Translations under genes and position numbers: made by a program | Assembly: GCA_038078255.1 (NCBI GenBank) | Contig: JBBUEH010000002.1 | Coordinates: 7,534-71,533, forward strand | Source: Patescibacteria group bacterium | GTDB taxonomy: Bacteria; Patescibacteriota; Minisyncoccia; Phycocordibacterales; UBA9973 | Reading direction: 5' to 3' | DNA: 64,000 bases | Notes under the pieces: generated by a model | What the model was told of the DNA's origin: nothing | What the model saw: the letters and a program-made list of their open reading frames with translations, nothing else | The model's database searches: none | Part shown: piece by piece, positions 1 through 64,000 of the stretch | How the letters are laid out: every line of letters starts with the position of its first letter | How positions within the stretch are numbered: position 1 is the first letter of the stretch

Positions 1-375
1 TCACCTTGCACCCAGCCGAAATTTTCTTCATTAAGAGGTAGTCTTTAATCTGGAGTAGGGAATAATATTGCTTGAGGTAATTTACTTCTTCCGTTGCGCC
101 CAAATTCTCTTGCCCCCATTCGAGCTTGCGTCCGATTTCGTCGAGTTCACCGGAAAGGAGTGATCCAGAAACATTCTTACAAGAAAGCTCGGAGAGAAGT
201 GAAAATTGTGTTTCCGAAGAGAGAATGTTGATAGCGATTTTGTCTTGAATTGATTTTATTTGATCAATTCTTTTATCACCAAAATAATTACTCAAATAGC
301 TCGCAGTTAGAAAAAGACTGATGGTCAGAAGAAACACAATTAGATATTTTTTCCAATCAATATTGTTGTTATGCA
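1..375 (-). CDS. partial ORF (continues beyond window start): small N-terminally membrane-anchored hypothetical protein downstream of the GT2 gene
   Basis: Open minus-strand frame from ATG at 373-375 (MHNNNIDWKKYLIVFLLTISLFLTASY...). It has a hydrophobic N-terminal helix and runs off the window edge, which is why it is absent from the ORF track. Confidence 0.3.
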
Positions 376-387
376 TTATGGGTTAAT

Positions 388-1641
388 TTATCTCCAGGCT
401 GGTTTCCTGTTTAAAACAGTATTATAAAGCGCTTTTAAAAACCAGAAAGGAGCAAGGAGACGGAAAAGAATCAGGAAGTAAAACATGTTAAAAGAAAATA
501 CCCATTTACCTTCTGCCATTTTTCGCCCAAAAATTATTGCAAAAATAACAAAAGAATAAATAAATAATACTAAGAAAACAGAAGATCGAGTATCTATAAA
601 AAATAAATCGAAATTAAAAGTCGCTAGGCTTAAATTCCACCCCGTAGTGCTCAGAATTATAATTTTTGAATACAAAAAGTTGCCCAGATTGTAAACTATC
701 CTGCCAAAAAGATAACTCACCGCCAGAATAGAAACAACGCCGGTTGGTAAAGTAAAGAGAGCAAAATTCCCATACCTTTTCTTAAACAACACACTGCGAT
801 AATCAATTGTATTATTAATAAATCCGTAAATCCAACGAAGCCTTTGTTTATAGAGTTTCTTGATGGTGGTGGGTGTATTGGTATACACGAATGCATCATT
901 ACAGTGTTCGATTTTATATTCATTTTTTTGCATGCGATAGGCAATTTCCATATCTTCTGTATTGTGACCATGCGCATATGGCCCTAAGTCGTCGAATACT
1001 TTTTTCCTAAAAATCGTCAAGGGGCCCGGAGTCACATTGATTGCTCCCAAAAACCCAAGCATTTTTTTCGTATAAACACCCATGTGGTATTCAGCCTTTT
1101 GCGCCTTTTGTACAAAGTTTTTCGGATTATACACGGTCACCGAAGGAGCAACCGCCATCACACTCGCATCTTTTTCAAAATAACTCATAATGCGAACAAG
1201 GGCTTCGGGATCGGCGAAAGAATCAGCATCCAGACCACCAAAAAAATCTGTCTCCAGATGCTTAAGCCCTAGGTTGAGCGCAGTAAATTTACCACCATTT
1301 TCTTTGCGAAAAACTTTTATATTAGGATACTTTTCAAACTTGCGAATAATACTCCAAGTACCGTCAGTGGATCCATCATCCACCAGAAAAAGTTGGATTT
1401 TATCTTTCGGATAATTTAAATTTAAAAGGGAGCGAATTGTTTTATAAACAGTTTTTTCTTCATTCCAACACGGCACCACGATAGTCACCGCAGGATATTT
1501 AGATAATTTCACGACGCCATTTCGGGTAATTATTTTTTTTCTATTTTCTAAAAAAGTAACCAAGAAAAAGACCTGTACAAAGACAGAGAAAAAAATCAAA
1601 ATATAAAGTACTATATCTCCAGCTGATGCCATATCGCTCAA
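388..1641 (-). CDS. family 2 glycosyltransferase, processive membrane-embedded type (cellulose/chitin-synthase-like)
   Basis: N- and C-terminal transmembrane segments. Carries the DDGSTDGT (D,D,D) motif, the QRLRW (QxxRW) processivity motif and a GT2 catalytic core. Confidence 0.8.
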   Translation of the reverse strand: MSDMASAGDIVLYILIFFSVFVQVFFLVTFLENRKKIITRNGVVKLSKYPAVTIVVPCWNEEKTVYKTIRSLLNLNYPKDKIQLFLVDDGSTDGTWSIIRKFEKYPNIKVFRKENGGKFTALNLGLKHLETDFFGGLDADSFADPEALVRIMSYFEKDASVMAVAPSVTVYNPKNFVQKAQKAEYHMGVYTKKMLGFLGAINVTPGPLTIFRKKVFDDLGPYAHGHNTEDMEIAYRMQKNEYKIEHCNDAFVYTNTPTTIKKLYKQRLRWIYGFINNTIDYRSVLFKKRYGNFALFTLPTGVVSILAVSYLFGRIVYNLGNFLYSKIIILSTTGWNLSLATFNFDLFFIDTRSSVFLVLFIYSFVIFAIIFGRKMAEGKWVFSFNMFYFLILFRLLAPFWFLKALYNTVLNRKPAWR

Positions 1642-1697
1642 TATTAACTCAAGATTAATATAGCATTTATAGAGTTAAATGTAAATCGAAACTATTT

Positions 1698-1991
1698 TTA
1701 CATATTTTGCTCTCCAGCCGGAACCTGGCAAGAAGAACAAGAAGCGCAGGCTGTCATGCATTTCTTGCACTTGCAACCGATAAGCTTCATCACCGCCGCC
1801 ACTCCCACCAAAAGATAAACAACCGCCTCCAGGGTAGCCATGGAACCTAGAATCATGTGCACAACATTCCAAGAATCCATCTTTCCCAAAAGCATCCCCA
1901 GTCCGACCAAACCCCAATTCAACCCTCCGATCACGACTAAAACTTTTATCGTCATCGACACAGCACATCCACCCCATTTGCAATTACACAT
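1698..1991 (-). CDS. DUF378-family small membrane protein with Cys-rich C-terminal tail
   Basis: GGLNWGLVGLGML hallmark of DUF378 and two transmembrane helices. The likely true start is the internal Met (MTIKV, about position 1955). The C-terminus CKCKKCMTACASCSSC is unusual for this family. Confidence 0.55.
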   Translation of the reverse strand: MCNCKWGGCAVSMTIKVLVVIGGLNWGLVGLGMLLGKMDSWNVVHMILGSMATLEAVVYLLVGVAAVMKLIGCKCKKCMTACASCSSCQVPAGEQNM

Positions 1992-2087
1992 ATATTTATT
2001 AATTGTTAATTTATAATACTATTATTATAGCATATTGCTAAAAATATGTTACAATGGGGTTATTAATAATTAATAACAAATAAACTA

Positions 2088-2837
2088 ATGGAGGAAAATA
2101 ATTTAGAAAACAAAATGGCAAGTGTGCAGAATACAAATCAAGGCAATGGCCAGAAGCAGATTGTCGGAGCGATTATAATAGCTGGAATCATTATCGCTGG
2201 AGCAATTTTATTAAAAGGAACCAATACAGGAACCACGGCAGGAACTGGAGGCACCGTGACAAAAGTATCCACGGCTAAAAAAATAGGCCTGAATGTGAAA
2301 TCCTTTCAAGCTTGTTTGGCTAGTGGAAAATTCAAAGATAAAATCCAGGCCGACATTGACGATGGATCGAGGGCCGGCGTAAATGGAACACCCTCTTCCT
2401 TTATACTCAGAGATGGTGTCGTTGTTGACAATATCGGAGGCGCTCAACCGCTTGAACAAGTAATGCAAAAAGTTGCAGATGCATTAGCAAACAAGAAAAA
2501 CCCAACACCAACGCAAGTCAGGCCAGTATCGCCAGATGAGCATATCTTAGGAAATATTAATGCTAAAATAATTATCGTGGAATATTCAGACCTTGAATGT
2601 CCATTCTGTAAAGTATTCCACAACACTATGCATCAAGTGGTTGAAAAAAGTAATGGAGAGGTTGCTTGGGTATACAGACACTATCCAATCGCCCAGCTTC
2701 ATTCAAAAGCTTTTCGTGAAGCAGAAGCAACAGAGTGCGCATGGGAACAAGGAGGGAATGACACTTTTTGGAAATACACTGACAAAATTTTTGAGATTAC
2801 CCCATCCAACAATCGCCTCGAGGAGTCAGAGCTTTAG
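2088..2837 (+). CDS. membrane-anchored DsbA/BdbD-like thiol-disulfide oxidoreductase, rearranged and C-terminally truncated
   Basis: N-terminal transmembrane helix. The DsbA C-terminal signature (ACLASGKFKDKIQADIDDGSRAGVNGTPSSFI...GAQP) occurs BEFORE the N-terminal CxxC block (AKIIIVEYSDLECPFCKVF...FWKYTDKIFE). The ORF then stops without a second cis-Pro region. Confidence 0.6.
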   Translation: MEENNLENKMASVQNTNQGNGQKQIVGAIIIAGIIIAGAILLKGTNTGTTAGTGGTVTKVSTAKKIGLNVKSFQACLASGKFKDKIQADIDDGSRAGVNGTPSSFILRDGVVVDNIGGAQPLEQVMQKVADALANKKNPTPTQVRPVSPDEHILGNINAKIIIVEYSDLECPFCKVFHNTMHQVVEKSNGEVAWVYRHYPIAQLHSKAFREAEATECAWEQGGNDTFWKYTDKIFEITPSNNRLEESEL

Positions 2838-2865
2838 AGAAATAATTTAACATCTTTAAAATAAA

Positions 2866-3126
2866 ATGGGGGAAAAAACTAATTCATGGAAAGCTACTCC
2901 CGAAGAATTGGAAAACTTTAGAAGCAGGGCAGAAAGAACACGGGAAAAACAAAAAGAACATCGAGCACCAGCGAAGAAAGATCTTGAGGCAACTATTTTG
3001 CAAATTGAAGAATGGCTGAAAGATCAAGAACAAAAAAGAAATTCAGGTGAGGAAATAGATAAAACCCAAATTGAAAGAGAAAAAGAAAGACTTGCTCAAC
3101 TTCGACAAGAACTAGAAAGTTTATAA
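2866..3126 (+). CDS. hypothetical charged/coiled-coil small protein (possibly cargo or junk next to the IS element)
   Basis: 86-aa ORF rich in K/E/R/Q with no recognisable domain. It ends exactly at the left hairpin of the IS element. Confidence 0.2.
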   Translation: MGEKTNSWKATPEELENFRSRAERTREKQKEHRAPAKKDLEATILQIEEWLKDQEQKRNSGEEIDKTQIEREKERLAQLRQELESL

Positions 3127-3890
3127 TAAATGAGCAAGGGTAGTCCTTGCTCATTATTTGAGTTTGTGTATAATATATAGATGTATCGTAAAGCTCCATT
3201 TATTGAAAATGAACACTATCATATTTATTCTCGAGGAGTAGAAAAACGAAAAATTTTTCTTAATACAAAAGACTATAACCGTTTTGTGGCTCTTTTATAT
3301 ATTATGAATCAAAACATATCATTTAGAATGGATAATTTTTTGCGTAATGGAGAAAAAGACCTGGGAGAAATTTTCAAAGAGAAAAGGGGGGAAACTTTAG
3401 TGTCAATTCTAGGTTATTGTCTTATGCCAAATCATTTTCATATAATTTTATATGAACACACGGAGGGTGGGATTAGTAAATTCATGGGAAAACTTTTAAC
3501 CGCTTATTCAATGTATTTTAATACTAAATATGAGCGAAGTGGTCCCCTATTTACGCATCCTTTTAGATCAGAACACATTAAAGACGAGCCACAGTATATG
3601 TATATATTTTCTTATTTACACCTTAATCCACTTTCAATCATTTATAAAGAGTGGAAAGAAAATGGTATCAAAAATCGCCAAGAAGCAGAAAAATTTTTGA
3701 GAGAGTATAAATTTTCAAGCTATCAAGACTTTCTAGAAAAAGATCGATTGGAATCAGCAATTATTGATTTTATTCGTATCCCAAAATATATCAAGAATAT
3801 GAAATTAAATATAAAAACACAAGAACAAATATTTTCTGATAAAAGATCCATCGAGAAGCTTTGAGCAAGGACTACCCTTGCTCAAAGCTT
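3127..3890 (+). mobile_element. IS200/IS605-family single-ORF element (RAYT-like), bracketed by mutually inverted REP-like hairpins
   Basis: Left hairpin 3131-3153 is TGAGCAAGGGTAGTCCTTGCTCA; right hairpin 3862-3884 is TGAGCAAGGACTACCCTTGCTCA, the exact reverse complement. The right end extends to a 35-nt palindrome AAGCTTTGAGCAAGG..CCTTGCTCAAAGCTT at 3856-3890. The Y1 transposase ORF lies between them. Confidence 0.75.
3181..3864 (+). CDS. tnpA: IS200-like Y1 (HUH) tyrosine transposase TnpA / REP-associated tyrosine transposase
   Basis: HUH motif in LMPNHFHIIL and catalytic-Tyr region AYSMYFNTKYERSGPLF; typical IS200/RAYT N-terminus YHIYSRGVEKRKIF. Confidence 0.8.
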   Translation: MYRKAPFIENEHYHIYSRGVEKRKIFLNTKDYNRFVALLYIMNQNISFRMDNFLRNGEKDLGEIFKEKRGETLVSILGYCLMPNHFHIILYEHTEGGISKFMGKLLTAYSMYFNTKYERSGPLFTHPFRSEHIKDEPQYMYIFSYLHLNPLSIIYKEWKENGIKNRQEAEKFLREYKFSSYQDFLEKDRLESAIIDFIRIPKYIKNMKLNIKTQEQIFSDKRSIEKL

Positions 3891-5107
3891 TAATCAAAAT
3901 AATTTTTTAACCGTGCTATTTTTTCATGCTGGCGGAGTTTTTCGTGGACCTTCGCTTCGATTTGACGAATTCGTTCACGGGTTACATGAAATTCTTCGCC
4001 TACTCGCTCTAGGGTGTGCTGGATGCCATCTTTTAATCCATAGCGCATTTCTAAAATTCTACGCTCTTTCTCATTTAGTTCATCTAAGACTTCTTTAATT
4101 TGATCAGAAAGAATTCGACGAGAAGATTCTTGATCAGGACGCAAAATTTTATCATCTGGAATAAAGTTCTCCAGTGTTGATTTGTCGTCATCATCCCCCA
4201 CTGGTTGTTCAAGCGATACTGTCTCTTGCGAGATATTTTCAATCACATGAATTTTCTCCACTGGAAGACCCATTTCAGTCGCAATTTCTTCCGCCAACGG
4301 TTCACGACCTAAGTCTTGAGAGAGTCTACGGTGGGTTTGTTTATATTTAGAAATTGTTTCCACCATATGCACCGGTATACGAATAGTTCTCGACTGATCA
4401 GCCAATGCTCGAGTGATCGATTGGCGAATCCACCAAGTCGCATAAGTAGAAAATTTATACCCCTTCGTCCAATCAAATTTCTCTACCGCTTTGAACAAAC
4501 CCAAGTTCCCTTCCTGAATAAGGTCCAGGAGGGTCAGGTTGGCAGACCTGCCGGTATACTTTTTAGCAATAGAAACCACCAGACGCAAATTTGCTCGAGC
4601 TAATAAATTTTTTGCTTCTAAGTCGCCGTGTTCAATCCGTTTTGCCAGTTCCTTTTCTTCGCTTGCATGAATAAGCGGATACTGGCCTATTTCTTTGAGA
4701 TACATTTGAATAGAATCAGACATGATCGACTTGTTGATATCTTTATCAGACTGATCGTTGTCGAGGTTGAGCAGATTCCCCCCCTCCAACACATCGATTC
4801 CAGCAATACCGAATTTTTCATAAAGTTCATCTAAAAATAAAATATTATTTTCAATATCGGGAAAAGTTTTCAATATTTCATCGTAGGTGACGAACCCTCT
4901 TTTGCGCCCTTTTTCTATGAGTTCCTGCGATAAACGATCCAGATTTTCAGCTTTTCTTTCAGCTGAAGACAGTTTTCCGTCTTTTCGGCGGATCGCCGAT
5001 GAGACGATTTTTTTAAAAATCTTCTTCTTTGCTTTTTTGAAAATCTTTTTTTTCTTCTTTATAACTTTGATTTTTTTATTCAATTTTTTATTTTTCTTTT
5101 TTTTCAT
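3890..5107 (-). CDS. rpoD: RNA polymerase sigma-70 factor RpoD with Lys-rich N-terminal extension
   Basis: Regions 1.2 to 4 are conserved ([62 protein letters not shown]). The start codon is ambiguous within a poly-A/Lys tract. Confidence 0.9.
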
Positions 5108-6785
5108 GCTTTTTTTTATTTAACTCTTGTATTTCTTGTAATAGCTTGATCTCATCCGATTTGTCTTTGACTGCATGAAGCTCTTTCATTTTCTGCGACA
5201 GCTCTTCGTTTATTTTTTCTGTTTCTAGATTAGTAAGTAAATGGTCAATTTCCTTCTGCAAATCTTCACTATTTTGATAAAATACTTCTGCTTCAAAAAT
5301 TAAATCATCTTTTTCATTTCGGTATTTTTCTAAAGATACTCCCAGAATCTTCTCCAATTCATTATTCTGTTTCCAGAAAGCAATTCCTGCTAGTCTTCTC
5401 TCAATATAATCTTTTCGATACATCTTCGCAAGAGATTCTTCTGCCTCAATAATTTCTTTCTTTTCACTCTTTAACTCTTGCTCGACTTTCTGAAAATCAT
5501 CTTTGAGCGCAGACTCTGAAATTCCTGACAAATCGCTGATTTTTTTTATAAAATGCATTTTTTCTATCGAACTTTCGATGGCTCCGACAAATGGCAGTAC
5601 CTTATCTTTTATTTCTCTGCCAGCTTTGCGCATGTCATCCTTAGAATCCCTTAAAACTTTTTCTAGTATAAATTCTATTATGTGCTTCGAATTTTTTATT
5701 GCTTCTTTCCATGCCTCAGCGCCTTCCTTGAAAATCAAATCTGCTGGATCTACTCCCTCGAGCATTGATGCAACTTTTACATCCATCCCCAAGGATAGCG
5801 CAATGCGACCTGCGCGCAATGAAGCATTGAAACCTGCTTTGTCTGCATCGAATGCTAATACAACGTTTGGAGTAAGACGGCGAATCAGTCCAAGATTAGA
5901 AACTGTATTTTCTTTAGAAAGAGTGCTATCAGCAAGCGCAGTACCAGATGTTGCAATAGTATTTTTATATCCTGCCTGATGCGATAGTACTAAATCCATC
6001 TGACCTTCAACTAAAATTGAGAAATTATTCTTGCGAATAGATTCTTTGGCTTTGTCTAATCCATAAAGCACTGCATTTTTACTAAAAATAGGCGTTTCTG
6101 GACTGTTTAAATATTTCGCTGATTTCCCATCATCTATAAATATCCTACCAGAAAAAGCTATAATTCTGCCAGATGAATCTCCGATTGGGAACATCACTCG
6201 TCCGCGAAATCTGTCATACATAGCCTTGTTCTTATCTTCAGGATGTTTGGCCAACCCTGCTTTTTCTATTTCACTATCAGAAAAATTTTTAGATTTTAAA
6301 TAATCATAGAGTTTACGCCAGTCGAGCAAAGCAAACCCAATTCTGAAATCTTTAATACTTTTTTCTGTTAGCCCGCGAGATTTCAAATATTCTAGCGCTT
6401 CAATATTTCCAGCTAAATTATTTTCAAAAAACAAACTTGCCTCTTCCGTTACTCTGTATAACTTTTCTTTTTCACTTTCGGCTTCCTTCATTTCTTTACT
6501 GTAAACTTCAAGTGGGATTCCAGCTTTATTTGCCAGAAGTTTCAACGCTCCTCTGAAATCCAATCCCTCAAATTCTTCTACGAAAGTAAAGATATCTCCT
6601 GAAGCCCCGCAACCAAAACAATAATAACTTCCTCGATCGGGCGAGACAAAAAAGGACGGAGTTTTTTCGTTGTGAAAAGGACACTTGGCCTTCAGGTTTG
6701 CTCCTGCCCTTTCTAATTTTATATAAGTAGAGACTACTTCTTCGATTGTCAGTCTCTCCTTAATTTGTGAAACGGGTGAATTCAT
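5088..6785 (-). CDS. dnaG: DNA primase DnaG
   Basis: CHC2 zinc finger ([30 protein letters not shown]) and TOPRIM ([25 protein letters not shown]); classic dnaG-rpoD order. Confidence 0.9.
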
Positions 6786-6791
6786 AATTAA

Positions 6792-7079
6792 TTATTTTGT
6801 AAACTTAAATGTAGAAAGAATTTGATCAGCTTTCTCAAAAGAACCGCTAACAGAAACCATAAATCCATCACCGTTTTTATTAAAAACAGCTGGTTGTGTT
6901 GTTGCTTGAGTTGTTGGCTTTGTTTTCTGTAACCAAACAAAATAACCTGTTATCCCCAAAAGTACAACCAGCACCCCAATGAAAACTAGACTAGTAAAAC
7001 CTTTTTGATTATTTTTCATATTGTTTTTGGTTATGTCATTATTGGGCTTATAAAATAATGCTATTTTTAGACTTGACAC
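6792..7079 (-). CDS. small membrane/secreted protein ending in ...ILSTFKFTK (short paralog of the 211-aa protein at 11722-12357)
   Basis: N-terminal transmembrane helix. The C-terminal nonapeptide is shared with ORF 11722-12357, and the nucleotide junction TTTACAAAATAA..(A/G)TGAATTC is duplicated at both loci. Confidence 0.4.
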   Translation of the reverse strand: MSSLKIALFYKPNNDITKNNMKNNQKGFTSLVFIGVLVVLLGITGYFVWLQKTKPTTQATTQPAVFNKNGDGFMVSVSGSFEKADQILSTFKFTK

Positions 7080-7133
7080 ATACTCGACATTTGCTATACT
7101 TTACTCGTAAATGCTTTCCTTGTCGAAAGCTCC

Positions 7134-7158
7134 GAGAAACCCCCGAAAGGGGGTTTCG
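7134..7158. terminator. GC hairpin GAGAAACCCCC-GAAA-GGGGGTTTCG with flanking T-run; a repeat copy occurs at 11286-11312
   Basis: Perfect 9-bp stem directly 3' of the MazF-like gene 7163-7564 (minus strand). It is about 90% identical over about 35 nt to the element at 11268-11330. Confidence 0.55.
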
Positions 7159-7162
7159 TATT

Positions 7163-7564
7163 TTATACAATCTTACCTATTTTTACTTTTATCTCTTTTA
7201 ACTCTTCGTTCTCTATTTTACCCATAAGTCTTAATAATCTTTTTGCGTCAAAAAGTCTAACTTGCGAAAGTATTACCGTTGAATCAGAAAAAGAAATTAA
7301 TCTATGATAATATTTTCCATCTTTATTTTCATTTGAAGTTAAAGGAACTCCTAAAAATATATTATTGTTAAACTTTCTTACAATAAGAATTGGTCTTTCA
7401 AAAGTAGAATTTTTACCATCTTCTTCGTCTCCTATATTTTTACCTATTGATGTAAACCATACATCGCCTTTATGGAAATAAGCTCTTTTAGCTAAAGATA
7501 ATTGTTTTTTATTAATATTCCAATCATCATATTCTTTTTCCATATTTTTATTATCAGGAAACAA
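7163..7564 (-). CDS. MazF/PemK/EndoA-like endoribonuclease (toxin-fold) paralog 1, no cognate antitoxin gene
   Basis: Aligns to B. subtilis EndoA and E. coli MazF along its length ([31 protein letters not shown] vs [59 protein letters not shown] vs VILLEQIRTIDKQRLTDKI..). It overlaps the rpoC stop by 11 nt if the first ATG is used; the alternative start is ATG at 7543. Confidence 0.6.
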   Translation of the reverse strand: [133 protein letters not shown]

Positions 7565-10500
7565 TATTCTTACTTTTAAACCCTGTCCCAGCCGGAATTA
7601 GTCTTCCAATTATCACATTTTCTTTTAGACCTCGGAGAGAATCCACGCCACCCTTGATGGCATTTTCGATCAGCACCCGGTTAGTGTTTTGGAACGAGGC
7701 GGCAGAGAGCCAGCTTTTAGTGCGTAGTGATACTTCCGTAATGCCCAGCACCACTGTTTCGGCTTTTGCTTCTTTTCCACCTGACTGTTCAATTCTGACA
7801 TTCTCTTCTATGAGTGAAGTATTTTCAACGATATCACCGATAGAAAAATTCGTATCGCCTGCATCTTTTATTTTTCGACGAGAAAACATCTGGCGAATAA
7901 TTATTTCTGTGTGCTTTCGAGAAATCGAAGCGCTTTGTAATTCATAAACTTTATTTATTTCACGAATGATATATTCCTCAACAAATTCTTTGCCACCCCA
8001 TTTAAAAATTTCAGCAATATCAGCAGAACCATCAGTCAGAAGCTCTCCCGCTCCAACACGATCCCCTACCTTAACAATAGGCACTCTACGAAAGGCTACT
8101 GTATATTCCATCTCGTTTGGTTTACCATCAACTTTTGTATCTGATAATATTTTGATTACCTTTTCTTTCCCACCTACTCCGCCAGAAGCTGAATCTTTGG
8201 CTGTGATAGAAATAACCTCTCCGTTGGTTTCGGAAATAATTGCCGGATTTTTAGGAATTCTTCTTTCAAATATTTCTTCCACCCGAGGTAGCCCAGTGGT
8301 GATGTCTGTGCCAGCCACTCCTCCAGCATGAAAGGTGCGAAGGGTGAGCTGAGTTCCCGGCTCGCCTATCGCTTGAGCGGCAATGATCCCCACAGCTTCG
8401 CCCTGCTCCACTAGGCGATTCCGCCCCAGATCCAATCCGTAACACTGAACGCAAAGTCCATGAACAGTGTGACAAGTCAGTGGAGAACGAACAAAAACTT
8501 CTGTGAAACCCGCTTCTTCAATGTTGTATGCTTCTTCTTTGGTCACTAAAAATCCTCTCTTATAAACAGTTTTACCATTTTTGTCTTTCAGGTCTCCTGC
8601 TAAGATGCGCCCTCGAATATTTTTGGAAAGCGGAATTTCAATTCCAGAAATATTTTCTTTCGAAACAATCTTCCCTTCTTTAGTACCACAATCTTCTTCA
8701 GTAACAACCACATCCTGCGCCACATCAACCAATCTTCGGGTTAAATATCCAGCCTTGGCAGTATTGAGCGCAGTGTCAGAAGCGCCCTTTCTAGCGCCAT
8801 GAGTAATAACGAAATATTCAATCGGAGAAAGCCCTTCTTGATAACAAGGAATAATCGGAAACTCCAGTGTCCTCCCTTGGTTGTTTTGAATAAGTCCAAT
8901 CATTCCCGTCATTTGCATCAGAGAGCTCATCGTCCCTCGAGCCTTCGAAGTAAATAAATCATAAGTGGAACCGTTTTTTTCAAGCGTATTAGGTAGAACT
9001 TTCTCTAAATTTTTCTTGGTATGTGTCCAAATTTCAATAATTTTTTGATATTTTTCTTCTTCGGAAAGCAGACCTTCGTTCCACTGTGATATTATATCTT
9101 CTTCCAGTTTTTTGCCCTGCGCTATAATTTTGGGTTTCTCGGGGGGCACCGAAACATTATCCAACCCCCAGGTTGTACCAGAAACAGTTGAATATTTAAA
9201 ACCAAAGGCCTTAATCTTGTCTAAAATAGCAGGGGTATCGTCTATGCCATATTGCATAATGAGCTCATCTAGGAGCATGGACAATCTACCTTGGGTCATT
9301 TCATCATTCACATAGAAAAAATTAGAGGGTAGAATACTGTTGAAAAGTAATTTTCCGACAGAGGTGTCAAAAATTTTTCCATTAAATTTTTTGTATTTAT
9401 CTGAATCTGTGGCTAGCACTTTTATCTTCGCTCGAAGAGATACCACTCCGTATTCGTAAGCCAGAATTGCTGTATTGGGATTCGAAAAGTATTTGCCTTC
9501 ACCCTGTTCTCCATCAATATCTTTCGTCATCCAATAAGAACCAAGCACGATGTCCATACTGGGATGCACTATCGGATCGCCATTTTGGGGCTTGAGCAGA
9601 TTCTTATTTGATGCCATCAAATCCTTGGCTTCTCGTTGCGCTTCTTCAAGGAGAGGCACATAGACTGCCATTTGGTCTCCATCAAAGTCAGCATTGAAAG
9701 CCTGACATACTAGGGGGTGAACCTGAATAGCATTTCCTTCAATCAAAATAGGATTAAAAGCCTGGATACCCAGACGATGCAGAGTCGGCGCGCGGTTCAA
9801 AAGAACGAATTTACCTTTAATCACTTCTTCTAAAATGGCCCAGATTTCTCCTCCTCTCTCTTCTATCAATTTATTGGCACCCCGAATATTGAAGGCCAGT
9901 TCGGCGTGTAAAATTTTCGAAATTATAAATGGTTTGAAAAGTTCTAGCGCCATGTGTTTAGGCAATCCGCATTGATTTAATTTAAGTTCGGGGCCAACCA
10001 CAATAACTGAACGACCAGAATAGTCCACTCGTTTCCCGAGCAAATTCTGACGGAAGAGTCCCTGTTTCGATTTCAAGTTATCGGAAAGAGATTTCAACGG
10101 TCGTTTTTGAGACTGACTCATAGCGGCATTATCATTTTGTTTGGCAATAGAGTTGTCAATCAATGCATCCACTGCTTCTTGAATAATTCTTTTTTCATTT
10201 CGCAGAATAACATCCGGAGCGTTAATTTCTTTCAACTTCTTTAAACGATTATTTCTGTTGATCACTCGACGATAAAGATCGTTTAAGTCAGAGGTTGCAT
10301 GTCTCCCCCCGTCTAGCGCCACCATCGGACGAAGGACGGGCGGAATAACTGGAATAGTGGTTAAGAACATCCACTCGGGACGAATTCCCGCATAATTCAT
10401 CGCCCGAAGAAGCGAAAGCCTTTTTTGCAATTTTTCTTTTTCAGCCATACTGGCCTTCTCTAGCATTTTTTCGGTGTGAACTTTTAATTTGTTTAAATCA

Positions 10501-11174
10501 AGATTTTTAAAAATAGAATAGATCGCTTCAGCGCCAATGTTGGCTTCAAAGCAAGTTCCGTATTTCAAAGAATAATGATGAAAAGAAATTTCATTAAGCA
10601 CTTTCCCTTCGTAGATTTCTCCAATTTCCTTTTTCGTAATGGAAAGTAAATTTTTCAATTTCTCTCGGGTATCGTCATCATTCGCATTTTTTAACTTCGC
10701 TTTGTATTCTTTATCTAAACCGGTCATTAATTTTTCTTTTTCTTCTTCGTGCACACGAGTTATGATGTAACCAGCAAAATATATTACCTTTTCAAGGTCC
10801 GAGACAGAAATGTTCAACAAGATGCTCATTCGAGAAGGCACCCCCCTTAAGAACCAAATATGCGACACCGGAGTAGAAAGTTCAATATGCCCCATTCGTT
10901 CTCGTCTGACTATCGAACGAGTCACTTCCACTCCGCATTTCTCGCAAATAATATCTTTGTAACGGATGCGGCGATATTTTCCACAATAACATTCATAATC
11001 TTTTTCCGGTCCGAATATTTTTTCATCAAAAAGACCCCCTCGCTCAGACCTCCCTGTACGATAATTTATCGTTTCGGGCTTGGTTACTTCGCCATAAGAC
11101 CATTCTTTAATCTGCTCCGGTGAAGCCAAACGAAGCGCAATACTATCAAAATCAGTGGTGTTTAAAGTTTTCAT
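7554..11174 (-). CDS. rpoC: DNA-directed RNA polymerase subunit beta'
   Basis: N-terminal Zn ribbon ([23 protein letters not shown]), [11 protein letters not shown] catalytic motif, 1206 aa. Confidence 0.95.
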
Positions 11175-11245
11175 GTTATTGTTTCTTTGCTTTTAATAAT
11201 AATTTCTTATTTTGTTAATCTACTCCACCTCCTTGACTTTTATAT

Positions 11246-11719
11246 TCATTGGTTTATACTATCCGTATTAGTGGCTTCGGCCTCCGAGAAAGCCCCCGCA
11301 AGGGGGTTTTCGATTTTAAGGAGATTTTGCAACATTATAATTACTTCTTTAAAATCTGCTTCAGATATAGAGCCTACTTTTCTTAACAATCTTTTTGTGC
11401 TTATTGCTTTTACTTGAGACAAAACAACCCAGGATTTTAACTCTGTATGATTTAGCTTAAAGTAATATTTATTATTTTTCCCTTGAGTTGTAAGTGGTAA
11501 CGCCCACACCATATCTGCATTAAATTTTTTTATAATTAACATTGGTCTTTCAAAGTTTTCATGTTTCCCATCTGATTCCACACCAATATTAAGCCCAGCG
11601 CTACACCACCATATTTCCCGAGCATAAAAGAAAAGCTCTGTGTTTACGCTTTTCGCATCTACAAACTTTTTCTCTATATTCCATTTATCAAAATCTTTTT
11701 TATATTCCATGGAATTCAC
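11246..11719 (-). CDS. MazF/PemK/EndoA-like endoribonuclease paralog 2 (GTG or ATG-11710 start), C-terminally extended by read-through into the hairpin element
   Basis: Clear paralog of 7163-7564 (W.I.KK, NIG.E.DGK..FERP.LI..KFN, PLT, KYY, VILSQV, KRLLR). Its C-terminal 20 aa (ENPLAGAFSEAEATNTD) are translated from the hairpin repeat at 11268-11330. Confidence 0.6.
   Translation of the reverse strand: MNSMEYKKDFDKWNIEKKFVDAKSVNTELFFYAREIWWCSAGLNIGVESDGKHENFERPMLIIKKFNADMVWALPLTTQGKNNKYYFKLNHTELKSWVVLSQVKAISTKRLLRKVGSISEADFKEVIIMLQNLLKIENPLAGAFSEAEATNTDSINQ
11286..11312. repeat. second copy of the GAGAAAGCCCCC-GCAA-GGGGGTTTTCG hairpin element (inside the 3' end of ORF 11246-11719)
   Basis: About 90% identical to 7118-7170 and in the same position relative to the MazF-like paralog. 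Confidence 0.55.
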
Positions 11720-11721
11720 TG

Positions 11722-12357
11722 TTATTTTGTAAATTTAAAAGTGGAAAGAACATCATCAAAATCTTGCCAAACTCGTTCGGTCTTACTATCTCCGCCAGTA
11801 TCCAACAAAAAGATCACTTTATTATTTTCAATAATTACTGTTTTCCCATAACCCAATCCCTCCCATGAATAACTAATGGCCTTATGTTCAGCCAAGGTTT
11901 TATTTTCAAAATCAGCAAAACCATCTCCATTATAATTTGAAAAACTTCTATTGTATTCATCTTCTGCCCAATCTATGAGTGAAAGTTGCTTAGAATTATC
12001 CCACACGCCTATACTTATACTTGATAAAGGACCATATCCACCCTCTCCAGGACCGATTGTTGTACTATCAAGGATCACTGTAAACAAGCTTCCTCGAACT
12101 GTAGACTTGTCAAAAATCCTAATTGTATAAACTGGTGGATAACTGAACTCAAATTTGTATTGATCATTTCTATATATTTGCCAAGTTGATGTTACATCCT
12201 GTCGTGGAAAATAAACTTTATTTATCGTACAATCACGTGTGTGTTCGCCAAAGAAAGGTGCATTGCAGGTTCCTCGAACACCCCAAACTCCAAGATACAC
12301 CAGAGCTAGTAAACCAAGTATTTGCATGTAAGGAATATTTTTAAAATAATTTTTCAT
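11722..12357 (-). CDS. secreted/membrane-anchored hypothetical protein ending ...VLSTFKFTK, inserted between rpoB and rpoC
   Basis: N-terminal signal/transmembrane segment (MKNYFKNIPYMQILGLLALVYLGVWGV). The C-terminal nonapeptide and downstream junction are shared with 6792-7079; an NGDGF motif is also shared. Confidence 0.45.
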   Translation of the reverse strand: MKNYFKNIPYMQILGLLALVYLGVWGVRGTCNAPFFGEHTRDCTINKVYFPRQDVTSTWQIYRNDQYKFEFSYPPVYTIRIFDKSTVRGSLFTVILDSTTIGPGEGGYGPLSSISIGVWDNSKQLSLIDWAEDEYNRSFSNYNGDGFADFENKTLAEHKAISYSWEGLGYGKTVIIENNKVIFLLDTGGDSKTERVWQDFDDVLSTFKFTK

Positions 12358-12367
12358 ATTTTTTCAA

Positions 12368-15300
12368 TTAATTTTTCCCTGATTTTCTAAGATCGACATC
12401 CAGCGCCAAGCCCCGCAGATAATTTAGAAGCACATTGAACGAGGCGGGAGAATTCGGCGGTCGAATCGTTTCATTTTTAATAATGGAATCAAAGGTTGCT
12501 GATCGGCCTTGAATGTCATCTGATTTAATCGTCAGCATTTCACGCAAAGTATAAGCCGCCCCATAACCTTCGAGCGCCCAGACTTCCATTTCTCCAAATC
12601 TCTGTCCTCCGCCTTGAGCTTTTCCGCCCAAGGGTTGCTGGGTAATGAGAGAGTAAGGACCAATCGAACGCATATGAATTTTATCCTCTACCATGTGATG
12701 CAGTTTAAGCATGTACATATATCCTACTGCGACATCTTGCTCGAAAGCCTCCCCCGTCCGTCCATCAAAGAGTTTCACTTTTCCAGATTCTGGCAGTCCC
12801 GCTTTTACTAATTCTTCTTTTATTTCTTCGTGCTTCGCTCCCAGAAAGGGCGGAACGATAGCCTGATAACCCAAACTATTCGCCGCCATCCCAAGGTGCA
12901 TTTCTAAAATTTGCCCCAAGTTCATCCGAGAAGGAACACCAAGGGGTGAGAGAATAATATCAACCGGTGTGCCGTCAGCAGTGTAAGGCATGTCTTCTTC
13001 TGGTAAAATCGTGGAGATCACCCCCTTGTTCCCATGTCGTCCAGAGAGCTTGTCTCCGACTGAAATATTTCTAATCTGCGCCACTTCAATCACGATTTTT
13101 TTTATAATTCCCGCTTCCAGCGAATGTCCCAGATCACGAGAAAAGATCTTTACCCCAATAATTCTTCCTCGTTTGCCATGTTCCATTCGAAGCGAAGTAT
13201 CTTTCACATCCCGAGCTTTCTCCGCAAAGATTGAACGAAGCAATCGTTCTTCGGGAGTCAGTTCCGTTTCACCTTTAGGAGTAATCTTGCCCACCAAAAT
13301 ATCATTTTCCCGAACCTCTGCTCCAATACGAACGACGCCATCTTCATCCAGATCTTTCAATTTTAATTCTCCGACATTCGGTATATCTCGAGTAGTAATT
13401 TCAGGTCCCAACTTTGTATCCCGAACGACGGAAGTAAATTCTTCAACATAAACAGAAGTGAATTTGCTCTTTTTAACCAGTCGTTCCGAAACAATGATCG
13501 CATCTTCGTAAGTTGATCCAGACCAAGACAAAAAAGCCACAAAAATATTCTGACCCAAGGAAATTTGTCCACCGACTGTACTGCTAGTGTCTGCTAAGAC
13601 GGCCCCTTTCTTTATTTTGTCGCCGACATCCACAGAAGGTCGTTGATGAAACACAGAAAAGTTGTTATTCCGTATAAAATTTACTAAAGAATAAGTCTTT
13701 TCCGTTTTTCCTTTCACCACAATTTTTTTCGCATCTAAATACGAGACCACACCATCTTCTTCTGCTAAAATCAATCGCCCAGAATCTCGGGAAGCTAACT
13801 CTTCCATCCCTGTCGCCACCAAGGGCGCTTCGGGGAGAACACAAGGCACCGCTTGCTTCTGCATGTTTGATCCCATTAGAGCGCGATTGGCATTGTTGTG
13901 TTCTAAAAACGGAATCATCGAGGTCGCAATAGAGAAAGCTTGGTTGGTCGCCACATCAATAAAGTCCACTTCTTCCCGAGCGACAGTACCCGGTTCTGTT
14001 TTAATTCGAGCTTCTACTTTTTCCTCGGTTATTTTGCCATTTTCATCATAGGGAACCCCCGCATGCGCAATATTATATTTTTCTTCCTCCAGCGCATTCA
14101 GATACACCACCTCTCCAGTCAATTTCCCATTCTTCACCTTGATATAAGGAGTTTCAATAATTCCAAATTCATTTATTTTGGCATAAGTAGATAAGTGCAG
14201 AATCAGTCCAATGTTCGGACCTTCAGGAGTATGAATCGGACACACTCTTCCATAGTGCGAAGGATGCACATCCCGAACTTCGAGCCCTGCTCGTTCCCGA
14301 GTCAATCCGCCGGGGCCGAGCGCCGAGAGCTGTCTAATGTGCTCTGTTTCCACCAACACATTTTCTTGATTCATAAATTGAGAAAGCTGGTTGGTAGTGA
14401 AAAATTCTTTGATACGAGCTTGGAGTGGTCGCTGGTTGATAATAGCGATAGGCATCGCTGTATCCACATCAATAATAGACATTCTGTCTTGAACATTTCT
14501 CTTGATCTGCATCATACCCGTACGGACTTTCTGTTGCAGTATTTCACCCACAAATCGCACCCGCCTCTGACCCAAATGGTCAATGTCGTCGCTCTTTGCT
14601 CCTGGAGTATTGTTCAAAGAAATAATGTGCATGATGACAGTGGCTAGATCTTCTTTAGAAATAGTACGACGAAGAAGAGCTTGTTCATCCATGGGCTTAT
14701 TAAATCGCTGATTAAATCTAAATCTACCAACCGGAGAAAGGTCATATCGCTCAGCGGTAAACAAAGAATCAATAAATTCTTTAGCATTATCAGCTGTGGC
14801 CATATCTCCATCTCTGAGACGCTTATATATTTCTATATAGGCATCGTTTATATTTTTTAGTCCATCTTTCGCCAAACAAATCTTTATTGTTTCTTCAAAA
14901 TTCGAACTTAATTCTGTTTTACCACTGAATGCCTTTAAAATAGCTTCATCCGTCTCATAACCCATCGCCCGCAGGAGCGCAGTTGCGGGGAATTTTCTTT
15001 TTTTATCTATTCTGATATAAATTGCCCCATCAGATTCGGACTCTATCTCAATCCAAACTCCCCGAGCTGGAATAATTTTTGCTCCAAAATATCTGTTCCC
15101 CTTACTTTCGGATTCAGTAAAGAAAACTCCGAAGCTTCTCGCTAGTTGTGGAACGATGACCCGCTCTACGCCATTGATGATAAAAGTCCCATGCGAAGTC
15201 ATTAAAGGAAAATCCGACATGAAAATTTCTTGCTCCTTCACTGTGCCTAAGATTTTATTAGTCAATTTTACCCGCGCTTTCAACTGCCCCTGATAGGAGA

Positions 15301-15547
15301 GCTTATTTATTTTTGCATTATTTTCGTCTTGCTTAGACTCACCTAGTGTGAAAGAAGTAAATTCCAGTTGAAATTTCTTGGAAGAATAATCACTAATGGG
15401 AGAAAATTCTTTTAAAACTTCGCCGATGCCGATCTCGGTCAGCCACTTGAAACTCTTGACTTGAGCTTCAATTAAATTAGGAAATTCCACGAGGGGCTTT
15501 TTATACCTCCCAAAATATTTCTTCGGACGCTTTGTATCTATATGCAT
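12368..15547 (-). CDS. rpoB: DNA-directed RNA polymerase subunit beta
   Basis: GDKLSGRHGNKGVIS and other conserved RpoB blocks; 1059 aa. Confidence 0.95.
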   Translation of the reverse strand: MHIDTKRPKKYFGRYKKPLVEFPNLIEAQVKSFKWLTEIGIGEVLKEFSPISDYSSKKFQLEFTSFTLGESKQDENNAKINKLSYQGQLKARVKLTNKILGTVKEQEIFMSDFPLMTSHGTFIINGVERVIVPQLARSFGVFFTESESKGNRYFGAKIIPARGVWIEIESESDGAIYIRIDKKRKFPATALLRAMGYETDEAILKAFSGKTELSSNFEETIKICLAKDGLKNINDAYIEIYKRLRDGDMATADNAKEFIDSLFTAERYDLSPVGRFRFNQRFNKPMDEQALLRRTISKEDLATVIMHIISLNNTPGAKSDDIDHLGQRRVRFVGEILQQKVRTGMMQIKRNVQDRMSIIDVDTAMPIAIINQRPLQARIKEFFTTNQLSQFMNQENVLVETEHIRQLSALGPGGLTRERAGLEVRDVHPSHYGRVCPIHTPEGPNIGLILHLSTYAKINEFGIIETPYIKVKNGKLTGEVVYLNALEEEKYNIAHAGVPYDENGKITEEKVEARIKTEPGTVAREEVDFIDVATNQAFSIATSMIPFLEHNNANRALMGSNMQKQAVPCVLPEAPLVATGMEELASRDSGRLILAEEDGVVSYLDAKKIVVKGKTEKTYSLVNFIRNNNFSVFHQRPSVDVGDKIKKGAVLADTSSTVGGQISLGQNIFVAFLSWSGSTYEDAIIVSERLVKKSKFTSVYVEEFTSVVRDTKLGPEITTRDIPNVGELKLKDLDEDGVVRIGAEVRENDILVGKITPKGETELTPEERLLRSIFAEKARDVKDTSLRMEHGKRGRIIGVKIFSRDLGHSLEAGIIKKIVIEVAQIRNISVGDKLSGRHGNKGVISTILPEEDMPYTADGTPVDIILSPLGVPSRMNLGQILEMHLGMAANSLGYQAIVPPFLGAKHEEIKEELVKAGLPESGKVKLFDGRTGEAFEQDVAVGYMYMLKLHHMVEDKIHMRSIGPYSLITQQPLGGKAQGGGQRFGEMEVWALEGYGAAYTLREMLTIKSDDIQGRSATFDSIIKNETIRPPNSPASFNVLLNYLRGLALDVDLRKSGKN

Positions 15548-15674
15548 AAATTAAAAAAGGGCCAATTATTTTATAGCCAGCTTATAATTAATAAGGAGAT
15601 TGCATCCGATACTCAATCAATGAATCTCAACCAGCCTACTCTATTTACTATTTTTTGTCAACTAATTTTGTGAA

Positions 15675-16325
15675 TTAAGTTTTTGGTTGATATTTTTCCA
15701 GCCGCCAATCTAAAGATAATTTTTCAGCTAATTCTGGATCGACTGGATGGCGTTCAAATAAATTTTTATCCAAATTGAAGTTGGAATCATATTGAATAAG
15801 TGCACCTTGTGGATGCAAAACTCTCTCCATTTCCTCCACTACACTATCCGCATATTCTTTTTGCATTACAGATTCTAGCTGACTAGCAAAAATACTGACA
15901 CTTTTATCTGGCAACCTTCTTAAAAAACTCAACGCATCCGCCTTCACTGCCGTACGGGCAATTTGAGATAATAAATAGTGTGAAGTAGCCTGTTCAGCTT
16001 CTTCTAGGAATTGTTTTAGATTATCCACAAAATCATATGGTTCAACTCCTATGTACGCTTTTGCTCCAGAAAGTAAGACTACTTGGTAACCTGTTAATAA
16101 CTCGCCAGGCCCAATTTCCACAACAATTTGCCCCTTGAAAGGTTTAAAGAACTCTTGCAACTCAGGACTTTTACGCAACCCCTCCCTAATTTGAGCAGAC
16201 ACATTAGCCGGTTTGAGTGATCTGTATAATTCTTTTGGTTCCAATGGAAGAGGAGGTCTTATGTTTGGAATAATCGCCTCAACAGCAACAACACCAGATT
16301 CATTTGTTATCTTTTTTCCTTCCAT
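15675..16325 (-). CDS. hypothetical protein, possibly class I SAM-dependent methyltransferase-like
   Basis: [12 protein letters not shown] resembles methyltransferase motif I; there is no other recognisable signature. Confidence 0.3.
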
Positions 16326-16507
16326 TGGTTTATTTTAGCATGATTCCCAGAAAGTAAAACTTTCGGAACTTTATAATTTTTGCCACGGTATTTTAGAACT
16401 TCCGGTCGAGTGTAAACTTCGCTAGTAGATATGCGTTCTTCTTCTAGAGATTCATATCTGCCCAGGACTCCCGGAATCTGGCGTGAAATTGAGTCTATCA
16501 GAACCAT
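16307..16507 (-). pseudogene. orphan 3'-terminal fragment of trmD (diverged duplicate of the 3' end of the intact trmD at 19250-19951)
   Basis: Protein [55 protein letters not shown] matches the TrmD C-terminus. It is about 88% nucleotide identical over about 195 nt to 19283-19476. Confidence 0.75.
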
Positions 16508-16709
16508 CGCTGGAAGTTCGCCACCGGTACAAGGTGGGTCTGGAAACCTTAAACGCTTCTTTGGTTGCTAGATCCCCATACTTCTCCCAGAAAGCTAGAA
16601 CCCGGCACCTTTCTTTTGCTTGTTCGGTAATCATATACCGAAATCGTAGCACTCTTTGCCAGATGGTGATGAAGCCCTTGGTTCCTTTAAATTTGTTAAA
16701 TTGTCGCAT
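16452..16709 (-). pseudogene. transposase N-terminal helix-turn-helix remnant (IS3/IS481-like) running out of frame into the trmD fragment
   Basis: [26 protein letters not shown] is a typical transposase HTH. There is no catalytic domain and the frame collides with the trmD fragment. Confidence 0.45.
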
Positions 16710-16775
16710 TCTCCTTTTTGATTAAAGGAGTCTCATATGTATCTGAACTTATGCAATGCAGACTGGGGATTAAAT

Positions 16776-16813
16776 AATTACCTAACTTTTCCGACCAGTA
16801 GAATTGGGTAATT
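16776..16813. repeat. hairpin repeat AATTACCTAA-N18-TTGGGTAATT (copy 1 of 2; copy 2 at 18103-18140)
   Basis: 10-bp inverted repeat arms. The two copies share about 36 of 38 nt and both sit at 3' ends of island genes, so they are probably terminators. Confidence 0.5.
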
Positions 16814-17407
16814 TTATATTTTCACTGACCGGAATAAATCTATGATCGACACCACATATTTATCTACTTCTTCCATATATAAAACTTTTTCAGATAAAGA
16901 TAATTGGTGAAAATTTTTAGATTTAATAAAAATAGATAATTTTTCCTGTAAAGTTTTAATTTCCGATTTTAATTGATTATCTTCAGTAAACTCAATAATA
17001 GCTCCCACATAATTGAAAATAGACTGAAGGCGATTTACCCGCAATTTACTTTTTTCTCTTAATTGATAATACACTTTATAATCATCAGGGGCTTCTGTTT
17101 CTAGTCTTTCAGAAAAAGCTTTTCTTGATTCATGATCTTTGTCAAAACCATCAATTAAAATAACTGATTGGTGATTTAAAATTTCTAACAGACCTTCTAT
17201 GTATCTCAATATTTGCACTGGTGACTGAGGTATTGTAAATTGTGTGAACTTAGGATTAAAATCTTTTTCATAGATCACAATGTTCCTATCAGCAATTTTC
17301 ACTGTTTCCTTTAGCTTATAGCCACAAGTTTCCATGGTTTGTTCAAACTCACTCTTTGGTTGTGCTTCTCCTGGGTTCATATTTCTATTATAACTCTTTA
17401 TTTCCAC
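16814..17407 (-). CDS. hypothetical protein (island cargo)
   Basis: 197-aa ORF with good coding statistics and no recognisable domain. Confidence 0.4.
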   Translation of the reverse strand: MEIKSYNRNMNPGEAQPKSEFEQTMETCGYKLKETVKIADRNIVIYEKDFNPKFTQFTIPQSPVQILRYIEGLLEILNHQSVILIDGFDKDHESRKAFSERLETEAPDDYKVYYQLREKSKLRVNRLQSIFNYVGAIIEFTEDNQLKSEIKTLQEKLSIFIKSKNFHQLSLSEKVLYMEEVDKYVVSIIDLFRSVKI

Positions 17408-17444
17408 CTATTCCACGCATAGATAATACTGTGGATAACTATCC

Positions 17445-17473
17445 TTGCATATAATTTGTACATTTTGTACAAT
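17445..17473 (+). promoter_or_regulatory. putative sigma-70 promoter (TTGCAT -17- TACAAT) with two TGTACA palindromic operator half-sites overlapping the spacer and -10; leaderless start at 17482
   Basis: TTGCAT at 17445-17450 and TACAAT at 17468-17473. TGTACA occurs at 17457-17462 and 17466-17471, a typical toxin-antitoxin autoregulation layout. Confidence 0.4.
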
Positions 17474-17481
17474 ATATACAT

Positions 17482-17730
17482 ATGACCACAAAAACATTAT
17501 CTACAACAGAAGCAAGGGAAAGGATAAGCGACTTGGTAAATATCGTGTCTACGAGTCGTAAATCTATCGTCATCGGTCGTAGAAATGTACCCGAAGTGGT
17601 GCTTATTCCCTTTCCTGCATTTTGGAATGGTAAACTATCTGAAATAACAAACATAAACTCATATTCTAAAAGTTTTGACTTTCTAAAAAACGAACCTGAA
17701 ATTTATTCTATTAAAGATATTAAAAAATAG
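17482..17730 (+). CDS. Phd/YefM-family antitoxin
   Basis: TLSTTEARERISDLVNIVSTSRKSIVIGRRNVPEVVLIPF matches the Phd/YefM N-terminal fold; the stop is 2 nt before the toxin start. Confidence 0.65.
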   Translation: MTTKTLSTTEARERISDLVNIVSTSRKSIVIGRRNVPEVVLIPFPAFWNGKLSEITNINSYSKSFDFLKNEPEIYSIKDIKK

Positions 17731-17732
17731 AA

Positions 17733-18074
17733 ATGTATAAAATTGGAGATATAATCTTGACACCTTTCCCATTTACAGATCTTTCAGGAAACAAAGTTCG
17801 TCCTACCCTAATACTAGGCACGCAACCAGGTGGCGATGATGTTACAGTTTGTTTTATTTCTTCTAATTTAGAAAATAAAATTCATAAATTTAATATTTTA
17901 ATAGATTTAAAAGAAAAAAATTTTAGTAAAACTGGATTAAAATTAAAATCAGTTATTAAAGTAACGAAAATCGCCACTCTGGACAAAATAGTTATTCTGG
18001 GAAAAATCGGAGAATTAGATAATGAAACTATGAATAAGGTAGGGAAAGTTTTAAAAACTTATTTAAATCTATAA
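17733..18074 (+). CDS. PemK/MazF-family toxin (mRNA interferase)
   Basis: GDIILTPFPFTDLSGNKVRPTLILG...VTVCFISSN is the PemK/MazF signature. It is translationally coupled to the upstream antitoxin. Confidence 0.7.
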   Translation: MYKIGDIILTPFPFTDLSGNKVRPTLILGTQPGGDDVTVCFISSNLENKIHKFNILIDLKEKNFSKTGLKLKSVIKVTKIATLDKIVILGKIGELDNETMNKVGKVLKTYLNL

Positions 18075-18102
18075 TGCTTATATATCTTAATTTGGTCAAA
18101 CT

Positions 18103-18140
18103 AATTACCTAACTTTTCCAGTCAGCAGAATTAGGTAATT
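18103..18140. repeat. hairpin repeat AATTACCTAA-N18-TTAGGTAATT (copy 2), between convergent genes
   Basis: See 16776-16813. Confidence 0.5.
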
Positions 18141-19219
18141 TAAAATTTCATTTCTTTTAATTTATTTTTGTATAACTCCCAGATTTTTTCCTCAGTCTTC
18201 CCGTATTCATCTTTGTTAAAATGTCTCCAGTTGTTTGATTTGAGTTCTTGTTGGAATTGATTGAAGTCCAAAGATAATAAATAAGCCTTGCGTTTTTTAA
18301 AGAAATCGGTAGGCAAGCTTCCGCTTTTTAACAAATCCCAACATTCTTGATTGACAAGACCATAAGTATTACTAAACATCATCTGTTGCAGAAATAAAAT
18401 TTTTCTTTGAATAATTTCGTCAGTTTTACACCTCTTCCAGACATCGCTTGAATTATTCATCATCGCAGAAAATAGTGACGCCCTATCTTCTAAAGTACTT
18501 GTCTGAGCATATATGTCGATAAATCCTTTTTTGTTTTCCACAAGTTTATCAGTAGCATAAGCACCCGACTCATCTAAACCTAGCCATTCCAAGCGTCGAT
18601 TTTTATCTAAAAGACGATTGTCAAGCACATGAAAAAATTCATGATCAAAAGTTTTATTAAAAGGTTGTTTTTCATTCCAACCGAAAATTCTGCTTTTATT
18701 TAAGGGTCCTTCTGAAATTTCTATAAATATTTCAGACCCCTCATCACATGTTATTCCTTCTACATTACCACCACCATCGAGTAGATTATCAGCAATAAAA
18801 ATTGACCTAATATTCATCCTTCTAACAAATTCAAGGGGATATCTAGAAAATCCTTGGATTATATAATCCAGCGCTCTGTCATATTTTGATAAAGAATTTT
18901 TTTCATCTATACCGGAAATTTCCTGACCTAAGATTTTTCTTAATGACTGTTCTAATTCTTCTAAATCATTGAATTTTGATTTAACTTTTATCCCATACAT
19001 TTCCTTTATTAAAGAAGTTTTCTTTTCTATTTGTTCTAGAAGTGACTTTTCAAGAAATGTATCTTTGGCTTTGTCAACTGCCGAAGGCCCACCAACACCA
19101 AGAATCCCAGTCCCTGCTGCGACAGCCCCGGCTTTCAAAAAACCACGTCTAGAAATCAATGGCTTTTTAGGTTCTTTTTCTTCTTCAGAATCATATTTTA
19201 CTCCGAATAATTCTGGCAT
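18140..19219 (-). CDS. putative Tat-exported zinc metallopeptidase-like protein (HExxH)
   Basis: N-terminal twin-arginine motif SRRGFLKAGAVAAGTGILG and an HEFFH (HExxH) motif; no close family recognised. Confidence 0.4.
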   Translation of the reverse strand: MPELFGVKYDSEEEKEPKKPLISRRGFLKAGAVAAGTGILGVGGPSAVDKAKDTFLEKSLLEQIEKKTSLIKEMYGIKVKSKFNDLEELEQSLRKILGQEISGIDEKNSLSKYDRALDYIIQGFSRYPLEFVRRMNIRSIFIADNLLDGGGNVEGITCDEGSEIFIEISEGPLNKSRIFGWNEKQPFNKTFDHEFFHVLDNRLLDKNRRLEWLGLDESGAYATDKLVENKKGFIDIYAQTSTLEDRASLFSAMMNNSSDVWKRCKTDEIIQRKILFLQQMMFSNTYGLVNQECWDLLKSGSLPTDFFKKRKAYLLSLDFNQFQQELKSNNWRHFNKDEYGKTEEKIWELYKNKLKEMKF

Positions 19220-19249
19220 TTTTTTATTATACTATAAGTCTGTTAATTT

Positions 19250-19951
19250 TCATCCTCGCTTCTTCCACGCATCGATAAGTTTATGATTCCCAGAGAGTAA
19301 AACTTTCGGTACTTTATAATTCTTACCCCCATATTTTAGAACTTCCGGTCGAGTGTAAACTTCGCTACTTGAGACTCTTTCTTCTTCTAGAGATTCATAT
19401 TTACCCAAGACTCCGGGAATTTGACGCGAGATGCAATCGATCAGAACCATCGCTGGAAGCTCGCCACCAGTCAGCACATAATCCCCAATTGAAATTTCTT
19501 CCAGCCCTCCAGGGGCGAGTAAACCTTTGAGAATTTTCCCTACTCTTGCATCTATGCCTTCATATCTGCCAGAAATTAAAATAATATCCGTGTATTTCTG
19601 CTTCACCAACTTTTTCGCATAAGTTGTGTCGAACTTTTTACCAGAGGGAGAAAATAAAATAATCTTTATTGTCCCTTTCTTAGCTTTCTTGTCCGCCATA
19701 GCTTTAGCGACGGCAGAAAGCAGTGGCTCGGCTTTCATCACCATTCCGGGTCCGCCACCGTAGGGCTTGTCATCTACTGGACGATACCCATTATCTTTCA
19801 GCGCCCCGCCACGGCGGGCAGGCTTTATAAAATCACGAGGATTATAGAAATTAAAATTTATTAATTTATTCTTCACCGCCCGCCCGATAATAGACTCTTT
19901 GAGATAAGAATCGAACATCTCCGGAAAAATTGTAATAATATGAAATTTCAT
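19250..19951 (-). CDS. trmD: tRNA (guanine37-N1)-methyltransferase TrmD
   Basis: SPOUT fold; conserved GRYEGIDARV.. and C-terminal [15 protein letters not shown]...[10 protein letters not shown]. Confidence 0.9.
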   Translation of the reverse strand: MKFHIITIFPEMFDSYLKESIIGRAVKNKLINFNFYNPRDFIKPARRGGALKDNGYRPVDDKPYGGGPGMVMKAEPLLSAVAKAMADKKAKKGTIKIILFSPSGKKFDTTYAKKLVKQKYTDIILISGRYEGIDARVGKILKGLLAPGGLEEISIGDYVLTGGELPAMVLIDCISRQIPGVLGKYESLEEERVSSSEVYTRPEVLKYGGKNYKVPKVLLSGNHKLIDAWKKRG

Positions 19952-20055
19952 GTTTTATTAGTTATCCACAACTACTTGACTTTTTACTTAATTTTGCTAT
20001 TATGATCATGTCATTCGCAAAACGCCACGCTTCGTGGCGTTTTGTATTTATACTA

Positions 20056-20658
20056 CTAAACTTGCTTTTTTATCTGCATTTTCCAGTTATTTATCTCAAT
20101 AAGATTGACCTTACCCCTATTTTCATCTATCAACTTTTTAAGTTTTGTAGAAAATCTTTTTGTATTTATTCCTGGTTTCCTAACACCAGCATTAGAAGAC
20201 ACCACATAGACTTTTGTCCCTTTTTCTACTACTTTTCTTATTAGATATTCAAAATCACCATCACCTGTAAAAATAAGAAATTCTTTGTCGATTCCTGCTT
20301 CTTCCATACAATCCACAGTTAAGTCTACATCGCAATTAGATTTTCTATTGTAACCCATATCAACAACTTCGATATTATCTTTTCCACATTCAACACATTT
20401 TATGGAAATAGTTTTATCTGATTTTTTATAAGCAAAAACTGTTTTTGCCCTTACGATGCAACCATTCTTTGATAGAGTGTCAAATTCTTTAGCGGTTTCT
20501 GTATCCCCTTCATCAATACCTGAATAAAAGAAAATTTTCTCACAGTCCCATTTTTCTTTTAGATATTTACAGAGTTTATGCCAATCAACAATAAAACCCA
20601 ATAACTTTTGTGTAGTAGTGGCTGTGTTCTGAACATCTATAAAAGCGTATCTTTTCAT
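20056..20658 (-). CDS. NYN-domain (LabA-like PIN) putative RNase
   Basis: MKRYAFIDVQN..., DVDLTVD and FLIFTGDGDFEYLI motifs. The ORF is trimmed to the internal Met at 20658; the upstream track extension is implausible. Confidence 0.65.
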   Translation of the reverse strand: MKRYAFIDVQNTATTTQKLLGFIVDWHKLCKYLKEKWDCEKIFFYSGIDEGDTETAKEFDTLSKNGCIVRAKTVFAYKKSDKTISIKCVECGKDNIEVVDMGYNRKSNCDVDLTVDCMEEAGIDKEFLIFTGDGDFEYLIRKVVEKGTKVYVVSSNAGVRKPGINTKRFSTKLKKLIDENRGKVNLIEINNWKMQIKKQV

Positions 20659-20695
20659 ATAAAAATGATAGCACAAATTCAGGCACAAGCAAAAA

Positions 20696-20721
20696 ATCTC
20701 TGAGAACAAGTTCTCAGAGAT
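20696..20721 (-). terminator. Rho-independent terminator (minus strand): TCTCTGAGAAC-TTG-TTCTCAGAGA followed by TTTTTT
   Basis: 11-bp perfect stem with a U-run on the minus strand, downstream of the rpsP-KH operon and upstream of the NYN gene. Confidence 0.6.
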
Positions 20722-20775
20722 AAATTTGATAAAAAAACAAAAGAACATTTTGTTGCGGCCCCGTTAGGTCAGGTT

Positions 20776-21000
20776 TTTATTTACGGGGCCGCCTTTTTTT
20801 CTTACTTCATTCTTTCTTCTCCTTTCTTCCGAACAGGGTTCGGAAGAACCTTCTCACCCTCCACCCCACCGGGGGTGGAGGGGGGTTCAGAAACAGGGGG
20901 TTGGAGAGATGCTCAAAAGATCCTCCCCAACCCTCGTTCCTCAGGGAAAACCGACTTGATCGGGTTTCCCTGCACCATCCTGTAACCATGGTGTGGTTCC
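20776..21000. repeat. structured GC-rich intergenic block: GCGGCCCCGT..ACGGGGCCGC hairpin plus a cluster of palindromes sharing the AGGGGGTTGG / CCTCCCC cores of repeat family 1; possible structured RNA
   Basis: GC content is far above the local background. It contains CTTCCGAACAGGGTTCGGAAG, CCTCCACCCCACCGGGGGTGGAGG and CAGGGAAAACCGA..TCGGGTTTCCCTG hairpins. The overlapping ORF 20807-21037 is judged spurious. Confidence 0.45.
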
Positions 21001-21100
21001 TTTCACATATTTTATACCACACAAAAATAAAAATCACAACAAAAAAAACCCGAATTTCTTCGAGTTTTTCTAGAACCTAGTAACTAGCACCTAATTATCT

Positions 21101-21484
21101 CTATATCCCCTTTAAGTCTTCCATCGCTTCGTCTACTGTCTTCAGCGAACTTGGAGCTTTGCCCATACCGCTACCAGTGTTACCCATCATAGGGGCAGAA
21201 TCATGCCCACCTATGCTGTGCTCTTGCCTCATGCCTCCTTCTGGTTCGTTAATTTTCAAATTAACCCGAGCATTATTTTTCATGCCGATAATGCGGAGCA
21301 GTGTGCGGATAGCTTTCGCCGTATTGCCCATCCTGCCGATAATCTTGCCCATATCCGCAGGATTCACCGTCAAGCTAATAAGTACTCCCATTTCGTCCAC
21401 CGTGCGATCAATCTTGATATCATTCGGATTGTCTACTAATGCCTTCACGACATATTCCAGAAACACCTTGTCTGCTTCTTCCAT
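21101..21484 (-). CDS. KH-domain RNA-binding protein (YlqC/UPF0109 family)
   Basis: KIIGRMGNTAKAIRTLL GxxG KH motif; canonical position downstream of rpsP. Confidence 0.75.
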   Translation of the reverse strand: MEEADKVFLEYVVKALVDNPNDIKIDRTVDEMGVLISLTVNPADMGKIIGRMGNTAKAIRTLLRIIGMKNNARVNLKINEPEGGMRQEHSIGGHDSAPMMGNTGSGMGKAPSSLKTVDEAMEDLKGI

Positions 21485-21557
21485 GTTGTTTTATTAAATT
21501 ATAATAATCATGCAGTGTTACGACTTGATTTACTGCGTTATCTGTAATTATACAGAA

Positions 21558-21875
21558 CTATTTTTTTGCTTTCAACTCCTTTCTCTTGACTGTCGGTTTT
21601 TTCTTTGGCAACACATTCACCTTCTTGCCTTCTATTACTTTGTCGTGAACTAAAAAATTGTGCATCGTATCAGAACACTTTGCGCCCTGACTCATCCAAT
21701 ATTTGATCCGATCATTCACGAAGTTCTTTACTCCCGTCTTGTCCATTTTGGGATTGTAAGTGCCAAGTATTTCTAAAAATCTTCCACTCTTGGCGCTGTT
21801 CTTCGAATCAGTCAAAACAACCCGAAAACTCGGATCATTCTTCCTGCCTATTCTCTGCAGTCTTATTTTTAACAT
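21558..21875 (-). CDS. rpsP: 30S ribosomal protein S16
   Basis: MLKIRLQRIGRKNDPSFRVVLTDSKNSAKSGRFLEILGTYNPK. Confidence 0.9.
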   Translation of the reverse strand: MLKIRLQRIGRKNDPSFRVVLTDSKNSAKSGRFLEILGTYNPKMDKTGVKNFVNDRIKYWMSQGAKCSDTMHNFLVHDKVIEGKKVNVLPKKKPTVKRKELKAKK

Positions 21876-21927
21876 TGCAAAAAGAGTCTAACATAAATTT
21901 AAAAAAATGCAAAATTTATGTTGAGAT

Positions 21928-22620
21928 TTATCGGCGACCTCTATTAGATCGTGGTTGTTGAGAACCACCAACTCGTCCGCTGAATCTTCTGCTACCACTA
22001 ATACTGCCACCACCGCCATGGTGACCACTAATACTACCACCTCTATACCCACCGCCTCCGTAGTAACCGCCACCGTAAAGAAAAGGATTAACAAATTTTG
22101 GTTGACTGGCATCCGCTTCTTTTCTTTTAGTTTTTCCCTCTTCTTTAATCCTAAGTTTTTCTAGCTTTATCTCTTCTGGTGATAACTTTCTTACCCTTTT
22201 TTTACCCGTTGCTTTTCCGTCTGCATCAAGCATATCTTCTTCAACTTCACTAAACACAGCGAGATCTTTCTCTTTTTCATAAGGTGTACCGAACTTTTTA
22301 TCTGGATCTGAAACTTCTGATTTATCTGGAGTTTTTATTGCTTGTTCATCAGCAACATGTAAAGCTTTAGCTAACTCTACATCTACTGTCGCCAAGGCAA
22401 TCTTTTGTTCATTTGCTAATTTTGTTTTTTTATTTTGATCTTTTTCTTTATTAATTCTAGCCTCAAATTGAGCTGTAACTAAAGCTTTTTGAGTTAAAAA
22501 TTGTTCTCTAAGTGTTGCCTCACTTGCTTGTGCACCTTCTGGATGAAGCATACTAGCTGCTGCTAAAGCACCAACTTGAGCCACTCTTTTTATTTTTCCC
22601 CCAAACTTTTCCATTCCCAT
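21928..22620 (-). CDS. hypothetical secreted protein with Gly/Tyr-rich C-terminus
   Basis: Signal-peptide-like N-terminus, a charged coiled middle and a GGGYYGGGGYRGGSISGHHGGGGSISG tail. The start is uncertain (22620 or 22566). Confidence 0.35.
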   Translation of the reverse strand: MGMEKFGGKIKRVAQVGALAAASMLHPEGAQASEATLREQFLTQKALVTAQFEARINKEKDQNKKTKLANEQKIALATVDVELAKALHVADEQAIKTPDKSEVSDPDKKFGTPYEKEKDLAVFSEVEEDMLDADGKATGKKRVRKLSPEEIKLEKLRIKEEGKTKRKEADASQPKFVNPFLYGGGYYGGGGYRGGSISGHHGGGGSISGSRRFSGRVGGSQQPRSNRGRR

Positions 22621-22721
22621 AAATTTATTGGTTAATCTTTTAATAATTAAAAACTTTTATAAATAAAGTATGGTGTATTTGAAGTCTGTTGTCAATACCC
22701 ATTTTATGCTATATTTATTGA

Positions 22722-24728
22722 GTGAAACACCAGACGAACAAACTTCAGGGCATCATTTCAATTTCCTCCAAAGGTATTGGATATGTCGCCATTGGTGAAA
22801 ATAAAAATAAAGGGCAAGATCCAGAAATTGATTTCCGGCATTTGAACACTGCGCTCCATGGAGACACGGTGGAAATACTGCTCCATCCTAAGGGACACGG
22901 CAGGCAGACTGCTGAAGTTTCAAAAATAATTTCCCGAGCGAAAATGAACTTCGCCGGGGTGTTGGAAGTGGAGAATAAAATGCATTTTTTGAAACCTGAC
23001 GATAGTAAAATGTACACTGATATTTTAATTCCTGAAAGAAATTTACATGAGGCGAAGGTTGGGCAGAAAGTTTTCGTCGAAATAGTTTCCTGGCATGACT
23101 CCCGCAAAGCGCCAGAGGGAAAGGTGGTGAAAATTCTGGGTCAGCCTGGAGACAATACCGTAGAAATGCATGCGATAGCTTTAGAGAAGGGTTTCGCCGC
23201 AGAACTTCCAAAGAAAGTGGAAGACGAAGCAAGAAAAATCAAAATACTAGGAATGCAAAAAGCTGATTTTGTGGGACGGAGAGACTTTCGAAAAATTCTA
23301 ACCTTTACCATTGACCCCTCTGATGCAAAAGATTTTGATGATGCAATATCATTTAGAGAGCTCCCCTCCTTGAGTAAGGAGGGGGTTGGGGGTGGTAATT
23401 CCAAGCACCACCTCGCCTCCGGCACTCCTCCTTCAAAAGGAGGAGAGGGATTATTTGAAATAGGCATTCACATTGCCGATGTTTCGCATTTCGTGAAGGT
23501 CGGTAGCGCTCTCGATCTTGAAGCGCAAGAACGAGGAACCTCTGTGTATTTAGTCGACAGAACTATCCCCATGCTTCCAGAAACTTTATCAAATGATTTA
23601 TGTAGTCTCGTCCCTCACAAAGATCGACTCACCATGAGCGCCGTTTTTGTCTTGGATAAAAATGCTCAGGTGAAAAGCGAATGGTACGGACGAACTGTGA
23701 TTCATTCGCAAAAAAGATTTACTTATGAAGAAGCAGAAGTATCCATCCATAGGTCTGACGCTCCCCTGCATAAAGAATTAGCTATTTTAAATACTTTGGC
23801 AAAAAAATTAACTAAAGAAAGGTTTACGCAAGGTGCTATATCACTTGACCAAGAAGAAGTAAAATTCGTTTTAGATAAAAAGGGAGTGCCTCTCAAAGTA
23901 TTAAAAAAAGAACGAGGTGATTCCAACAGACTGATTGAAGAATTTATGCTCCTAGCAAATAAAAAAGTAGCGACGGTGTTGTCTCCCTATCCCTCTCTCT
24001 ATCGAGTGCACGATCTGCCGAGTAAAGAAAAAATGGCCGACTTGGCATTTTTCTTGCGTAGTTTAGGACATAAAGTGTCTCTCCGGGACGGAATAATTCC
24101 GACTCATGAGATAAATAAATTATTAGAAAATTTAGAAGACAAAAATGCAAAAGAAAACCTGAGTGATACTGTGCATCGAGCCGTCATTAGATCGATGGCG
24201 AAAGCCGTTTATTCGACCAAAAACATTGGACACTATGGATTGGCATTTTTATACTACACTCACTTTACCTCGCCAATTAGACGATATCCGGACATCATCA
24301 TCCATCGATTGCTTCAAGATTTTCTTTCTGGAAAAAAAAGAAAAAAAGAAAATATGCGAGAAAAAGTTTTAGAATATGAAAAAATAGCCAGGATATCATC
24401 CGAACAAGAAAAAAGGGCCTCCGATGCCGAAAGAGCCTCTATTAAATATAAACAAGTAGAATATATGTCTCTCCGTATGGGAGAAAAATTCGAGGGTATT
24501 ATTAGTGGTATTACCGAGTGGGGTCTATTCATTGAAGAAAAGGAAACAAAATGTGAAGGTATGGTACGAGTCCGAGATATGCAGGATGACTTTTATATTT
24601 TCAACGAAAAAAAATTAGAATTAGTAGGACAAAAAAAGAAAAAGAAATATCGCTTGGGTGATCGAGTGAAAATAAAAGTGAAAGGAGTTGATTTAGAACG
24701 AAAAACCATAGATTATATTTTAAGATGA
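22722..24728 (+). CDS. rnr: ribonuclease R (RNB family 3'-5' exoribonuclease)
   Basis: Cold-shock/OB N-terminus; RNB motifs DFDDAIS and GIHIADVSHFV; C-terminal S1 domain. Confidence 0.9.
   Translation: MKHQTNKLQGIISISSKGIGYVAIGENKNKGQDPEIDFRHLNTALHGDTVEILLHPKGHGRQTAEVSKIISRAKMNFAGVLEVENKMHFLKPDDSKMYTDILIPERNLHEAKVGQKVFVEIVSWHDSRKAPEGKVVKILGQPGDNTVEMHAIALEKGFAAELPKKVEDEARKIKILGMQKADFVGRRDFRKILTFTIDPSDAKDFDDAISFRELPSLSKEGVGGGNSKHHLASGTPPSKGGEGLFEIGIHIADVSHFVKVGSALDLEAQERGTSVYLVDRTIPMLPETLSNDLCSLVPHKDRLTMSAVFVLDKNAQVKSEWYGRTVIHSQKRFTYEEAEVSIHRSDAPLHKELAILNTLAKKLTKERFTQGAISLDQEEVKFVLDKKGVPLKVLKKERGDSNRLIEEFMLLANKKVATVLSPYPSLYRVHDLPSKEKMADLAFFLRSLGHKVSLRDGIIPTHEINKLLENLEDKNAKENLSDTVHRAVIRSMAKAVYSTKNIGHYGLAFLYYTHFTSPIRRYPDIIIHRLLQDFLSGKKRKKENMREKVLEYEKIARISSEQEKRASDAERASIKYKQVEYMSLRMGEKFEGIISGITEWGLFIEEKETKCEGMVRVRDMQDDFYIFNEKKLELVGQKKKKKYRLGDRVKIKVKGVDLERKTIDYILR
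23361..23450 (+). repeat. family-1 GC-rich palindromic element inserted in frame in rnr (encodes LPSLSKEGVGGGNSKHHLASGTPPSKGGEG)
   Basis: Three hairpins: CTCCCCTCCTT-GAGTA-AGGAGGGGG, GGTGGT-AATTCCAAGC-ACCACC and CTCCTCCTT-CAAA-AGGAGGAG. The 90 nt make 30 codons sitting between DFDDAIS and HIADVSH. Confidence 0.7.
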
Positions 24729-26635
24729 AAATAAAAACAGGAATTTTAATGATGCTGGCTGTTTTTGCGATATTTTTCTTTGCGTCAGATATTTTACATA
24801 ATATTATTTACAAAAAAATACTGCGCTCAAAAGATAGCTCAGCCTTATCAGCGCAAATTGTGGATAGAGAAGAAACGGAAAAATATTTCTATGTTAATAA
24901 AGATTCAAATTTAAAAGGAGGGCCCAATATTTCTGCCGCCGCCTATCTGGTGGGAGACTTAAATACGGGCGAAGTGATCCTGGCAAAAAATCAAGACGAG
25001 AAATTCCCCCTCGCTTCAGTCTCCAAACTCATGACGGCCTTGGTAACCAAAGAAATATCCAAGGAAGATGCTCTGGCCGAGGTAAGCAAGGGAGCATTAG
25101 AGACGCCCGGCAAAAATGGCGGTCTCAGAATTGGAGAGAAAATAAAAATATTAGACCTCCTCTACCCGCTTCTCCTAGAATCAAGCAACGATGCGGCAGA
25201 AATAATTGCAGGACATTTCGAACGAGATACTTTTTTAAAGAAAATGAATCAGGAAGCAGAAAATCTAAAAATGTCCTTGACGACATACGAAGACCCGAGC
25301 GGACTCTCTCCAAACAATCAGTCTACAGTTTCTGATATGTTCAAACTCGTGGGATATATAAATAAAAAAAATCCAGAATTACTAGAAATTACCACGAAAC
25401 GATCTTTTTCCAACAAAAAACATAGCTGGTCCAACATCAGCCAGTTCTTGCGAAAAGAGGGTTATCTAGGGGGCAAAAGCGGATACACCGATGAAGCTAG
25501 GCAAACTGGCATTTCACTTTTTTCTCTACCCCTCGGAGACCAAAATAAAAATACAGGCAACCGTCCCATCGCCATCACGCTTCTTCAAAGCAAAGATCGT
25601 TATCGAGATGTCGAAAACATTTTAAAATATTTGAAAAAATATATATACTACGGTGGCAACTTAGATGCAAACACTGACTGGGTAGCAGAGAAGGTGGGGG
25701 CGCCGGACATTCGGGAGCCAGATTTTGTAACTTTTACCTTCCTGGGCGACATGATGCTTGATCGTGGAGTGAAAAATTCTGTGCTAAAAAATTTCAACAA
25801 TGACTACTCGGCGCTTTTTGAAAAAATGGAGTTGCTCAAAGATTCAGACATTGTTTTCGCCAATCTAGAAGGTACCGCCTCGGATCAAGGCGCCGACCTA
25901 CGCAACCTATATTCCTTCCAAATGGATCCTGCTGTAGTCCCCGCCCTCGCCGGCGCTGGCATTGATGTCTTATCTGTCGCCAACAATCATGTTGGAGATT
26001 GGGGACGAATGTCTTTCGTTGACACTCTGGAAAATTTAAAAGAGAACGAGATTCGTTATACCGGAGGAGGAGAAAATAGTGTCGAAGCGGAGATGCCGAC
26101 CATTTTAGAAAAATACGGAATAAAAATAGGATTTCTTGGTTTTTCAGATGTAGGACCTAATTGGATGAAAGCAACAGAAGAACAAGCAGGATTATTGCTC
26201 GCTAGCAATCCTCGTTTCGAGGAAATAATTCAAGATGCTTCCAGGCAAGTAGACTTTCTCGTCGTCTCATTTCACTTTGGTGAAGAATATCAAACAAAAC
26301 ACAATGCCAGACAGGAACTATTAGCGCGCAAAGCGGTAGATAGTGGAGCCAAGATAGTGGTGGGCCATCATCCGCATGTTGTTGAAGATACAGAAATTTA
26401 TAGCCGAAAAGATTGCACTCAAAGTTCGTGCATGGGCTACATTGCCTACTCGCTTGGGAATTTTATTTTCGATCAATCATTTAGCGCAGAGACAATGCAA
26501 GGTATGTTGCTTAATCTTAAATTAAACAAAGATGGAAATATGACAATAAAGAAAGATGCAATAAAATTAAATAAAGCCTTTCAGCCGGATACGGTAATCA
26601 TGGGCAAGAAAGAGCAAATTGAATTTAAAAAGTAG
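24725..26635 (+). CDS. fusion protein: D-Ala-D-Ala carboxypeptidase (PBP5/S11) N-domain + CapA/PgsA-like metallophosphatase C-domain
   Basis: SxxK (ASVSKLM), SxN (SSND) and KSG motifs in the N-terminal half. FTFLGDMMLDRG, SVANNHVGDWG and GHHPHVV (PGA_cap/CapA) in the C-terminal half. Confidence 0.7.
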   Translation: MKIKTGILMMLAVFAIFFFASDILHNIIYKKILRSKDSSALSAQIVDREETEKYFYVNKDSNLKGGPNISAAAYLVGDLNTGEVILAKNQDEKFPLASVSKLMTALVTKEISKEDALAEVSKGALETPGKNGGLRIGEKIKILDLLYPLLLESSNDAAEIIAGHFERDTFLKKMNQEAENLKMSLTTYEDPSGLSPNNQSTVSDMFKLVGYINKKNPELLEITTKRSFSNKKHSWSNISQFLRKEGYLGGKSGYTDEARQTGISLFSLPLGDQNKNTGNRPIAITLLQSKDRYRDVENILKYLKKYIYYGGNLDANTDWVAEKVGAPDIREPDFVTFTFLGDMMLDRGVKNSVLKNFNNDYSALFEKMELLKDSDIVFANLEGTASDQGADLRNLYSFQMDPAVVPALAGAGIDVLSVANNHVGDWGRMSFVDTLENLKENEIRYTGGGENSVEAEMPTILEKYGIKIGFLGFSDVGPNWMKATEEQAGLLLASNPRFEEIIQDASRQVDFLVVSFHFGEEYQTKHNARQELLARKAVDSGAKIVVGHHPHVVEDTEIYSRKDCTQSSCMGYIAYSLGNFIFDQSFSAETMQGMLLNLKLNKDGNMTIKKDAIKLNKAFQPDTVIMGKKEQIEFKK

Positions 26636-26637
26636 TC

Positions 26638-26662
26638 CATACGGAGGCAACGCCTCCGTATG
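26638..26662 (+). terminator. Rho-independent terminator CATACGGAGGC-AAC-GCCTCCGTATG + TTATTTAT
   Basis: 11-bp perfect stem immediately after the 24725-26635 stop, followed by a T-rich tract. Confidence 0.65.
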
Positions 26663-26726
26663 TTATTTATACCCAGCTTCTTTTAATAATTTTTTTAGAA
26701 GATGAGCCGAGAATTAATTTCATAAA

Positions 26727-28856
26727 TTATTTTGCAATGGCCACTGCTTCGTCGAATTTTACGGAAAGAAGTTTCGAGGCGCCGTTACTGCCCACGGTAA
26801 CACCATAAAGCACTCCGGCTCTCGACATAGTTTCTCGATTGTGGGTCACGACGATAAGCTGGGAATGTTTGGAAAGTTTCTCCAGCATATCCCCGTACTT
26901 GCGAGAATTTGCTTCATCCAGCGCCGCATCTGTTTCATCTAAGACCAAGAAAGGTGGCGGGTTAACTTGAGACATGGCAAAGAGGAGAGCGATAGAAGTA
27001 AGCGATCTCTCCCCTCCCGAAAGCGCATGGAGTTCTTTGACCTTTTTATGCGGAAGCGAAACATTTATTTCTATCCCTTGCTCGAAGACAATTTCTTCTT
27101 CATCTTTTACTTCCATTTCTTCTTCTAGCCCAGCGGGCATGTTTCTCTTTTTCTTATTTTCAACAATAATCGAAAGAGCTCCTGTCCCTCCACCAAACAT
27201 CAGCGAAAAGAATTCCTGAAACTCCACATTTATCTTTTTTATGCCATTTTTAAATTCTACGGCTATCTTCTCCTTCAAGTCTTCTATCAGCTTTTCTAAG
27301 GCTTTCATACTTCGAGACAGATCGTCCAGCTCTTTGGCTAAAAATAAATCCCGCTCTGAAACTTCTTGGAACTCTTTCATGATTTCTGTTCCACTCCCTA
27401 GACCTGCATCTTCTAATTTTATTTTTATCCGTTCAATTTTTTTCTTTTGTTCTTCTTGGGTGTTTTCTTCTATGTCTTTTATTTCATAATCTTGATAAGT
27501 TGAGACTATCTGTCCAATGAGCGCCACCCCTTCTTTGATTTCATTGAGGAATGCTTCGTTTCTGTTTCTTAGATTCTCTTCCTTGATAGTCACCAGCCCC
27601 AGAGTGGAAGATAATTCTTGCTGTTTTACTTTCCAGGTAAATTTCTCTCGTTCTAAATCACGCAGGGTTTCAATTTCTTTATTTATTTCTTGTTTTAATT
27701 TTTCAACTAATTCCTTTTTTCCTTTTTCCTCTGCTTCCACTTTTTTAATTTCAACCACAATTAGAACCTGTGAATTTTTTAATTCCACCAACTCCTTTTC
27801 TTCATTTTGTCTTTTTTCTATCTGTTCCGGTTGTATTTCTTTGATTTCGTTCCCGCAGAGCGGGCATTTGCCCGCCAATTTAACCTTATTTTCCTTGGAC
27901 TCAAGCATTCCTTCAATTCGGCCGAGCTTACGCTCTAATTCATTTTTCAAAGCATGTATTTCATTCAACTTTTTCTCAATAACTCGAAGTTCTTCTATTT
28001 CCTTATTCCCTGTTGTAGAATTCCCCTCTTCGGTGCTAGAAATTTTACTCAGAACATCTTCGAGCTCTCTGACAGTTTTTTTTCTTTCGGCCAGCAAGCT
28101 GGACTTTTCTTTTTCTAAATAAACACTTTCTTTTTTTAAATACTCTCTGTAGAGCGCCAACAATTCCATCTGCATTTCTTTGCCTTTTTCAAATTTCTCT
28201 ACTTGTTTCTTGAGGAAATTAAGATGGGGAGCATTTTCTCTGCGAAGCATTGCTACTTCTTTCATATTGAGGGTCGTTCGTTCTAACTTTCTTTCTGATT
28301 CTTTGATTTTATATTGATAAATTTTGAGCCCCAAGGCGTCTTCTACCATTTCTTTTCTATCTTTCGGACTAGCATTTAAAATTCTGTCCGCTTCGCCTTG
28401 AGAAATAATGTGGTGCCCAGAGGAACCGACATTCACCGAAGCAAGCAGATTGTGAATATCTTTCAACCTCACTTCTTCTCCATTTAAAATATATTTATTC
28501 AGCCCATCCATATGCACTTCCCGGGAGATGCTCACCGTGCTGAAATTTAAATTTACATTTTCTCCGCTCTGATTGGAAAGTTTAAAAACCTTGTCGGCAT
28601 TATTGAAATGAATTGCAACCGAAGCCCGAGACCCTTTCGGTAAATTTTTAGATCCTTTAAAAATTAAATCCGAGCCAGTCTTCCCCCGCATCGACTTCAT
28701 TGATTGCTCACCTAAAACGAAACGGAAGGCCTCCACCACATTGGATTTTCCAGAACCATTCGGACCCACAATAGAAACAACTGGATGATGAAACTCTAAA
28801 ATAGTTTTGTGAGCAAAAGATTTGAAACCGTTTAATTCTAGGGTCTTGAGTCGCAT
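26727..28856 (-). CDS. smc: SMC/Rad50-family chromosome-maintenance ATPase, short form with central CPLCG (zinc-hook-like) motif
   Basis: Walker A (GPNGSGKSN) in the N-terminal head. C-terminal LSGGERSLTSIALLFAM signature plus Walker B (LVLDETDAALD). A long coiled coil carries KCPLCG at its midpoint. Conserved rnc-smc synteny. Confidence 0.75.
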   Translation of the reverse strand: MRLKTLELNGFKSFAHKTILEFHHPVVSIVGPNGSGKSNVVEAFRFVLGEQSMKSMRGKTGSDLIFKGSKNLPKGSRASVAIHFNNADKVFKLSNQSGENVNLNFSTVSISREVHMDGLNKYILNGEEVRLKDIHNLLASVNVGSSGHHIISQGEADRILNASPKDRKEMVEDALGLKIYQYKIKESERKLERTTLNMKEVAMLRRENAPHLNFLKKQVEKFEKGKEMQMELLALYREYLKKESVYLEKEKSSLLAERKKTVRELEDVLSKISSTEEGNSTTGNKEIEELRVIEKKLNEIHALKNELERKLGRIEGMLESKENKVKLAGKCPLCGNEIKEIQPEQIEKRQNEEKELVELKNSQVLIVVEIKKVEAEEKGKKELVEKLKQEINKEIETLRDLEREKFTWKVKQQELSSTLGLVTIKEENLRNRNEAFLNEIKEGVALIGQIVSTYQDYEIKDIEENTQEEQKKKIERIKIKLEDAGLGSGTEIMKEFQEVSERDLFLAKELDDLSRSMKALEKLIEDLKEKIAVEFKNGIKKINVEFQEFFSLMFGGGTGALSIIVENKKKRNMPAGLEEEMEVKDEEEIVFEQGIEINVSLPHKKVKELHALSGGERSLTSIALLFAMSQVNPPPFLVLDETDAALDEANSRKYGDMLEKLSKHSQLIVVTHNRETMSRAGVLYGVTVGSNGASKLLSVKFDEAVAIAK

Positions 28857-28866
28857 AATGAATATT

Positions 28867-29574
28867 TTAATCCATCCAATTCTTTACTTTTAATGCGGCT
28901 TCGGCTGCTTTTTGTTCTGCTTCTTGTTTTGATTTGCCTTTGCCTTCGGCAATTAAATTCGGCCCGAAATAAATTCCCACCGTAAAATGCTTATCATGAT
29001 CCGGACCTGATTCATTCATAACTTTATAAGAGGGTGTGACATTTACAAATTCCTGAGCTTTTTCCTGCACCAGGGACTTCGCATCACGCCAAAGTTTTTT
29101 ATTCACTATTTCATCGGTTTTCGGTAAAAGGGTTTTGTGAATAAATTTATTCACCACCTCTATTCCTTGATCTAGATACAATGCTCCAATATACGCTTCG
29201 TATGTATTGGCCAAAATATATTGTCTGGCTTTGCCGTTATCTTTCGCCTCACCTCGGGACAAAAGCAAATAATCATTCATACCTATTTCGAGAGCCGCTT
29301 CAGAGATGATAATAGCGTTCACGAGAGCTGAGCGAAGCGCCGTTAGTTCACCTTCGGTATAACTCGAATATTTTTTATAAAGAAAATCCGTCACGACAAG
29401 CTCGAGCACTGCATCTCCAAGAAATTCCAGCCGTTCATTGTGCGAGAATCCAGCTGATGGATTCTCGTTAATAAAAGAACGATGAATGAAAGCTTGCTTC
29501 AGTAGATCTTTGTTCTTGAAAATTACTTTTGTTTTTTTCTCAAAATCTGAAAAATTAATTGTTTTATTTGTCAT
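28867..29574 (-). CDS. rnc: ribonuclease III
   Basis: ERLEFLGDAVLELVV signature and C-terminal dsRBD. Confidence 0.9.
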   Translation of the reverse strand: MTNKTINFSDFEKKTKVIFKNKDLLKQAFIHRSFINENPSAGFSHNERLEFLGDAVLELVVTDFLYKKYSSYTEGELTALRSALVNAIIISEAALEIGMNDYLLLSRGEAKDNGKARQYILANTYEAYIGALYLDQGIEVVNKFIHKTLLPKTDEIVNKKLWRDAKSLVQEKAQEFVNVTPSYKVMNESGPDHDKHFTVGIYFGPNLIAEGKGKSKQEAEQKAAEAALKVKNWMD

Positions 29575-29578
29575 TTTA

Positions 29579-30517
29579 TTATTTTTTGCTAATAATTTCT
29601 ATGGCCTGAGCAATAAGCGGAATAATGTCGTTATAAATACGAAGTTCCGGCACTTCGGACATCTCGAACCACCTGGCGCCGTCCAGCCCGCCAGATTTTT
29701 CCAGCAACAACTCCCTATAATCACTCGAAGCCAGAAAATACACAACTTGTTTTAAACTTTTGCCCTTGGACGGATGAGTAGCAACATATTCATTTTCGCC
29801 CAGTTTTTGTTCTATAACAATATCCAGCCCAATTTCCTCCTTGATTTCTCTTTTAGTGCCTTCTTCTATGTTCTCGCCGACTTCCACTTTACCCTTAGAC
29901 AAAGTCCAATATCCAAAAACATCATGCACAAAGGCAAATAAAATTTTGCCATCTTTTTTTGCATAAACCAACGCGCCGCCTAAATTTTCAACCGGCAATT
30001 TAGAAACATCCAGCGGCTCCTTGGACTCCTCTTCATTTTTCTTTTTACTTGTTTGTTCTTTGCCGGGCTCACCCAACTCTTTATATACTGCGCCCAAAAC
30101 TCCGTTGACAAATTTACCAGAATTTTCTCCACCGAAGGTTTTGGCTAGCTCTATCGCTTCGTTAATAGCTACTTTGGGTGGCACTTCTTTTCGGTCGCCA
30201 AAAAGAAGTTCTGTCAAACCAATTCTTAAAATATTTCTATCCACCAGAGAAATTTTATCGATGGGCCAATCCGGCGCCGCCTTCTCGATAATTTCATCAA
30301 CAATCGTTCGCTTCTTTTGTACTTCATTGATCAAAGAAAAAACAAACTGATCATCCTCCAGTCCAGTGGCGAATTCTTTTAAATTTTTATCGAGAATCTC
30401 TTTAAGCTGTCCAGTTGAGGGAAGCTCGCCTTCGCCAAGCTTCGTCGAGGCAAGCAAGAAATCCCATTCGAAAAGAGTCTGGAGCACTATTGATCTTGAA
30501 AGGTGCCTATTTGCCAT
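29579..30517 (-). CDS. fusion protein: NusB-like antitermination domain + NUDIX hydrolase domain
   Basis: N-terminal NusB fold ([14 protein letters not shown]...). C-terminal Nudix box [23 protein letters not shown]. Confidence 0.7.
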
Positions 30518-30539
30518 AAATTAATGAACGAGGTGAGGT

Positions 30540-30770
30540 TTATTTGCCCGCTTCCGCCTGCTTTGCTTTTGTCTTTTTCTGTTTCTTTTCTATTTTCTTC
30601 ACTAAATCTAAAACTTTTTTGCCCCGATAAAACCCACAAGATACGCACACCGTATGGCGCCTCTTCAGGGCCTGACAGTTTTCGCACTTGGCAAAACTCG
30701 TACTTTTGAGCGCATGATGCGAGCGCCTATTCTTCGTATGCGATTTTGTATGTCTCATTCGAACTACCAT
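30540..30770 (-). CDS. rpmF: 50S ribosomal protein L32
   Basis: MRHTKSHTKNRRSHHALK....CENCQALKRRHTVCVSCGFYRGKKV. Confidence 0.85.
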   Translation of the reverse strand: MVVRMRHTKSHTKNRRSHHALKSTSFAKCENCQALKRRHTVCVSCGFYRGKKVLDLVKKIEKKQKKTKAKQAEAGK

Positions 30771-30839
30771 AATATTTCCATCTTAGCACATTACTAACGA
30801 AAAGCAACAAAAAATTTTGGGAAAATAATTAAATATGTT

Positions 30840-32084
30840 ATGCTAAACGATATGGAAAACGAAAATCAGATGGATAAAAATGACCACAGGATTATTGGCA
30901 AGGAACTGGACCTATTCACCTTTTCTGAGCTAGTTGGACCCGGACTTCCTATGTGGACGCCCAAAGGCACCGTACTACGAGAAGAACTAGACAAATTTAT
31001 TTGGGAACTCCGTGCTAAATATGGATATGAAAGAGTCACCATTCCCCACATAACAAAAAAGGAATTATACGAAAAATCAGGACATTGGGATAAATTTTCC
31101 AGTGAGCTTTTCCGAATTACTTCCCGTGAAGGCAAGGAGTATGCTATGAAGCCAATGAATTGCCCGCATCACACTCAAATCTTTAATCGTAAGCCGCATT
31201 CATACAGAGAAATGCCACAAAGATATGCGGAGACAACGATGGTTTATCGGGATGAACAATCTGGCGAGCTCGGAGGGTTGACCCGTGTACTTTCTATCAC
31301 TCAAGACGACGCTCATGTGTTCTGTCGAGAGGGTCAGATCAAGGACGAATTTCTAAAAATTTGGGATATTGTTGAAAAATTTTATAATACTTTTGGATTT
31401 AGTTTAAAAGTAAGACTATCTTTCCGTAATTTAGAGGAACCAGAAAAATATCTAGGCACGCCCCTGATTTGGAATAATGCTGAAAAAATCTTGCGGACTA
31501 TTGCGGAAGAACGAGGGGCAGACTATTTCGAAGGACCAGGCGAGGCGGCGCTCTATGGACCTAAATTAGACTTCATGGCAAAAAATTCTGCTGGACGAGA
31601 ATGGCAAGTGGCAACTATCCAGCTCGATATGAATTTGCCCGAACGATTTGATCTAACCTGTATAAATGAAAAAGGGGAGAAGGAGAGAATCACAATGATT
31701 CATGCCGCCATTGCGGGCTCCTTAGAGAGATGCGCAGCAATACTCATCGAACACTTTGCTGGAGCATTCCCTCTCTGGCTCTCACCCGTGCAAGTAAAAG
31801 TTATTCCGGTACGCACCAATCACAACGAATACGCAAAAGAAGTTTTTAAATTATTGAAAGAAAACAACATCCGGGCAGAATTAGATGATGCTGATGAAAA
31901 TTTGGGTTCCAGAGTCAGAGATGCGAAAACAAATAAAATCCCCTACTGGATAGTGATCGGGGACAAAGAAATAGAAGCACAAAAAGTCACATTAGAATCC
32001 AGAGACTCTGGCAACCTCGGTCAAATGTCTAAAGAAGACCTCCTTTCAAAACTTTTAACAGAAATAAAAGAGAAGAAAAACTAG
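30840..32084 (+). CDS. thrS: threonyl-tRNA synthetase, minimal form (catalytic + anticodon-binding domains only; no TGS/editing domains)
   Basis: Starts at the equivalent of the E. coli ThrRS catalytic-domain entry (HRIIGKELDLFTF). Class II motifs MNCPHHTQIF and motif 3; C-terminal anticodon-binding domain. 414 aa. Confidence 0.8.
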   Translation: MLNDMENENQMDKNDHRIIGKELDLFTFSELVGPGLPMWTPKGTVLREELDKFIWELRAKYGYERVTIPHITKKELYEKSGHWDKFSSELFRITSREGKEYAMKPMNCPHHTQIFNRKPHSYREMPQRYAETTMVYRDEQSGELGGLTRVLSITQDDAHVFCREGQIKDEFLKIWDIVEKFYNTFGFSLKVRLSFRNLEEPEKYLGTPLIWNNAEKILRTIAEERGADYFEGPGEAALYGPKLDFMAKNSAGREWQVATIQLDMNLPERFDLTCINEKGEKERITMIHAAIAGSLERCAAILIEHFAGAFPLWLSPVQVKVIPVRTNHNEYAKEVFKLLKENNIRAELDDADENLGSRVRDAKTNKIPYWIVIGDKEIEAQKVTLESRDSGNLGQMSKEDLLSKLLTEIKEKKN

Positions 32085-32179
32085 AATCTTATTCTAGGAA
32101 ATAAAAAATCGATCAAGGTTATGACCCCATCGTAAAGAAATTCTAATGCTTTTAATAAATTTTCCCTCGCATTTATCTA

Positions 32180-32213
32180 GTTTACTACTCTCACGGCCGT
32201 GAATATAGTAAAC
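32180..32213. repeat. 34-nt nested palindromic repeat GTTTACTAC-TCT-CACGGCCGTG-AATA-TAGTAAAC (copy 1; flanks the Cas2-like gene)
   Basis: Direct-repeat partner at 32811-32844 with about 80% identity. Both have the same CACGGCCGTG core and GTTTAC/GTAAAC arms. Confidence 0.6.
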
Positions 32214-32223
32214 AAATATAACT

Positions 32224-32802
32224 TTAAAGCTTATTTATCTTTTTCAATGTTCCCATTTTACTAATTTCAAAAATTTCAATATATTCTAAAATCTTTAGTC
32301 TCTCTAAATCTAATAAAAAATCCTTTGGAATTTTTACCTTTCCCACCCAAACACTTTGATGAATCATTTTAAATCCTAAGTTTTTAATAACTTCTCTAAG
32401 CCAATCTCTTTTTCGTCGAAGTTTTTCAGGAATATCAAAACTTATGATAATTGAACTGTTTTGAGTAAATACTTTATAATGTCGATCAGGGAAATTACTT
32501 TTTAATTTATCGAACTTTCTTCTTCCATCGCTAGATATTGTAAACTTTGCGTTCTCCTTTTTTATCAGACCATCGTGTTTCATCTTAGATATAAACACGA
32601 CTAGTCGTCTTTTCCTCTCTTTAAGATTTTCTACTTGAAACTTGTTGGATTCGGAAAATCTTTGACGCTTTTGGTATTCGTATTCAATTTTGCTTCCACT
32701 GGCTCCATAGCCGGCATCTAAGACAGCACCGAAAAAATCAACTTGGGTCATTGCTCCGTCGTGAAGAAGTTCTAGGGCTTTTAATAAAATCTCTCCTTTC
32801 AT
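32224..32802 (-). CDS. hypothetical wHTH + Cas2/VapD-fold protein
   Basis: C-terminal IIISFDIPEKLRRKRDWLREVIKNLGFKMIHQSVWVGKV..LERLKILEYIEIFEI follows the Cas2 beta1-alpha1-beta2 pattern (VSYDI..RRR..V...L..YG.RVQYSVFEC). The N-terminal roughly 100 aa look like a winged helix. RBS AGGAGA precedes the ATG. Confidence 0.4.
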   Translation of the reverse strand: MKGEILLKALELLHDGAMTQVDFFGAVLDAGYGASGSKIEYEYQKRQRFSESNKFQVENLKERKRRLVVFISKMKHDGLIKKENAKFTISSDGRRKFDKLKSNFPDRHYKVFTQNSSIIISFDIPEKLRRKRDWLREVIKNLGFKMIHQSVWVGKVKIPKDFLLDLERLKILEYIEIFEISKMGTLKKINKL

Positions 32803-32810
32803 ATATTCAA

Positions 32811-32844
32811 GTTTACCATACTAACGGCCGTGAGTACAGTAAAC
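32811..32844. repeat. 34-nt palindromic repeat (copy 2) GTTTACCATACTAACGGCCGTGAGTACAGTAAAC
   Basis: See 32180-32213. Confidence 0.6.
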
Positions 32845-32866
32845 ATTAGTACAAAGTAACATACTT

Positions 32867-35286
<2,420 letters not shown>

Positions 35287-35303
<17 letters not shown>

Positions 35304-36753
35304 CTAAATTTTTTTCTATTATTTTATTTCCTTCATTGTACGCCACATGCATTTCTTCCCCATTTTTCTTAAACACTGTTCCTATTTCAAAAATTTTTAT
35401 TTCACTTAGGCCTAGAAATGAGGCATTTATTTTATTTAATTTTACACTCTCCAGCAATCCATCACTCAAATTCGTTCTCAAGAATTTTTTATCAGAAGCA
35501 CTTTGCATAACTTCTACTTCGCCCTTATCTCTAAAAGTATAAGTCATCACTTCATTGTATCCATCAGCTAATAATTTCTTCCTCACCCATTCTATTTTGG
35601 CGTAAGTTTCATTTACTTTAGGTTTAAAGTTTATTTTAGGTATATTCCCTTTTATTTTATCGTAACCCAAAATTCTTCCTATCTCTTCCGCCATATCTTC
35701 TTCTATCTCTAAATCAAGGCGCATCATCGGCACAGTTATTTTGAATACTCCTTTGTTTTCTGTATATACAAAATTATATCTTTTCAAAATATCTTCAATC
35801 TCATCACTCGACACATTCAAACCTAAAATTTTAGAAATTCTCTCTGCTGAAAAAGAAAGCTTTCGCTCTGCCTGTTTCTCTGGATAAGTATCTACAATGT
35901 CTTCAAACACTGCCTCTGGACACATCTCTAGAACTAAAGCCGAGAGTTCATGCATGGCATATGACGCAAGCTCGGGTGATAAATCATTTTCGAAACGCTT
36001 TCTGGCATCGGTAAAAATATTAAGCGCTTGACCTGTTTTTCTAGCAAACACTGGATCAAAATTATCAGCTTCCAAAATAAGGTCGGTCGTGGAAGTCGTA
36101 ATTTCTGCGTATTTGCCTCCCTTGATGCCCGTATCAAGCGGATTTCCTTCTCCGTCAGAAATAATTACCATTGTATTATTTAATTCCTTTTCTTCTCCGG
36201 TAAGTAAAGTTATTTTTTGTCCATTTTGAGCAGCGTTAATATTTAATCGAGCACCCTTTACTTTATTCAAATCAAAAGCATGAGTGGGTTGCCCACAATC
36301 AAACATCACTAAATTCGTTGCATCTACTATATTATTTATTGATCTCTGCCCAATTGATTCTAAATGTTTTACTACCCACTCTGGTGAAGGACCAATTTTT
36401 ACATTACGCACAATGCGCCCGACATGTCTGCGATCTTTTGCTGTATTTATTTCTATTTTTAATTCAGTTGGCTTGGATTCTGGAATTTTATATTTTGCCG
36501 TTGGATCAACAAAGTTAATATTCAAAAGTGAGGCAAGTTCACGAGCAATGCCTAGATGAGAAAGTAGATCATGCGCCCGATTTGGCAAAATATTTATATC
36601 AAAAATAAAATCACCACCCCCAGCCCCCTCCTCCCCAAGGAGGGGAGTTAGACTCTCAACCTCAGCAATATGATAAGTAATAATATCTGCTAGCTTCTCT
36701 GCTTCTGGAGCATCCGGTATATACCATTTAAGCCAATTGTAAGAAATTTTCAT
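35287..36753 (-). CDS. pheT: phenylalanyl-tRNA synthetase beta subunit (reduced form), C-terminal domain split off
   Basis: N-terminal MKISYNWLKWYIPDAP... and B3/4 and B5 core. Carries an in-frame family-1 element (LLGEEGAGGGD). Confidence 0.8.
36613..36650 (-). repeat. family-1 GC-rich palindromic element in frame in pheT
   Basis: CTCCTCCCCAAGGAGGGGAG hairpin. Shares AAGGAGGGGGNTGGGGGTGGT with the rnr and recG copies. Confidence 0.6.
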
Positions 36754-36828
36754 CCCAGTACTAAAATTTTAAGTTGTTAATAATATTGGTCATGTTTTAT
36801 AATCAAAAATTTAGTACGGGACAGGTAA

Positions 36829-37521
36829 TTAGAATTGATTAAGTCGCAAATCTCCTTGATAAAAAAGACGAACATCTGGAATATCCCATTTCACCATCGC
36901 AATACGATCCAGCCCCCCACCAAAAGCAAAGCCTTGTACTTTTGTAGGATCAAGGCCGACATTACGGAGAACATTCGGATGAATCACTCCTGCTCCCATC
37001 ATTTCAAGCCATTTACCTTTGAATTTAGCAAAAACTTCTATTGAGGGTTCGGTAAAAGGGAAAAAACTTGGACGAAATTCTACCTCTACTTGTTCACCTA
37101 ACATTTTTTTATAAAATTGTGTAAGCACACCTTTTAAATGAGCTAAAGAAATATTTTCTCCAATCATCCCCCCATCTATTTGAAAAAATTGCATTTCATG
37201 AGTTACATCCGTTGCCTCGTTTCGAAAGACTTTACCAATTGAAATAAAAGCAAAAGGGGTTCTGCCTTCTTTGCCTGCTTGCTCAATAGTTCGTGCAATA
37301 ACAGCCGTAGTATGTGTACGAAGCACATACTCTTTTCTATTTTTTATCCAAAAAGTGTCTTGCATATCTCGCGCTGGATGATCATCAGGGAAATTTAAGA
37401 CACCAAAATTATACCAATCACTTTCGATTTCGGGACCATCAATCGTAATCTCAAAACCCATTTCAGAAAAAGCCTGATAAGCTTCATTTGCTAAAATAGA
37501 AAGCGGATGTTCGGTGCTCAT
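36829..37521 (-). CDS. pheS: phenylalanyl-tRNA synthetase alpha subunit (catalytic core only)
   Basis: Class II motifs, FQIDGG and GAGVIHPNVL. Confidence 0.85.
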   Translation of the reverse strand: MSTEHPLSILANEAYQAFSEMGFEITIDGPEIESDWYNFGVLNFPDDHPARDMQDTFWIKNRKEYVLRTHTTAVIARTIEQAGKEGRTPFAFISIGKVFRNEATDVTHEMQFFQIDGGMIGENISLAHLKGVLTQFYKKMLGEQVEVEFRPSFFPFTEPSIEVFAKFKGKWLEMMGAGVIHPNVLRNVGLDPTKVQGFAFGGGLDRIAMVKWDIPDVRLFYQGDLRLNQF

Positions 37522-37566
37522 GTTTTTATTCTATCAAATTAACTTCCACTCTACTAATCCTCTACC

Positions 37567-40482
37567 TTATTTATAAATCTTTGCCATTTTGCAATATTCA
37601 CATTCGGTGTTTTTGCCGTAAGAATTATATTTACATGGACGATTGATCCACTCTCCATTTTTTACAAGCTGGTCGTAGTCCACAATGTCTTTAATTAAAA
37701 GCTCAATTTCTTTGGAAGTTATCACTCTATCATAAAAAGCTTCTTTTGGATCTTTGGCTTCAAGAAATTCTAATCGGCTTTCACTTACATGAATTTTAGA
37801 TTTAACATTCTGCTCTAGTAGATACGAATACATCGCAAGCTGACGCAAGTAGCTACTCATCCTTCCCTCCTCATCCATTTTCTCTATCTCTCCCCTTTTT
37901 CTCACGCTTCCGGTTTTAAAGTCTGTCACCCGAACACTGTCGTGACTCAAATACTCCACCAAATCTATCTTTCCGTAAATATTCAAATGTGAAAATCTAT
38001 CGTCATGAAGTGAGACACTTTGCTCGTTCTCTCTTTTTGCATTAATAGCAGAAAGTCTGTTTGTTACCCATTTTGAAATAATTTTAAAAACTTCTTTGTT
38101 GTCTCCCGTTATTTCCCCCAATTCTTTCTGGTTGGGAACTTTTTTTAATTTCAGAATCTGATCAACGGCAAGATGCACTCTGTTCCCAAATTCTAAACTT
38201 TCAGACTTTGCCTCCGGCAGTTGGAGCAAATTTCTAAAATACCACTTCCATGGACATTCAAAGAAATTATTGAGGAGCGACACAGAAACCTTACGATCCT
38301 CATAGTCTTTAGCAACTAGTTTCGCCAGATCCACCACACTTGTGTGTTTTTCTTTTTTTATTTTCTTTTCTATGTACATTTTTGGATCATGTTCTAAAAT
38401 AATTTTTTCCGTTTCATCAGCTTTTTGTTTTTTAAAATTTATAGAGATATCGGAAATAATGTGAGCCAGCTCCTGATCTCTCTCTGTGTACGAATGAAGA
38501 GCATAGGAAATCGTGCAGAATCTTTTGGCCCGAGTCATCGCTACATATAATTCTCTTTTTAAAACTATTTCATCTCTTTTATGGACTGTTTCTTTGATGT
38601 ATTCTGGCAGAGTAAAACCATCTCGTTTGCTCCCGGCAAAAGATTTTTCATCCATGTGCGCTATCCACACGAAATCAAACTCCAGCCCCTTTGAACCATG
38701 TAAGGTTAACACTTTCACGCCTTCGTTGGGAGAAAAAACAGCGAGCGGAATACTCTCTCCGTAATCTTCTATTCTTTCTAAAAAATCTAAAAAATCTTTC
38801 AACTGAAGCTTGGAATTTTTCTCTGTCTGTCCCAAAACCAGATGAAGCATGGTTCTCAAAACTTCGATGCGCCCCACTAATTCTTCGTGGTCCCCTGCAG
38901 TATCAAGCAGAAATTCTGTGCCAACTTTTTGGATAAAGGAATAAAGTGGTAAGGTAGAATTCGAAAGCCATAATTTTAATTTTTGAATCCAAGTATTTAC
39001 TTCATTTTGACCATTAAATAAATCATTTTTTTCTTCTTTAATATTAAGTAAAGAAAAATCTCGCATCTTGTTCTCCTTTATAAACTCATGCGCTTTGAAT
39101 GGAGAAATTAAAGAATGTTTGTCGAAAAAAGAGGCCGCCAGCGTTACACCATCGCTCGGATTGGCAATAATTTTTAAAATCCGCAAAAATGCAAGGGCTT
39201 CCGGAATGTCAAAAAAGTCTACCTTCTCTCCGCTGGCTACTGATATTCCCATATCTTTCAAAATCATCACGACACTTTTTACTTGACGGTTTTTGGGAAC
39301 TAAAATAGCTACATCATTCAGATTGAGAGCTTCTGTTTTAATCTGAAGCGCGCAAGCAATGATTTCATCTCTCGGATAGTAAGCTTCCACTAAACGAAAT
39401 GCATGATTCTCTTTGTTGTTACTCTTCAGTTTGTTCGCAAAGAAAGTACTTTCCAGTAAATCATGAGCGGAGTCGAGAATCTTTTGAGTGGAGCGATAAT
39501 TTTCTATGAGGGAAATTAATTTTGCTTTTCCAAAGGTGCTTTTAAAATTTTCAAAATATTCAAGCGAGGCGCCTCCAAACCCATAAATTAACTGACGATC
39601 GTCTCCCACGACAAAAATATTTGGTTTATCAACACCCCTCCATATTTTTTCTAAAAATTCATTCTGCATACCACTCGAATCCTGGTGTTCATCTATCAAA
39701 ACATACAAGAAATTCTCTTTAATATAATTTTTTGCTTCCGAGGATTCTTCCACAATCAAAACAAGCGCTTCGAGAATATCATCATAATCAAATAAATTTT
39801 TTTCTTTCTTTTCCGTTTCATATAAACTATAAAACTTCACTGCTTCGAGTGTGCGGAGAAGACCTTCCATCCTTTTTTGCATTTCTTTTCTTATTTCACC
39901 CTTCCTCTCGCCCCGGGAAGAAATATTCAAGGGATCATTTTCGATATTATCAATCTCTTTTTTTATTTCATGCTCGAAATTCTTTGCCGTAATTCGTTCT
40001 CTCTTTAAAAAAGAAATTAAACTTTTTAAATCTTTGAAATACCGAGAGGTATCCGATCGTGGACGAATATACTCCCAATCATTCTGGTGTAAAATTTTAT
40101 CATACAAAACAATTGTGTCCCGCTCATCCATTAATTCTGGTCTTTCATTTAATCCCAAAACGGTAAAATATTTATCCAATATTTCCATGCCAAAACTGTG
40201 AAATGTGGAAACTTTTACTTTCGAGGCTTCAGGACCGATATATCTCCGCAACCTCTCCCGCATTGCTTTAACTGCCGAATTAGTAAAAGTCAAGCAAAGA
40301 ATACTGTCTGCTTTCGTATCAGTTTTCAGTAAAATATTTCCTATTCGCAGGGCCAGAATTTGCGTTTTCCCCGTCCCCGGACCTGCCACCACCATGACCG
40401 GACCGTCTATGGTATCAACGGCTTCTTTTTGAGCTTTGTTTAACTTTTTATATTCTTTTTGGAAGACATCATTCTTGGCCAT
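37567..40482 (-). CDS. UvrD/PcrA-like superfamily-1 helicase fused to C-terminal PD-(D/E)XK (RecB/AddB/Cas4-like) nuclease with Cys cluster
   Basis: Walker A (VVAGPGTGKTQ) and UvrD motifs. The C-terminal nuclease-like domain ends in CKYNSYGKNTECEYCK. Confidence 0.75.
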   Translation of the reverse strand: MAKNDVFQKEYKKLNKAQKEAVDTIDGPVMVVAGPGTGKTQILALRIGNILLKTDTKADSILCLTFTNSAVKAMRERLRRYIGPEASKVKVSTFHSFGMEILDKYFTVLGLNERPELMDERDTIVLYDKILHQNDWEYIRPRSDTSRYFKDLKSLISFLKRERITAKNFEHEIKKEIDNIENDPLNISSRGERKGEIRKEMQKRMEGLLRTLEAVKFYSLYETEKKEKNLFDYDDILEALVLIVEESSEAKNYIKENFLYVLIDEHQDSSGMQNEFLEKIWRGVDKPNIFVVGDDRQLIYGFGGASLEYFENFKSTFGKAKLISLIENYRSTQKILDSAHDLLESTFFANKLKSNNKENHAFRLVEAYYPRDEIIACALQIKTEALNLNDVAILVPKNRQVKSVVMILKDMGISVASGEKVDFFDIPEALAFLRILKIIANPSDGVTLAASFFDKHSLISPFKAHEFIKENKMRDFSLLNIKEEKNDLFNGQNEVNTWIQKLKLWLSNSTLPLYSFIQKVGTEFLLDTAGDHEELVGRIEVLRTMLHLVLGQTEKNSKLQLKDFLDFLERIEDYGESIPLAVFSPNEGVKVLTLHGSKGLEFDFVWIAHMDEKSFAGSKRDGFTLPEYIKETVHKRDEIVLKRELYVAMTRAKRFCTISYALHSYTERDQELAHIISDISINFKKQKADETEKIILEHDPKMYIEKKIKKEKHTSVVDLAKLVAKDYEDRKVSVSLLNNFFECPWKWYFRNLLQLPEAKSESLEFGNRVHLAVDQILKLKKVPNQKELGEITGDNKEVFKIISKWVTNRLSAINAKRENEQSVSLHDDRFSHLNIYGKIDLVEYLSHDSVRVTDFKTGSVRKRGEIEKMDEEGRMSSYLRQLAMYSYLLEQNVKSKIHVSESRLEFLEAKDPKEAFYDRVITSKEIELLIKDIVDYDQLVKNGEWINRPCKYNSYGKNTECEYCKMAKIYK

Positions 40483-40525
40483 AAATACATTTTAACACTT
40501 AAAGCAATTTAGCTCCATTTGCCGT

Positions 40526-40969
40526 TTACGATCGAGAAAGCGGTTGTAGATGTGCGGCAATACCAATAGCAGCTGATATTATCACGAGGTTTTTTATAAT
40601 GTATTGACCTTCTAAAGTAGGAACCAAGAAAGCACTCCAGGTAACTTCGGGCAACATAAACAAAGGCATGAAAGTCATAATCATATGTAAAAAAAGTAAT
40701 GGTATCACAATCCGCTCTAATCCACGAATAATAAAAAGAACACCAATCAAACATTCAAATAAACCAAAAAGAATAATGAAAGTACCAAAAGGCATGAAGC
40801 CTATGGTGTTCTCAAAAAGATTTTGTACTAACTGACTAGCTGGAGATAAACCTACAACCTTCAAAATACCAAAATAGAAAAAAACCACAAATAAAGAAAA
40901 CCGTGCCAAGGGCATTGAAATTCTTTTTAAAAAATCTATAATCTTAATATCGATCTTTTCAATTTGCAT
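40526..40969 (-). CDS. DoxX-family membrane protein
   Basis: Four transmembrane helices; RI.LG..F...G pattern. Confidence 0.45.
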   Translation of the reverse strand: MQIEKIDIKIIDFLKRISMPLARFSLFVVFFYFGILKVVGLSPASQLVQNLFENTIGFMPFGTFIILFGLFECLIGVLFIIRGLERIVIPLLFLHMIMTFMPLFMLPEVTWSAFLVPTLEGQYIIKNLVIISAAIGIAAHLQPLSRS

Positions 40970-40999
40970 ATTTGTATTATAGCAAATTTTAAAAATTCC

Positions 41000-41090
41000 T
41001 GGCGGAACCGGAGAGATTTGAACTCTCGAGACCCTTTCGAGCCTGCCACCTTTCCAAGGTGGTGCACTAGACCGCTATGCGACGGTTCCA
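41000..41090 (-). tRNA. tRNA-Ser (anticodon GGA), class II with long variable arm, CCA encoded
   Basis: Acceptor GGAACCG/CGGTTCC; anticodon arm CCACC-TTGGAAA-GGTGG; T-arm GAGAG-TTCAAAT-CTCTC; discriminator G then CCA. Confidence 0.8.
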
Positions 41091-41138
41091 TATTTACAAA
41101 GATACATTATTTATATATAAAATACCACCTCAATAAAA

Positions 41139-43250
<2,112 letters not shown>

Positions 43251-43305
43251 TTACCAAAACTATAATTACACACGATCTAATATTTCAGAATAATACTTAA
43301 TAATA

Positions 43306-44319
43306 TTAATCTATTTCAATAGCGTTAATTTGAGCGTTATCCACAACTGTGATAAATTGAATTATAATTTGACCGCTTCCGTTTGCAGTAGCAGAAAAAC
43401 TTTTATCCACCGCCTTAAAATTAGACCCGACATCTTGAATTATATCAAAATTTGTAAGCACAGATGTGCCATTTATATTTACATTAAAAACTCTTTGTCC
43501 TGGGCTACTCCAAAAAATTTCTGCAAACTTTAGTATCACAGTATAAGATGCGCTAGGTGTTAGACCTGTTACAGTATAAGTCATATTTCCATATCTTAAG
43601 TCCTGATAAAGTGTCTGATCGCTAGTTCCGATAATGGAATTAGTCGTTGAATATAGACTTCCACCTGAAAAACTATTATCTGCGCTCCAACTTCTAGAAA
43701 GTGAATCTGTATAAGCTCCACCTCCAGAATTTATCAAAGCAACCGGTACGACTGAAGCCGCCCCAACCCCATAGCTAGCTTTAATCTCTCGTTCAATACG
43801 ATTCGGGTTAGATGAATTGCAAGAGGGATCGCCAATATTGTATCCTTTGGAAGTGAGGGTGGTGACGATAAAAGGAGGATCGATGGCGGCATCTTTAAAA
43901 ACACTTACCTTGGCGCAACTTGTCCCATTATTACTCAAACCAGTAACAAGAAAAGTGTAAAGTCCTGTATTAGTTCCGGCAGAATAAGTAGGTATGCCAG
44001 CTGCGCAAGTCAAGGCTGTGGCCGGCCCAGCTACGGAGAATTTACTAACGGGCTTATCATTCATGAGCGCGCATTCGATGCCAGTATCAGCCGCAAAAAA
44101 GGCTTCATTGGTGTCTTTCGCCGAAGTGCTAAATTTCATTTCTTTAAGCGTAATATTAGAAACACCCAAAGCTATTGCCAAAATAAGGCTGGAGAGCGTC
44201 ACGGCAAAAAGGATGACGAATCCTTTTTTATTTTTAATTTTTAATATTATTTTTATCATTTGATTTAACGAAATCATGCCGCGCAATCGTCCATTAAAGC
44301 GCAGCGCTATTCTATCCAA
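43306..44319 (-). CDS. large minor-pilin-like protein (PilX/GspK-like) with prepilin-type N-terminus
   Basis: KKGFVILFAVTLSSLILAI N-terminal hydrophobic segment; secreted beta-rich remainder. Confidence 0.45.
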   Translation of the reverse strand: MDRIALRFNGRLRGMISLNQMIKIILKIKNKKGFVILFAVTLSSLILAIALGVSNITLKEMKFSTSAKDTNEAFFAADTGIECALMNDKPVSKFSVAGPATALTCAAGIPTYSAGTNTGLYTFLVTGLSNNGTSCAKVSVFKDAAIDPPFIVTTLTSKGYNIGDPSCNSSNPNRIEREIKASYGVGAASVVPVALINSGGGAYTDSLSRSWSADNSFSGGSLYSTTNSIIGTSDQTLYQDLRYGNMTYTVTGLTPSASYTVILKFAEIFWSSPGQRVFNVNINGTSVLTNFDIIQDVGSNFKAVDKSFSATANGSGQIIIQFITVVDNAQINAIEID

Positions 44320-44927
44320 TTAAATAAATTCTCAGAAAAAACAACACTATAATTACCAGAACCCTGCGACCAAGAAACAGTGGAAATAATTTTTGTTTCG
44401 TCGGCGCTTACCACCACTGTTCTAATTTTTCTAGTTAGACCAGAAGCTGTCCCAGAAAAACCATATTTGCCTGTCGCAGAATTGTACAAAAGAGCTCCAT
44501 TGGAACAAGTAGAAGATGCGCAAGCAGTCAACGCAATATCAATCATTGGTTGGGTACTATCACTATAATTTAAACTATCAGCGTTAATATAACAACCGTT
44601 CACCCCGTTGCAGGCAGAAATATCAACCAGGGTGGCATTAAAATTATTCCAGCCTGTCTGCGCTCCGCCAGAATAAAGCATATAAGTATCCCGCATATTT
44701 CTCATATATTCAACACCCTCTTGCGCCAAATATGAAGCAATGACTTTCCTTTTGGCATAGCCTGTATTGGAAATCCCTTGAGCTAAAATCCCAAGCAATG
44801 CCAAAATCGATGCGGTAAAAATTGAAACAGCCACCAGCATTTCTACTAAAGTAAAGCCCCGCCTGCAAAAGCTATGCTTTAAGCATGGCGGGCAGGCCTT
44901 CTTCTTTTGTTTGCGAAAAAGTTTCAT
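44307..44927 (-). CDS. type IV (pseudo)pilin-like protein with 24-aa leader containing an in-frame family-2 palindromic insertion
   Basis: CRRG/FTLVEMLVAVSIF prepilin cleavage motif and hydrophobic helix. The leader MKLFRKQKKK[ACPPCLKHSFCRR]G. Confidence 0.6.
   Translation of the reverse strand: MKLFRKQKKKACPPCLKHSFCRRGFTLVEMLVAVSIFTASILALLGILAQGISNTGYAKRKVIASYLAQEGVEYMRNMRDTYMLYSGGAQTGWNNFNATLVDISACNGVNGCYINADSLNYSDSTQPMIDIALTACASSTCSNGALLYNSATGKYGFSGTASGLTRKIRTVVVSADETKIISTVSWSQGSGNYSVVFSENLFNWIE
44859..44897 (-). repeat. family-2 GC-rich palindromic element (39 nt = 13 codons) inside the prepilin leader
   Basis: GCCTGCCCGCCATGCTTAAAGCATAGCTTTTGCAGGCGG, homologous to 48197-48268 and 60076-60114. 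Confidence 0.65.
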
Positions 44928-44936
44928 GGTTATTTT

Positions 44937-45569
44937 TTAAACATCTATCAACCTTTGAGACACTGAAGTTTGAAGTGAAAAAGGCGTTGCGATATTATTA
45001 ATGGTGACGGTGCCGACCAATCTGATGGTGACAAAAGGTTGTTGCTGATTTCCGACTGGCGCCTCGGCGCCCAGAATGGAAAAAGATGAAGCAGTGGTAT
45101 TGACAACAACCTCATTTGGAGTTAACTGAACAAAATTAGAAAGAATATAGGGTCCTTGAGTAGACTTAAAAAGTTTTCCAGTGCCATCAATATAATAAAC
45201 CCATTGATCGTTAGTCACACCAGGATCAGGATCACCAAAGGCATATTCGAAGGCGATACCCCAGCCACTTGCGCAACTCTTTGGATCATCCATGATGGGA
45301 GAGTTATCACTACTTGGGATCGTGTCCCCCGAGACAAAGCAGTGATAATTATACCCTGTCCTTAAATTTCTAGACATATCTTCCATCACAAAACTTAAAT
45401 TATCCAGAATCGAACGCATGGTCTGCGATTTACGATGAACTGCGTTCGCATTTAAAAGAACTCCCATGCCCGTCATGACCACCACCAGAAAAATAGAAAT
45501 CGAGATCATTGTTTCTATTATCGTGTATCCCTGATTTAATTTATGAATTTTTTTCAAAAATAATTTCAT
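44937..45569 (-). CDS. type IV minor pilin / pseudopilin
   Basis: NQG/YTIIETMISISIFLVVV prepilin N-terminus. Confidence 0.55.
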   Translation of the reverse strand: MKLFLKKIHKLNQGYTIIETMISISIFLVVVMTGMGVLLNANAVHRKSQTMRSILDNLSFVMEDMSRNLRTGYNYHCFVSGDTIPSSDNSPIMDDPKSCASGWGIAFEYAFGDPDPGVTNDQWVYYIDGTGKLFKSTQGPYILSNFVQLTPNEVVVNTTASSFSILGAEAPVGNQQQPFVTIRLVGTVTINNIATPFSLQTSVSQRLIDV

Positions 45570-45583
45570 TACTTTTTAATTAC

Positions 45584-46237
45584 CTAATTCACCTGCACCC
45601 TGCCTGAAGGATAAAGTTTTATTTTAGCAGTCGCTCCTTTGGGAGAAAGAATATTGATCTCGACATAATAAATCGAGGAGGCAAGAGGAGGATTTGATTT
45701 AATGATAGCGCCTGAGTTGGGTCTCATAAAGGTGACTGTGAGATTATTTATGGGATTAGGGGTGGTCGGAGTGCCGGAATAAAAAACATTCATGCTAGAA
45801 ATAGTGTTGCCCTTGGTAATGGTGATTTTCTCTAGACATTCCCCAGTGCCCGGACAAGTAGAAGCTTCATATAAACCGTTTTGTGAAGGATTTTTAAAAT
45901 CAGTGAAAAAAGTAAAACTTTTATTGTCCGCTATCCGATCGACAAAAACTCCATAAGACGGTTTCCAGGTTGGATCACTACTCGTATAGGTACTTTGGGC
46001 GACTGGAGGGAATTTACCAGAAAGAGATGCTTTCTGCGCTTCCACTACTTTCAAAGCGATATCACTGGCCAAAATTTTAATATCTATCTGCGCTTGAAAT
46101 CCTCCGTAATTATAAACAACGATAGAAGACATGACCGAAATAATAGACAGGACAACAATCAGCTCCACATAAGTCATTCCCCCATTCTTTTTTAATTTTT
46201 TTAATAAAAGTAACATAAAATTAAAAACCAACAGCAA
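45584..46237 (-). CDS. type IV minor pilin / pseudopilin
   Basis: KKNGG/MTYVELIVVLSIISV prepilin N-terminus. Confidence 0.55.
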   Translation of the reverse strand: MLLVFNFMLLLLKKLKKNGGMTYVELIVVLSIISVMSSIVVYNYGGFQAQIDIKILASDIALKVVEAQKASLSGKFPPVAQSTYTSSDPTWKPSYGVFVDRIADNKSFTFFTDFKNPSQNGLYEASTCPGTGECLEKITITKGNTISSMNVFYSGTPTTPNPINNLTVTFMRPNSGAIIKSNPPLASSIYYVEINILSPKGATAKIKLYPSGRVQVN

Positions 46238-47036
46238 AAAAGTTTAACTGCAAGACAAACGCTACGAATGCGCCACCAACCAAATATATAGCAAAAGGAA
46301 TTTCACTTTTCATTCCGTAACCCCAACCATAAATCTTGGAGAAGAAAATAAGCCCAAGCCCGGTCAGGGCTCCAGAAAAAAAAGCCAAGACAAGGGCAGA
46401 AAGCACAGCCGGGAAACCGAGGAGCCATCCGAGTCCTAAAATAAGTTTAGCGTCTCCGAGACCCATCCAAGCGCCCCGAGACACAAGCCAAAGCAGAGCA
46501 AAGGGTAAGGCTACTAATATTCCAGACAAAAATTCTAACAACGAAGGAATATGCGGAAAAAATCCATAACTATTATTAAAGATAAATAAACCAAAAAACG
46601 CTAAAATTCCAAAAAGAAAAACAAGGGTGTCGGGAATTATCTTATGCCTTAAATCATAAACTGCAACAATCATTAGAATAGAAAACATGCTGGCGTAATA
46701 TAAATAAGAAATGACGAAGTCTAGAATAGATAAAAGAAAAAGATCTTGAAACTTAAAAAACAAAATAACGAAAATTAAGCCAGTGATGACTTCAACCAAG
46801 GGATAGATGTGTGATATTCGTGTCTGACAAGTTCTACATCTTCCTTTAAGAGCCAGAAAACTAAACAATGGCACAAGATCATACCAAGCAAGATTGTACT
46901 GACAAGACATGCAGGCGCTTCTTCCACCAAAAGATTTTTTGGTATTGAGCCGGCAAATTACAACATTTAAAAAACTCCCAATAATAAGACCCAGAATAAA
47001 GAAAACAAAAGAAATGAGAGGAAGAATGGATATCAT
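46221..47036 (-). CDS. pilD: prepilin peptidase (A24 family, PilD/ComC)
   Basis: Polytopic membrane protein; the IGSFLNVVICRL and LGDAKLILGLG Asp-containing motifs are characteristic of A24. Confidence 0.85.
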   Translation of the reverse strand: MISILPLISFVFFILGLIIGSFLNVVICRLNTKKSFGGRSACMSCQYNLAWYDLVPLFSFLALKGRCRTCQTRISHIYPLVEVITGLIFVILFFKFQDLFLLSILDFVISYLYYASMFSILMIVAVYDLRHKIIPDTLVFLFGILAFFGLFIFNNSYGFFPHIPSLLEFLSGILVALPFALLWLVSRGAWMGLGDAKLILGLGWLLGFPAVLSALVLAFFSGALTGLGLIFFSKIYGWGYGMKSEIPFAIYLVGGAFVAFVLQLNFFAVGF

Positions 47037-47047
47037 TTTAAATTATG

Positions 47048-47575
47048 TTAATTGCAAGTAAAACTGCTACTATTGATAGCTCCTGCGGGGACAGAATTTA
47101 CCATTTTGGCTGTTCCTGTAGTATCTACGCACCAAGAAGTGCCTAGTGTTAATTTCAAGCCCACGGCCACAGCCCAAGCATTGGCGGAGTTATAACAAGA
47201 ACTGCCATTGCCTCTCTTGATTGCTTCGGCTAAAGCATCAGCGATAACTTTGTCTTTAGACAGCATGTTGGTCCCCTGTGGGTCATAGTTAGGACAAGCG
47301 CCAGCAACATTAACGCCACCAGCTGGCAAATATGAATTAAGATTATTCAGAAAAAAAATTTCAGCCACTTGTCGCAAGGTAGCTAAATTAGTCTTGACAG
47401 CTGTATCATTACCTTTATTCCTAGCATCACCCGAGTTAACTAAAATAACTGACGCCAAAACACCGATAATCGCCACGACAACTAAAAGTTCAATCAAGGT
47501 AAACCCGCCCCCCTTCGGGGTCACACCAAATTTTGGTGTGCGGGTAAATCCTTTTTCTAAATTTATTTTTTTCAT
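47048..47575 (-). CDS. type IV pilin with 24-aa leader carrying a 36-nt palindromic insertion flanked by a 9-bp direct repeat
   Basis: MKKINLEKGFT[RTPKFGVTPKGGGFT]LIELLVVVAIIG, with the canonical G/FTLIELL processing site. Confidence 0.75.
   Translation of the reverse strand: MKKINLEKGFTRTPKFGVTPKGGGFTLIELLVVVAIIGVLASVILVNSGDARNKGNDTAVKTNLATLRQVAEIFFLNNLNSYLPAGGVNVAGACPNYDPQGTNMLSKDKVIADALAEAIKRGNGSSCYNSANAWAVAVGLKLTLGTSWCVDTTGTAKMVNSVPAGAINSSSFTCN
47498..47551 (-). repeat. palindromic mini-insertion CGCACACCAAAATTTGGTGTGACCCCGAAGGGGGGC flanked by direct repeats GGATTTACC / GGGTTTACC (TSD-like)
   Basis: Perfect palindrome CACACCAAA|TTTGGTGTG plus ACCCGC/GCGGGT outer arms. Insert plus one DR is 45 nt (15 codons) and duplicates the GFT cleavage tripeptide. 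Confidence 0.65.
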
Positions 47576-47627
47576 AAAAATTTATTAATACTTATAATAC
47601 TTTATATTATATCACATCTAAAAACAC

Positions 47628-47665
47628 AAAAACCACCTTTTGTGGTCTTACTTAAGGTGGTTTTT
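47628..47665 (-). terminator. Rho-independent terminator AAAAACCACCTT-loop-AAGGTGGTTTTT between the two pilin genes
   Basis: 11-bp stem with a U-run on the minus strand after pilin 47688-48086. Confidence 0.65.
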
Positions 47666-47687
47666 GAAAAACAAAATTTATGTTTTA

Positions 47688-48086
47688 TTATGGACAAACT
47701 GTAATAGCCCCTAACCCTGCGGCAGTTGATTTTGAGGTTCCTGTACTATCTACACACCAGCCGCCAGAAGATTTTAGGCCCGCCCATCCGGCCCACGCAG
47801 TAGCACTGGCTGTACATACTCCTCCATTACCCCCTGCCAATACAGCTGCAGCTTGAGCTTTGGCCATATTTGCATCAGCGCAAACTCCTGTGTAAGTTGA
47901 TCCTATATCGTAGAACAACTCAGCCTGTGCTCTCATATTTGCCAAGTTTGCCTTGACGGCCGCATCGGCGCCTTTGGCCCGCGCAGTGTTTAGTGATGCC
48001 AAAACAACCGAGGCAAGAATCCCGATTATTGCAACAACCACCAAAAGTTCAATCAATGTAAAACCTTTTTTAAAGTTCATTTTCAT
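47688..48086 (-). CDS. type IV pilin (canonical short leader)
   Basis: MKMNFKKG/FTLIELLVVVAIIGILASV; C-terminal Cys pair. Confidence 0.8.
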   Translation of the reverse strand: MKMNFKKGFTLIELLVVVAIIGILASVVLASLNTARAKGADAAVKANLANMRAQAELFYDIGSTYTGVCADANMAKAQAAAVLAGGNGGVCTASATAWAGWAGLKSSGGWCVDSTGTSKSTAAGLGAITVCP

Positions 48087-48196
48087 AATTATTTAAACTA
48101 TTAATAATACCTATAATAATAATTCGACTTGTTTTTATTTTTAATAGTTAAATTATAACACAAGAAAGAAAACATAACGCAAGAAAGTTATCCACA

Positions 48197-48268
48197 CCTG
48201 CCCGCAATGCTTTCAGCATACCCGCCAGCAACGCTTCGCATAGCGATGCGGGCTGGGCCTGATGCAGG
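48197..48268. repeat. family-2 GC-rich palindromic element, intergenic copy (with internal expansion)
   Basis: CCTGCCCGCAATGCTTTCAGCATACCCGCC...CGCATAGCGATGCGGGCTGGGCCTGATGCAGGCGGG. Same termini (CCTGCCCGC[A/C]ATGC...GCAGGCGGG) as the 44859 and 60076 copies. Confidence 0.6.
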
Positions 48269-48285
48269 CGGGATCTAGCTAATTT

Positions 48286-49494
48286 CTAGCTAATTGACCC
48301 AGCCAAATTGTAAATCGGTATTAAGATAGAAACAAGCAATATTCCAACAGCTAAACCTAAAACCACAATCATCACTGGCTCTATCAAGCCGACCAATGTA
48401 TCAATTGCATCATCTACTTCCCGTCTGTAGAAATTTGTTAAAGTTTTTAAAATAGTTCCGAGCGAACCTGTTTCTTCACCCACTTGCACCATTTGTACTA
48501 GAATATTTGGTATTTCATTTCTATGTTTTGAAAGCGCAATAGAGAAAGATAAGCCAGACTTTACTCCATCCGCCACTTCTCTGAGGGCGCTTTTATATAC
48601 AAGACTGCCGACAACATTCGCAGTAATGTCTATCGCTCGAACTATCGGCACACCCGAAGTCAGCATTGTATCCATATTGTCCGTTACTCTAGAGAGATAA
48701 AGTTTTCTATAAAGATTGCCTATAAGAGGCATAGATATGCGCATTCCATCTAAATATTCTTTTCCTCTTTCTGTAGAAGATAGTCGCCAAAGCCAAATAG
48801 AGAGAAGCACCAAAAAAATCAGAACAATGAAACCGTAATTAACAAAAAAGGTCGAAATCGCTATAACTATCTGAGTATAGAAAGGCACCTCTTGTCCAGA
48901 ATCCAGAATGATTGCGGAAAGTTTCGGGATCACCAACACAAACATCAGAGTCATCACAACAAAAAAAGTAATAATAACAAAAATTGGATAGATGAGCGCA
49001 TTTCGAGCTTTAGAAGTAAGGACATATTGGCGATCTAGGTATTCTGCTAAATGTAAGAATGTTTGATTTAACTTCCCCGTTTCTTCACCCACCTTCACCA
49101 TGTTGATATAAAAATCTGAAAATACATCAGGATGGTGAGCCAGAGCCCCAGAAATGGAGCTCCCTGCTTGAAGATCGTCGGTGATTTCTGTGAGTTTACG
49201 ACTCAAAAGTTTGTTTTCCGTATTGGTTGCAAGCATAGTAAAAGATTTGAGCGCCGAGACTTGCGCTTCAAATAAAGTTGCAATTTGACGAGACAGAATC
49301 ACAATCTCTCTGTTTGATATTTTTTCAAACAGAGAATGAGAAAAAAATGATTTGGCTTCTGTCTCGTCTTTAATGGAAATAATGACAAATCCCCTTCTCT
49401 GGAGTCCGCTAATTGCCATATCACGATTGGGCGCGTCAATGTCTCCTTCTTTATTTACTCCCCCATCATCAATTGCTTTATATTTAAATAACAT
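48286..49494 (-). CDS. pilC: type IV pilus assembly platform protein PilC (GspF family)
   Basis: Two T2SS_F repeats and three transmembrane helices. Confidence 0.9.
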   Translation of the reverse strand: MLFKYKAIDDGGVNKEGDIDAPNRDMAISGLQRRGFVIISIKDETEAKSFFSHSLFEKISNREIVILSRQIATLFEAQVSALKSFTMLATNTENKLLSRKLTEITDDLQAGSSISGALAHHPDVFSDFYINMVKVGEETGKLNQTFLHLAEYLDRQYVLTSKARNALIYPIFVIITFFVVMTLMFVLVIPKLSAIILDSGQEVPFYTQIVIAISTFFVNYGFIVLIFLVLLSIWLWRLSSTERGKEYLDGMRISMPLIGNLYRKLYLSRVTDNMDTMLTSGVPIVRAIDITANVVGSLVYKSALREVADGVKSGLSFSIALSKHRNEIPNILVQMVQVGEETGSLGTILKTLTNFYRREVDDAIDTLVGLIEPVMIVVLGLAVGILLVSILIPIYNLAGSIS

Positions 49495-49520
49495 AATTGT
49501 TGTTCCACATGTCGGACTTG

Positions 49521-50579
49521 TTATATCATGCGCTTGAGTCCTTTGGGATTAAGGGAATACTGGTAAGCATTTTCTATCGAAATTTCACCGGAGCGCACCA
49601 ACTCCGTGAGAGAATGATTCAAATCTATCATGCCAGACTCTGATCCTGTTTCTATAACCACATTAATTTCATGCGTCCGTTTCTCGCGAATTAAATTCGA
49701 CACAGCATTATTGTTTAAAAGAAGTTCGTAAGCAGGAATCAGTCCCCCAGCAATTCTGGGTAGAAGTCTTTGGGAGAAAATCCCGAGCAACGAAGATGAA
49801 AGCTGAACCCGAATTTGATCTTGCTGATCGCCCGGAAAGGAATCAATAATTCTATCTATGGTCTGCGCAGCATTGTTGGTATGGAGAGTAGAAAGCACAA
49901 GATGTCCAGTTTCAGCCGCCGTCACTGCCGTGGCCATGGTCTCTGGTGTACGCATTTCGCCGATCATTATAACATTCACATCTTCCCGAAAGACAGATCG
50001 AAGCGCAATGTGAAAATCTTTAGTATCAATGCCCACCTCTCTTTGACTGATGATAGATTTATTAGGTATATAAACATGCTCAATCGGATCTTCGATAGTA
50101 ATAATGTTGCAAGCTTTTTCGTTGTTAATTAAATTAACCATAGCCGAAAGAGTAGTTGACTTTCCTTGTCCCACAGGACCCACCACTAGGAAAAATCCTT
50201 GTTTCTTGCAAGCTAGATCAGCCAAAATAGGAGGTAAATTTAATTCTTTCAGAGTCTTCACCTTCGGCACCAAACGAAAAGCCATACTAATCAAACCTTT
50301 TTGGAAAAAAGCATTGCCTCGAAGTCGAGCCTTCCCGTGAAAATCATAAGAAAAATCTACTTCTTGGTTTTTCATAAACGCATCAACTTTTTGTTTTTCT
50401 AACACCTCACCCAAAACACCCATCATATCTTCTTGGGTAAAAACTTGGTGTTTGACTAAAAAGATCAGCTCTCCGGACAGACGAATAGCCGGCACTCGTC
50501 CTGCGCCAAGATGCAAGTCTGAACCATTTTCATTAATCACAGTTGAAATAAGATCTTCTAGTTCTTTTTTATAATCCAT
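49521..50579 (-). CDS. pilT: twitching-motility retraction ATPase PilT
   Basis: 352 aa; Walker A GPVGQGKST; PilT-type Asp/His boxes. Confidence 0.85.
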   Translation of the reverse strand: MDYKKELEDLISTVINENGSDLHLGAGRVPAIRLSGELIFLVKHQVFTQEDMMGVLGEVLEKQKVDAFMKNQEVDFSYDFHGKARLRGNAFFQKGLISMAFRLVPKVKTLKELNLPPILADLACKKQGFFLVVGPVGQGKSTTLSAMVNLINNEKACNIITIEDPIEHVYIPNKSIISQREVGIDTKDFHIALRSVFREDVNVIMIGEMRTPETMATAVTAAETGHLVLSTLHTNNAAQTIDRIIDSFPGDQQDQIRVQLSSSLLGIFSQRLLPRIAGGLIPAYELLLNNNAVSNLIREKRTHEINVVIETGSESGMIDLNHSLTELVRSGEISIENAYQYSLNPKGLKRMI

Positions 50580-50590
50580 GTGTTTTTGTT

Positions 50591-50992
50591 TTATTTCGGA
50601 ATGACAATTTTCTTAGATAAAATATTGACTACTTCGTTGATGACTTCGAGCGGAGTAGAATTGGCCTTGATGATATAGCCCGACACTCCTAATTTGTTTC
50701 CTCGCTCCACATCTGCCTGTTCGCTCTTGTTGGATAAAATTATTTTCACCGAATCCGGAGACAAATTATCTTTATTTATTTTTTCTAACATCTCAAAACC
50801 ATCCATTTCAGGCATTATGATATCAACTAAAAAAATGTTCGGCTGAAGCCCACTTTTAATTTTTTCGATAGCTTCTACGCCATTCTCTGCTGTATAAACA
50901 TCGAAATTATTCTGGCTAAATTTCAATGCATACATGTCTAAAAGAAAATTATCATCATCTACTATCAAAATTTTTCTTTTTTCTCCTTCCAT
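50591..50992 (-). CDS. single-domain response regulator (CheY/PilH-like REC)
   Basis: KILIVDDDNFLLDMY...VDIIMPEMDG; a stand-alone receiver domain. Confidence 0.8.
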   Translation of the reverse strand: MEGEKRKILIVDDDNFLLDMYALKFSQNNFDVYTAENGVEAIEKIKSGLQPNIFLVDIIMPEMDGFEMLEKINKDNLSPDSVKIILSNKSEQADVERGNKLGVSGYIIKANSTPLEVINEVVNILSKKIVIPK

Positions 50993-51053
50993 ATTATATT
51001 AGACAATTATACTACAAAACGGCTTTGAATTGGCTTGAGTGTGGATAACTCCC

Positions 51054-52802
51054 TTATTCATTTTCATTACTAAAATTATACACTTCGGTAAAAGGAATCG
51101 TTCCTTGGATAGATTTGAGCATGGCGTCTTCTTTCATCATCAGCATTCCATTCTTGCGAGCTACTTTATAAATTTCTCCATTGGTAGGACTTTTTAATAT
51201 GACATTTTGCATTTCTTTGTCTACATTAAACATTTCAAAAACAGCAATACGGCCCCTTGTGCCAGAAGGACAATCGTTCGATGGAACGGTGTCATACATT
51301 TGCCCCTTAATTCCAATTTCCTGTTTAAATTTATCTGGCAAATCTTTCATCTGCTCTTCAATTTGCATTTTAATGCTTTCGTCCATCGGCACAAGTTTGC
51401 GTGAAGACGGACAAGTAAGACGAGCTAGACGTTGCGCCACGGACAGAATCAGAGTGGGCGCAATTAAATACGGATCAACTCCCATGTCCACCAAACGAGG
51501 CACTGCGCCGATGGCGTTGTTGGTATGTAAAGTGGAGAGAACCAGGTGTCCAGTCAAAGCCGCTTGAATGGCCAATTGAGCTGTTTCTTTGTCACGAATT
51601 TCTCCAACCATGATGATGTCCGGATCTTGCCGAAGAACGGAACGAAGTCCGGAAGCAAAAGTATATCCAATCTCCGGCATCATTTGCGACTGATTCACAT
51701 CGGGCATGTGATATTCCACGGGATCTTCGAGAGAAACAATGTTGCTTTTTTCTTTATCCAGTTCGTTCATCATGGAGTAAAGAGTGGTAGATTTTCCAGA
51801 TCCGGTCGGACCAGTAATTAGAATGAGTCCGTACGGTTTCTTGATCGCCTCTCGCATCATGTTCAGATTTCTTTCTGAGAGACCTAATTGATCTAAAGGT
51901 TTTACCCCCTTTTCAGAATCGAGAATTCGCATGACCACCTTTTCTCCATAATATGCCGGCAGAGTAGAAACACGAAAATCAATTTTCCGTCCATCAATAT
52001 TGGCGCTGAATGATCCATCTTGGGGTTTTCTTTTCTCATCTAATCGAAGTTTGGATAAAATTTTCACTCGGGCTACTATCCCACTGTAAATATTTGGTGG
52101 CAACATTATGGTAGTGCGCAGAATTCCATCCACTCGAAAACGCACTTTCACCTTTTCTCCAGTGTGTTCAATATGGATGTCGGAAGCGTTGCCCTCTATC
52201 GCATTACGCAAGATAACCGCCACGATCTTGATCACCGGGGCATCTTCGACTATTTTCTTTTCTTCGCCTGATTTGACACCCTTGATTTCTTTACTTAAAT
52301 TTTCTTCACTTACATTTTTAGCATCAAATGACTCATCGTCCCCGAACTCTCCCAAGGCTTCATCTACTTGACTCGACAAACCTTTATAAGTTTCTAAAAT
52401 ACTCTCAAAGTCGCTCTTGGAAATAAGAAAAATCTTAAAGGGAATGCCTTCTTTGGCAGAAATAAATTGCAAAGCATCCATCGCTTGCATATTTTCCGGA
52501 TCCGTAATGCCCACCTCGAGCACCCCATCCTTTAGTTCAATTGGAGCAAAATGATAATGCGTGGCTGAGTCTTCCGAAATATATTTTAATACATCAAAGG
52601 GGTGTTTCTGTTGATCAATTTTCTTAATAGGAATTTGCAAATATTTCCCTTTGATTTCAAGAATTTTTTCTTCCGTTATGCCAGATTCGATTAATGCTTC
52701 GTCTATGTCTCCATTATATTTCTCTTTGGCCCGAGTTTTTATATCACCTATTTGGCTTTTTTGAATTACATTTTCTTTTACTAACTCTTCTAAAAAACTC
52801 AT
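51054..52802 (-). CDS. pilB: type IV pilus assembly ATPase PilB (GspE family)
   Basis: GspE N-terminal domains; Walker A GPTGSGKST; tetracysteine motif. Confidence 0.9.
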   Translation of the reverse strand: MSFLEELVKENVIQKSQIGDIKTRAKEKYNGDIDEALIESGITEEKILEIKGKYLQIPIKKIDQQKHPFDVLKYISEDSATHYHFAPIELKDGVLEVGITDPENMQAMDALQFISAKEGIPFKIFLISKSDFESILETYKGLSSQVDEALGEFGDDESFDAKNVSEENLSKEIKGVKSGEEKKIVEDAPVIKIVAVILRNAIEGNASDIHIEHTGEKVKVRFRVDGILRTTIMLPPNIYSGIVARVKILSKLRLDEKRKPQDGSFSANIDGRKIDFRVSTLPAYYGEKVVMRILDSEKGVKPLDQLGLSERNLNMMREAIKKPYGLILITGPTGSGKSTTLYSMMNELDKEKSNIVSLEDPVEYHMPDVNQSQMMPEIGYTFASGLRSVLRQDPDIIMVGEIRDKETAQLAIQAALTGHLVLSTLHTNNAIGAVPRLVDMGVDPYLIAPTLILSVAQRLARLTCPSSRKLVPMDESIKMQIEEQMKDLPDKFKQEIGIKGQMYDTVPSNDCPSGTRGRIAVFEMFNVDKEMQNVILKSPTNGEIYKVARKNGMLMMKEDAMLKSIQGTIPFTEVYNFSNENE

Positions 52803-52809
52803 AATTAAA

Positions 52810-53241
52810 TTACGGGGTTAGGGGTGGAGCTGGATTAGTTGTGGGAGGAACTGTGGCTGGAATTCCGGTGGTGGCTGGAGCGGTAGTATCTATAGGTGGC
52901 AACACCACAACATCGGTGCCAATTGGAGCAAATGGATTAGGTCTACCTTCATTGCCATCTGGAATCAGAATAATGCTGGAGTCATGCAAAGAACGAAAGG
53001 CATTGCTAGAAAAAATAGCATCGTTTAATTTAATATTTTTAACATTTAAAAGAAGAGCCAAAAATTCTTGAGCGATAGCTGAAGTGTCGCCAGAAATTGT
53101 AGTCATTGGTTCCTGCGAATCCGGCAAAGAAGAGACCAACGAAGCATCTTCGTCCGGAGAAGCCTTGATGAAAAAAATATAAACTAAGACGAGAATTATT
53201 CCAATCACTAAGAATATTATTATGTTTTTTATTTTTGGCAT
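52810..53241 (-). CDS. membrane-anchored Pro/Thr-rich protein (PilP-like position)
   Basis: N-terminal transmembrane helix and C-terminal PATTGIPATVPPTTNPAPPLTP. Confidence 0.35.
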   Translation of the reverse strand: MPKIKNIIIFLVIGIILVLVYIFFIKASPDEDASLVSSLPDSQEPMTTISGDTSAIAQEFLALLLNVKNIKLNDAIFSSNAFRSLHDSSIILIPDGNEGRPNPFAPIGTDVVVLPPIDTTAPATTGIPATVPPTTNPAPPLTP

Positions 53242-53254
53242 TTTTGATTTTATT

Positions 53255-53878
53255 TTAATTTTTTAACCAATAAGTTTTAATTTTGAAACTATATTTGTAA
53301 ACCTCGTCACTGGATAACTTGCCGACCAGAGGAGCCACCCTGGTATCTGTAGACGAAAATTGGACGGCTGCTATGTCTACAATCCTCAGGTTGCTTTGGA
53401 GATCTCTTGAAAAATGAAGAAAATTATTGTAAGTACCCATGGTGGAAAATTCTAAATTCCAGATCCCATAATCCTTTTGCAAAGCCGGATCTACTGCGCC
53501 CCCTTGAATATCTCCCGCCGGCAGAGATTTACTAGGATCTGTTGTAACCTTCTTCATGGGTGTATCGTATTTCACATCTTTCAGCGTCATGCCATACGGA
53601 GAAGCTACTTGTTCTATTTCTAGAATCAGGCGAATGTTGTCAATATTTTCGGGCAAAAGTTTTTGGAGTTTTATCAAATCCTCTGGATTAATAGAATTAT
53701 ATTTGGCTGTTAGTTTGTCTCTTTCATTTTCAAGCATTTTGGAATTATTTAAAGCTTCGTCATAAGACGCCACCTCTGTTCGCAAAAGAGAAATGCTGTT
53801 GTAAATAGGATGAGTAAAGACGAAAAAAACAGCGATGGAAACTCCTACTAAAATGATGGGGGTAATGAATCTTGTCAT
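53255..53878 (-). CDS. PilO-like pilus assembly protein
   Basis: Single N-terminal transmembrane helix, coiled coil and periplasmic domain. Position after the PilN-like gene. Confidence 0.45.
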   Translation of the reverse strand: MTRFITPIILVGVSIAVFFVFTHPIYNSISLLRTEVASYDEALNNSKMLENERDKLTAKYNSINPEDLIKLQKLLPENIDNIRLILEIEQVASPYGMTLKDVKYDTPMKKVTTDPSKSLPAGDIQGGAVDPALQKDYGIWNLEFSTMGTYNNFLHFSRDLQSNLRIVDIAAVQFSSTDTRVAPLVGKLSSDEVYKYSFKIKTYWLKN

Positions 53879-53892
53879 AAAAATAAAATAAA

Positions 53893-54489
53893 TCAGCTCT
53901 CCACCTCGAGGGTGGTTTTGTAATCAAATAAAAGCGGATCGACCATAAATTCTAAATCAAAAAGCACACTGCCTTTGTCGTCCAACGAAAGATTGAAAAA
54001 AATGGGATCAATCAAATTTCTATTTTGAGCAAAGAGATCAGACTGAAGCGCCACCGAACGATACCCTATTGCCTGTCCGCTCATTTTAATAGTAACAATT
54101 CTGGTTTGATCACCCTTGAAATCATAACTGAATTTCGTATAACGAACGGTTTTCATCGTAATAGCTTGGAGCGCCTCGAAAATGGGAGTCACCGCAATGT
54201 GTTTTGCTAAAATTTCCTCCGATGCGTCCAAGCGCCTGCTCAACACTTGAAGTTCTGTTATTTTAGAAGGCTCAAAACGATTTTTGGCCAAAGTGAGATC
54301 GCTTTCCATCTTGACCAGACTGCGAGCCACAATCTTTTTATAAAAATAAAGACCAGCGGAAGTGAGTAGGATTGAAAATAATATAAAAATAGAGACAACC
54401 GAAAAAATACCAAAAGATCGGGGTGCTCCCACCCGTTCGTCGATCATGGGCTTTTTAGGTATAAATGATGTTTGAAAATTCGGTTCCAT
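53893..54489 (-). CDS. PilN-like pilus assembly protein
   Basis: Short cytoplasmic N-terminus, transmembrane helix and periplasmic domain; directly follows pilM. Confidence 0.45.
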   Translation of the reverse strand: MEPNFQTSFIPKKPMIDERVGAPRSFGIFSVVSIFILFSILLTSAGLYFYKKIVARSLVKMESDLTLAKNRFEPSKITELQVLSRRLDASEEILAKHIAVTPIFEALQAITMKTVRYTKFSYDFKGDQTRIVTIKMSGQAIGYRSVALQSDLFAQNRNLIDPIFFNLSLDDKGSVLFDLEFMVDPLLFDYKTTLEVES

Positions 54490-54581
54490 TTTACCCTACT
54501 ATTATATTACAAAAACAATTTTAAATGAAGTATGTTGTGTATAACTTTAAGTAATAACCGTAATTTTGTCGATTATTATGT

Positions 54582-55721
54582 TTATTGAAGTTTTCGCAAC
54601 GCAAGCCCAATCGCTACTCCAAATTCGGGACCGATATTTTGCAGTACTTTTTCTAAGAATGCCGGAGTGTTCACTTTCGAGAACGGGTGACCCACTTCTA
54701 TTTCTGCTCGAAGATTGTTGGCCGCTACTTCGACTAATCCCTTTAAAAGAGCTCCGCCACCGGTGAAGATTACTTTGCTGATAGTCCTATTGTACTTTTT
54801 CTCATATCCCAATAACACATTATTGATTTCAGCAAAAATATAATCAAGGTGCACTCTGATAATATCCGGCAAACCCTTTTCTGCTCCATTTTCAAAAAGA
54901 CCAAACTCTTTTTTCATCTTTTCCGCTTCGAAAAATGGAATGCTGAGAGCGGTGGAAATAGAAGTGGAGATGTCCGCTCCTCCCCTCTCGATGGTGTGAT
55001 AACTCTTGATCATGCCAAATTCGACAATAGAAAGTTTCGTCCGAGCGGCGCCGAAGTCTATCAACAACACTGGGGAAAGTTCATGTTCAAAATTAGCTCT
55101 AATGGAAGAAAATATTTCAATCTCAAAAAAGGAAGCAGTCAGAGAAGATTCTGAAACAATGGAGCGAAATTTGGAAATAGCATCATTTTGAGTGGCCACA
55201 ACAAGCACATTTTTCTTTTCTTCGGATTGAGCTGAAACATTGGAATCACTCACTTCTTTATTCATCTCTTCAAAAGAAGCTTCTTTCTGGGGTAAAACAA
55301 AATAATCCAGAGAAACTTCTGTCATGGCTATCGGAATATATTTACGAGCTTCGGTCGAAATTATCGTCGGCATTTCACTCTCGGACACTTGACCCGGAAG
55401 CGAAATGGAAAAAATCAAACTAGCCTGGACTGGGATAGCGAAGGCTCCTTCGGTACTACTCACCCCGGACTGCTTGAAAACTTCTTTGATGGCTTCGGCT
55501 ATTTTAAAAACTGGAAGATTCGTCACACTTCCAGCAGGGAGAGTGGCATAGGGGCCTAGAGCGATTGTTCCGTAAGTTTCCAGTATTGCTTTGCCTCTCT
55601 TTTTTTTAATCTCCACGATCTTGATGGCTGAAGAACCTATGTCAATACCGACAGCGCTCCCTTCTGCGCTACTTCCAAGATTGCTGATTTGTTCGAAAAA
55701 ACTTTTTAATGGATTACGCAT
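54582..55721 (-). CDS. pilM: type IV pilus assembly protein PilM (actin-like ATPase)
   Basis: VGIDIGSSAIKIVEI actin-fold phosphate-1 motif. Trimmed to Met at 55721; the longer track ORF overlaps comF. Confidence 0.8.
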   Translation of the reverse strand: MRNPLKSFFEQISNLGSSAEGSAVGIDIGSSAIKIVEIKKKRGKAILETYGTIALGPYATLPAGSVTNLPVFKIAEAIKEVFKQSGVSSTEGAFAIPVQASLIFSISLPGQVSESEMPTIISTEARKYIPIAMTEVSLDYFVLPQKEASFEEMNKEVSDSNVSAQSEEKKNVLVVATQNDAISKFRSIVSESSLTASFFEIEIFSSIRANFEHELSPVLLIDFGAARTKLSIVEFGMIKSYHTIERGGADISTSISTALSIPFFEAEKMKKEFGLFENGAEKGLPDIIRVHLDYIFAEINNVLLGYEKKYNRTISKVIFTGGGALLKGLVEVAANNLRAEIEVGHPFSKVNTPAFLEKVLQNIGPEFGVAIGLALRKLQ

Positions 55722-55743
55722 TCGTGTTAAGATTATAACATAT

Positions 55744-56415
55744 ATGCAGTTTTTAAACACAGTCTTAAACATCCTCTTCCCAATAAAGTGCCTCTCTTGC
55801 GGAATATCTGGAGCAGATTTATGTTTAACCTGCCTCGCTGACTGTCCGCCCGCCGAACGAGAAAGCGCCAAGTGGATTTTCCCTATTTTTGATTATCGCC
55901 ATCCACCGATCAAGAAAGCGTTGTGGTTCTTCAAATACAAAGGCAAGAAAGGGTTGGCAAACATCTTCGCCGAAATTTTATATGAAAGAATTTTAGAAGA
56001 AATGGCAGACTTGAGTGTTCTGGAAAATTTTCGTCACCCACTTTTGATCCCTATCCCTCTTTCTCCTTCCAGATATCGTGAACGAGGATACAATCAAGCC
56101 GAGTTGCTTGGTCGAGCATTAGTAAAAATAGACACTCTCCGCTCTGGCTTAGATCTAAAGTTAGAAAATAATATTTTAATTAAACCAAAAGACACAATAC
56201 ATCAAGCGCATATTGAAAACAGGTCAGAACGGCTCCGAAACATCATCGGTTCTTTCGCCCTAAAAAATAAAGAAGAAAATTTGAATAAAATAAAAAATAG
56301 AAACATCATTCTGATAGACGACATCACCACCACCGGCGCCACCCTGACCGAAGCCAAGAAAATCTTGAAACAACATGGTGCCAGAAAAATAATAGCTTTC
56401 ACCCTAGCGCATTAG
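55744..56415 (+). CDS. comF: competence protein ComF (phosphoribosyltransferase-like, ComFC)
   Basis: N-terminal 4-Cys (CLSCG...CLTCLADC) and PRTase motif IILIDDITTTGATL. Trimmed to Met at 55744. Confidence 0.75.
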   Translation: MQFLNTVLNILFPIKCLSCGISGADLCLTCLADCPPAERESAKWIFPIFDYRHPPIKKALWFFKYKGKKGLANIFAEILYERILEEMADLSVLENFRHPLLIPIPLSPSRYRERGYNQAELLGRALVKIDTLRSGLDLKLENNILIKPKDTIHQAHIENRSERLRNIIGSFALKNKEENLNKIKNRNIILIDDITTTGATLTEAKKILKQHGARKIIAFTLAH

Positions 56416-56438
56416 AAATTAATTTTTGATATACTGCT

Positions 56439-57464
56439 GTGATGAAACCTGCAATCGGAATTTATATACCGTATTGGTTCCAAAATTGTAGTGAGTCAGA
56501 TAAAATGTTTGCGGACGAATTATTTAAGACCATAAAAAACAGTGGTCATTATAATCCGTTATTATTAAATTTATCTAAACTCAAACTATCTTCTCAAAAA
56601 GAGGCTCTAAAATTTTGTCATCACAATAATCTTGCGCTAATTATGCACCATGATTCACCATTTTTCTCATCAAATATAAGATATAAAAATAATGTCAGAT
56701 TTTTAGAAAACTGTGTTCCATTTGTTAATTCTACAAAAGCTCAAGAAATAGGTTATAACAAAATAACTACAAAAAATATTTTAAGAGAAAAAGGTTTACC
56801 TGTTTTAGATGATAAAATTGTGAGTTCTTTGTTAGATTTAGAAAATCACCTAGAAGAAGGTAAGCATTATGTGATAAAACCTCCCGATCAGGGCGCAGGT
56901 ACTGGAGTAAAACTTATTAAAAAAGAAGGTCAGCAACATCACGCATACCATAACGGAAAATGGCAAAAAGTAAAAATTTCAGACAACAAAAGAAAAGACA
57001 AGCCAAATAGTTTAACTTTAAAATATAGTTTTAATTTTTTTAAATCCCCATTTTTATTTCTTCAGAAAATTAATATTGATTTTACCTATAATCCTATGCT
57101 TGTAGAACCATATTTTAATGATGATGCAGAAGGATTTTCAAGTTTGCGTTGCACTGTTATCGGCAGTGAAGTAGTGGAAGCTGTCAAAAGAACTAACCAT
57201 AATAACATAACCTCAAATGTTTCCAGCGGAGGAACAGCAAAAAAATTTGAATTAAGTGATTATCAAAAAGAAATTGCTGTAGCCGCCAAAAATGCGATAG
57301 GTGCGGATTATGCTGGTGTTGATTTTCTGGTCAGTGGTGAAAAAACAGTTATCGGAGAAGTGAACATCGGACCATTTACTTTATGGCATGAACATTCTGG
57401 CGTAAATGTTGGTAAAATATTTGGCGAGTATCTTATGAAAAAATGTGATGGGATGCGGAAGTAA
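56439..57464 (+). CDS. ATP-grasp domain protein (RimK/GSH-synthetase-like ligase)
   Basis: NKITTKNILREKGLPV, YVIKPPDQGAGTGVKLI and DYAGVDFLVSGEKTVIGEVNIGP. Confidence 0.55.
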   Translation: MMKPAIGIYIPYWFQNCSESDKMFADELFKTIKNSGHYNPLLLNLSKLKLSSQKEALKFCHHNNLALIMHHDSPFFSSNIRYKNNVRFLENCVPFVNSTKAQEIGYNKITTKNILREKGLPVLDDKIVSSLLDLENHLEEGKHYVIKPPDQGAGTGVKLIKKEGQQHHAYHNGKWQKVKISDNKRKDKPNSLTLKYSFNFFKSPFLFLQKINIDFTYNPMLVEPYFNDDAEGFSSLRCTVIGSEVVEAVKRTNHNNITSNVSSGGTAKKFELSDYQKEIAVAAKNAIGADYAGVDFLVSGEKTVIGEVNIGPFTLWHEHSGVNVGKIFGEYLMKKCDGMRK

Positions 57465-57467
57465 TTG

Positions 57468-57671
57468 TTACTTTTTGGAAGTTGAAGATTTGGTTTTTTC
57501 TTTTTCACTTTGTTCATCACGCCTAGCATCAGAAAGTTCCTGTTTGCGTTGCTCAAGTGTTTGTTCGATTTCTCGAACAGCCTGTTTAGCATCCTCTAGT
57601 TTTCTTCTTCTTATTTGAAGCTCTTCTTCGTTCCATCTTACTTTACCTTCTAGTTCGCTTACTTGACTCAT
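57468..57671 (-). CDS. small coiled-coil protein
   Basis: 67 aa, highly charged heptad pattern; lies between the two ATP-grasp genes. Confidence 0.3.
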   Translation of the reverse strand: MSQVSELEGKVRWNEEELQIRRRKLEDAKQAVREIEQTLEQRKQELSDARRDEQSEKEKTKSSTSKK

Positions 57672-57733
57672 ATAAATTTATAAGTTAATTAATAAAATAA
57701 TCCCCTGTTTTTTATTATAACTAAATTTAAACT

Positions 57734-58927
57734 TTACCGCCACAAATCCCAAATCGCGCCGGCGATGTTGCGAGGAGTGCCTTCGAGCGCATAATAATGT
57801 AAATCGATGAAAGGTAAAGTGTTGCACTCAATAATCCCCCAGCGTTGTGCATCAGCCGACTTCGTGGGGTCTGGAATAATAACATCAAAGCCAACAACCG
57901 GCAGATCCACAATATCAGCCGCTCGTTTTAAAATAGGAACAAAACTTGGATGTAATTGATCAAGCATCTCTCTCGTCCTCCCGCCGAAAAGTCGACCGGT
58001 GCGATAGGAAAGCGCTAAAGGAAATCCGAAAGGCAAAATATCCTTCAAGCCAAAGCCAGATCGTCGAATATAATTTTCCAATTCTTTATTCATTAAAACT
58101 TTTTCTACTCGATCGGGGCGCTTCTCATCTTTTTCTAAAATAAGTTCTCTGACGGTTTGCTTGCCGTCCCCGACGATAATAGGTGGAGATCCTCGATAAA
58201 ATCCCAATAATTTTCCCTGGACAAACGAGGCTCTACAGACATCTCCTTCTAGATGTTCCTCGACCGCTACGAAGGCGCATATTTCTCGAGCAATCTTGAT
58301 GCCCGCCCGAAACTGTTCCAGCGTATGAATATTGGTCACCGTATGCCGACCCCGAGAGCCTATTCTCGGCTTGACGATTATCGGCTTTTTGAATTTAGAA
58401 AATATTTGTTCTATATTTCGAGGGAAAAAAGTTGCAAATTGCAGATAGTGTGGAATAGGAATATTATTTTTAGAAAATTCTTTTTTCAATAAAAATTTAT
58501 CATCCCAATTTCTCTTCATGCTTAAAAGTCTCGAAGGTATCGGTAAACTATTGAAATAAACTAATTTACCCCTTCGTCTAGTTCGATATTGATCGAGCGG
58601 CCTGCCCCAAAGCATGAGTTGTTTCATTTTTATTCCTCGTCTTCTAGCTTCTTCCCAAATAACCCTGGAACGAAAGGTCTTGGCTTGATCAAGGTCGCTC
58701 GAGAGTTCGGCTAGACGAAAAAATAAAAGAGTTTCAAAAAAAGCCGTCAAAAGCCAATCCACGAAATCCTTCATGAAATCCGGAGCACGCCTCGTCGTTT
58801 TGATTATATGATTGTCAAAAGTAGTGGAAATTAAACTGACAAAATAAAAGAGAGCATGATGAATGGGCGCATCTCCACAATAAATACACGAACTCTTTTC
58901 TCGTTGTGGTTCTTTGAATTTTTTCAT
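57734..58927 (-). CDS. ATP-grasp domain protein (cyanophycin-synthetase/RimK-like)
   Basis: KPIIVKPRIGSRGRHTV, PPIIVGDGKQTVRELI and VVGFDVIIPDP...WGIIECNTLP. Confidence 0.5.
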   Translation of the reverse strand: MKKFKEPQREKSSCIYCGDAPIHHALFYFVSLISTTFDNHIIKTTRRAPDFMKDFVDWLLTAFFETLLFFRLAELSSDLDQAKTFRSRVIWEEARRRGIKMKQLMLWGRPLDQYRTRRRGKLVYFNSLPIPSRLLSMKRNWDDKFLLKKEFSKNNIPIPHYLQFATFFPRNIEQIFSKFKKPIIVKPRIGSRGRHTVTNIHTLEQFRAGIKIAREICAFVAVEEHLEGDVCRASFVQGKLLGFYRGSPPIIVGDGKQTVRELILEKDEKRPDRVEKVLMNKELENYIRRSGFGLKDILPFGFPLALSYRTGRLFGGRTREMLDQLHPSFVPILKRAADIVDLPVVGFDVIIPDPTKSADAQRWGIIECNTLPFIDLHYYALEGTPRNIAGAIWDLWR

Positions 58928-59069
58928 CCCAGTATTATGTAAAGAGACAGCCTAAGCTGTCTCTTTAAAAACGAACGAGCATTTTTAGTGACCTCCTGTC
59001 ATAAAGAATTTGACTTGAGATTAATAATGGCGACCTTTGATATTATAGCACAAAAATAATGGAAGCAAG

Positions 59070-59158
59070 CGGAGCCGGGCGGATTCGAACCGCCGAGGGG
59101 TTTTGAAGCCCCTGCCTCTTTAGCAAAGAGGTACGTTAGACCACTCTGACACGGCTCC
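59070..59158 (-). tRNA. tRNA-Ser (anticodon GCU), class II
   Basis: Acceptor GGAGCCG/CGGCTCC; anticodon arm CCTCT-TTGCTAA-AGAGG; long variable arm; T-arm GGCGG-TTCGAAT-CCGCC; discriminator G; no encoded CCA. Confidence 0.8.
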
Positions 59159-59233
59159 ATTTCACCTAAATACTCTAACACATTATTATTGATTTTCCAT
59201 TTCATTTTTTTCTGCTATACTTTCTTTGCTTTT

Positions 59234-59320
59234 GGATGAGTGGGTGAGTGGCTTAAACCAGCGGTTTACTAAACCGCCGTCCCTTTAAAAGGACCGTGAG
59301 TTCGAATCTCACCTCATCCG
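59234..59320 (+). tRNA. class II (long-variable-arm, G73) tRNA with atypical anticodon loop UUACUAA (apparent anticodon ACU)
   Basis: Acceptor GGATGAG/CTCATCC; 3-bp D-stem; anticodon stem GCGGT/ACCGC; variable arm GTCC-CTTTAAAA-GGAC; T-arm GTGAG-TTCGAAT-CTCAC. Confidence 0.55.
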
Positions 59321-59381
59321 CCTTCGGTTTGCAATAGCGAACCTTTAATGTAATGAAATCAATTATAGAAAATAAAAAAAT

Positions 59382-59723
59382 ATGAAAGATTTATCTCCAA
59401 TTATTTTAAGAATAGGAATCGGATTAGTAATAATCTGGTTTGGTTTACAACAAATTAATACTCCCCTTGCTTGGGTTGTATATCTACCAACTTTTACAGA
59501 GAACCTGCCAATCAGTCAGACAACTTTTGTTTCCTTGAATGGATATTTCGAATTAATCTTCGGGATTTTGCTCGTAGCGGGATTTTTTACTAGAATTGTT
59601 GCTTTTTTCTTGGCATTACATCTCTTAGGAATAGTTTTGACTGTGGGGTATAACGAAATAGGTGTTCGGGATTTCGGTATTTTTATTGCCCTAGTCTCAA
59701 TTTTCTTATATGAAATGGAGTGA
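59382..59723 (+). CDS. DoxX-family small membrane protein
   Basis: RIGIGLVIIWFGLQQ and three or four transmembrane helices. Confidence 0.45.
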   Translation: MKDLSPIILRIGIGLVIIWFGLQQINTPLAWVVYLPTFTENLPISQTTFVSLNGYFELIFGILLVAGFFTRIVAFFLALHLLGIVLTVGYNEIGVRDFGIFIALVSIFLYEME

Positions 59724-61986
59724 CAAATTAGAATTAAAATTCCGCTTAGATGAAAAACAAAAAAAAGCTTTGCGTAAGCTGAAACTTTTCTCGGTGGCTG
59801 ATCTCTTATACCACTTCCCTGTCAGATATAGCGACATAAGTACAGTGAAAAAAATTAGCGAACTAATTCCCGGTGAAATTGCCACGATCTATGGAAAAGT
59901 TTCAAATTTAAAAACTAAAAAAGGTTTCCACTCCAAGATTCCCATGGCAGAAGGCACGATTGAAGATATCTCTGGAAAAATAAAAATTATTTGGTTCAAC
60001 CAAGCGTATCTGGCAAAAATGCTTCATGAAGACGATAGCGTTAAACTCACGGGCAAGGTGACTCAAAGTAAAAGTCCTGCCCGCAATGCCTCCAGCATAG
60101 CTGGCGCAGGCGGGGGTATATACCTAGCCAATCCAGAATTTGAAAAAGTGCCAGATATGCCAATAGATGCGCATGATACTCTTTTTAGACCCCCTCGCCC
60201 TTTGGGCACTCCCCCTTCGCAGGGGGAGAGGATTCCTCCCCGCCTTAAGAAGGAGGGGGCAGGGGGTGGTCTCTCTTACCCCATCTATGCTGAGACCCGT
60301 GGAATAACTTCCAAGTGGTTTTATCATGCGATTGAAAAATTCTTGAGAGAAAAAACTCTCGATGGTGTTGCAGACTATCTTCCGAGTGATATTTTAAAAA
60401 AATATAATTTACCAGCCTTGAAAACTTCGTTCATCTGGATTCATAAACCGAAAAATAAAAACGATGCTGAATCTGCGAGGAAAAGATTTGCCTTTGAGGA
60501 AGTTTTTTGCATCCAACTCGAACGACAACATGACAAATTTGAATATAGGAAAAATAAATCTTTCCAAATTGTTTCGGAAAAAGAAAATGTTGAGAAGTTT
60601 TTAAAACGCTTTCCTTTTGAACCCACAAATTCTCAAAAAAAATCCATTGAAACAGTACTGGAAGATATGTCAAAAGATTTTCCAATGTCCCGTCTGCTTG
60701 AAGGAGATGTAGGGTCTGGGAAAACTGCCGTAGCGGCAACGGCAAGCTATATAACAGTGGCGCAAAGACCCTTCGACCACACTCAGGGCAAGCCACAAAA
60801 TTTCGGTAATCTGCAGGTTGCCTACATGGCACCGACAGAAATACTAGCCACCCAACACTTCGAATCATTCATTGAATATTTCCAACATCTGCCAATCAAT
60901 ATCGGACTGATTACTGGATCCGGTTGTCGTAAATTTCCTTCCAAAGTAAATCCGAGTGGCTGGACCACCATCTCTCGAGCACAACTATTGAAGTGGGTAG
61001 CCAATGGAGAAATACCAATTCTAATCGGCACCCATGCCCTCATTCAAAAAACAGTTAAATTTAAAAACTTGGCGCTCGTGGTAATAGATGAACAGCATAG
61101 ATTTGGCACGGAACAAAGAAGGAGATTAGTTAAAAAAGATGGACTGGCACCACACCTCCTCTCCATGACTGCCACTCCCATCCCTCGCACCCTGGCGTTC
61201 ACTATTTATGGCGATCTCGATCTCTCCCTCCTCGATGAAATGCCTCTGGGACGAAAACAAATAATTACAGAAATTATTCCGCCCAATAAAAGAGAAGAAA
61301 CTTACGAACAAATCAAGCAGGAATTAAAAAACGGCAGACAACTTTATGTAATTTGTCCGAGGATATTTGCACCTGACCCTGAAAAAGAATTAGCGCTGAA
61401 TGTAAAGTCTGCCACAGAAGAAGCTAAGCGATTAAAAAAAGAAGTTTTTCAAAAATATGAAATAGGCGTCTTGCACAGCCAGATGAGTAAAATTAAAAAA
61501 GAAGAAATAATGAAGGAATTTGCGAATGGCAAATTGAATATTCTCTGCGCCACCTCGGTAGTAGAAGTGGGTGTCAATGTGCCGAATGCTACAGTGATTG
61601 TTATTGAGGGCGCTGAACGGTTTGGTCTAGCCCAACTTCATCAACTTCGTGGACGAGTCATCCGAAGTAACCATCAAGCGTATTGCTACATTTTTGCCGA
61701 TGCTAAAAGTGACAAGACAATTGCCAGATTAAAAGCTCTCAAAACTGCCAAGAATGGCTTTGAATTAGCTGAACTTGACTTGACCCTCCGGGGCGCAGGC
61801 GAACTCGGCGGGACCAAACAGTGGGGCATCACCGACCTCGGCATGGAAGCGATTAAAAATATAAAAATGGTAGAAGCCGCCCGCACTGAAGCTATAAGAA
61901 TAATAGCCGAAGACCCTGAACTAAATAAATACCCTCTGCTTAAACAAAAAGTTCATGAAAAAGCTGGAGAATTCCATTTTGAGTAA
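59710..61986 (+). CDS. recG: ATP-dependent DNA helicase RecG with two in-frame palindromic-element insertions in the N-terminal domain
   Basis: RecG N-terminus (LGI.TV.DLLYHFPVRY), helicase motifs I to VI and C-terminal TRG motif. Insertions at 60076-60114 and 60189-60270. Confidence 0.9.
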   Translation: MKWSDKLELKFRLDEKQKKALRKLKLFSVADLLYHFPVRYSDISTVKKISELIPGEIATIYGKVSNLKTKKGFHSKIPMAEGTIEDISGKIKIIWFNQAYLAKMLHEDDSVKLTGKVTQSKSPARNASSIAGAGGGIYLANPEFEKVPDMPIDAHDTLFRPPRPLGTPPSQGERIPPRLKKEGAGGGLSYPIYAETRGITSKWFYHAIEKFLREKTLDGVADYLPSDILKKYNLPALKTSFIWIHKPKNKNDAESARKRFAFEEVFCIQLERQHDKFEYRKNKSFQIVSEKENVEKFLKRFPFEPTNSQKKSIETVLEDMSKDFPMSRLLEGDVGSGKTAVAATASYITVAQRPFDHTQGKPQNFGNLQVAYMAPTEILATQHFESFIEYFQHLPINIGLITGSGCRKFPSKVNPSGWTTISRAQLLKWVANGEIPILIGTHALIQKTVKFKNLALVVIDEQHRFGTEQRRRLVKKDGLAPHLLSMTATPIPRTLAFTIYGDLDLSLLDEMPLGRKQIITEIIPPNKREETYEQIKQELKNGRQLYVICPRIFAPDPEKELALNVKSATEEAKRLKKEVFQKYEIGVLHSQMSKIKKEEIMKEFANGKLNILCATSVVEVGVNVPNATVIVIEGAERFGLAQLHQLRGRVIRSNHQAYCYIFADAKSDKTIARLKALKTAKNGFELAELDLTLRGAGELGGTKQWGITDLGMEAIKNIKMVEAARTEAIRIIAEDPELNKYPLLKQKVHEKAGEFHFE
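60076..60114 (+). repeat. family-2 element in frame in recG (encodes SPARNASSIAGAGGG)
   Basis: CCTGCCCGCAATGCCTCCAGCATAGCTGGCGCAGGCGGG, near-identical termini to 48197-48268. Confidence 0.65.
60189..60270 (+). repeat. family-1 element in frame in recG (encodes PPRPLGTPPSQGERIPPRLKKEGAGGG)
   Basis: GGCACTCCCCCTTCGCAGGGGGAGAGG (B module) followed by AAGGAGGGGGCAGGGGGTGGT (A module 3' half). Hairpins CCCCCT-TCGC-AGGGGG. Confidence 0.65.
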
Positions 61987-63230
61987 AGAAGAATATTTTC
62001 AATTTCCATCAATCTGTCATACTTGCAAACTCTCTCTCCTCTTTCAAGCGAACCAGATTTAAAATACTCACAAGAAAGACCAACAGCAAGATCTGCGATA
62101 AAAGTATCTGTGGTTTCGCCAGAGCGATGAGAAACAAACGGCACCCAACCTTGTTTTTTTGTAAGTTGAATAGATTCTATCGTTTCAGAGAGAGTGCCGA
62201 TTTGATTCAGCTTTATAAGAACAGAGTTTATGGCTTTTTTCTCAATGGCGATTTGTATTCTTTTTACATTTGTAACAGTCAAATCATCACCTACAATTTT
62301 TATTTTATCACCAAGTTTTTTAGTCATTTCTGTAAATCCTTCCCAGTCATCTTCTGCCAATCCGTCCTCAATAAAAATTATTGGATGCTTTTTTGCTAAT
62401 TCTATATACCAATCAATCATCTCTCCGCTTGTTTTATTTTCTTTTTTCCCAGAAATTTTTAGATGATACATACCATCCTTGTAAAAAGTAGAAGCGGCAG
62501 CGTCTATGCCAATTTTTATTTCATCGAAAGAATGTCCAGCATCAAGAATTGCCTGCTCGATAAGTTCAAAGACTTCTTCGTTCGATGTAAGTTTGGGCGC
62601 AAATCCTCCCTCGTCTCCGACACTTATGGTATAGTTTTTTGCTTGTAATATTTTTTTGAGAGATGAAATAACTTCAGCTCCAGCTTGAATCTTTTTATGA
62701 AATGAATCGAATCCAATAGGAGCAAGCATAAACTCTTGAAAATCAAGCCCACTGTCAGAATGTTTACCCCCATTGATAACATTTAGCATCGGTTGTGGTA
62801 ACTTAAATTTTTTATTTTCAACGAGATTTCCTAAATATTCATATAACTCGATTTTTTGTTCTTTGGCGCAAGCGCGAGCAAAAGCTAAAGACACGCCAAG
62901 TATGGCGTTTGCGCCTAGTCGTGATTTATTTACTGTTCCATCCAGTTTTATCAGGGCTTGATCGAGCGTTGCTTGATTAAAATCTTTATTTTTAACAAAT
63001 TGGTAAATTTCAGAATTTACATTATGAACTGCCTTCAGCACTCCGAGGCCTTGATATCTCTCGTTGTCATCGTCACGTAATTCCAGAGCTTCATGTGTGC
63101 CTGTACTCTTACCGGATGGAATAGAAACTTCACCTAGTGAGCCATTTTCGAGCTTGCAAGAAACTTCAATAGTTGGGTTTCCTCGCGAATCAAGAATTTC
63201 CGTTGCTTTAAGTAATTTTATTTTTGCCAT
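61953..63230 (-). CDS. eno: enolase
   Basis: MAKIKLLKATEILDSRGNPTIEVSCKLENGSLGE...; trimmed to Met at 63230. Confidence 0.9.
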   Translation of the reverse strand: MAKIKLLKATEILDSRGNPTIEVSCKLENGSLGEVSIPSGKSTGTHEALELRDDDNERYQGLGVLKAVHNVNSEIYQFVKNKDFNQATLDQALIKLDGTVNKSRLGANAILGVSLAFARACAKEQKIELYEYLGNLVENKKFKLPQPMLNVINGGKHSDSGLDFQEFMLAPIGFDSFHKKIQAGAEVISSLKKILQAKNYTISVGDEGGFAPKLTSNEEVFELIEQAILDAGHSFDEIKIGIDAAASTFYKDGMYHLKISGKKENKTSGEMIDWYIELAKKHPIIFIEDGLAEDDWEGFTEMTKKLGDKIKIVGDDLTVTNVKRIQIAIEKKAINSVLIKLNQIGTLSETIESIQLTKKQGWVPFVSHRSGETTDTFIADLAVGLSCEYFKSGSLERGERVCKYDRLMEIENILLYSKWNSPAFS

Positions 63231-63231
63231 T

Positions 63232-63981
63232 TTACAAAGGATTAAGGTGCGCTTTTTTATCCATATGCTTTTCTGCTTCAATTACAATTCTCTCCATCAT
63301 TGCCACAGCATCAACCGGATACTTACCTTTAGCTGTTTCTTCAGAAAGCATAACTGCATCAGAACCTTGAAGAATAGCATTGGCCACATCTGTTACTTCC
63401 GCTCTAGTTGGTATCTTATTTTCAACCATTGAAAGAAGCATCTGCGTTGCAACTATTACGGACTTGCCAAGACTTTTGGATATTTTGATTATTTTATCTT
63501 GAATAAATGGTATTTTTTCAATAGCAACATCATTGCCTAAATCCCCTCGTGCAATCATGACGGCATCTGCCTTTTCGACAATTTGATGAATAAATTCCAA
63601 AGCTACCGCTCGTTCTATTTTCGCAATTATTTTCTGTTTTCCGCCAAAATCATTTATGACTTTTCGGCATTTTTCTATATCTTCCGGCCCGGCGACAAAA
63701 GAAACCGCGACATAATCAATATTGTTTTCTACCGCAAACTTTATAAATTCCTCATCGTGCTCGGTAATTGAAGAGATAGCTCGATTGTCATAAGTATGAC
63801 CATCGTCCTTTTTGATGCGCGGTCCGGGCAAATCCACAATAATCGGAATTTTTTTATTGAATTCTTTTTCGAGATCTCGAATTAGGATTATTTGCGCTAT
63901 GCGTGTATTTATATCACTCCATGAAAAATTCAACCTGACAACATCAAGTTGATGCAAAACCATGGCTCTAAGCGTTTCCAT
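63232..63981 (-). CDS. pyk: pyruvate kinase (C-terminal part; N-terminus lies beyond the window end)
   Basis: VVRLNFSWSD..., K+/Mg site motifs and MIARGDLG. The track Met at 63981 is internal, so the gene continues past 64000. Confidence 0.8.
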   Translation of the reverse strand: METLRAMVLHQLDVVRLNFSWSDINTRIAQIILIRDLEKEFNKKIPIIVDLPGPRIKKDDGHTYDNRAISSITEHDEEFIKFAVENNIDYVAVSFVAGPEDIEKCRKVINDFGGKQKIIAKIERAVALEFIHQIVEKADAVMIARGDLGNDVAIEKIPFIQDKIIKISKSLGKSVIVATQMLLSMVENKIPTRAEVTDVANAILQGSDAVMLSEETAKGKYPVDAVAMMERIVIEAEKHMDKKAHLNPL

Positions 63982-64000
63982 TTTTGAAGAAGCCGGACCT

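What the first reader, a model, noticed from the sequence alone, without database searches (positions are those of the whole stretch)
23361..23450. Family 1 of GC-rich palindromic mini-elements inserted IN FRAME in essential genes
Homologous GC-rich hairpin modules sit inside coding sequence without breaking the frame. The AT-rich background makes them stand out. Module A is CTCCCCTCCTT..AAGGAGGGGGNTGGGGGTGGT, encoding LPSLSKEGVGGG. Module B is GGCACTCC(C/T)CCTTC..GGAGAGG, encoding GTPPS(K/Q)GGEG. Copies: rnr 23361-23450 (A+B, 30 extra residues), pheT 36613-36650 (A), ligA 42729-42757 (A half) and 42901-42940 (B), recG 60189-60270 (B+A). Degenerate copies occur in the intergenic block at 20826-20990. 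All encode Gly/Pro/Glu-rich surface linkers. The behaviour matches Rickettsia palindromic elements (RPE), which also insert in frame into protein-coding genes.
Basis: partly seen in the sequence, partly recalled or inferred. Interest (0 to 1): 0.8.

Follow-up and report, generated by a model that had tools for sequence, protein, structure and literature searches.

The report
Triplex-motif DNA repeats inside genes
Short GC-rich repeats of a known but unexplained bacterial kind (hairpin plus a mirror-image third arm that can fold into a DNA triple helix) sit in frame inside housekeeping genes of a tiny-genome Nomurabacteria bacterium, where they are read as floppy surface loops and come and go between close relatives.

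Summary
The window (Candidatus Nomurabacteria, about 38% GC) holds six GC-rich elements, none expected by chance, all in frame in rnr, pheT, ligA and recG.

They are more than palindromes. Each has a pyrimidine arm, a loop, a purine arm, a spacer and a G/T arm that mirrors the purine arm (G to G, A to T/A). This is the class II intrastrand triplex motif, known as BoxC, PIT or TM (Holder 2015). "Module B" is the same design on the opposite strand with a 10-12 nt spacer. A+B is an inverted pair.

The module A core recurs with mirror covariation in many phyla and in viral contigs, mostly intergenic. In E. coli the related motif is reported as always intergenic.

About half of 120 orthologs lack each insert. 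The same module occurs in non-homologous genes and in intergenic DNA. The inserts fall where solved homologues have gaps, and AlphaFold gives pLDDT below 50 in rnr. A roughly 99% identical strain lacks both ligA inserts, and its only strongly diverged block starts and ends at them.

The RPE analogy holds for behaviour, not for membership. The mobilising mechanism is unknown. Verdict: new variant of a known kind; interest 0.6.

The parts
23361..23397 (+). Triplex motif 'A' in rnr, on the sense strand. Y arm CTCCCCTCCTT 23361-23371, loop GAGT, R arm AAGGAGGGGG 23376-23385, spacer TT, mirror (RH) arm GGGGGTGGTA 23388-23397. Encodes LPSLSKEGVGGG.
   Evidence: 9 Watson-Crick pairs and 10/10 mirror-compatible triads by inspection. 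The hairpin is in the minimum-free-energy fold.
23406..23445 (-). Triplex motif 'B' in rnr, a class II motif on the antisense strand. Y CTCCTCCTT (23437-23445), R AAGGAGGAG (23425-23433), 10-nt spacer TGCCGGAGGC, RH GAGGTGGTG (23406-23414). Read on the sense strand as HHLASGTPPSKGGE. With part 1 it forms a tail-to-tail inverted pair of about 90 nt.
   Evidence: 8/9 triads. The stem change relative to the recG copy is matched by a G-to-T change in the RH arm.
36613..36647 (-). Triplex motif 'A' in pheT, on the sense strand of a minus-strand gene. Y CTCCCCTCCT, R AGGAGGGGG, spacer CT, RH GGGGGTGGT. Encodes LTPLLGEEGAGGG.
   Evidence: 9/9 triads. The L216 ortholog lacks it (VEKKADDY in its place).
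42717..42755 (-). Triplex motif in ligA site 2, a BoxC/TM_ECO-like variant. Y CCCCTCTCCTT, R AAGGAGAGGGG, spacer TCA, RH GGAGTGAGGTG. Encodes (I)[12 protein letters not shown].
   Evidence: 9/11 triads. 7 extra residues relative to E. coli LigA 2owo. Absent from the 94% identical P0241/L256.
42901..42938 (-). Decayed triplex motif in ligA site 1. Y CCCCCCCCTCCC, degraded purine arm GGAAGAGAGG, spacer CA, RH GGGGGTGAGGG. Encodes [13 protein letters not shown], just before the KxDG adenylation motif.
   Evidence: 8 extra residues relative to 2owo. Absent from P0241/L256. Fails the three-arm scan.
60189..60228 (-). Triplex motif 'B' in recG, a class II motif on the antisense strand. Y CTCCCCCT, loop GCGA, R AGGGGGAG, 12-nt spacer TGCCCAAAGGGC, RH GAGGGGGT. 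Read on the sense strand as RPPRPLGTPPSQGE.
   Evidence: Nearly identical over 45 nt (2 mismatches by inspection) to the insert in the rnr gene of another genome (L004, GCA_001787205.1).
60235..60271 (+). Triplex motif 'A' in recG, on the sense strand. Y CCTCCCCGCCTT (one mismatch), R AAGGAGGGGG, spacer CA, RH GGGGGTGGTC. Encodes IPPRLKKEGAGGG.
   Evidence: Most recG orthologs lack it.
20826..20990 (.). Intergenic cluster of three strong GC-rich hairpins. Parts of it resemble the R-spacer-RH junction and its complement. It is degenerate and not a clean three-arm motif.
   Evidence: z = -5.2. No hit in the three-arm scans. No Rfam family.
42703..42945 (-). Mosaic block in ligA bounded by the two inserts. 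The strain L256 is 99.7% and 98.4% identical on either side. Inside the block it is 79.6% identical (113/142, differences mostly at third codon positions) and lacks both inserts.
22722..24728 (+). Host gene rnr (RNase R). The insert occupies residues about 214-243, at the tip of a beta hairpin in the RNB domain.
35287..36753 (-). Host gene pheT (short form). The insert occupies residues 35-47, in the linker where the canonical B2 domain is missing.
41139..43250 (-). Host gene ligA. Inserts occupy residues about 104-117 and 165-177.
59710..61986 (+). Host gene recG. Inserts occupy residues 160-187, between the wedge and helicase domains.

Best explanation
The elements are G/C-rich class II intrastrand triplex-motif repeats, the kind first described as BoxC, then as PIT elements and TM motifs.

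Anatomy. Each element is a three-arm unit on a single strand: a pyrimidine arm, a purine arm that base-pairs with it, and a 3' G/T arm. The third arm is the mirror image of the purine arm. Once the DNA is single-stranded it can therefore lie antiparallel in the major groove, forming G*G:C and T*A:T or A*A:T triads.

Behaviour. They act as small, structure-defined, non-autonomous dispersed repeats. They occur singly, as inverted pairs (A+B), or two-sided around one hairpin.

Why they are inside genes (inferred). This lineage has compact genomes (about 88% of bases lie in long open frames). Copies landing in or replacing short variable surface loops and linkers of housekeeping proteins are tolerated, provided the frame stays open and the peptide is flexible. 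Translation into Gly/Pro/Glu/Lys-rich disordered loops is a by-product, not the purpose.

Turnover. The elements turn over quickly by gain, partial deletion and replacement, and at least partly through short recombination tracts between related genomes whose ends coincide with the elements.

What is shown: the three-arm architecture and its covariation, the dispersal, the presence/absence polymorphism, the loop locations, and one mosaic block bounded by two elements.

What is inferred: triplex folding of these particular sequences, the selfish or neutral status of the elements, and breakage or recombination at them as the cause of turnover. The enzyme or process that copies them to new sites is unknown.
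For: Architecture:
- Six three-arm motifs in the window against 0 in shuffles.
- 74 in 1.22 Mb of related DNA against 0 in 466 kb shuffled.

Mirror covariation, pan-bacterial set:
- 175 non-identical copies from many phyla and viral contigs were selected on a fixed core.
- At the first position outside the fixed core, purine-arm A pairs with tail T 39, A 4, G 2, and G with G 93/93.
- Overall 224/257 are mirror-compatible, against 120 +/- 7 (maximum 144) in 1000 shuffles, and 116 and 91 when the register is slid.

Mirror covariation, Nomurabacteria DNA selected on the hairpin only:
- 37 perfect mirror arms against 2 perfect direct-repeat arms.
- Four different purine arms each have their own matching third arm (AGGAGGAG/GAGGTGGT, AGGAGGGG/GGGGTGGT, AGGGGGAG/GAGGGGGT, GGAGAGGG/GGGTGAGG).

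Published kind:
- The definition of class II, the TM_ECO consensus, and in-vitro triplex formation by CD and NMR are in PMC4666352.

Dispersal:
- The same 45-nt module, nearly identical, is in recG here and in rnr of another genome.
- The A+B pair is in rnr, in ligA of P0284, and in intergenic DNA in L027.
- The core is present in 119+ genome loci and 52 viral contigs.

Polymorphism:
- rnr 62 empty and 58 filled of 120; recG about 85/35; ligA about 66/50 and 57/64.
- Insert state is patchy on the RNase R similarity tree.

Loop location:
- The inserts fall in gaps relative to solved homologues.
- AlphaFold gives pLDDT below 50 and coil for residues 217-241, between two strands.

Recombination:
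- A mosaic block is bounded by the two ligA elements in a roughly 99% identical strain.
Against: - Triplex folding has not been shown for these sequences. Even for E. coli BoxC it was seen only with isolated single strands, and in-vivo DMS footprinting was negative.
- No transposase or other mobilising function is linked to the elements. There are no terminal inverted repeats and no target-site duplications.
- At every site compared, the element replaces a few variable codons rather than being a clean insertion. In-situ growth or recombinational replacement is therefore not excluded.
- Family A is in the same orientation and frame at four independent sites: rnr, pheT, recG, and ligA site 2 of other species. 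This is about 0.005 by chance and shows a strong protein-level filter, possibly a protein-level benefit.
- The mosaic-block evidence is a single case from metagenome assemblies, where mis-joining at repeats cannot be fully excluded.
- My related-genome sample is centred on one gene (rnr), so genome-wide frequencies are only rough.
Confidence: 0.65

Rival explanations
1. The elements are plain palindromic miniature mobile elements like the Rickettsia palindromic elements. A hairpin-forming MITE is moved by a transposase and tolerated in frame, and the G-rich tail has no structural role.
For: - Hairpins with compensatory changes.
- In-frame dispersal with presence/absence polymorphism.
- RPEs are the known precedent for frequent in-frame insertion.
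Against: - The tail covaries with the purine arm in mirror register across phyla. A hairpin-only model does not predict this.
- Size is 35-45 nt against about 150 bp.
- There are no terminal inverted repeats and no target duplications.
- The host lineage is different.
- No transposase is linked to the elements.
Confidence: 0.15
2. The elements are REP-type sequences mobilised by the RAYT-like Y1 (IS200-like) transposase encoded in the window at 3181-3864.
For: - The Y1_Tnp gene gives Pfam E = 5.6e-9, and its best NCBIfam match is the REP-associated tyrosine transposase.
- A homolog lies 3 kb from rnr in L001.
- The window gene is flanked by an inverted pair of hairpins with a GTAG-containing loop.
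Against: - The flanking hairpins (GAGCAAGG-GTAGT-CCTTGCTC) are unrelated to the modules. They occur only next to the gene itself in 1.2 Mb of related DNA.
- The NCBIfam score of 39 is below the cut-off of 80.
- The modules lack a GTAG tag.
- The L001 homolog has no such flanks.
Confidence: 0.05
3. The inserts are selected at the protein level as flexible Gly/Pro-rich linkers. The nucleotide similarity is a side effect of coding for similar peptides.
For: - Family A has the same frame and orientation at four sites.
- The inserts always sit in loops or linkers.
- In pheT the insert sits exactly where a domain has been lost.
Against: - Near-identical elements occur in intergenic DNA (L027) and in intergenic DNA of many other phyla.
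- The same design on the other strand gives an unrelated peptide (module B).
- Arms covary at the nucleotide level, including synonymous positions.
- About half of the orthologs, and a 94% identical LigA, do without the inserts.
Confidence: 0.05
4. The elements act in the mRNA. The hairpins slow ribosomes, stabilise the transcript or time co-translational folding.
For: - The hairpins are stable.
- They lie between domains or structural elements.
- The purine arm resembles a Shine-Dalgarno sequence (AAGGAGG), by inspection.
Against: - According to the literature, the purine-motif third arm cannot form a triplex in RNA, yet it is the conserved, covarying part.
- Class II strands are sense for four copies and antisense for two.
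- The same core is mostly intergenic in other phyla.
Confidence: 0.07
5. The G-rich arms form G-quadruplexes (and the C-rich arms i-motifs) rather than triplexes.
For: The R and RH arms contain runs of 2-5 G. The only two library papers that print this G-rich 15-mer are G-quadruplex studies of RNA.
Against: - A quadruplex does not require the complementary C-rich arm.
- It does not predict that an A in the purine arm is matched by T or A at the mirror position.
Confidence: 0.05
6. The elements are not mobile. They arise in place by slippage or template switching in variable loops, and they look alike because any G/C-rich mirror or inverted repeat converges on similar sequences.
For: - Each element replaces a few variable codons rather than inserting cleanly.
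- The ligA Y arm overlaps the conserved IPLxL residues.
- P0040 and P0090 differ by in-place remodelling of one element.
Against: - Units of 45 nt and about 90 nt, nearly identical including their spacers and the NSK linker, sit in non-homologous genes and in intergenic DNA of different genera.
- Template switching makes inverted repeats, not mirror repeats.
Confidence: 0.08

Closest known systems
BoxC / PIT elements / TM_ECO: G/C-rich class II intrastrand triplex motifs of E. coli and other bacteria (Hoyne et al. 2000; Holder et al. 2015, PMC4666352)
   Same: - Same three-arm order on one strand: pyrimidine arm, loop of 3-9, purine arm, short spacer, mirror G/T arm.
- Same arm length (8-11 nt) and total length (about 35 nt).
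- G/C-rich within AT-richer surroundings, and multi-copy.
- Also occurs as inverted ('palindromic') pairs.
- Patchy between close relatives and associated with local sequence change.
- No linked transposase.
- The ligA copy and the CCCTCTCC/GGAGAGGG/GGGTGAGG family in related genomes are close to the E. coli consensus.
   Different: - The arms differ in sequence: CCCCTCC/GGAGGGG/GGGGTGG against CCCTCNCCC/GGGNGAGGG/GGGNGAGGG. The published consensus has 0 matches in the window.
- A long-spacer form exists, with a 10-12 nt mini-hairpin as spacer.
- Location differs above all. TM_ECO is reported as always intergenic, whereas all six copies here are inside genes and translated in frame.
Rickettsia palindromic elements (RPE)
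   Same: - Repeated palindromic DNA found at unusually high frequency in frame inside unrelated housekeeping genes of a reduced genome.
- Each family gives a conserved peptide.
- The insertions are compatible with protein folds.
   Different: - RPEs are about 150 bp, in ten families restricted to Rickettsia. The elements here are 35-45 nt (about 90 nt as a pair).
- The elements here carry a mirror third arm.
- Their core is shared with many phyla.
- No sequence comparison with RPEs could be made.
REP / REPIN elements with RAYT transposases
   Same: - Short GC-rich hairpins of 20-40 nt, multi-copy.
- Often arranged as inverted pairs (REPIN, like A+B).
- A RAYT-like gene is present in the window.
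   Different: - REPs are extragenic, carry a GTAG or CGTC tag, and match the hairpins that flank their RAYT gene.
- Here the RAYT-like gene's hairpins are unrelated to the modules and are not dispersed.
Nostocales miniature inverted-repeat element carrying the same core
   Same: The identical core (CCCCCTCC-loop-GGAGGGGGTTGGGGGTGGGG) sits at the centre of an element of about 100 bp with terminal inverted repeats TATAGCG.../...CGCTATA. It is present in many Nostoc, Trichormus and Dolichospermum loci.
   Different: - That element is intergenic.
- Its core is embedded in a host-specific element with its own inverted ends.
- There is no such outer shell in the Nomurabacteria copies.

Membership tests
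Class II intrastrand triplex motif (ITxF definition, Holder 2015) | Three consecutive domains on one strand, in the order 5' pyrimidine arm, purine arm, reverse-Hoogsteen arm 3' | tested here: met
   Six copies in the window meet this with 8-nt arms.
Class II intrastrand triplex motif (ITxF definition, Holder 2015) | The third arm is antiparallel to the purine arm with G*G:C and T*A:T or A*A:T triads, i.e. mirror symmetry. Stem 6-15 nt with at most one mismatch. | tested here: met
   - Triads: 10/10, 9/9, 9/10, 8/9, 7/7 and 9/11, by inspection.
- Covariation: 224/257 against 120 +/- 7 in shuffles.
- 37 perfect mirror arms against 2 perfect direct-repeat arms.
Class II intrastrand triplex motif (ITxF definition, Holder 2015) | Loops of 1-6 nt between arms | tested here: inconclusive
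   A-type copies fit (hairpin loop 3-6 nt, spacer 2-4 nt).
Class II intrastrand triplex motif (ITxF definition, Holder 2015) | The isolated strand actually folds into a triplex (CD, NMR, melting) | not testable with these tools
   Shown for TM_ECO only. ViennaRNA models hairpins only.
TM_ECO / BoxC sequence family | Consensus CCCTCNCCC N3-6 GGGNGAGGG N3 GGGNGAGGG | tested here: not met
   - 0 matches in the window and 3 among the 258 loci fetched.
- The ligA copy (GGAGAGGGG TCA GGAGTGAGG) is near but outside the consensus.
- The family in related genomes (CCCTCTCC/GGAGAGGG/GGGTGAGG) is also near but outside it.
TM_ECO / BoxC sequence family | Intergenic location | tested here: not met
   - All six window copies are in ORFs.
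- 40 of 47 unique contexts in related DNA lie in stop-free stretches of at least 150 aa.
- TM_ECO is reported as always intergenic.
Rickettsia palindromic elements | Palindromic repeat of about 150 bp belonging to one of the ten RPE families | tested here: not met
   Length is 35-45 nt, or about 90 nt for the pair. Sequence similarity to RPE consensus sequences could not be tested.
Rickettsia palindromic elements | In-frame insertion in unrelated genes with a conserved encoded peptide | tested here: met
   The peptide (K/E)EG(V/A)GGG recurs in rnr, pheT, recG and ligA of relatives.
Rickettsia palindromic elements | Host genus Rickettsia | tested here: not met
   The host is Candidatus Nomurabacteria / Patescibacteria, from the names of the best protein hits.
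REP/REPIN with RAYT | Dispersed hairpins match the hairpins that flank the RAYT gene and carry a GTAG or CGTC tag | tested here: not met
   The flank hairpins at 3132-3152 and 3863-3883 differ from the modules. They are found only beside the gene.
MITE (classical) | Terminal inverted repeats and target-site duplications | tested here: not met
   Comparisons of empty and filled sites in rnr, pheT and ligA show replacement of a few codons and no duplication.

The most novel reading that the evidence does not exclude
Triplex-motif repeats are active recombination cassettes. Their single-strand fold is the substrate for breakage or strand exchange. They therefore copy themselves, and the DNA between two of them, into homologous genes of related genomes by short conversion tracts that start and end at the motif. 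On this reading the motif is a DNA-structure-based mobile element with no transposase of its own. It would explain the 30-year-old BoxC/PIT puzzle. It would also give reduced genomes a built-in way to remodel the surface loops of their core proteins.
Probability: 0.15. Interest if true: 0.85.

Novelty: new variant of a known kind. Interest (0 to 1): 0.6.

Why it matters
BoxC/PIT/TM triplex motifs have been known for decades. They fold into triplexes in vitro and are abundant in many bacteria, yet neither their function nor the way they spread is known. In E. coli they are confined to intergenic DNA, where sites with and without the motif are hard to compare.

Here the same kind of element sits inside well-conserved genes of a compact-genome lineage. 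Every gain, loss, remodelling event and recombination end can therefore be read against a codon-aligned background and hundreds of orthologs. That makes questions about target choice, orientation, turnover rate and linkage to recombination directly testable from existing metagenomes.

The finding also shows that in-frame colonisation of core proteins by selfish repeats is not peculiar to Rickettsia. It explains part of the odd Gly/Pro-rich insertions seen in proteins of these uncultured bacteria. This matters for annotation, alignment and structure prediction.

Tried and rejected
- The genome-contig scan used only the 16-base tail. It is informative only because the unsearched hairpin arm turned up in most hits.
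- The Rfam gathering scan of the window and eight loci found no family at the elements.
- Literature searches for CPR plus palindromic or in-frame elements, and for the literal sequence, found nothing relevant.
- I first read module B as a pyrimidine-motif (class IV) triplex on the sense strand. I rejected this because the rnr copy has an A where a T would be needed, whereas the antisense purine-motif reading fits 8/9.
- The RAYT link was rejected.
- P0040 and P0090 looked like two different elements at one site in near-identical genes. Their DNA shows one-sided and two-sided versions of the same element.
- A search for further near-identical locus pairs differing by an element found none in my data (one search timed out).
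- I did not pursue orientation relative to replication. Class II strands are 2 plus and 4 minus in a window of uniform GC skew.
Full report
**1. What is in the sequence**

The window is about 35-43% GC in 2-kb steps. The stated coordinates hold short stretches of 60% GC or more.

A scan for perfect GC-rich hairpins finds six loci: 20857, 23363, 23425, 36625, 42731 and 60209. Shuffles give 0.5 hairpin calls. A scan restricted to polypyrimidine/polypurine arms again finds six loci, against 0.1 in shuffles, and adds a separate palindrome in gyrB.

The module A tail GGAGGGGGNNGGGGGTGGT occurs three times exactly, against 0.01 expected. The module B head occurs twice exactly.

Pfam confirms the host ORFs as RNase R, PheT, LigA and RecG. 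Every copy is in frame.

**2. Organism and orthologs**

The best protein hits are named Candidatus Nomurabacteria, Paceibacterota or Patescibacteria.

I aligned 120 RNase R orthologs of 72-81% identity. At the single site between DDAISFxE and YEIGIHIADVS:
- 62 have no insert and 58 do.
- Some have A only, some B only, many have A+B, and others carry different GC-type inserts.

The state is patchy on a similarity tree. Filled genes often have empty genes as nearest neighbours.

The same holds elsewhere:
- recG is about 85 empty and 35 filled, with B only, A only and B+A all present.
- Both ligA sites are polymorphic.
- The one pheT ortholog in hand lacks the insert.

At the DNA level, the insert in the rnr gene of GCA_001787205.1 (L004) is nearly identical over 45 nt to the insert in recG of the window.

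The A+B pair, including its NSK linker, also occurs:
- in LigA of another species (P0284);
- almost unchanged in an intergenic spacer of a different Paceibacterota genome (L027).

These are dispersed repeats, not conserved protein features.

**3. The elements have a third arm**

A public-genome scan with only the 16-base tail returned hits from Nostocales, Sphingomonadales, Terriglobia, Cytophagales, Clostridia, Chloroflexi, Zixibacteria and Parcubacteria. Most hits carried the unsearched hairpin arm CCCCCTCC a few bases upstream. A 22-base pattern found 52 viral contigs.

The tail is neither a complement nor a direct repeat of the purine arm. It is its mirror image with A replaced by T.

I tested this on 175 non-identical copies, looking at positions outside the fixed core:
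- At the first such position, purine-arm A goes with tail T 39 times, A 4 times and G 2 times.
- At that position, purine-arm G goes with G 93 of 93 times.
- Overall 224 of 257 positions are mirror-compatible.
- The control values are 120 +/- 7 (maximum 144) in 1000 shuffles, and 116 and 91 when the register is slid by one or two.

A second test used 1.22 Mb of Nomurabacteria-like DNA (the window, L001-L004 and 80 metagenome loci). Hairpins there were selected without regard to any tail. They have a perfect mirror arm within 14 nt in 37 strand views, against 2 for a perfect direct-repeat arm.

A three-arm scan gives 74 hits in that DNA and 0 in 466 kb of shuffled sequence. The window has five strict or six relaxed hits and none in shuffles.

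**4. Module B is the same design on the other strand**

Read on the antisense strand:
- The recG copy is CTCCCCCT-GCGA-AGGGGGAG-TGCCCAAAGGGC-GAGGGGGT.
- The rnr copy is CTCCTCCTT-TTG-AAGGAGGAG-TGCCGGAGGC-GAGGTGGTG.

The change in the stem between the two copies is matched by a G-to-T change in the third arm.

Across related genomes, four different purine arms each have their own matching third arm.

So A+B in rnr is a tail-to-tail inverted pair, and B+A in recG is a head-to-head pair. Two-sided versions sharing one hairpin also occur.

The ligA copy at 42717-42755 is a full element of a slightly different family (9/11 triads). The copy at 42901-42938 is decayed, with G-to-A changes in its purine arm.

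**5. The known kind**

This architecture is the class II purine-motif intrastrand triplex. It was described as BoxC, then as PIT elements, and surveyed as TM motifs by Holder et al. 2015 (PMC4666352).

That paper reports the following:
- The E. coli consensus is CCCTCNCCC N3-6 GGGNGAGGG N3 GGGNGAGGG.
- The isolated strand forms a triplex in vitro, but no triplex signal was seen for double-stranded DNA or in vivo.
- G/C-rich motifs are abundant in Nostoc, Anabaena and Microcystis.
- The motifs are associated with local instability.
- No promoter, terminator or mobility function was found.
- The E. coli motif is always intergenic.
- Purine-motif triplexes do not form in RNA. This points to a DNA-level feature here.

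The published consensus has no match in the window. These elements therefore belong to the kind but not to that sequence family.

**6. Where the inserts sit in the proteins**

- In RNase R, the insert replaces a four-residue turn (DDGS in B. subtilis RNase R 8cdu) between two strands of the RNB domain. An AlphaFold model built on 65 orthologs gives pLDDT below 50 and coil for residues 217-241, between strands 207-214 and 244-252.
- In LigA, the two inserts are 8 and 7 extra residues relative to E. coli 2owo. The first lies just before the KxDG strand and the second just after IPLxL.
- In RecG, the inserts lie between the wedge and helicase domains.
- In PheT, the insert is the linker at the place where the canonical B2 domain is missing.

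At each site compared at the DNA level, the element replaces a few variable codons. It is not a clean insertion, and there is no target duplication.

**7. Coding against intergenic location**

In the related DNA, 40 of 47 unique contexts lie in stop-free stretches of at least 150 codons. The baseline is 88% of bases.

The sample is centred on rnr, so this is biased. Outside that gene I count about six or seven genic sites and five intergenic sites. Intergenic DNA is thus still favoured, but coding DNA is far from excluded.

Family A is in the same orientation and frame, (K/E)EG(V/A)GGG, at four independent sites. In the rnr copy the other two sense frames contain stop codons in the loop, by inspection. 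This points to a strong filter on what can persist.

**8. A mosaic block bounded by two elements**

The closest LigA (P0241, 94% identical) lacks both inserts.

Its contig L256 compares with the window as follows:
- It is 99.7% identical over 1037 nt on one side and 98.4% over 2339 nt on the other.
- Within the gene, 304 of 305 bases upstream of the first element are identical.
- Only 113 of 142 bases between the two elements are identical, with differences mostly at third codon positions.
- Only three differences follow in the next 1000 or so bases.

A short tract from a donor about 20% diverged has therefore been exchanged, and both of its ends fall within a few bases of the elements.

A second, milder patch further along the gene has no elements. 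Recombination is thus common in this population. The coincidence of both tract ends with the elements is nonetheless unlikely for random tracts.

The direction of the exchange is unknown. It is one case from metagenome assemblies. I treat it as suggestive evidence that the elements are sites where recombination starts or stops.

**9. Explanations weighed**

The best-supported account is that these are structure-defined, non-autonomous triplex-motif repeats that persist in permissive protein loops of a compact genome, with translation as a by-product.

The rivals fare as follows:
- The plain-palindrome (RPE-like) account fails to explain the mirror arm.
- The RAYT account fails because the transposase-like gene at 3181-3864 has its own, unrelated, non-dispersed hairpins.
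- The protein-level linker account fails on the intergenic copies and on the opposite-strand copies.
- The mRNA account fails on mixed orientation and on the chemistry of purine-motif triplexes.
- The quadruplex account does not predict A/T mirror covariation.
- In-place origin cannot explain near-identical 45-nt and roughly 90-nt units in unrelated contexts. In-place remodelling does, however, occur.

What remains unknown is how new copies are made.

**10. Verdict**

- Classification: a new variant of a known kind, namely G/C-rich class II intrastrand triplex-motif repeats living in frame inside housekeeping genes.

Noticed in passing
window 34272-34315 (gyrB, ORF 32867-34972, minus strand): A separate 44-nt perfect palindrome, AACTTGGAGGTTCTTCCTCC-AAGT-GGAGGAAGAACCTCCAAGTT, lies in frame in gyrB and encodes [15 protein letters not shown]. 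Five orthologs have an unrelated shorter loop (DWNNKKGLDDSDV and similar). It has no mirror third arm, so it belongs to a different repeat family.
   Followed up: partly
window 3181-3864 (+), hairpins 3132-3152 and 3863-3883: An IS200/RAYT-like Y1 transposase gene (Pfam Y1_Tnp E = 5.6e-9; NCBIfam REP_Tyr_transpos 39 bits, below the cut-off of 80). It is flanked by an inverted pair of hairpins, GAGCAAGG-GTAGT-CCTTGCTC and GAGCAAGG-ACTAC-CCTTGCTC. The same arrangement occurs in L238 and L244. The hairpins are not dispersed elsewhere in 1.2 Mb.
   Followed up: yes
window 60080-60114 (recG residues about 124-135): A third GC-rich imperfect palindrome in recG, CCCGCAATGCCTCCAGCATAGCTGGCGCAGGCGGG, encodes PARNASSIAGAGG. 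It is present only in this genome among 120 orthologs. Other orthologs carry a different insert (IYPHTFxxxKGxG) a few residues away.
   Followed up: partly
window ligA residues about 430-455 (roughly 41890-41960, minus strand): The zinc-finger region of LigA is a third hypervariable site. The window has a direct peptide repeat, [15 protein letters not shown]. Orthologs carry other recurring inserts, such as SALLHPSGGTFRxQNSS and TTPSPLLNKEG...GGVPKGRGG, which suggests further repeat families.
   Followed up: no
window 41409-41683 (ligA, gene positions 1568-1842): A second mosaic patch of about 87% identity relative to the otherwise roughly 99% identical strain L256. No repeat elements lie at its ends. 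This indicates frequent short-tract recombination in this population.
   Followed up: partly
window 35287-36753 and 36829-37521: PheT is only 488 aa and lacks the region aligned to residues about 36-156 of solved bacterial PheT (the B2/OB domain). PheS is only 230 aa. The triplex motif forms the linker at the deletion point.
   Followed up: partly
L029, L033, L041, L042, L060, L072, L075, L120 and others (Nostocales): The identical core sits at the centre of an element of about 100 bp with terminal inverted repeats TATAGCGTTTC.../...GAACCGCTATA. In L119 and L035 the hairpin loop carries an extra insertion of 50-70 nt. It looks like a miniature inverted-repeat element built around a triplex motif.
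   Followed up: partly
L199/L200/L247/L252 (RNase R of related genomes): These RNase R genes (up to 732 aa) carry triplex motifs at a second site about 400 nt upstream of the usual one (PSPDRRGAGGEV, a two-sided form). RNase R therefore has more than one permissive site.
   Followed up: no
L031, L106: Near-pure poly-G stretches at contig ends in public assemblies. These are probably two-colour sequencing artefacts, not biological copies of the motif.
   Followed up: no
L069 122-201 (-): An AdoCbl-II riboswitch lies about 180 nt from a module A copy in a Parcubacteria contig. The only other Rfam hits in the scan (window plus eight loci) were three tRNAs in the window at 41003-41089, 59070-59158 and 59234-59320, and one tRNA in L005.
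   Followed up: no

What the first reader, a model, noticed from the sequence alone, without database searches (positions are those of the whole stretch)
44859..44897. Family 2 palindromic element: copies in a prepilin leader peptide, in recG and intergenic
An imperfect palindrome with termini CCTGCCCGC[A/C]ATGC(T/C)T..AGCATA....GCAGGCGGG occurs three times. It is in frame inside the leader of pilin-like gene 44307-44927, stretching a roughly 11-aa leader to 24 aa (insert ACPPCLKHSFCRR). It is in frame in recG at 60076-60114. It is intergenic at 48197-48268, where the core has a secondary expansion. The Cys/Pro-rich product (TGCCCGC encodes CP) is striking. In the pilin the leader is removed by PilD, so the insert would be invisible in the mature protein.
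Basis: seen in the sequence. Interest (0 to 1): 0.75.

Follow-up and report, generated by a model that had tools for sequence, protein, structure and literature searches.

The report
Hairpin repeat linked to mini-nuclease genes
The three palindromes are real copies of a 36-39-base DNA hairpin repeat found in many uncultivated bacterial phyla. It slips in-frame into essential genes, and its full-length partners sit next to tiny GIY-YIG nuclease genes beside tRNA genes, which makes it a new relative of the recently described Ssn nuclease/hairpin-repeat systems.

Summary
Three copies of CCTGCCCGC[A/C]ATGC...GCAGGCGGG lie at 44858-44896(-), 48197-48272(+) and 60076-60114(+), and no shuffle reached this count. 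A related copy is nested in the loop of the intergenic one.

The recG copy is a precise 39-bp insertion with no target duplication. It is absent from all 119 closest homologues. The pilin copy lengthens the leader from the usual 10-16 aa to 24 aa, directly before the G|FTLVE cleavage motif.

The element is not local. A pattern scan found at least 119 loci in Patescibacteria, PVC phyla, Gammaproteobacteria and others. The ends are conserved and the stems covary. About two thirds of copies lie in open frames.

The only recurrent neighbour is an ~80-aa single-domain GIY-YIG gene, 41% identical to Neisseria SsnA. Of 68 non-redundant metagenomic loci of that gene, 61 carry the hairpin within 130 nt upstream. 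That is about 47 times the background rate. The hairpin usually sits inside a duplicated 5' fragment of the tRNA gene that follows the nuclease gene.

It fails the published SRM consensus. It has no Rfam family and no hit in the literature search. I read it as orphan copies of a new Ssn-like hairpin/nuclease system. The Cys/Pro peptide is a by-product of reading frame.

The parts
44858..44896 (-). Copy 1: a 39-bp hairpin element, CCTGCCCGCCATGCTTAAAGCATAGCTTTTGCAGGCGGG, in frame in the prepilin leader. It encodes ACPPCLKHSFCRR at 44859-44897.
   Evidence: Orthologous leaders with and without it.
44307..44927 (-). PilV-like minor pilin gene that hosts copy 1. Its leader is MKLFRKQKKK[insert]G|FTLVEM.
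   Evidence: Pfam N_methyl at residues 22-45. Homologues are named PilV or PulG by their sources.
46221..47036 (-). Prepilin peptidase (PilD, A24 family). This is context only: it is the enzyme expected to remove the extended leader.
   Evidence: Pfam A24_N_bact and Peptidase_A24.
48197..48272 (+). Copy 2: a composite 76-bp element in the pilC-pilin spacer. The outer element carries a nested insertion in its loop.
48221..48256 (-). Nested 36-bp copy of the CCAGCCCGC..GCTGGCGGG arm variant, inserted in the loop of copy 2.
   Evidence: Covariance-model hit of 51 bits, E 1.4e-9. The same variant lies upstream of GIY-YIG genes in L136 and L157.
60076..60114 (+). Copy 3: a 39-bp element, CCTGCCCGCAATGCCTCCAGCATAGCTGGCGCAGGCGGG, in frame in recG. 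It encodes PARNASSIAGAGG.
   Evidence: Absent from 119 homologues. Empty site AAAAGT|GGAATA in L226.
59710..61986 (+). recG, the host of copy 3. The insert lies in a turn of the OB-fold wedge domain, and the Pfam wedge match stops at residue 120.

Best explanation
The three sequences are orphan (solo) copies of a dispersed 36-39-bp DNA hairpin repeat.

The family has conserved asymmetric ends, CCTG-CCCGC-AA-TGC ... GCA-G-GCGGG, and a variable inner stem-loop that keeps its base-pairing.

Its partner form sits directly beside genes for ~80-aa single-domain GIY-YIG nucleases. These are homologous to SsnA, the site-specific single-stranded-DNA nuclease of Neisseria that binds hairpin repeats. In those loci the hairpin usually interrupts a duplicated 5' fragment of the tRNA gene that follows the nuclease gene.

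Shown:
- Solo copies arise as precise insertions without target duplication.
- They recur at the same permissive sites.
- They nest in each other's loops.
- They survive in coding DNA only when their length is a multiple of three and the frame is open.

Inferred:
- The nuclease recognises the folded hairpin on single-stranded DNA. It is then responsible, directly or through repair, for spreading or keeping the copies, as proposed for NTS/SsnA and REP/RAYT.
- In this window the copies have no host function. The pilin copy only lengthens a leader that PilD removes. The recG copy adds 13 residues to a surface turn. The intergenic copy is neutral.
For: 1. Real repeat: (0 of 100 shuffles reach the count).

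2. Precise, lineage-specific insertion. 119 of 119 RecG homologues at 76-82% identity lack it. The empty site AAAAGT|GG compares with the filled site with no target duplication.

3. Wide family. Viral contigs hold 18 stretches.

4. The hairpin is maintained.
- On 63 distinct sequences found with a covariance model, pair 12:30 is TA in 42 and CG in 14.
- Pair 16:26 is AT in 28, TA in 19 and GC in 4.
- Pair 17:25 is CG in 35, TG in 7 and AT in 6.
- At the orthologous pilin site the stem is AAAGC/GCTTT in one lineage and ACAGC/GCTGT in another.

5. Coding tolerance. About two thirds of copies lie in open frames of at least 100 aa, mostly 36 or 39 bp long. Hosts include ribosomal protein S9 and GrpE.

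6. Nuclease link, forward direction. The only recurrent neighbour among 119 loci is a mini GIY-YIG gene, in 8 loci. In 5 of them the hairpin lies 10-70 nt upstream of the ATG.

7. Nuclease link, reverse direction.
- Of 68 non-redundant metagenomic GIY-YIG loci, 61 have the hairpin within 130 nt upstream.
- The background rate is 0.019 per 130 nt.
- In 59 of the 68 a tRNA gene follows 3-26 nt after the stop codon.
- In 33 of 53 the cognate tRNA 5' fragment is duplicated upstream, with the hairpin inside it.

8. Homology to a characterised enzyme. The protein is 41% identical over 71 aa to a 94-aa N. gonorrhoeae ORF, the length the paper gives for N. meningitidis SsnA; that ORF lies among 16 NTS repeats. 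The SsnA properties come from PMC11893778.

9. Nesting in loops fits insertion into single-stranded hairpin tips.
Against: - No GIY-YIG gene lies in the 64-kb window. Whether this genome encodes one was not determined.
- Causality is not shown. Nothing here demonstrates that the nuclease binds, cuts or moves the hairpin.
- The element fails the published SRM consensus (HGTCWY...): 0 matches at any copy.
- The nuclease clade is about as close to B. subtilis YazA (43 bits) as to SsnA (47 bits). Membership of the Ssn family proper (cd10448) is therefore unproven.
- GIY-YIG enzymes are not known transposases, and no insertion chemistry can be named.
- Recurrent use of the same sites could reflect selection for permissive positions rather than targeting.
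- Phylum labels come from MAG record titles, and some short contigs may be misbinned.
Confidence: 0.7

Rival explanations
1. A domesticated host function rather than selfish DNA. The hairpins would be recognition marks for an Ssn-like nuclease that polices incoming single-stranded DNA during natural transformation, as NTS does in Neisseria. Selection would then keep them, including around the type IV pilus and competence genes.
For: In Neisseria the SsnA/NTS interaction modulates transformation, and NTS repeats cluster near surface-protein genes (PMC11893778). Two of the three window copies lie in the type IV pilus cluster. Stems are kept by compensatory change even inside genes.
Against: Copies decay in some lineages: P0122 and P0123 leaders. 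Placement looks opportunistic, in leaders, loops and N-terminal tails. Three copies are too few to call clustering. No nuclease gene is in the window.
Confidence: 0.15
2. A REP-like element moved by an IS200/IS605-type tyrosine (Y1/RAYT) transposase that acts on single-stranded hairpins.
For: It is a short GC-rich imperfect palindrome with an orientation-giving non-palindromic end. It inserts without target duplication. The sense-strand bias of 64 to 21 recalls strand-biased single-strand transposition.
Against: Among ORFs of 119 loci (8 kb or less each), no recurrent neighbour other than the GIY-YIG gene was found. There is no GTAG or CGTC tag. Most copies are intragenic, unlike REPs. The nuclease association is about 47-fold.
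Confidence: 0.07
3. A structured RNA element, such as a terminator, attenuator or protein-binding hairpin, that acts in the transcripts.
For: It forms a stable hairpin with covariation. Copy 2 lies 14 nt after the pilC stop codon.
Against: It occurs in both orientations relative to genes and in five reading frames. No U-run follows copy 2. No Rfam family matches, even at E up to 10. SsnA-type enzymes do not act on RNA (PMC11893778).
Confidence: 0.03
4. A selected peptide module, such as a Cys-rich metal-binding or regulatory extension of the pilin leader.
For: The CxxC...C pattern is conserved in several orthologous leaders (ACPQCLKHSFCRR).
Against: The same DNA gives unrelated peptides in recG, S9 and GrpE. 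Conservation is at the nucleotide level and includes the intergenic copy. Other, unrelated hairpins occupy the same leader site.
Confidence: 0.02

Closest known systems
Ssn nucleases with NTS/SRM hairpin repeats (Chenal et al., Nat Commun 2025, PMC11893778)
   Same: - Multi-copy 20-50-nt imperfect hairpin repeats with an orientation.
- Physically associated with genes for ~80-95-aa single-domain GIY-YIG proteins.
- The protein here is 41% identical to N. gonorrhoeae SsnA.
- Some loci have repeats on both sides of the gene (L127, L181, L197).
   Different: - The hairpin sequence is unrelated and fails the published SRM consensus.
- The nuclease clade is no closer to SsnA than to YazA.
- The cassette is tied to tRNA genes, with a duplicated tRNA 5' fragment. 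The paper does not mention tRNA.
- About two thirds of copies are inside genes, against 2% for NTS.
- The hosts are mostly uncultivated Patescibacteria and PVC lineages.
Rickettsia palindromic elements (RPE; Ogata et al. 2000, cited from my own knowledge)
   Same: A selfish palindromic repeat that inserts in frame into protein-coding genes, including essential ones. It adds a peptide segment that the protein tolerates, in a small AT-rich genome.
   Different: RPEs are roughly 100-150 bp and confined to Rickettsia. This element is 36-39 bp, spans phyla, and has an identified candidate partner enzyme.
REP/BIME elements with RAYT transposases (background in PMC3733652)
   Same: Short GC-rich hairpins dispersed in many copies. 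A dedicated nuclease gene is flanked by its own repeats. Action on single-stranded DNA is presumed.
   Different: REPs are extragenic, carry GTAG or CGTC tags, and pair with HUH/Y1 enzymes. Here the copies are mostly intragenic, carry no such tag, and pair with a GIY-YIG enzyme.
MITEs
   Same: Small, non-autonomous, multi-copy insertions.
   Different: There are no terminal inverted repeats derived from an insertion sequence. There is no target-site duplication. The size is an order of magnitude smaller.

Membership tests
Ssn-related motif (SRM/NTS) + Ssn nuclease | A 20-50-nt imperfect inverted repeat that forms a hairpin and is present in many copies. | tested here: met
   36-39 bp. DNA folds of -12.6 to -13.4 kcal/mol. 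Covariation. 3+1 copies in 64 kb. 24 solo hits in 162 kb of partner loci.
Ssn-related motif (SRM/NTS) + Ssn nuclease | The repeat flanks a gene for a small single-domain GIY-YIG protein. | tested here: met
   61 of 68 loci have it within 130 nt upstream, about 47 times background. Pfam finds the GIY-YIG domain spanning nearly the whole 79-92-aa protein, plus only a weak overlapping T5orf172 match.
Ssn-related motif (SRM/NTS) + Ssn nuclease | The sequence matches the published SRM consensus HGTCWYN(0-2)YYVSBRHN(0-5)WNVSBRGN(0-2)RNCYNB. | tested here: not met
   0 matches in the window and none at any hairpin of L121-L200. The positive controls match: N. gonorrhoeae 9 and Azospirillum 4.
Ssn-related motif (SRM/NTS) + Ssn nuclease | [quoted passage not shown] | tested here: inconclusive
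   No CDD library was available. BLASTP scores: 47 bits to SsnA, 49 to an SRM-flanked Azospirillum homologue and 43 to YazA. SsnA against YazA scores only 26.
Ssn-related motif (SRM/NTS) + Ssn nuclease | Strand-specific cleavage of single-stranded DNA near the hairpin. | not testable with these tools
   This is a biochemical property.
REP / RAYT | Extragenic location, a GTAG or CGTC tag, and an associated Y1 (RAYT) transposase gene. | tested here: not met
   About two thirds of copies are intragenic. There is no tag. No recurrent transposase-like neighbour was found.
MITE | Terminal inverted repeats with a target-site duplication. | tested here: not met
   Comparing empty and filled sites shows no duplication. 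Flanks show only a weak A-rich|G preference.
Intrinsic terminator | A GC-rich hairpin followed by a U-run, downstream of a gene and in the sense orientation. | tested here: not met
   No T-run follows copy 2 on the gene strand. Two of the three copies lie inside ORFs.
Known Rfam RNA family | A match to a curated covariance model. | tested here: not met
   Only noise-level hits, far below gathering scores.

The most novel reading that the evidence does not exclude
The hairpin and the ~80-aa GIY-YIG gene together form a previously undescribed kind of mobile unit.

It is a hairpin-guided nuclease cassette that lodges beside tRNA genes, and occasionally at protein-gene ends. It duplicates a piece of the target, and one copy of that piece carries the hairpin.

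It seeds genomes with solo hairpins that enter coding DNA in frame. It has moved between bacterial phyla, and possibly into phages and archaea. The enzymes would be new site-specific single-stranded-DNA nucleases with a defined 36-nt recognition hairpin.
Probability: 0.4. Interest if true: 0.8.

Novelty: new variant of a known kind. Interest (0 to 1): 0.66.

Why it matters
- **Reannotation.** Many odd 12-13-residue segments in Patescibacteria proteins (RecG, ribosomal protein S9, GrpE, pilin leaders) would be reclassified from lineage-specific protein features to footprints of one hairpin repeat. This affects alignments, phylogenies and structure predictions for these reduced genomes.

- **Wider reach of the Ssn idea.** The hairpin-repeat-plus-mini-nuclease arrangement, described only in 2025, would extend to uncultivated phyla. 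It would come with a different recognition hairpin, a tRNA-linked gene arrangement and mostly intragenic copies.

- **A testable enzyme-substrate pair.** The ~80-aa nuclease and the 36-nt hairpin can be tested directly as a single-stranded-DNA cutting tool.

- **A natural experiment on pilin leaders.** Several unrelated hairpins have independently lengthened type IV prepilin leaders at the same point. This shows how tolerant prepilin peptidase is of leader length.

Tried and rejected
- **Rfam** at permissive thresholds on copy 2 and on a nuclease-linked copy gave only noise.
- **Full-text search** for the element's sequence on either strand found nothing relevant. Searches for palindromic or in-frame repeats in Patescibacteria found no description.
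- **BLASTN** of the 36-mer against PLSDB plasmids and INPHARED phages gave no match.
- **GIY-YIG gene in the window.** I searched by motif and by HMM and found none.
- **First locus search.** A 7-sequence nuclease alignment was too diverse to search with. I repeated it with the three closest sequences.
- **MAFFT alignment of 36- and 39-nt forms** put the inner stems out of register. I replaced it with a covariance-model alignment.
- **Other readings considered and rejected:** a CRISPR repeat (no regular spacing), an integron attC site (no R'/R'' cores), a group II intron domain V (no AGC triad or GNRA loop), a DNA uptake sequence (too long and conserved across phyla), and an assembly or adapter artefact (the copies are internal to long contigs from many independent studies, with unique flanks).
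- **The site at 19809-19822** (CCTGCCCGCCGTGG...) folds no better than shuffles, so I did not count it as a copy.
- **Supplementary files of the Ssn paper** are not held. I therefore recovered SsnA from a mislabelled N. gonorrhoeae chromosome in PLSDB.

Full report
**1. Observation**

The window is about 38% G+C. It carries a type IV pilus cluster on the - strand: several N_methyl pilins, PilD at 46221-47036, PilC at 48286-49494 and a PilT-like ATPase. RecG lies at 59710-61986.

The pattern CCTGCCCGCMATGC occurs exactly three times, at 44883-44896(-), 48197-48210(+) and 60076-60089(+). With up to 2 mismatches there are five matches against 0.26 expected, and no shuffle of 100 reached five.

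The full elements are:
- 44858-44896(-), 39 bp;
- 60076-60114(+), 39 bp;
- 48197-48272(+), 76 bp.

The 76-bp copy holds a second, related 36-bp hairpin at 48221-48256, with arms CCAGCCCGC..GCTGGCGGG on the - strand. It is inserted in the loop of the first.

Each copy folds as a hairpin: CCCGC/GCGGG, then TGC/GCA, then a 5-bp inner stem around an ATA loop. The inner stems differ by paired changes: AAAGC/GCTTT, CCAGC/GCTGG and TCAG/CTGA.

The window comes from a Patescibacteria (Nomurabacteria-like) genome from Hainich groundwater.

**2. The copies are insertions**

Among the 119 closest RecG homologues (76-82% identity), none has the 13 residues PARNASSIAGAGG. All read K[SNQ]-G-IYLANPEF at that point.

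At the DNA level an empty site reads AAAAGT|GGAATA and the window reads AAAAGT|39 bp|GGTATA. The insertion is therefore precise and has no target-site duplication.

In the pilin, 120 homologues have leaders of typically 10-16 aa (mode 11) ending in G|FTLVE. The window protein has 24 aa.

The same element lies at the same site and in the same frame in P0121, P0126, P0131, P0141, P0144 and P0148. In P0144 the inner stem is ACAGC/GCTGT instead of AAAGC/GCTTT, a compensatory difference at an orthologous site. In P0122 the element has decayed. P0123 carries the 36-bp form in another frame, which marks an independent insertion.

Unrelated hairpins occupy the same points:
- FTRTPKFGVTPKGG and others sit in pilin leaders, including the window's own gene 47048-47575.
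- CCCCACACCTTT..AAAGGTGTGGGG sits at the RecG site in P0024.

These positions are therefore hot spots, through targeting, permissiveness or both.

**3. The family is very widespread**

I scanned one genome per species (GTDB) with CCTGCCCGCNATGCN{8,38}GCAGGCGGG.

By record title the loci come from many Patescibacteria classes, Verrucomicrobiota, Kiritimatiellia, Lentisphaerae, Gammaproteobacteria (including contigs of 341 and 621 kb), Bdellovibrionales and one Woesearchaeota MAG.

The commonest form is 36 bp, CCTGCCCGCAATGCT[T/A]CGCATAGCG[A/T]TGCAGGCGGG. A 39-bp form has TCAGC-ATA-GCTGA, and longer forms carry extra hairpins in the loop.

About two thirds of the 124 copies (122 in the loci plus the window's two 39-bp copies) lie in open frames of at least 100 aa. 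The sense frame reading PARNA...AGG accounts for 47 of the 85 copies in such frames, and 64 of the 85 are in the sense orientation.

Hosts include the N-terminal tails of ribosomal protein S9 and GrpE. In S9 the site is shared by two genomes (L011 and L088) but the inner stems differ, ACGC/GCGT against TCGC/GCGA.

Flanks show only a weak A-rich|G preference. IMG/VR viral contigs hold 18 stretches. Cultured-organism plasmid and phage collections hold none. No Rfam family matches, and no paper in the library holds the sequence.

**4. The hairpin is conserved as a structure**

I built a covariance model from 24 36-nt copies. It found 79 sites in 300 kb of loci that had not been selected by the element's sequence.

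On the 63 distinct sequences:
- pair 12:30 is T-A in 42 and C-G in 14;
- pair 16:26 is A-T in 28, T-A in 19 and G-C in 4;
- pair 17:25 is C-G in 35, T-G in 7 and A-T in 6;
- the outer five pairs are almost invariant.

The alignment is fitted to the model, so these counts lean towards the structure. The orthologous-site differences in section 2 do not depend on that fit.

**5. The partner**

I clustered all ORFs of the 119 loci. The only recurrent neighbour was an ~80-95-aa protein, present in 8 loci. In it Pfam finds the GIY-YIG domain, plus only a weak overlapping T5orf172 match.

In five of those loci the hairpin lies 10-70 nt upstream of the ATG.

I then ran the test in reverse. A search of metagenome contigs with three of these proteins found 470 relatives, and I kept the best 80. 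Of 68 non-redundant loci with enough flank:
- 61 have the hairpin within 130 nt upstream;
- 4 have it only downstream;
- 3 have none.

The background in the same loci is 0.019 per 130 nt, so the enrichment is about 47-fold. That background is itself one solo copy per 6.7 kb.

In 59 of the 68 loci a tRNA gene follows 3-26 nt after the stop codon, on the same strand. The tRNAs are of many identities: Gln, Leu, Lys, Ile, Asn and others.

In at least 33 of 53 loci the first 7-26 nt of that same tRNA are repeated upstream of the ORF. The hairpin is inserted inside this fragment at varying points of the acceptor and D-arm, in either orientation.

Variants of this arrangement:
- L189 has the duplicated fragment without a hairpin.
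- L127, L181 and L197 have hairpin-bearing repeats on both sides of the ORF.
- In L147 the ORF follows the end of a protein gene that looks like an aminoacyl-tRNA synthetase. A diverged duplicate of that gene's last ~70 nt lies downstream and carries the hairpin.

The common theme is a nuclease ORF flanked by a duplicated piece of host sequence, one copy of which carries the hairpin.

**6. Relation to known systems**

Chenal et al. 2025 (PMC11893778) described Ssn. These are ~94-aa single-domain GIY-YIG enzymes that bind hairpin repeats (NTS/SRM) and cut only single-stranded DNA nearby. Their genes are flanked by the repeats.

I recovered a 94-aa GIY-YIG ORF from an N. gonorrhoeae chromosome filed among plasmids. 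Its length (the 94 aa the paper gives for N. meningitidis SsnA) and the 16 NTS repeats around it identify it as ssnA.

The Patescibacteria protein is 41% identical to it over 71 aa (47 bits). It scores 49 bits to an Azospirillum homologue flanked by canonical SRMs. It also scores 43 bits to B. subtilis YazA, while SsnA against YazA gives only 26 bits.

The published SRM consensus matches the Neisseria and Azospirillum controls but none of the hairpins studied here. The paper mentions neither tRNA nor Patescibacteria, and it reports only 2% of NTS inside genes.

The system therefore works like Ssn/SRM on the evidence available. It is not demonstrably a member. I class it as a new variant of that kind.

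The in-frame colonisation of genes most resembles the Rickettsia palindromic elements (from my own knowledge). It does not fit REP/RAYT, MITEs, terminators or CRISPR repeats (see the membership table).

**7. Mechanism, and what remains inferred**

Shown:
- precise insertion without duplication;
- recurrent sites;
- nesting in loops;
- stem maintenance;
- filtering by length and frame in coding DNA;
- tight linkage to the nuclease-tRNA cassette.

Inferred:
- The nuclease recognises the folded hairpin on single-stranded DNA, during replication or after DNA uptake.
- The nuclease drives spread or retention of the hairpin.
- The pilin leader extension is removed by PilD and is therefore neutral. 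The survival of the insert in at least six diverged orthologues with intact genes supports tolerance.

Not known:
- the insertion chemistry;
- how the flanking duplications arise;
- whether this particular genome encodes the nuclease (none lies in the window).

**8. Verdict**

The Cys/Pro peptide is incidental.

The interest lies in three things: a hairpin repeat conserved across phyla that enters essential genes in frame; its partnership with a tRNA-linked mini GIY-YIG nuclease; and the direct testability of that pairing.

Noticed in passing
window 47495-47550 (- strand), in gene 47048-47575: A second pilin has its leader lengthened by a different composite hairpin. It encodes FTRTPKFGVTPKGG, folds with z = -4.3, and is flanked by GGRTTTACC direct repeats. 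It lies at the same point, just before G|FTL. The same insert recurs in orthologues of the other pilin (P0143, P0153, P0154, P0186, P0195, P0217).
   Followed up: partly
window 60186-60282 (recG): A second GC-rich insert in recG encodes PPRPLGTPPSQGERIPPRLKKEGAGGG. It belongs to another palindromic family. Among RecG homologues it is polymorphic in presence and length.
   Followed up: partly
L227:~560-605 (RecG of P0024; also P0005, P0014, P0063): An unrelated perfect 12-bp-stem hairpin, CCCCACACCTTT..AAAGGTGTGGGG, adds 13 aa (GIYPHTF..KG.) at exactly the RecG site used by the window's element.
   Followed up: partly
window 42907-42938, 20846-20900, 36610-36649, 42177-42212: Further short GC-rich palindromes of the CCCCTC../..GAGGGG type lie in this AT-rich window. 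One lies in ligA, encoding [13 protein letters not shown].
   Followed up: no
L121-L200, e.g. L122:994-1380, L151:270-650: The nuclease cassette has this anatomy: a tRNA 5' fragment with the hairpin in its D-arm, then the ~79-aa GIY-YIG ORF, then the intact tRNA. How the duplication arises is unexplained. In several loci the D-loop remnant reads TATAAT or TCTAAT just before the ATG.
   Followed up: partly
L147:2300-2900: Here the nuclease ORF follows the stop codon of a gene that looks like an aminoacyl-tRNA synthetase. A diverged duplicate of that gene's last ~70 nt lies downstream and is interrupted by the hairpin.
   Followed up: partly
L196:999-1026; L123:966-991: Canonical SRM-type repeats (e.g. 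TGTCATTCCCGCGAAGGCGGGAATCCAT) also occur on contigs that carry the Patescibacteria-type nuclease. The two repeat systems may therefore coexist.
   Followed up: no
L208-L225 (IMG/VR contigs): A group of related viral contigs (48-54% G+C) carries several identical copies, CCTGCCCGCAATGCTTCGCAACGCGAGGCAGGCGGG, within a larger conserved repeat (flanks ttctctgtgtcc / tctgtgtcctct). No GIY-YIG gene lies nearby.
   Followed up: partly
window 59234-59322 (+): ARAGORN calls a tRNA-Ser with the unusual anticodon ACT, next to a tRNA-Ser(GCT) on the opposite strand.
   Followed up: no
window 19792-19830 (- strand): A short sequence, CCTGCCCGCCGTGGCGGGGCGCTG, shares the 5' arm of the element. It lacks the rest and folds no better than shuffles. 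It may be a remnant or chance.
   Followed up: partly

Follow-up and report, generated by a model that had tools for sequence, protein, structure and literature searches.

How can a type IV pilin gene take up 45 extra in-frame bases (15 codons) between Gly(-1) and Phe(+1), the residues on either side of its predicted leader cleavage point, and still keep an intact ORF? The gene concerned (47048..47575) lies in the 64-kb stretch of DNA analysed here, hereafter the window. An earlier note had described a palindromic insert in the pilin leader at 47498-47551, and the minus-strand sequence reads exactly as it was described there; the same note had taken the insert for the footprint of an element that is, or was, mobile, a reading now supported by ~27 contexts that comprise non-orthologous prepilins and two intergenic sites. 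In these ultrasmall Patescibacteria hosts, the insert has the look of a minute mobile element that the leader peptidase would remove from the finished protein.

The pilin gene and its lengthened leader

The window's type IV pilus cluster runs in the order pilT, pilC, pilin, pilin, prepilin peptidase and minor pilins, with the synteny pilC-pilin-pilin-peptidase conserved at the loci of homologues, and the gene bearing the insert is the pilin next to the peptidase gene (Table 1). On the minus strand, the gene starts ATG AAA AAA ATA AAT TTA GAA AAA GGA TTT ACC, continues with CGC ACA CCA AAA TTT GGT GTG ACC CCG AAG GGG GGC, and closes this stretch with GGG TTT ACC TTG ATT GAA. From the conserved G|FTLIE motif, we infer that the leader would be cleaved between GGG (47506-47504) and TTT (47503-47501), and the enzyme encoded by the adjacent peptidase gene is expected to cut off the whole leader, insert included. 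The paralogous pilin (47688..48086), 110 nt upstream, has an ordinary short leader, MKMNFKKG|FTLIELL, as do most homologues, and the 15 extra codons are thus an insertion relative to both.

A search with the pilin returned 1531 homologues, and those named by their sources are Patescibacteria, Paceibacterota or Nomurabacteria. A cleavage motif could be recognised in 117; of these, 89 have leaders below 17 aa in length and seven share the same 'GFTRTPKFGVTPKGGG|FT' leader, while leaders of at least 17 aa account for 24% and 35% of homologues in two protein searches. Genomic context was recovered for three homologues (P0002, P0118 and P0005). Two of these are filled (P0002, and P0118, which is 56% identical) and occupy the same position as the window gene, between the first pilin and the peptidase gene; the third (P0005, in locus L004), a syntenic orthologue directly upstream of the peptidase gene, has an empty site reading AAAGGTTTCACG|TTGATTGAA. 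The empty sites that the earlier note proposed to look for in related pilins were thus found, both in this syntenic orthologue and in the 89 short-leadered homologues. No close strain pair with one filled and one empty site was found among these homologues, the closest of which shares only 71% identity with the window pilin. A naturally long (type IVb-like) ancestral leader was also considered, and was rejected given the syntenic orthologue without the insert and the presence of the same DNA in non-homologous leaders.

Table 1. Coordinates of the pilin locus, of the parts of the inserted element and of the transposase-like gene of the window
Feature	Position	Strand	Details
Type IV pilin (prepilin) gene	47048..47575	-	Intact, 175 aa; Pfam N_methyl E=1e-7, residues 23-45
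Prepilin peptidase gene	46221..47036	-	Directly downstream of pilin 47048..47575; Pfam A24_N_bact 2.9e-30, Peptidase_A24 1.1e-12
Leader peptide	47504..47575	-	MKKINLEKGFTRTPKFGVTPKGGG, 24 codons; 9 codons if the insert and its duplication were absent
Element proper	47504..47544	-	CCCGCACACCAAAATTTGGTGTGACCCCGAAGGGGGGCGGG, 41 nt, 5-nt inverted termini CCCGC/GCGGG; boundaries from ~27 other copies
Hairpin 1	47522..47540	-	CACACCAAA-A-TTTGGTGTG
Hairpin 2	47510..47520	-	CCCC-GAA-GGGG; plus strand reads as a C(UUCG)G-type loop
Left copy of the target duplication	47545..47548	-	TTTA; part of relic Phe-Thr codons inside the leader
Right copy of the target duplication	47499..47503	-	TTTAC; mature pilin codons Phe(+1) and Thr(+2)
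Unoccupied TTTAC target	48058..48062	-	G|FT site of paralogue 47688..48086: ATGAAAATGAACTTTAAAAAAGGTTTTACATTGATTGAA
Y1_Tnp gene	3181..3864		Pfam E=5.6e-9

Structure, boundaries and target duplication

The limits of the element were set where conservation stops, the interior being 93-100% conserved among copies and the bases outside differing with the host gene. By this criterion the element is 41 nt long rather than the 36 nt given in the earlier note, whose 9+9 palindrome and ACCCGC/GCGGGT arms nonetheless stand. Structurally, the insert folds into an outer stem, ACCCGC/GCGGGT, around two hairpins, and most of the variation from copy to copy falls in the apical loop of hairpin 1 (AAAATTT, AAATTTT or AAAACTT). 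The terminal inverted repeats are very short (5 nt, or 6 with the flanking A/T) and are kept in all copies, and beyond these 5-6 nt the two halves of the element are not inverted copies of each other. RNA folding of a 71-nt region gave −29.1 kcal/mol (z-score −4.0, with none of 200 shuffles folding as well), folding with DNA parameters of a 57-nt stretch spanning the element gave −15.7 kcal/mol, and this strong structure lies 30 nt into the pilin ORF. Within the window the 19-nt palindrome was met a single time, as was the 36-nt core (0 expected from 100 shuffles), and there is no second copy of the core inside its 64 kb.

Several known structures were considered for this fold and set aside. 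An Rfam scan of 47400-47700 in E-value mode returned only sub-threshold noise, the best match being tracrRNA at 19.9 bits against a gathering threshold of 70; the strands of the three-way junction, inspected by eye, lack the conserved core of a hammerhead-type junction; and the element was not flagged as an intrinsic terminator or attenuator in a consensus scan.

The flanks of the insert in the window are the 9-mers GGATTTACC and GGGTTTACC, alike at 8 of 9 positions, which the earlier note took for a 9-bp target duplication. Comparison across copies gives a shorter one. The ACC codon left of the core and the GGG Gly codon right of it are constant. Farther out, the codons depend on the host: native Gly at the left edge is encoded by GGA, GGT or GGG, native Thr at the right edge by ACC, ACA, ACG or ACT, and the third base of the Thr codon varies only in the right-hand copy. 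Since the left ACC and the right GGG stay constant whatever the native codons, both must belong in part to the element, and the 9-bp repeat resolves into the actual duplication plus the constant element termini (ACC/GGG). As read from these alignments, the duplication itself is 4-5 nt, T(T/A)YA(C), and derived from the target. Its two copies follow the host codons: Tyr-type prepilins have TACA/TACAC (L031), TATA/TATAC (L037, L039) or TACA/TATAC (L003, L036), and TTC-type sites have TTCA/TTCAC (L014, and L033 twice).

Across the superfamily, 31 of 38 insertions show a perfectly matched pair of flanks, and the left copy differs from TTTA only where the right copy also does (Fisher p=4e-6). None of the seven imperfect pairs combines a canonical right copy with a deviant left one, and six have TTTA or TTCA on the left. 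Drift of an unconstrained left copy, reversion of a selected right copy and a detail of the joining step are all possible sources of these mismatches, between which we cannot decide; they may hint at a different joining chemistry.

Relative to the asymmetric target, all 27 copies of this class (class A) point the same way (p=1.5e-8). Turned round, the element would likewise give an open frame ending in Gly (GFTRPPSGSHQILVCG|FT); orientation is therefore dictated by how insertion takes place rather than by selection for an open frame.

Copies in other genomes and sister classes

The earlier note had also suggested searching for further copies of the core, and these proved to be present outside the window. 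An exact-pattern scan of one genome per species recovered 10 core copies in nine genomes, that is, 1-2 per genome (one copy in eight of the nine, two in the remaining one), and a scan of metagenome contigs added 19 copies in 18 contigs. Two of the loci examined (L001 and L002) come from Hainich aquifer metagenomes (ERZ1292645/6). After removal of duplicates, ~27 distinct contexts were left, with cores 93-100% identical. Eight of these are in major-type pilins, 10 in 'FTLVETLVAISIFT'-type minor pilins orthologous to window ORF 44307..44927, five in 'G[YF]TIIETM'-type minor pilins orthologous to window ORF 44937..45569, two in other prepilins and two in intergenic DNA (L018, upstream of recA, and L022), so that 25 of the 27 occupy the G|F/Y-T site, in prepilins of four or more non-orthologous types. 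Two different pilin genes are filled within one genome at L003/L008, L031 and L033. Neither the pattern scans of viral contigs nor blastn searches of 50,697 phage and 72,556 plasmid records gave a match to the element, and a full-text search of the literature found no description of such elements.

Evolutionarily, the copies are far more alike than their surroundings. Pairwise identity over the 41 nt averages 97.6% (minimum 92.7%), against a mean of 49% over the 60 nt downstream of the element, which encode the most conserved part of the pilin; host pilC and pilT share 70-78% DNA identity with those of the window, and the PilC proteins of two loci (L005 and L028) only 25-33%. One sequence in four non-orthologous genes and at two intergenic sites cannot have arrived there by vertical descent, and the element must therefore have moved between genes and lineages; from the near-identity of copies across diverged hosts, we infer that the family did so recently. 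Our confidence that this is a discrete, horizontally spread element is high, and we place it among miniature palindromic mobile DNA living in frame. The variants within it are mostly non-synonymous (R>H, K>N, F>L), and decayed relics are found as a second tandem copy in L036 and at L003:2272, P0039 and P0215, which together indicate that neither the peptide nor the nucleotide sequence is under strong constraint in situ. The intact copies are probably recent.

The DNA of other long leaders revealed sister classes with different interiors and one architecture, TTTA|CCC(G/A)...GGG|TTTAC, in which the tips CCC(G/A)...GGG, a hairpin interior and the flanks are shared. Class B, TTTA|CCCACCAAAATTTTCTAAAGAAAATTTCAGGCGGG|TTTAC, was found in L032, L033 (twice), L038 and L039, and class C, TTTA|CCCGCACACTTTCAAGTAAAGTGTCTGGG|TTTAC, in L034, both with a single hairpin; a 75-nt member lies at L003:5665 and a 'CCCC(C/T)ACAC' class in L037. 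This pattern is what one expects if the mobilising enzyme reads tips and structure. When the window and the loci fetched by then were scanned by regex plus folding for T[TA]YA-CCC...GGG-T[TA]YAC, the architecture turned up only in prepilin leaders and the intergenic site of L022. One artefactual hit of that scan spanned into the pilin ORF of L028. The junction of the tandem copies reads GGG|TATA|CCC.

Tolerance, mobilisation and rival explanations

Taken as a whole, the explanation we favour, and consider probable, is that a mobile mini-element with a target duplication is moved in trans and tolerated in a leader that is cleaved off. The 45 extra bases would then be one 41-nt non-autonomous palindromic element plus its 4-5-nt target duplication. 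The copies show that it inserts at T(T/A)YA(C) in a single fixed orientation and that, in Paceibacteria-type Patescibacteria, it survives almost only at the Gly-Phe/Tyr-Thr codons of prepilin genes. There, the 3' GGG of the element would provide a new Gly(-1) and the duplicated TTY-AC a new Phe-Thr, such that a canonical G|FT(L/I)xE site would be rebuilt just downstream of the insert, the insert itself would become part of the leader removed by the prepilin peptidase, and the mature pilin would, by inference, remain unchanged. G, F/Y, T and E(+5) are preserved at the right-hand site of every filled prepilin gene, whereas the left-hand Gly has been lost in L023 and L029 (GCA) and at L003:5665 (ACA); a right-hand site that stays intact while the left-hand one decays is evidently the functional one. 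The suggestion of the earlier note that the insert falls in a proteolytically removed segment therefore holds as far as its place in the leader and the intact right-hand G|FT copy are concerned, the removal itself being inferred. Our confidence that the lengthened leader is processed normally is moderate.

Mechanistically, an enzyme acting in trans would be required, and cut-and-paste transposition of the piggyBac/IS1380 type would fit best, given the 4-nt A/T-rich duplication, the CCC...GGG tips across the sister classes and the seamless empty orthologous sites, all of which recall that group. Elements of the piggyBac type duplicate TTAA, carry CCC/GGG tips and excise seamlessly, and the IS1380 transposases are distant relatives among prokaryotes (PMC7351741, PMC10140906). 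The tandem junction of the element likewise resembles the GGG|TTAA|CCC arrangement of piggyBac. However, the target T(T/A)YA (TWYA) is non-palindromic and is not TTAA, the element is found in one orientation in 27 of 27 cases rather than in either, and its 41 nt in total are far below the known functional end length. Strictly fixed orientation is unusual for DDE transposons in general. Pfam searches of seven window ORFs found no transposase partner, the only transposase-like gene being of the Y1/IS200 type. Neither the window nor the 259 kb of fetched loci showed a full-length insertion sequence with matching ends that could be a parent, though neither was searched specifically for one. The assignment to piggyBac/IS1380 is an inference held with low confidence while the enzyme is unidentified.

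Other known elements offer partial likenesses only. MITEs share terminal inverted repeats and a target-site duplication with the element, but with only 1-2 copies per genome it differs from ordinary MITE and REP families. Rickettsia palindromic elements (RPEs) measure ~100-150 bp, number in the tens per genome, are scattered over many unrelated genes, and are kept in the mature protein. Like them, the element is palindromic selfish DNA inserted in frame in coding genes whose protein tolerates it; unlike them, it is 41 nt long, has 1-2 copies per genome, is restricted to prepilins and two intergenic sites, and is predicted to be removed by proteolysis. By analogy only, it recalls inteins and self-splicing introns, also selfish inserts in essential or conserved genes that are neutralised by removal after expression, with the difference that here the remover would be the host's prepilin peptidase, the leader is discarded anyway, and the element encodes no activity. 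It is unusual in combining a near-exclusive proteolytic site that the element rebuilds, a fixed orientation, and 1-2 near-identical copies per genome across distant hosts.

Some of these features could be read as signs of usefulness, the element being a domesticated cis-regulatory hairpin active in mRNA or DNA (an attenuator, an operator bound by an RNA- or DNA-binding factor, or a reversible pilin switch) that is kept for its function, with any mobile origin secondary. Its near-exclusive occurrence in prepilin leaders at 1-2 copies per genome, the conservation of sequence, and not of structure alone, across very distant hosts, the strong structure so early in the ORF and the possibility that two pilin genes of one genome carry it (as in the doubly filled genomes above) all speak for such a role. 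Yet decayed copies persist inside intact genes, two copies are intergenic, most orthologues do without the element, its stems show no compensatory changes (a CGC>CAC change breaks a pair of the outer stem), and it is neither flagged as a terminator nor matched to an Rfam family, and we regard a regulatory explanation of the pattern as rather unlikely. Another idea, that the palindrome arose locally by slippage or template switching at the quasi-palindromic GGT-TTT-ACC and was then spread by gene conversion and horizontal transfer of pilins, can point to a site that is itself a small inverted repeat (GGT/ACC), to pilin N-termini conserved enough for recombination, to two L035 paralogues with an identical class-E leader, and to the L036 tandem copy as a case of unequal exchange. 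It fails on two counts: identical stretches of 41 nt occur in prepilin types whose flanks are only ~49% identical and at two intergenic sites, and gene conversion is unable to duplicate a recipient-specific TACA or TATA on both sides of the insert. We find this idea scarcely credible, and close to refuted.

The Y1 gene of the window bears on one further possibility, single-stranded mobilisation by an HUH Y1 transposase (IS200/IS605 or RAYT) that inserts 3' of a guide-matched target resembling TTAC. The window does have a Y1_Tnp gene, and L032 has a 46%-identical one between its class-B-filled pilin and the peptidase gene; the element is made up of hairpins and its insertion is strictly oriented; and TTTAC contains TTAC, which is the target of IS608. 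In its 4-5-nt TTAC-containing target, its oriented insertion and its hairpin anatomy, the element does resemble IS200/IS605 and their ORF-less derivatives (PATEs), and, as a G+C-rich hairpin in the 20-40-nt range in a window with a RAYT-like Y1 gene and inverted flanking hairpins, it also resembles the REP/REPIN-RAYT system. However, Y1 chemistry produces no target duplication and leaves a constant, element-borne right end, whereas here the target is duplicated and the right copy is host-derived, following the host codon (TAC, TAT or TTC). The element also lacks the pair of similar left-end and right-end hairpins of IS200/IS605. REPs are extragenic and high in copy number, while the element is intragenic in 25 of 27 cases, low-copy, devoid of a GTAG-type box, and flanked by a target duplication. 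The window's Y1 gene scores below the NCBIfam cutoff for RAYT (39 vs 80 bits) and is flanked by TGAGCAAGG-N5-CCTTGCTCA (3131-3153 and 3862-3884); the Y1 genes of the window and of L032, where alone Y1 homologues occur among the 259 kb of fetched loci, bear hairpins of their own, GCAAGG-loop-CCTTGC, which are unrelated to the pilin element. Mobilisation by a Y1 enzyme accordingly receives only slight credence from us.

Returning to the mobile mini-element tolerated in the leader, its location is not accounted for. Of the 235 TTTAC sites in the window, 28 are intergenic and no more than three or four coincide with prepilin cleavage sites, and a target of 4-5 nt cannot explain why 25 of 27 copies sit in prepilin leaders. 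Longer recognition, near-total purging elsewhere in compact genomes, or a benefit in pilin genes are each possible. A bolder version, which we put forward tentatively and with more doubt than conviction, is that the element stands for a kind of mobile DNA not described before, which homes in on a site of proteolytic processing: hairpins of 30-75 nt, 'spliced' out of the protein by the peptidase and spread horizontally among distant lineages across Patescibacteria. Such a class would be marked by CCC...GGG tips, a T(T/A)YA duplication and a fixed orientation, would target the Gly-Phe/Tyr-Thr codons of prepilin genes, and would carry at its own 3' end the Gly codon that rebuilds the cleavage site; the DNA-uptake pili built by the target genes might be its route of spread, and reversible, seamless insertion and excision might switch pilin expression.

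If the mobile mini-element explanation is true, this would be among the smallest mobile DNA elements known (41 nt), with tips, target and orientation that are clean and testable, and it would represent a new lifestyle for selfish DNA in tiny, gene-dense genomes, in which the insert hides in a discarded peptide and rebuilds the cleavage site by itself. It would account for the oddly long leaders annotated in many Patescibacteria pilins, and the near-identical copies in distant hosts would point to an enzyme, as yet unidentified, that acts in trans and to some path of horizontal transfer among uncultured organisms, both of which could serve as genetic tools. Patescibacteria have an epibiotic lifestyle in which the type IV pilus plays a central part, and any effect on pilin expression would thus matter biologically.

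Unrelated mini-palindromes were also observed in the same few codons, namely class D (with an AAGG-type duplication), class E, and family F2, which occurs in the window's own minor pilin. The gathering of unrelated palindromes at these codons is in favour of a 'safe harbour' reading of the site.

Transposase genes bracketed by their own hairpins

The window carries one gene for an IS200/RAYT-like transposase with the Y1_Tnp domain (coordinates of all features are collected in the table), and its match to NCBIfam REP_Tyr_transpos lay under the family cutoff. Inverted copies of a single hairpin bracket this gene, and these are the only two copies of that hairpin in the whole window. A related Y1_Tnp gene was found in the comparison locus L032, between the prepilin peptidase gene and a pilin filled by class B, a sister class that has the same tips and flanks as the 41-nt palindromic class A element. 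Three copies of a REP-like hairpin, G-TAGCAAGG-ACCGT-CCTTGCTA, surround this gene; the 5' box of the hairpin is GTAG-like.

Palindromes in a minor pilin and in housekeeping genes

Two window copies, both in frame, belong to a second palindromic family, CCTGCCCGCnATGCnTnnAGCATAGCTnnnGCAGGCGGGG: one in a minor pilin leader (the segment that prepilin peptidase is expected to remove) and one inside recG. Other minor pilins (homologues P0158, P0228 and P0231) have related leaders, e.g., 'KKACPQCLQHRCCRRG|YT'. Seven more G+C-rich palindromes lie in frame within housekeeping genes, which we named from our reading of their N-terminal sequences. Several code for a Pro-rich and then a Gly-rich stretch ending in ...GAGGG, and the TTTA|CCC..GGG|TTTAC architecture of class A is absent from all seven.

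Positions of the transposase units, palindromes, leader inserts and signals (window positions unless a comparison locus is named)
Feature	Position	Strand	Detail
Y1 transposase gene	3181..3864	+	Pfam Y1_Tnp E=5.6e-9
Its left hairpin	3131-3153		TGAGCAAGG-GTAGT-CCTTGCTCA
Its right hairpin	3862-3884		TGAGCAAGG-ACTAC-CCTTGCTCA
Whole unit	3131-3884	+
Related Y1_Tnp gene	L032 2860-3680		46% identical to window gene
CCTGCCCGCnATGCnTnnAGCATAGCTnnnGCAGGCGGGG copy, leader of minor pilin 44307..44927	44857-44896	-	KKACPPCLKHSFCRRG|FT
CCTGCCCGCnATGCnTnnAGCATAGCTnnnGCAGGCGGGG copy, recG	60076-60115	+	encodes 'SPARNASSIAGAGGGIY'
Palindrome, rnr	23363-23435	+
Palindrome, pheT	36607-36653	-
Palindromes, ligA (three sites)	42905-42939, 42176-42214, 41887-41945	-
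Palindrome, recG	60185-60285	+
Palindrome, gyrB	34272-34315	-	perfect 21+21-nt
Class D inserts	L003:2890-2925, L019, L024:4368, L026:1118, L033:8079 and 10290, L006:6350
70-nt perfect hairpin	L018 1356-1430		start TTTA|CCCCCACACCTGTTTTTGCGA...
Class A tandem	L036 3040-3135		TACA|A|TATA|A'|TATAC
Class E pilin paralogues	L035 2382-3505		GSASACRRRDG|FT
Strong G+C-rich hairpin, intergenic	20845-20901
Strong G+C-rich hairpin, intergenic, between pilC and first pilin	48221-48280
Terminator-like hairpin, then T-run, between two pilin genes	47627-47666	-
Extended -10 motif TGATATAAT	47606-47614	-

Other leader inserts, unit duplication and possible gene conversion

Prepilin leaders of the comparison loci also hold a class D insert, which differs from class A and encodes G-R/L-K/A-A/V-L-S-x-S-K-G. 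Its position, between the Lys and Gly codons, is shifted upstream by one codon, and it is flanked by a short A(A)GG-type repeat; it often shares a leader with class A or class B, giving double insertions. An intergenic class A copy in L018 is directly followed by a different, 70-nt hairpin, and a related 'CCCC(C/T)ACAC' class fills prepilin leaders of L037 (FTPTLFKGKGVGLSSRRG|FT and YTPTPFKRKGVSPHRERG|YT). The tandem pair of class A units in L036, the second of them decayed, shows unit-length duplication, probably through exchange between the flanking repeats. Two adjacent pilin paralogues in L035 both carry an identical 30-nt class E insert and have nearly identical leaders, which suggests that gene conversion has occurred between them.

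Intergenic hairpins and a probable promoter of the filled pilin

The two strong intergenic hairpins of the window could be terminators or more mini-elements. A terminator-like hairpin with a T-run after it lies between the filled pilin (the window prepilin whose leader carries a class A copy) and the neighbouring pilin gene. Ahead of the filled pilin there is an extended -10 motif, so this gene probably has its own promoter.

Follow-up and report, generated by a model that had tools for sequence, protein, structure and literature searches.

Rickettsia palindromic elements (RPEs) are dispersed, lie in frame in many unrelated housekeeping genes and fall into several families (Ogata et al. 2000, 2002, summarized in PMC10969869). 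They are approximately 100–150 bp long, confined to Rickettsia, and end in CGTC (PMC10969869, PMC3733652). REPs are imperfect palindromes of 20–40 nt, one end of which bears a short unpaired tag; they have also been reported from within genes, many of these copies lying in genes for replication and repair (Di Nocera et al. 2013, PMC3733652). At the same recB site, two Xanthomonas species carry different REPs (PMC3733652).

The two segments analyzed here interrupt recG on a stretch of 64,000 nucleotides, referred to as the window, which stems from a metagenome-assembled genome (MAG) of an ultra-small bacterium of the Patescibacteria (Table 1). The GC content of the window is approximately 38%, and both recG elements appear as GC-rich islands within it. 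The protein qualifies as a RecG helicase, with RecG_wedge (PF17191, residues 13–120), DEAD (PF00270, residues 307–494), Helicase_C (PF00271), and RecG_dom3_C (PF19833) all scoring over their respective Pfam cut-offs. It aligned to Thermotoga maritima RecG (1gm5) with E = 8e-126, and the wedge residues Phe204 and Tyr208 of 1gm5 paired with F96 and Y100 of the window protein in the alignment, which was read by eye. RecG function is probably retained, judging from the undamaged reading frame and the undamaged wedge residues aligned to 1gm5.

Table 1. Position, strand, and context of recG, its two hairpin elements, and related hairpins in the window.
Feature	Position	Strand	Description
recG	59710..61986	+	Intact 758-aa ORF, carries both hairpin elements
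Family-2 element (element 1), recG site 1	60076..60114	+	39 nt, codons 123–135, PARNASSIAGAGG
Family-1 unit A (element 2), recG site 2	60190..60228	+	39 nt, codons 161–173, PPRPLGTPPSQGE
Family-1 unit B (element 2), recG site 2	60235..60270	+	Codons 176–187, PPRLKKEGAGGG
Family-2 paralog	44858..44896	-	5' leader region of pilin-like gene 44307..44927; dG -13.1, z -3.6
Intergenic family-2 copy	48197..48272	+	Second, divergent family-2-like hairpin nested just after the apical loop
Short family-2-like element	19796..19826	-	In frame in trmD, CCTGCCCGCCGTGGCGGGGCG
Unit B (23361–23401), then unit-A-like element	23361..23448	+	In frame in RNase R gene (rnr) 22722..24728
Unit B paralog	36609..36649	-	In frame near the N-terminus of pheT 35287..36753
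Related hairpin with G-rich tail	42722..42757	-	In frame in ligA, CCCCTCTCCTT..AAGGAGAGGGG; z = -4.5
GC-rich hairpin	42907..42938	-	In frame in ligA; 8 aa inserted, PPPPKGRE
GC-rich hairpin of the same general type	20846..20900		Intergenic, between ORFs 20056..20748 and 21101..21484, CCCTCCACCCCACCGGGGGTGGAGGGGGG

Element 1 is an imperfect hairpin whose 5' CCTG is unpaired, with a calculated fold of -12.3 kcal/mol, and compared with empty ortholog sites it adds exactly 39 nt without a target duplication. Element 2 spans codons 161–187 and is composed of unit A, two linker codons, and unit B. A C-rich arm precedes the hairpin of unit A (CTCCCCCT-TCGC-AGGGGGAG), while the hairpin of unit B (CCTCCCCGCCTT-AAG-AAGGAGGGG) is followed by a G-rich tail (GGGCAGGGGGTGGT) that pairs with the C-rich head of unit A, and the composite folds into a Y shape at -24.6 kcal/mol. 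The shuffle z-scores of the element 1 and composite folds were only about -2.3 to -2.5, as GC-rich shuffles fold well too; the 39-mer itself had zero chance matches in shuffled sequence. In an Rfam scan of positions 59000–61000, only two tRNAs reached gathering scores and nothing credible was found over the elements. Both sequences were found where the first-pass annotation had placed them, separated by the 75 nt it had given. What it had called a single family-1 copy is a hairpin repeat but consists of two units arranged head to head. Its estimate of approximately 40 added residues fits the number that the elements encode; measured against the modal ortholog, however, the protein has a net gain of 32 aa (+13 at site 1 and +19 at site 2).

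Ortholog alignment (n = 120, including the window) identified both segments as non-native inserts in the wedge/N-terminal region, as had been proposed. Element 1 was missing from all 119 closest orthologs, leaving the window as the sole carrier at site 1, where 111 of 120 orthologs were at base length. Element 2 occurred in 23 of 120 orthologs scattered over the RecG tree and was absent from 78. Nineteen of the 120 had only unit A (the short form), and units A and B occurred together, as full-length element 2, in only four. Between species, third-codon identity was 0.90 in unit A compared to 0.55 in flanking recG. On the RecG tree, which is poorly resolved, unit A required 22 Fitch changes for 23 carriers, equal to random labels, and its presence differed between orthologs that are 93–95% identical. 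All 23 carriers share the 5' junction, orientation, and frame of unit A. Instead of conserved native sequence without palindromic paralogs, mostly empty orthologs and several paralogs were found, and the copies in recG do not belong to the ancestral gene.

Both sites lie in wedge-region loops that are prone to indels and were hit repeatedly and independently. At site 1, a different 39-nt hairpin occupies the identical codon in four orthologs, and in one species (L038) a family-2 copy lies three codons upstream. Among the orthologs, whose linker at site 2 is variable throughout, at least six different hairpin families occur there, including family 2 itself in L012. With a further copy near recG codon 524 in L022, family 2 occurs at four distinct recG positions in four species (the window, L038, L012, and L022). 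The suggestion of a hotspot or an insertion-tolerant domain held, as in other species both sites, or positions adjoining them, were occupied by the 39-mer or by hairpins of further families. Across the window and 80 related recG loci, 12 family-2 copies were counted, of which seven were in recG or just past it (P = 3e-4). In three species, copies directly follow the stop codon of recG. Family 2 was found within 10 kb of recG in only 8 of the 80 related species. An insert-free ortholog (P0043) aligned to 1gm5 in one stretch with alignment gaps at both sites, while the alignment of the window protein split at residues 108/181. An AlphaFold2 model of the window RecG, built with 104 close orthologs, was poor (pLDDT 54.9, pTM 0.40) and was used for secondary structure only, with strands 110–119 and 137–147 flanking insert 1 and insert 2 in coil. 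As the model is poor, the placement in surface loops is drawn from the alignments and secondary structure.

Relatives of both families sit in frame in unrelated genes of the window, encoding RNase R, LigA, TrmD, and PheT. The RNase R element (fold z = -5.3) corresponds to an insert of approximately 24 aa, with query residues 215–238 having no counterpart in RNase R 8cdu, and the ligA hairpin with the G-rich tail adds approximately 7 aa, seen as a gap against Escherichia coli LigA 2owo. The trmD element encodes most of a 10-aa insert (KPARRGGALK; a 10-residue gap against TrmD 4mcb) and is placed in family 2 by sequence resemblance only, as its fold was no better than those of shuffles.

Beyond recG and the window, at least 120 metagenome contigs, drawn from numerous independent studies, contain the 39-mer in near-invariant form. 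In the sequence analyzed, 134 family-2 copies represented 45 distinct variants, among which the inner-stem pairs 17–29 and 18–28 showed 13 double compensatory changes each, and the stem covariation score was matched by 0 of 500 shuffles. The unpaired 5' CCTG is invariant, while the variable bases alter the encoded residues. It is the hairpin that is conserved and not the peptide. Among the metagenome matches listed, most copies read through long ORFs, 39 of them lying clearly inside and many others in frame close to an ORF end. Thirty-three of these 39 intragenic copies were in sense phase 0, and 34 were oriented sense and 5 antisense to the host gene. Peptide tolerance alone may not be sufficient to explain this orientation bias. 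A replication-strand cause was dropped, as the two full copies of the window are oppositely oriented and each is sense to its own gene (n = 2). Other host genes of family 2 include TopA, GyrA, UvrD-like, and Fpg, and the positions within unrelated genes look arbitrary. The near-identity of family 2 across distant hosts requires either horizontal spread or strong constraint. Family 2 was not matched in viral contigs, and nothing therefore points to transport by phage.

The locus resembles RPEs in its arrangement: the genome is reduced and AT-rich, the bacterium depends on a host, and several families of dispersed palindromic repeats are inserted in frame in unrelated protein genes and encode apparently tolerated peptides. 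No sequence relationship is expected. The units here measure 36–39 nt, the family-2 tag is CCTG, the hosts are Patescibacteria, and family 2 is near-identical across very different hosts of this group. With REPs, the repeats share a short imperfect palindrome (39 nt here) in many dispersed copies, and with REPs and REPINs the head-to-head dimers with a larger fold, as in units A and B. However, family 2 carries CCTG and not GTAG/CGTC, the family-1 units have no consistent GTAG/CGTC end, and family-2 copies are mostly intragenic whereas REPs are predominantly extragenic. REP families tend to be confined to one species or genus, whereas family 2 is not, and its near-identity across distant hosts is unusual for REPs. 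The GC clusters of yeast mitochondria are likewise GC-rich, hairpin-forming mobile repeats in a very AT-rich genome, including its coding regions (PMC4478555). They differ in belonging to organelle genomes and in their unrelated sequences. The related “byp” elements are skipped by the ribosome, while the lengths found here are multiples of three, which fits translation. Palindrome-associated elements (PATE) derived from IS200/IS605 and bacterial MITEs are also non-autonomous and hairpin-forming (PMC10969869). The absence of target duplication at the four recG family-2 insertions matches IS200/IS605, but a conserved tetra- or pentanucleotide upstream of insertions was not found: no target motif preceded 124 unique family-2 copies, only A-richness. 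Long terminal inverted repeats are absent as well, and the units are only 39 nt long. No earlier description of such repeats in Patescibacteria was found in the searchable literature.

Taken together, both recG segments likely belong to short, GC-rich hairpin repeats of REP/RPE-like type, which are non-autonomous and spread through the AT-rich genomes of Patescibacteria. Insertions would land widely but persist only where the frame is kept, no stop codon arises, and the added peptide is flexible and does no harm in a surface loop. This would account for unit lengths divisible by three (39 nt) and for the dominance of one frame. Hairpins already present may draw further insertions and give rise to nests such as the A+B composite. 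Nested hairpins were found at positions 48197–48272 of the window, in L030, and in L116/L135/L167, and flank stems of at least 6 bp were observed six times compared to 1.1 in controls. Short direct flank repeats were enriched approximately two- to threefold among the metagenome family-2 copies listed, those of at least 5 nt occurring 14 times compared to 5.1 in the same-locus control, and a third hairpin family (L021/L062) has ATTTAT on both flanks. Empty and filled versions of a site were not seen side by side in a single population.

A trans-acting enzyme working on single-stranded hairpins, of HUH/Y1 type (RAYT or IS200-like), is the leading but rather doubtful candidate for the mover. A regex transposase screen of 2.17 Mb identified only two Y1-type ORFs, and the Y1_Tnp genes of related contigs are bracketed by hairpins of other, genome-specific sequence. 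As these flanking hairpins belong to neither family 1 nor family 2, the link to RAYTs stays a guess; no RAYT flanked by the repeats described here was found in the sequence screened, and no Y1_Tnp gene was found in the 64-kb window. Rather unlikely, but worth stating, is that family 2 is a novel type of mobile element adapted to coding sequence and common to classes of Patescibacteria, whose near-invariant 39-nt hairpin (13 codons) has come to specify, in one of its frames, a peptide that does no harm. The sense and frame bias would in that case result from transcription- or translation-coupled movement or a host function and not from selection alone, and the mover would lie outside known transposase families.

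A role of the hairpins as RNA or DNA signals that the host retains for their function, in mRNA stability, translation pausing, or recognition and uptake, and regulatory in recG, appears improbable. It would suit family 2 being strongly conserved in many different hosts, its stem covariation, its sense-strand bias, the copies right behind the recG stop codon, and the many DNA-metabolism genes among its hosts (RecG, TopA, GyrA, UvrD-like, and Fpg). However, presence near recG is sporadic (8 of 80 species) and unit A differs even between the 93–95% identical orthologs, positions in unrelated genes look arbitrary, no Rfam family matched, and T-runs follow few copies. Copy density is also far below that of known uptake signals, those of Neisseria and Pasteurellaceae being much denser. 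A DNA-uptake signal is unlikely given this low density, and the stem covariation indicates that shape matters beyond sequence.

Sharing of the recG segments by homologous recombination or gene conversion with frequent precise loss, following one old insertion per site and no de novo insertion, is less probable still. While the identical 5' junction, orientation, and frame in 23 of 23 carriers and the scattered distribution of unit A on a poorly resolved tree would agree with it, and palindromes are deletion-prone, each of four species has family 2 at a different position of recG, site 2 holds at least six hairpin families unrelated to one another, the same families are found in unrelated genes, and nested copies occur. 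Recombination may contribute to the pattern of unit A but cannot be its whole explanation. Native lineage-specific low-complexity linkers of RecG or metagenome assembly artefacts can practically be dismissed, for although the site 2 linker varies in all orthologs and the window derives from a MAG, the elements are missing from the closest orthologs, near-identical DNA occurs in other genes and in contigs of many independent studies, the frame is kept everywhere, and the variants covary, unlike adapters or chimeras.

If the segments are spreading hairpin repeats, selfish or semi-selfish DNA can persist hidden in tolerant protein loops of streamlined Patescibacteria genomes, whose essential genes (recG, topA, gyrA, ligA, rnr, trmD, pheT, murE, and others) bear such repeats in frame, and the inserts provide a ready supply of length variation in core proteins. 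The loops of the RecG wedge domain should tolerate engineered insertions, and the conserved 39-mer can be used as a probe for the enzyme moving family 2 and for tracking horizontal exchange among Patescibacteria. Annotation and structure prediction of this large uncultured group could be misled by the inserts, which raise apparent divergence and break alignments, as was seen against 1gm5.

The two palindromic segments were located within recG where the first-pass annotation had placed them and are listed with related features in the table below. In the AT-rich window, GC content was about 34-43% in 2-kb segments, and both segments were among its few islands with at least 70% GC. Imperfect hairpin folds were predicted for both, with modest z-scores against shuffles (about -2.3 to -2.5), as shuffled GC-rich sequence itself folds well. 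A repeat search of the window recovered paralogs of both. The window matched a Patescibacteria MAG; the encoded RecG had 100% identity with an NCBI entry named “Patescibacteria group bacterium”, and its named relatives were Nomurabacteria or Paceibacterota. The wedge, DEAD, Helicase_C, and RecG C-terminal domains were present, and the T. maritima RecG structure 1gm5 was matched with E = 8e-126. In the alignment read by eye, F96 and Y100 were opposite Phe204 and Tyr208 of 1gm5, which we take to be the fork-splitting wedge residues, and both were intact. Close upstream of recG, two divergent tRNA-Ser genes occurred at 59069-59158 (-) and 59234-59322 (+), one of which was called with the unusual anticodon ACT.

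Coordinates of recG, its inserts, and Y1_Tnp genes
Feature	Position	Strand	Description
recG	59710-61986	+	ORF, 758 aa
Element 1 (family 2)	60076-60114	+	exactly 39 nt, codons 123-135, PARNASSIAGAGG
Element 2 (family 1 composite)	codons 161-187 of recG	+	unit A + unit B
Unit A	60190-60228	+	39 nt; C-rich head + hairpin CTCCCCCT-TCGC-AGGGGGAG
Unit B	60235-60270	+	hairpin CCTCCCCGCCTT-AAG-AAGGAGGGG + G-rich tail
Family 2 in recG	site 1		window
Family 2 in recG	three codons upstream of site 1		L038
Family 2 in recG	site 2		L012
Family 2 in recG	about codon 524		L022
Y1_Tnp (IS200-like)	L201 10001-10669		Microgenomates-like genome
Y1_Tnp (IS200-like)	L206 10001-10669		Microgenomates-like genome
Y1_Tnp (IS200-like)	L204 10001-10675		Microgenomates-like genome
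Y1_Tnp (IS200-like)	L095 9294-9968		Microgenomates-like genome

Alignment with the 120 nearest RecG orthologs (BLASTP identity 76-82%) identified both segments as non-native inserts, absent from most orthologs. At the position of element 1 (site 1), 111 of the 120 proteins shared one short segment, K(S/N)-G-IYLANPEF, and PARNASSIAGAGG occurred in the window protein only. At the position of element 2 (site 2), the modal segment length was 24 residues (56/120) compared to 43 in the window; 78 proteins had no recognisable insert, 19 carried the first half alone (PPRxxGTPPSQGE), and four, including the window protein, carried both halves. Compared with the modal ortholog, 13 + 19 = 32 aa were gained on balance, fewer than the roughly 40 added residues first estimated.

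The insert-free ortholog P0043 aligned to 1gm5 in a single stretch (16-699 against 126-769) with gaps at both sites, and the window RecG aligned in two pieces, broken at residues 108 and 181. On 1gm5, site 1 lies at the turn that follows strand EVFVTGTV (P0043 alignment) and site 2 in the variable stretch preceding ILPIY. The AlphaFold model was poor (pLDDT 54.9); in it, insert 1 lay between strands 110-119 and 137-147, with insert 2 in coil. The alignments and this weak model support a predicted location of the inserts in surface loops, where they survive, and their translation is assumed from the preserved reading frames.

Other genes of the window were also interrupted by in-frame GC hairpins, namely those of PheT, RNase R (24 aa without counterpart in structure 8cdu), LigA (8-aa and 7-aa gaps compared to E. 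coli LigA, 2owo), and TrmD (10 aa extra compared to 4mcb). Copy number per genome was extrapolated from the 64-kb window, by which such hairpins would occur genome-wide. Further GC-rich islands inside rpoC and rpoB were found at 8337-8429, 10301-10345, 13804-13852, 14284-14339, and 14959-14992, some of them hairpin-like (e.g., CCCGCAGGAGCGCAGTTGCGGGG); these islands may be elements or native conserved codons. The zinc-finger region of ligA (about 41886-41942, -) held a 19-aa insert relative to E. coli LigA. This insert contains an internal repeat and differs in type from the GC hairpins. The trmD 3' end was duplicated over a 189-nt stretch (86% identical; 16326-16540 (-) and 19250-19486 (-)). 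Translation of the upstream copy gives a C-terminal piece of TrmD that lacks a start codon, so this copy is likely a gene fragment or pseudogene.

Element 2 had been described as a single family-1 copy, which comparison of ortholog DNA resolved into a composite of two units. In the predicted Y-shaped fold, the head of unit A pairs with the tail of unit B, and the RNase R gene carries the units in reversed order, B then A (23361-23448). Unit A evolves differently from its host gene, with third-codon identity of 90% across eight species compared to 55% in adjoining recG codons. Its presence differed between orthologs 93-95% identical, and its scatter on the poorly resolved RecG tree (22 changes needed for 23 carriers, comparable to randomly assigned labels) is indicative only.

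Family 2 was dispersed, with 12 copies across the window plus 80 recG loci of related species searched together (nhmmer profile; 1.4 Mb in total) and occurrence in at least 120 metagenome contigs (degenerate pattern scan). Across all sequence analysed, 134 copies in 45 distinct variants were found, the commonest, CCTGCCCGCAATGCTTTCAGCATAGCTGATGCAGGCGGG, occurring 50 times. Positions left free by the search pattern were also almost invariant save 15-18 and 28-29, and the 5' CCTG was unpaired and invariant. The fold ....(((((..(((..(((((...))))).))).))))) was backed by compensatory changes, with 13 double changes each at pairs 17-29 and 18-28 and a covariation score reached by none of 500 shuffles. 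With the pairing partners moved by 1-3 columns, the paired fraction was 30-48% instead of 94%. Since the variable bases alter the encoded residues (F/S/Y and D/V/N/G/...), constraint acts on the hairpin rather than on the peptide. Family 2 would be broad across taxa, judging by Nomurabacteria loci and contig L095, which also holds a Y1_Tnp gene whose named relatives are Microgenomates.

Metagenome hosts of family 2 included TopA (twice, at one site), GyrA, a UvrD/AddA-like helicase, and Fpg, as well as PpsA, MurE, PBP2, PurA, G6PD, aminopeptidase N, and others. Of 39 intragenic copies flanked on each side by 40 or more open codons, 33 were in sense phase 0, encoding PARNAxSIAxAGG (P = 8e-18 for one frame in five). 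By inspection, the consensus holds TAG in one sense frame and encodes four cysteines in the other, and the commonest variant holds TGA in one antisense frame; part of the frame bias is therefore simple filtering. Such filtering does not obviously account for the orientation ratio of 34 sense to 5 antisense (P = 2e-6).

The earlier suggestion of a hotspot or insertion-tolerant domain was borne out by family 2 at several places in recG and by other hairpins at both sites. Family 2 struck recG repeatedly and independently, at four places in four species, and lay just past its stop codon in three more. Seven of 12 copies were in or adjoining recG, a gene accounting for 13% of the searched sequence (P = 3e-4). 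A different 39-nt insertion occupied site 1 in L021, L062, and four database orthologs (P0005, P0014, P0024, and P0063); this third hairpin family measures 33 nt (CCCCACACCTTT...AAAGGTGTGGGG), or 39 nt in total with ATTTAT on both flanks. Its stem core resembles hairpins bracketing the L095 Y1_Tnp gene (CCACACCT...AGGTGTGG). At least six hairpin families were hosted by site 2. Nesting occurred as a family-2-like hairpin inside the loop of unit A (L030) and as a family-2 copy that a second hairpin interrupts past the loop (window 48197-48272), and flanks forming stems of at least 6 bp were enriched (6 observed, 1.1 expected). A distantly related, Microgenomates-like recG (L206 4502-4544) has a GC-rich palindrome of its own in the region of the wedge, GCTCGCTTCGC...GCGAAGCGAG, so the tolerant region reaches beyond Nomurabacteria. 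In two different species (L150 and L165), different family-2 variants occupy the same TopA position, an apparent further hotspot, and both TopA proteins also hold family-1-like peptides.

The elements resemble known kinds in behaviour. Like Rickettsia palindromic elements, they insert in frame in many unrelated genes (PMC10969869). Like the intragenic REPs of Di Nocera et al., reported within replication and repair genes and as different REPs at one same site in recB of two Xanthomonas species (PMC3733652), they include hairpins in repair genes and differing hairpins at one site. However, they belong to neither kind because the tag is CCTG rather than GTAG or CGTC, units are 36-39 nt rather than 100-150 bp, and copies are mostly intragenic. 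No REPtron for families 1 or 2 was found in the contigs examined. No match to the elements was found in Rfam or in viral sequences, and the literature searched held no description of such elements in Patescibacteria.

Insertions may happen broadly, with selection retaining insertions whose length is 3n and whose frame is benign where loops are tolerant, and the hairpins may draw in further insertions. Mobilisation by an HUH/Y1 enzyme is possible but rather doubtful. The four recG insertions of family 2 added exactly 39 nt with no duplication, which fits single-strand hairpin chemistry, but the hairpins bracketing Y1_Tnp genes were not family 1 or 2, the copies' flanks showed no conserved target motif, and short direct flank repeats were somewhat enriched. 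Two Y1_Tnp ORFs occurred in contigs carrying family 2, and Microgenomates hold many homologs of the L095 ORF. Each Y1_Tnp gene of the Microgenomates-like genomes had a genome-specific hairpin on either side, a REPtron-like arrangement. Synteny was conserved among L201, L202, and L206, where trmD and a type IV pilus cluster adjoin the gene; in L204 it had a different neighbourhood.
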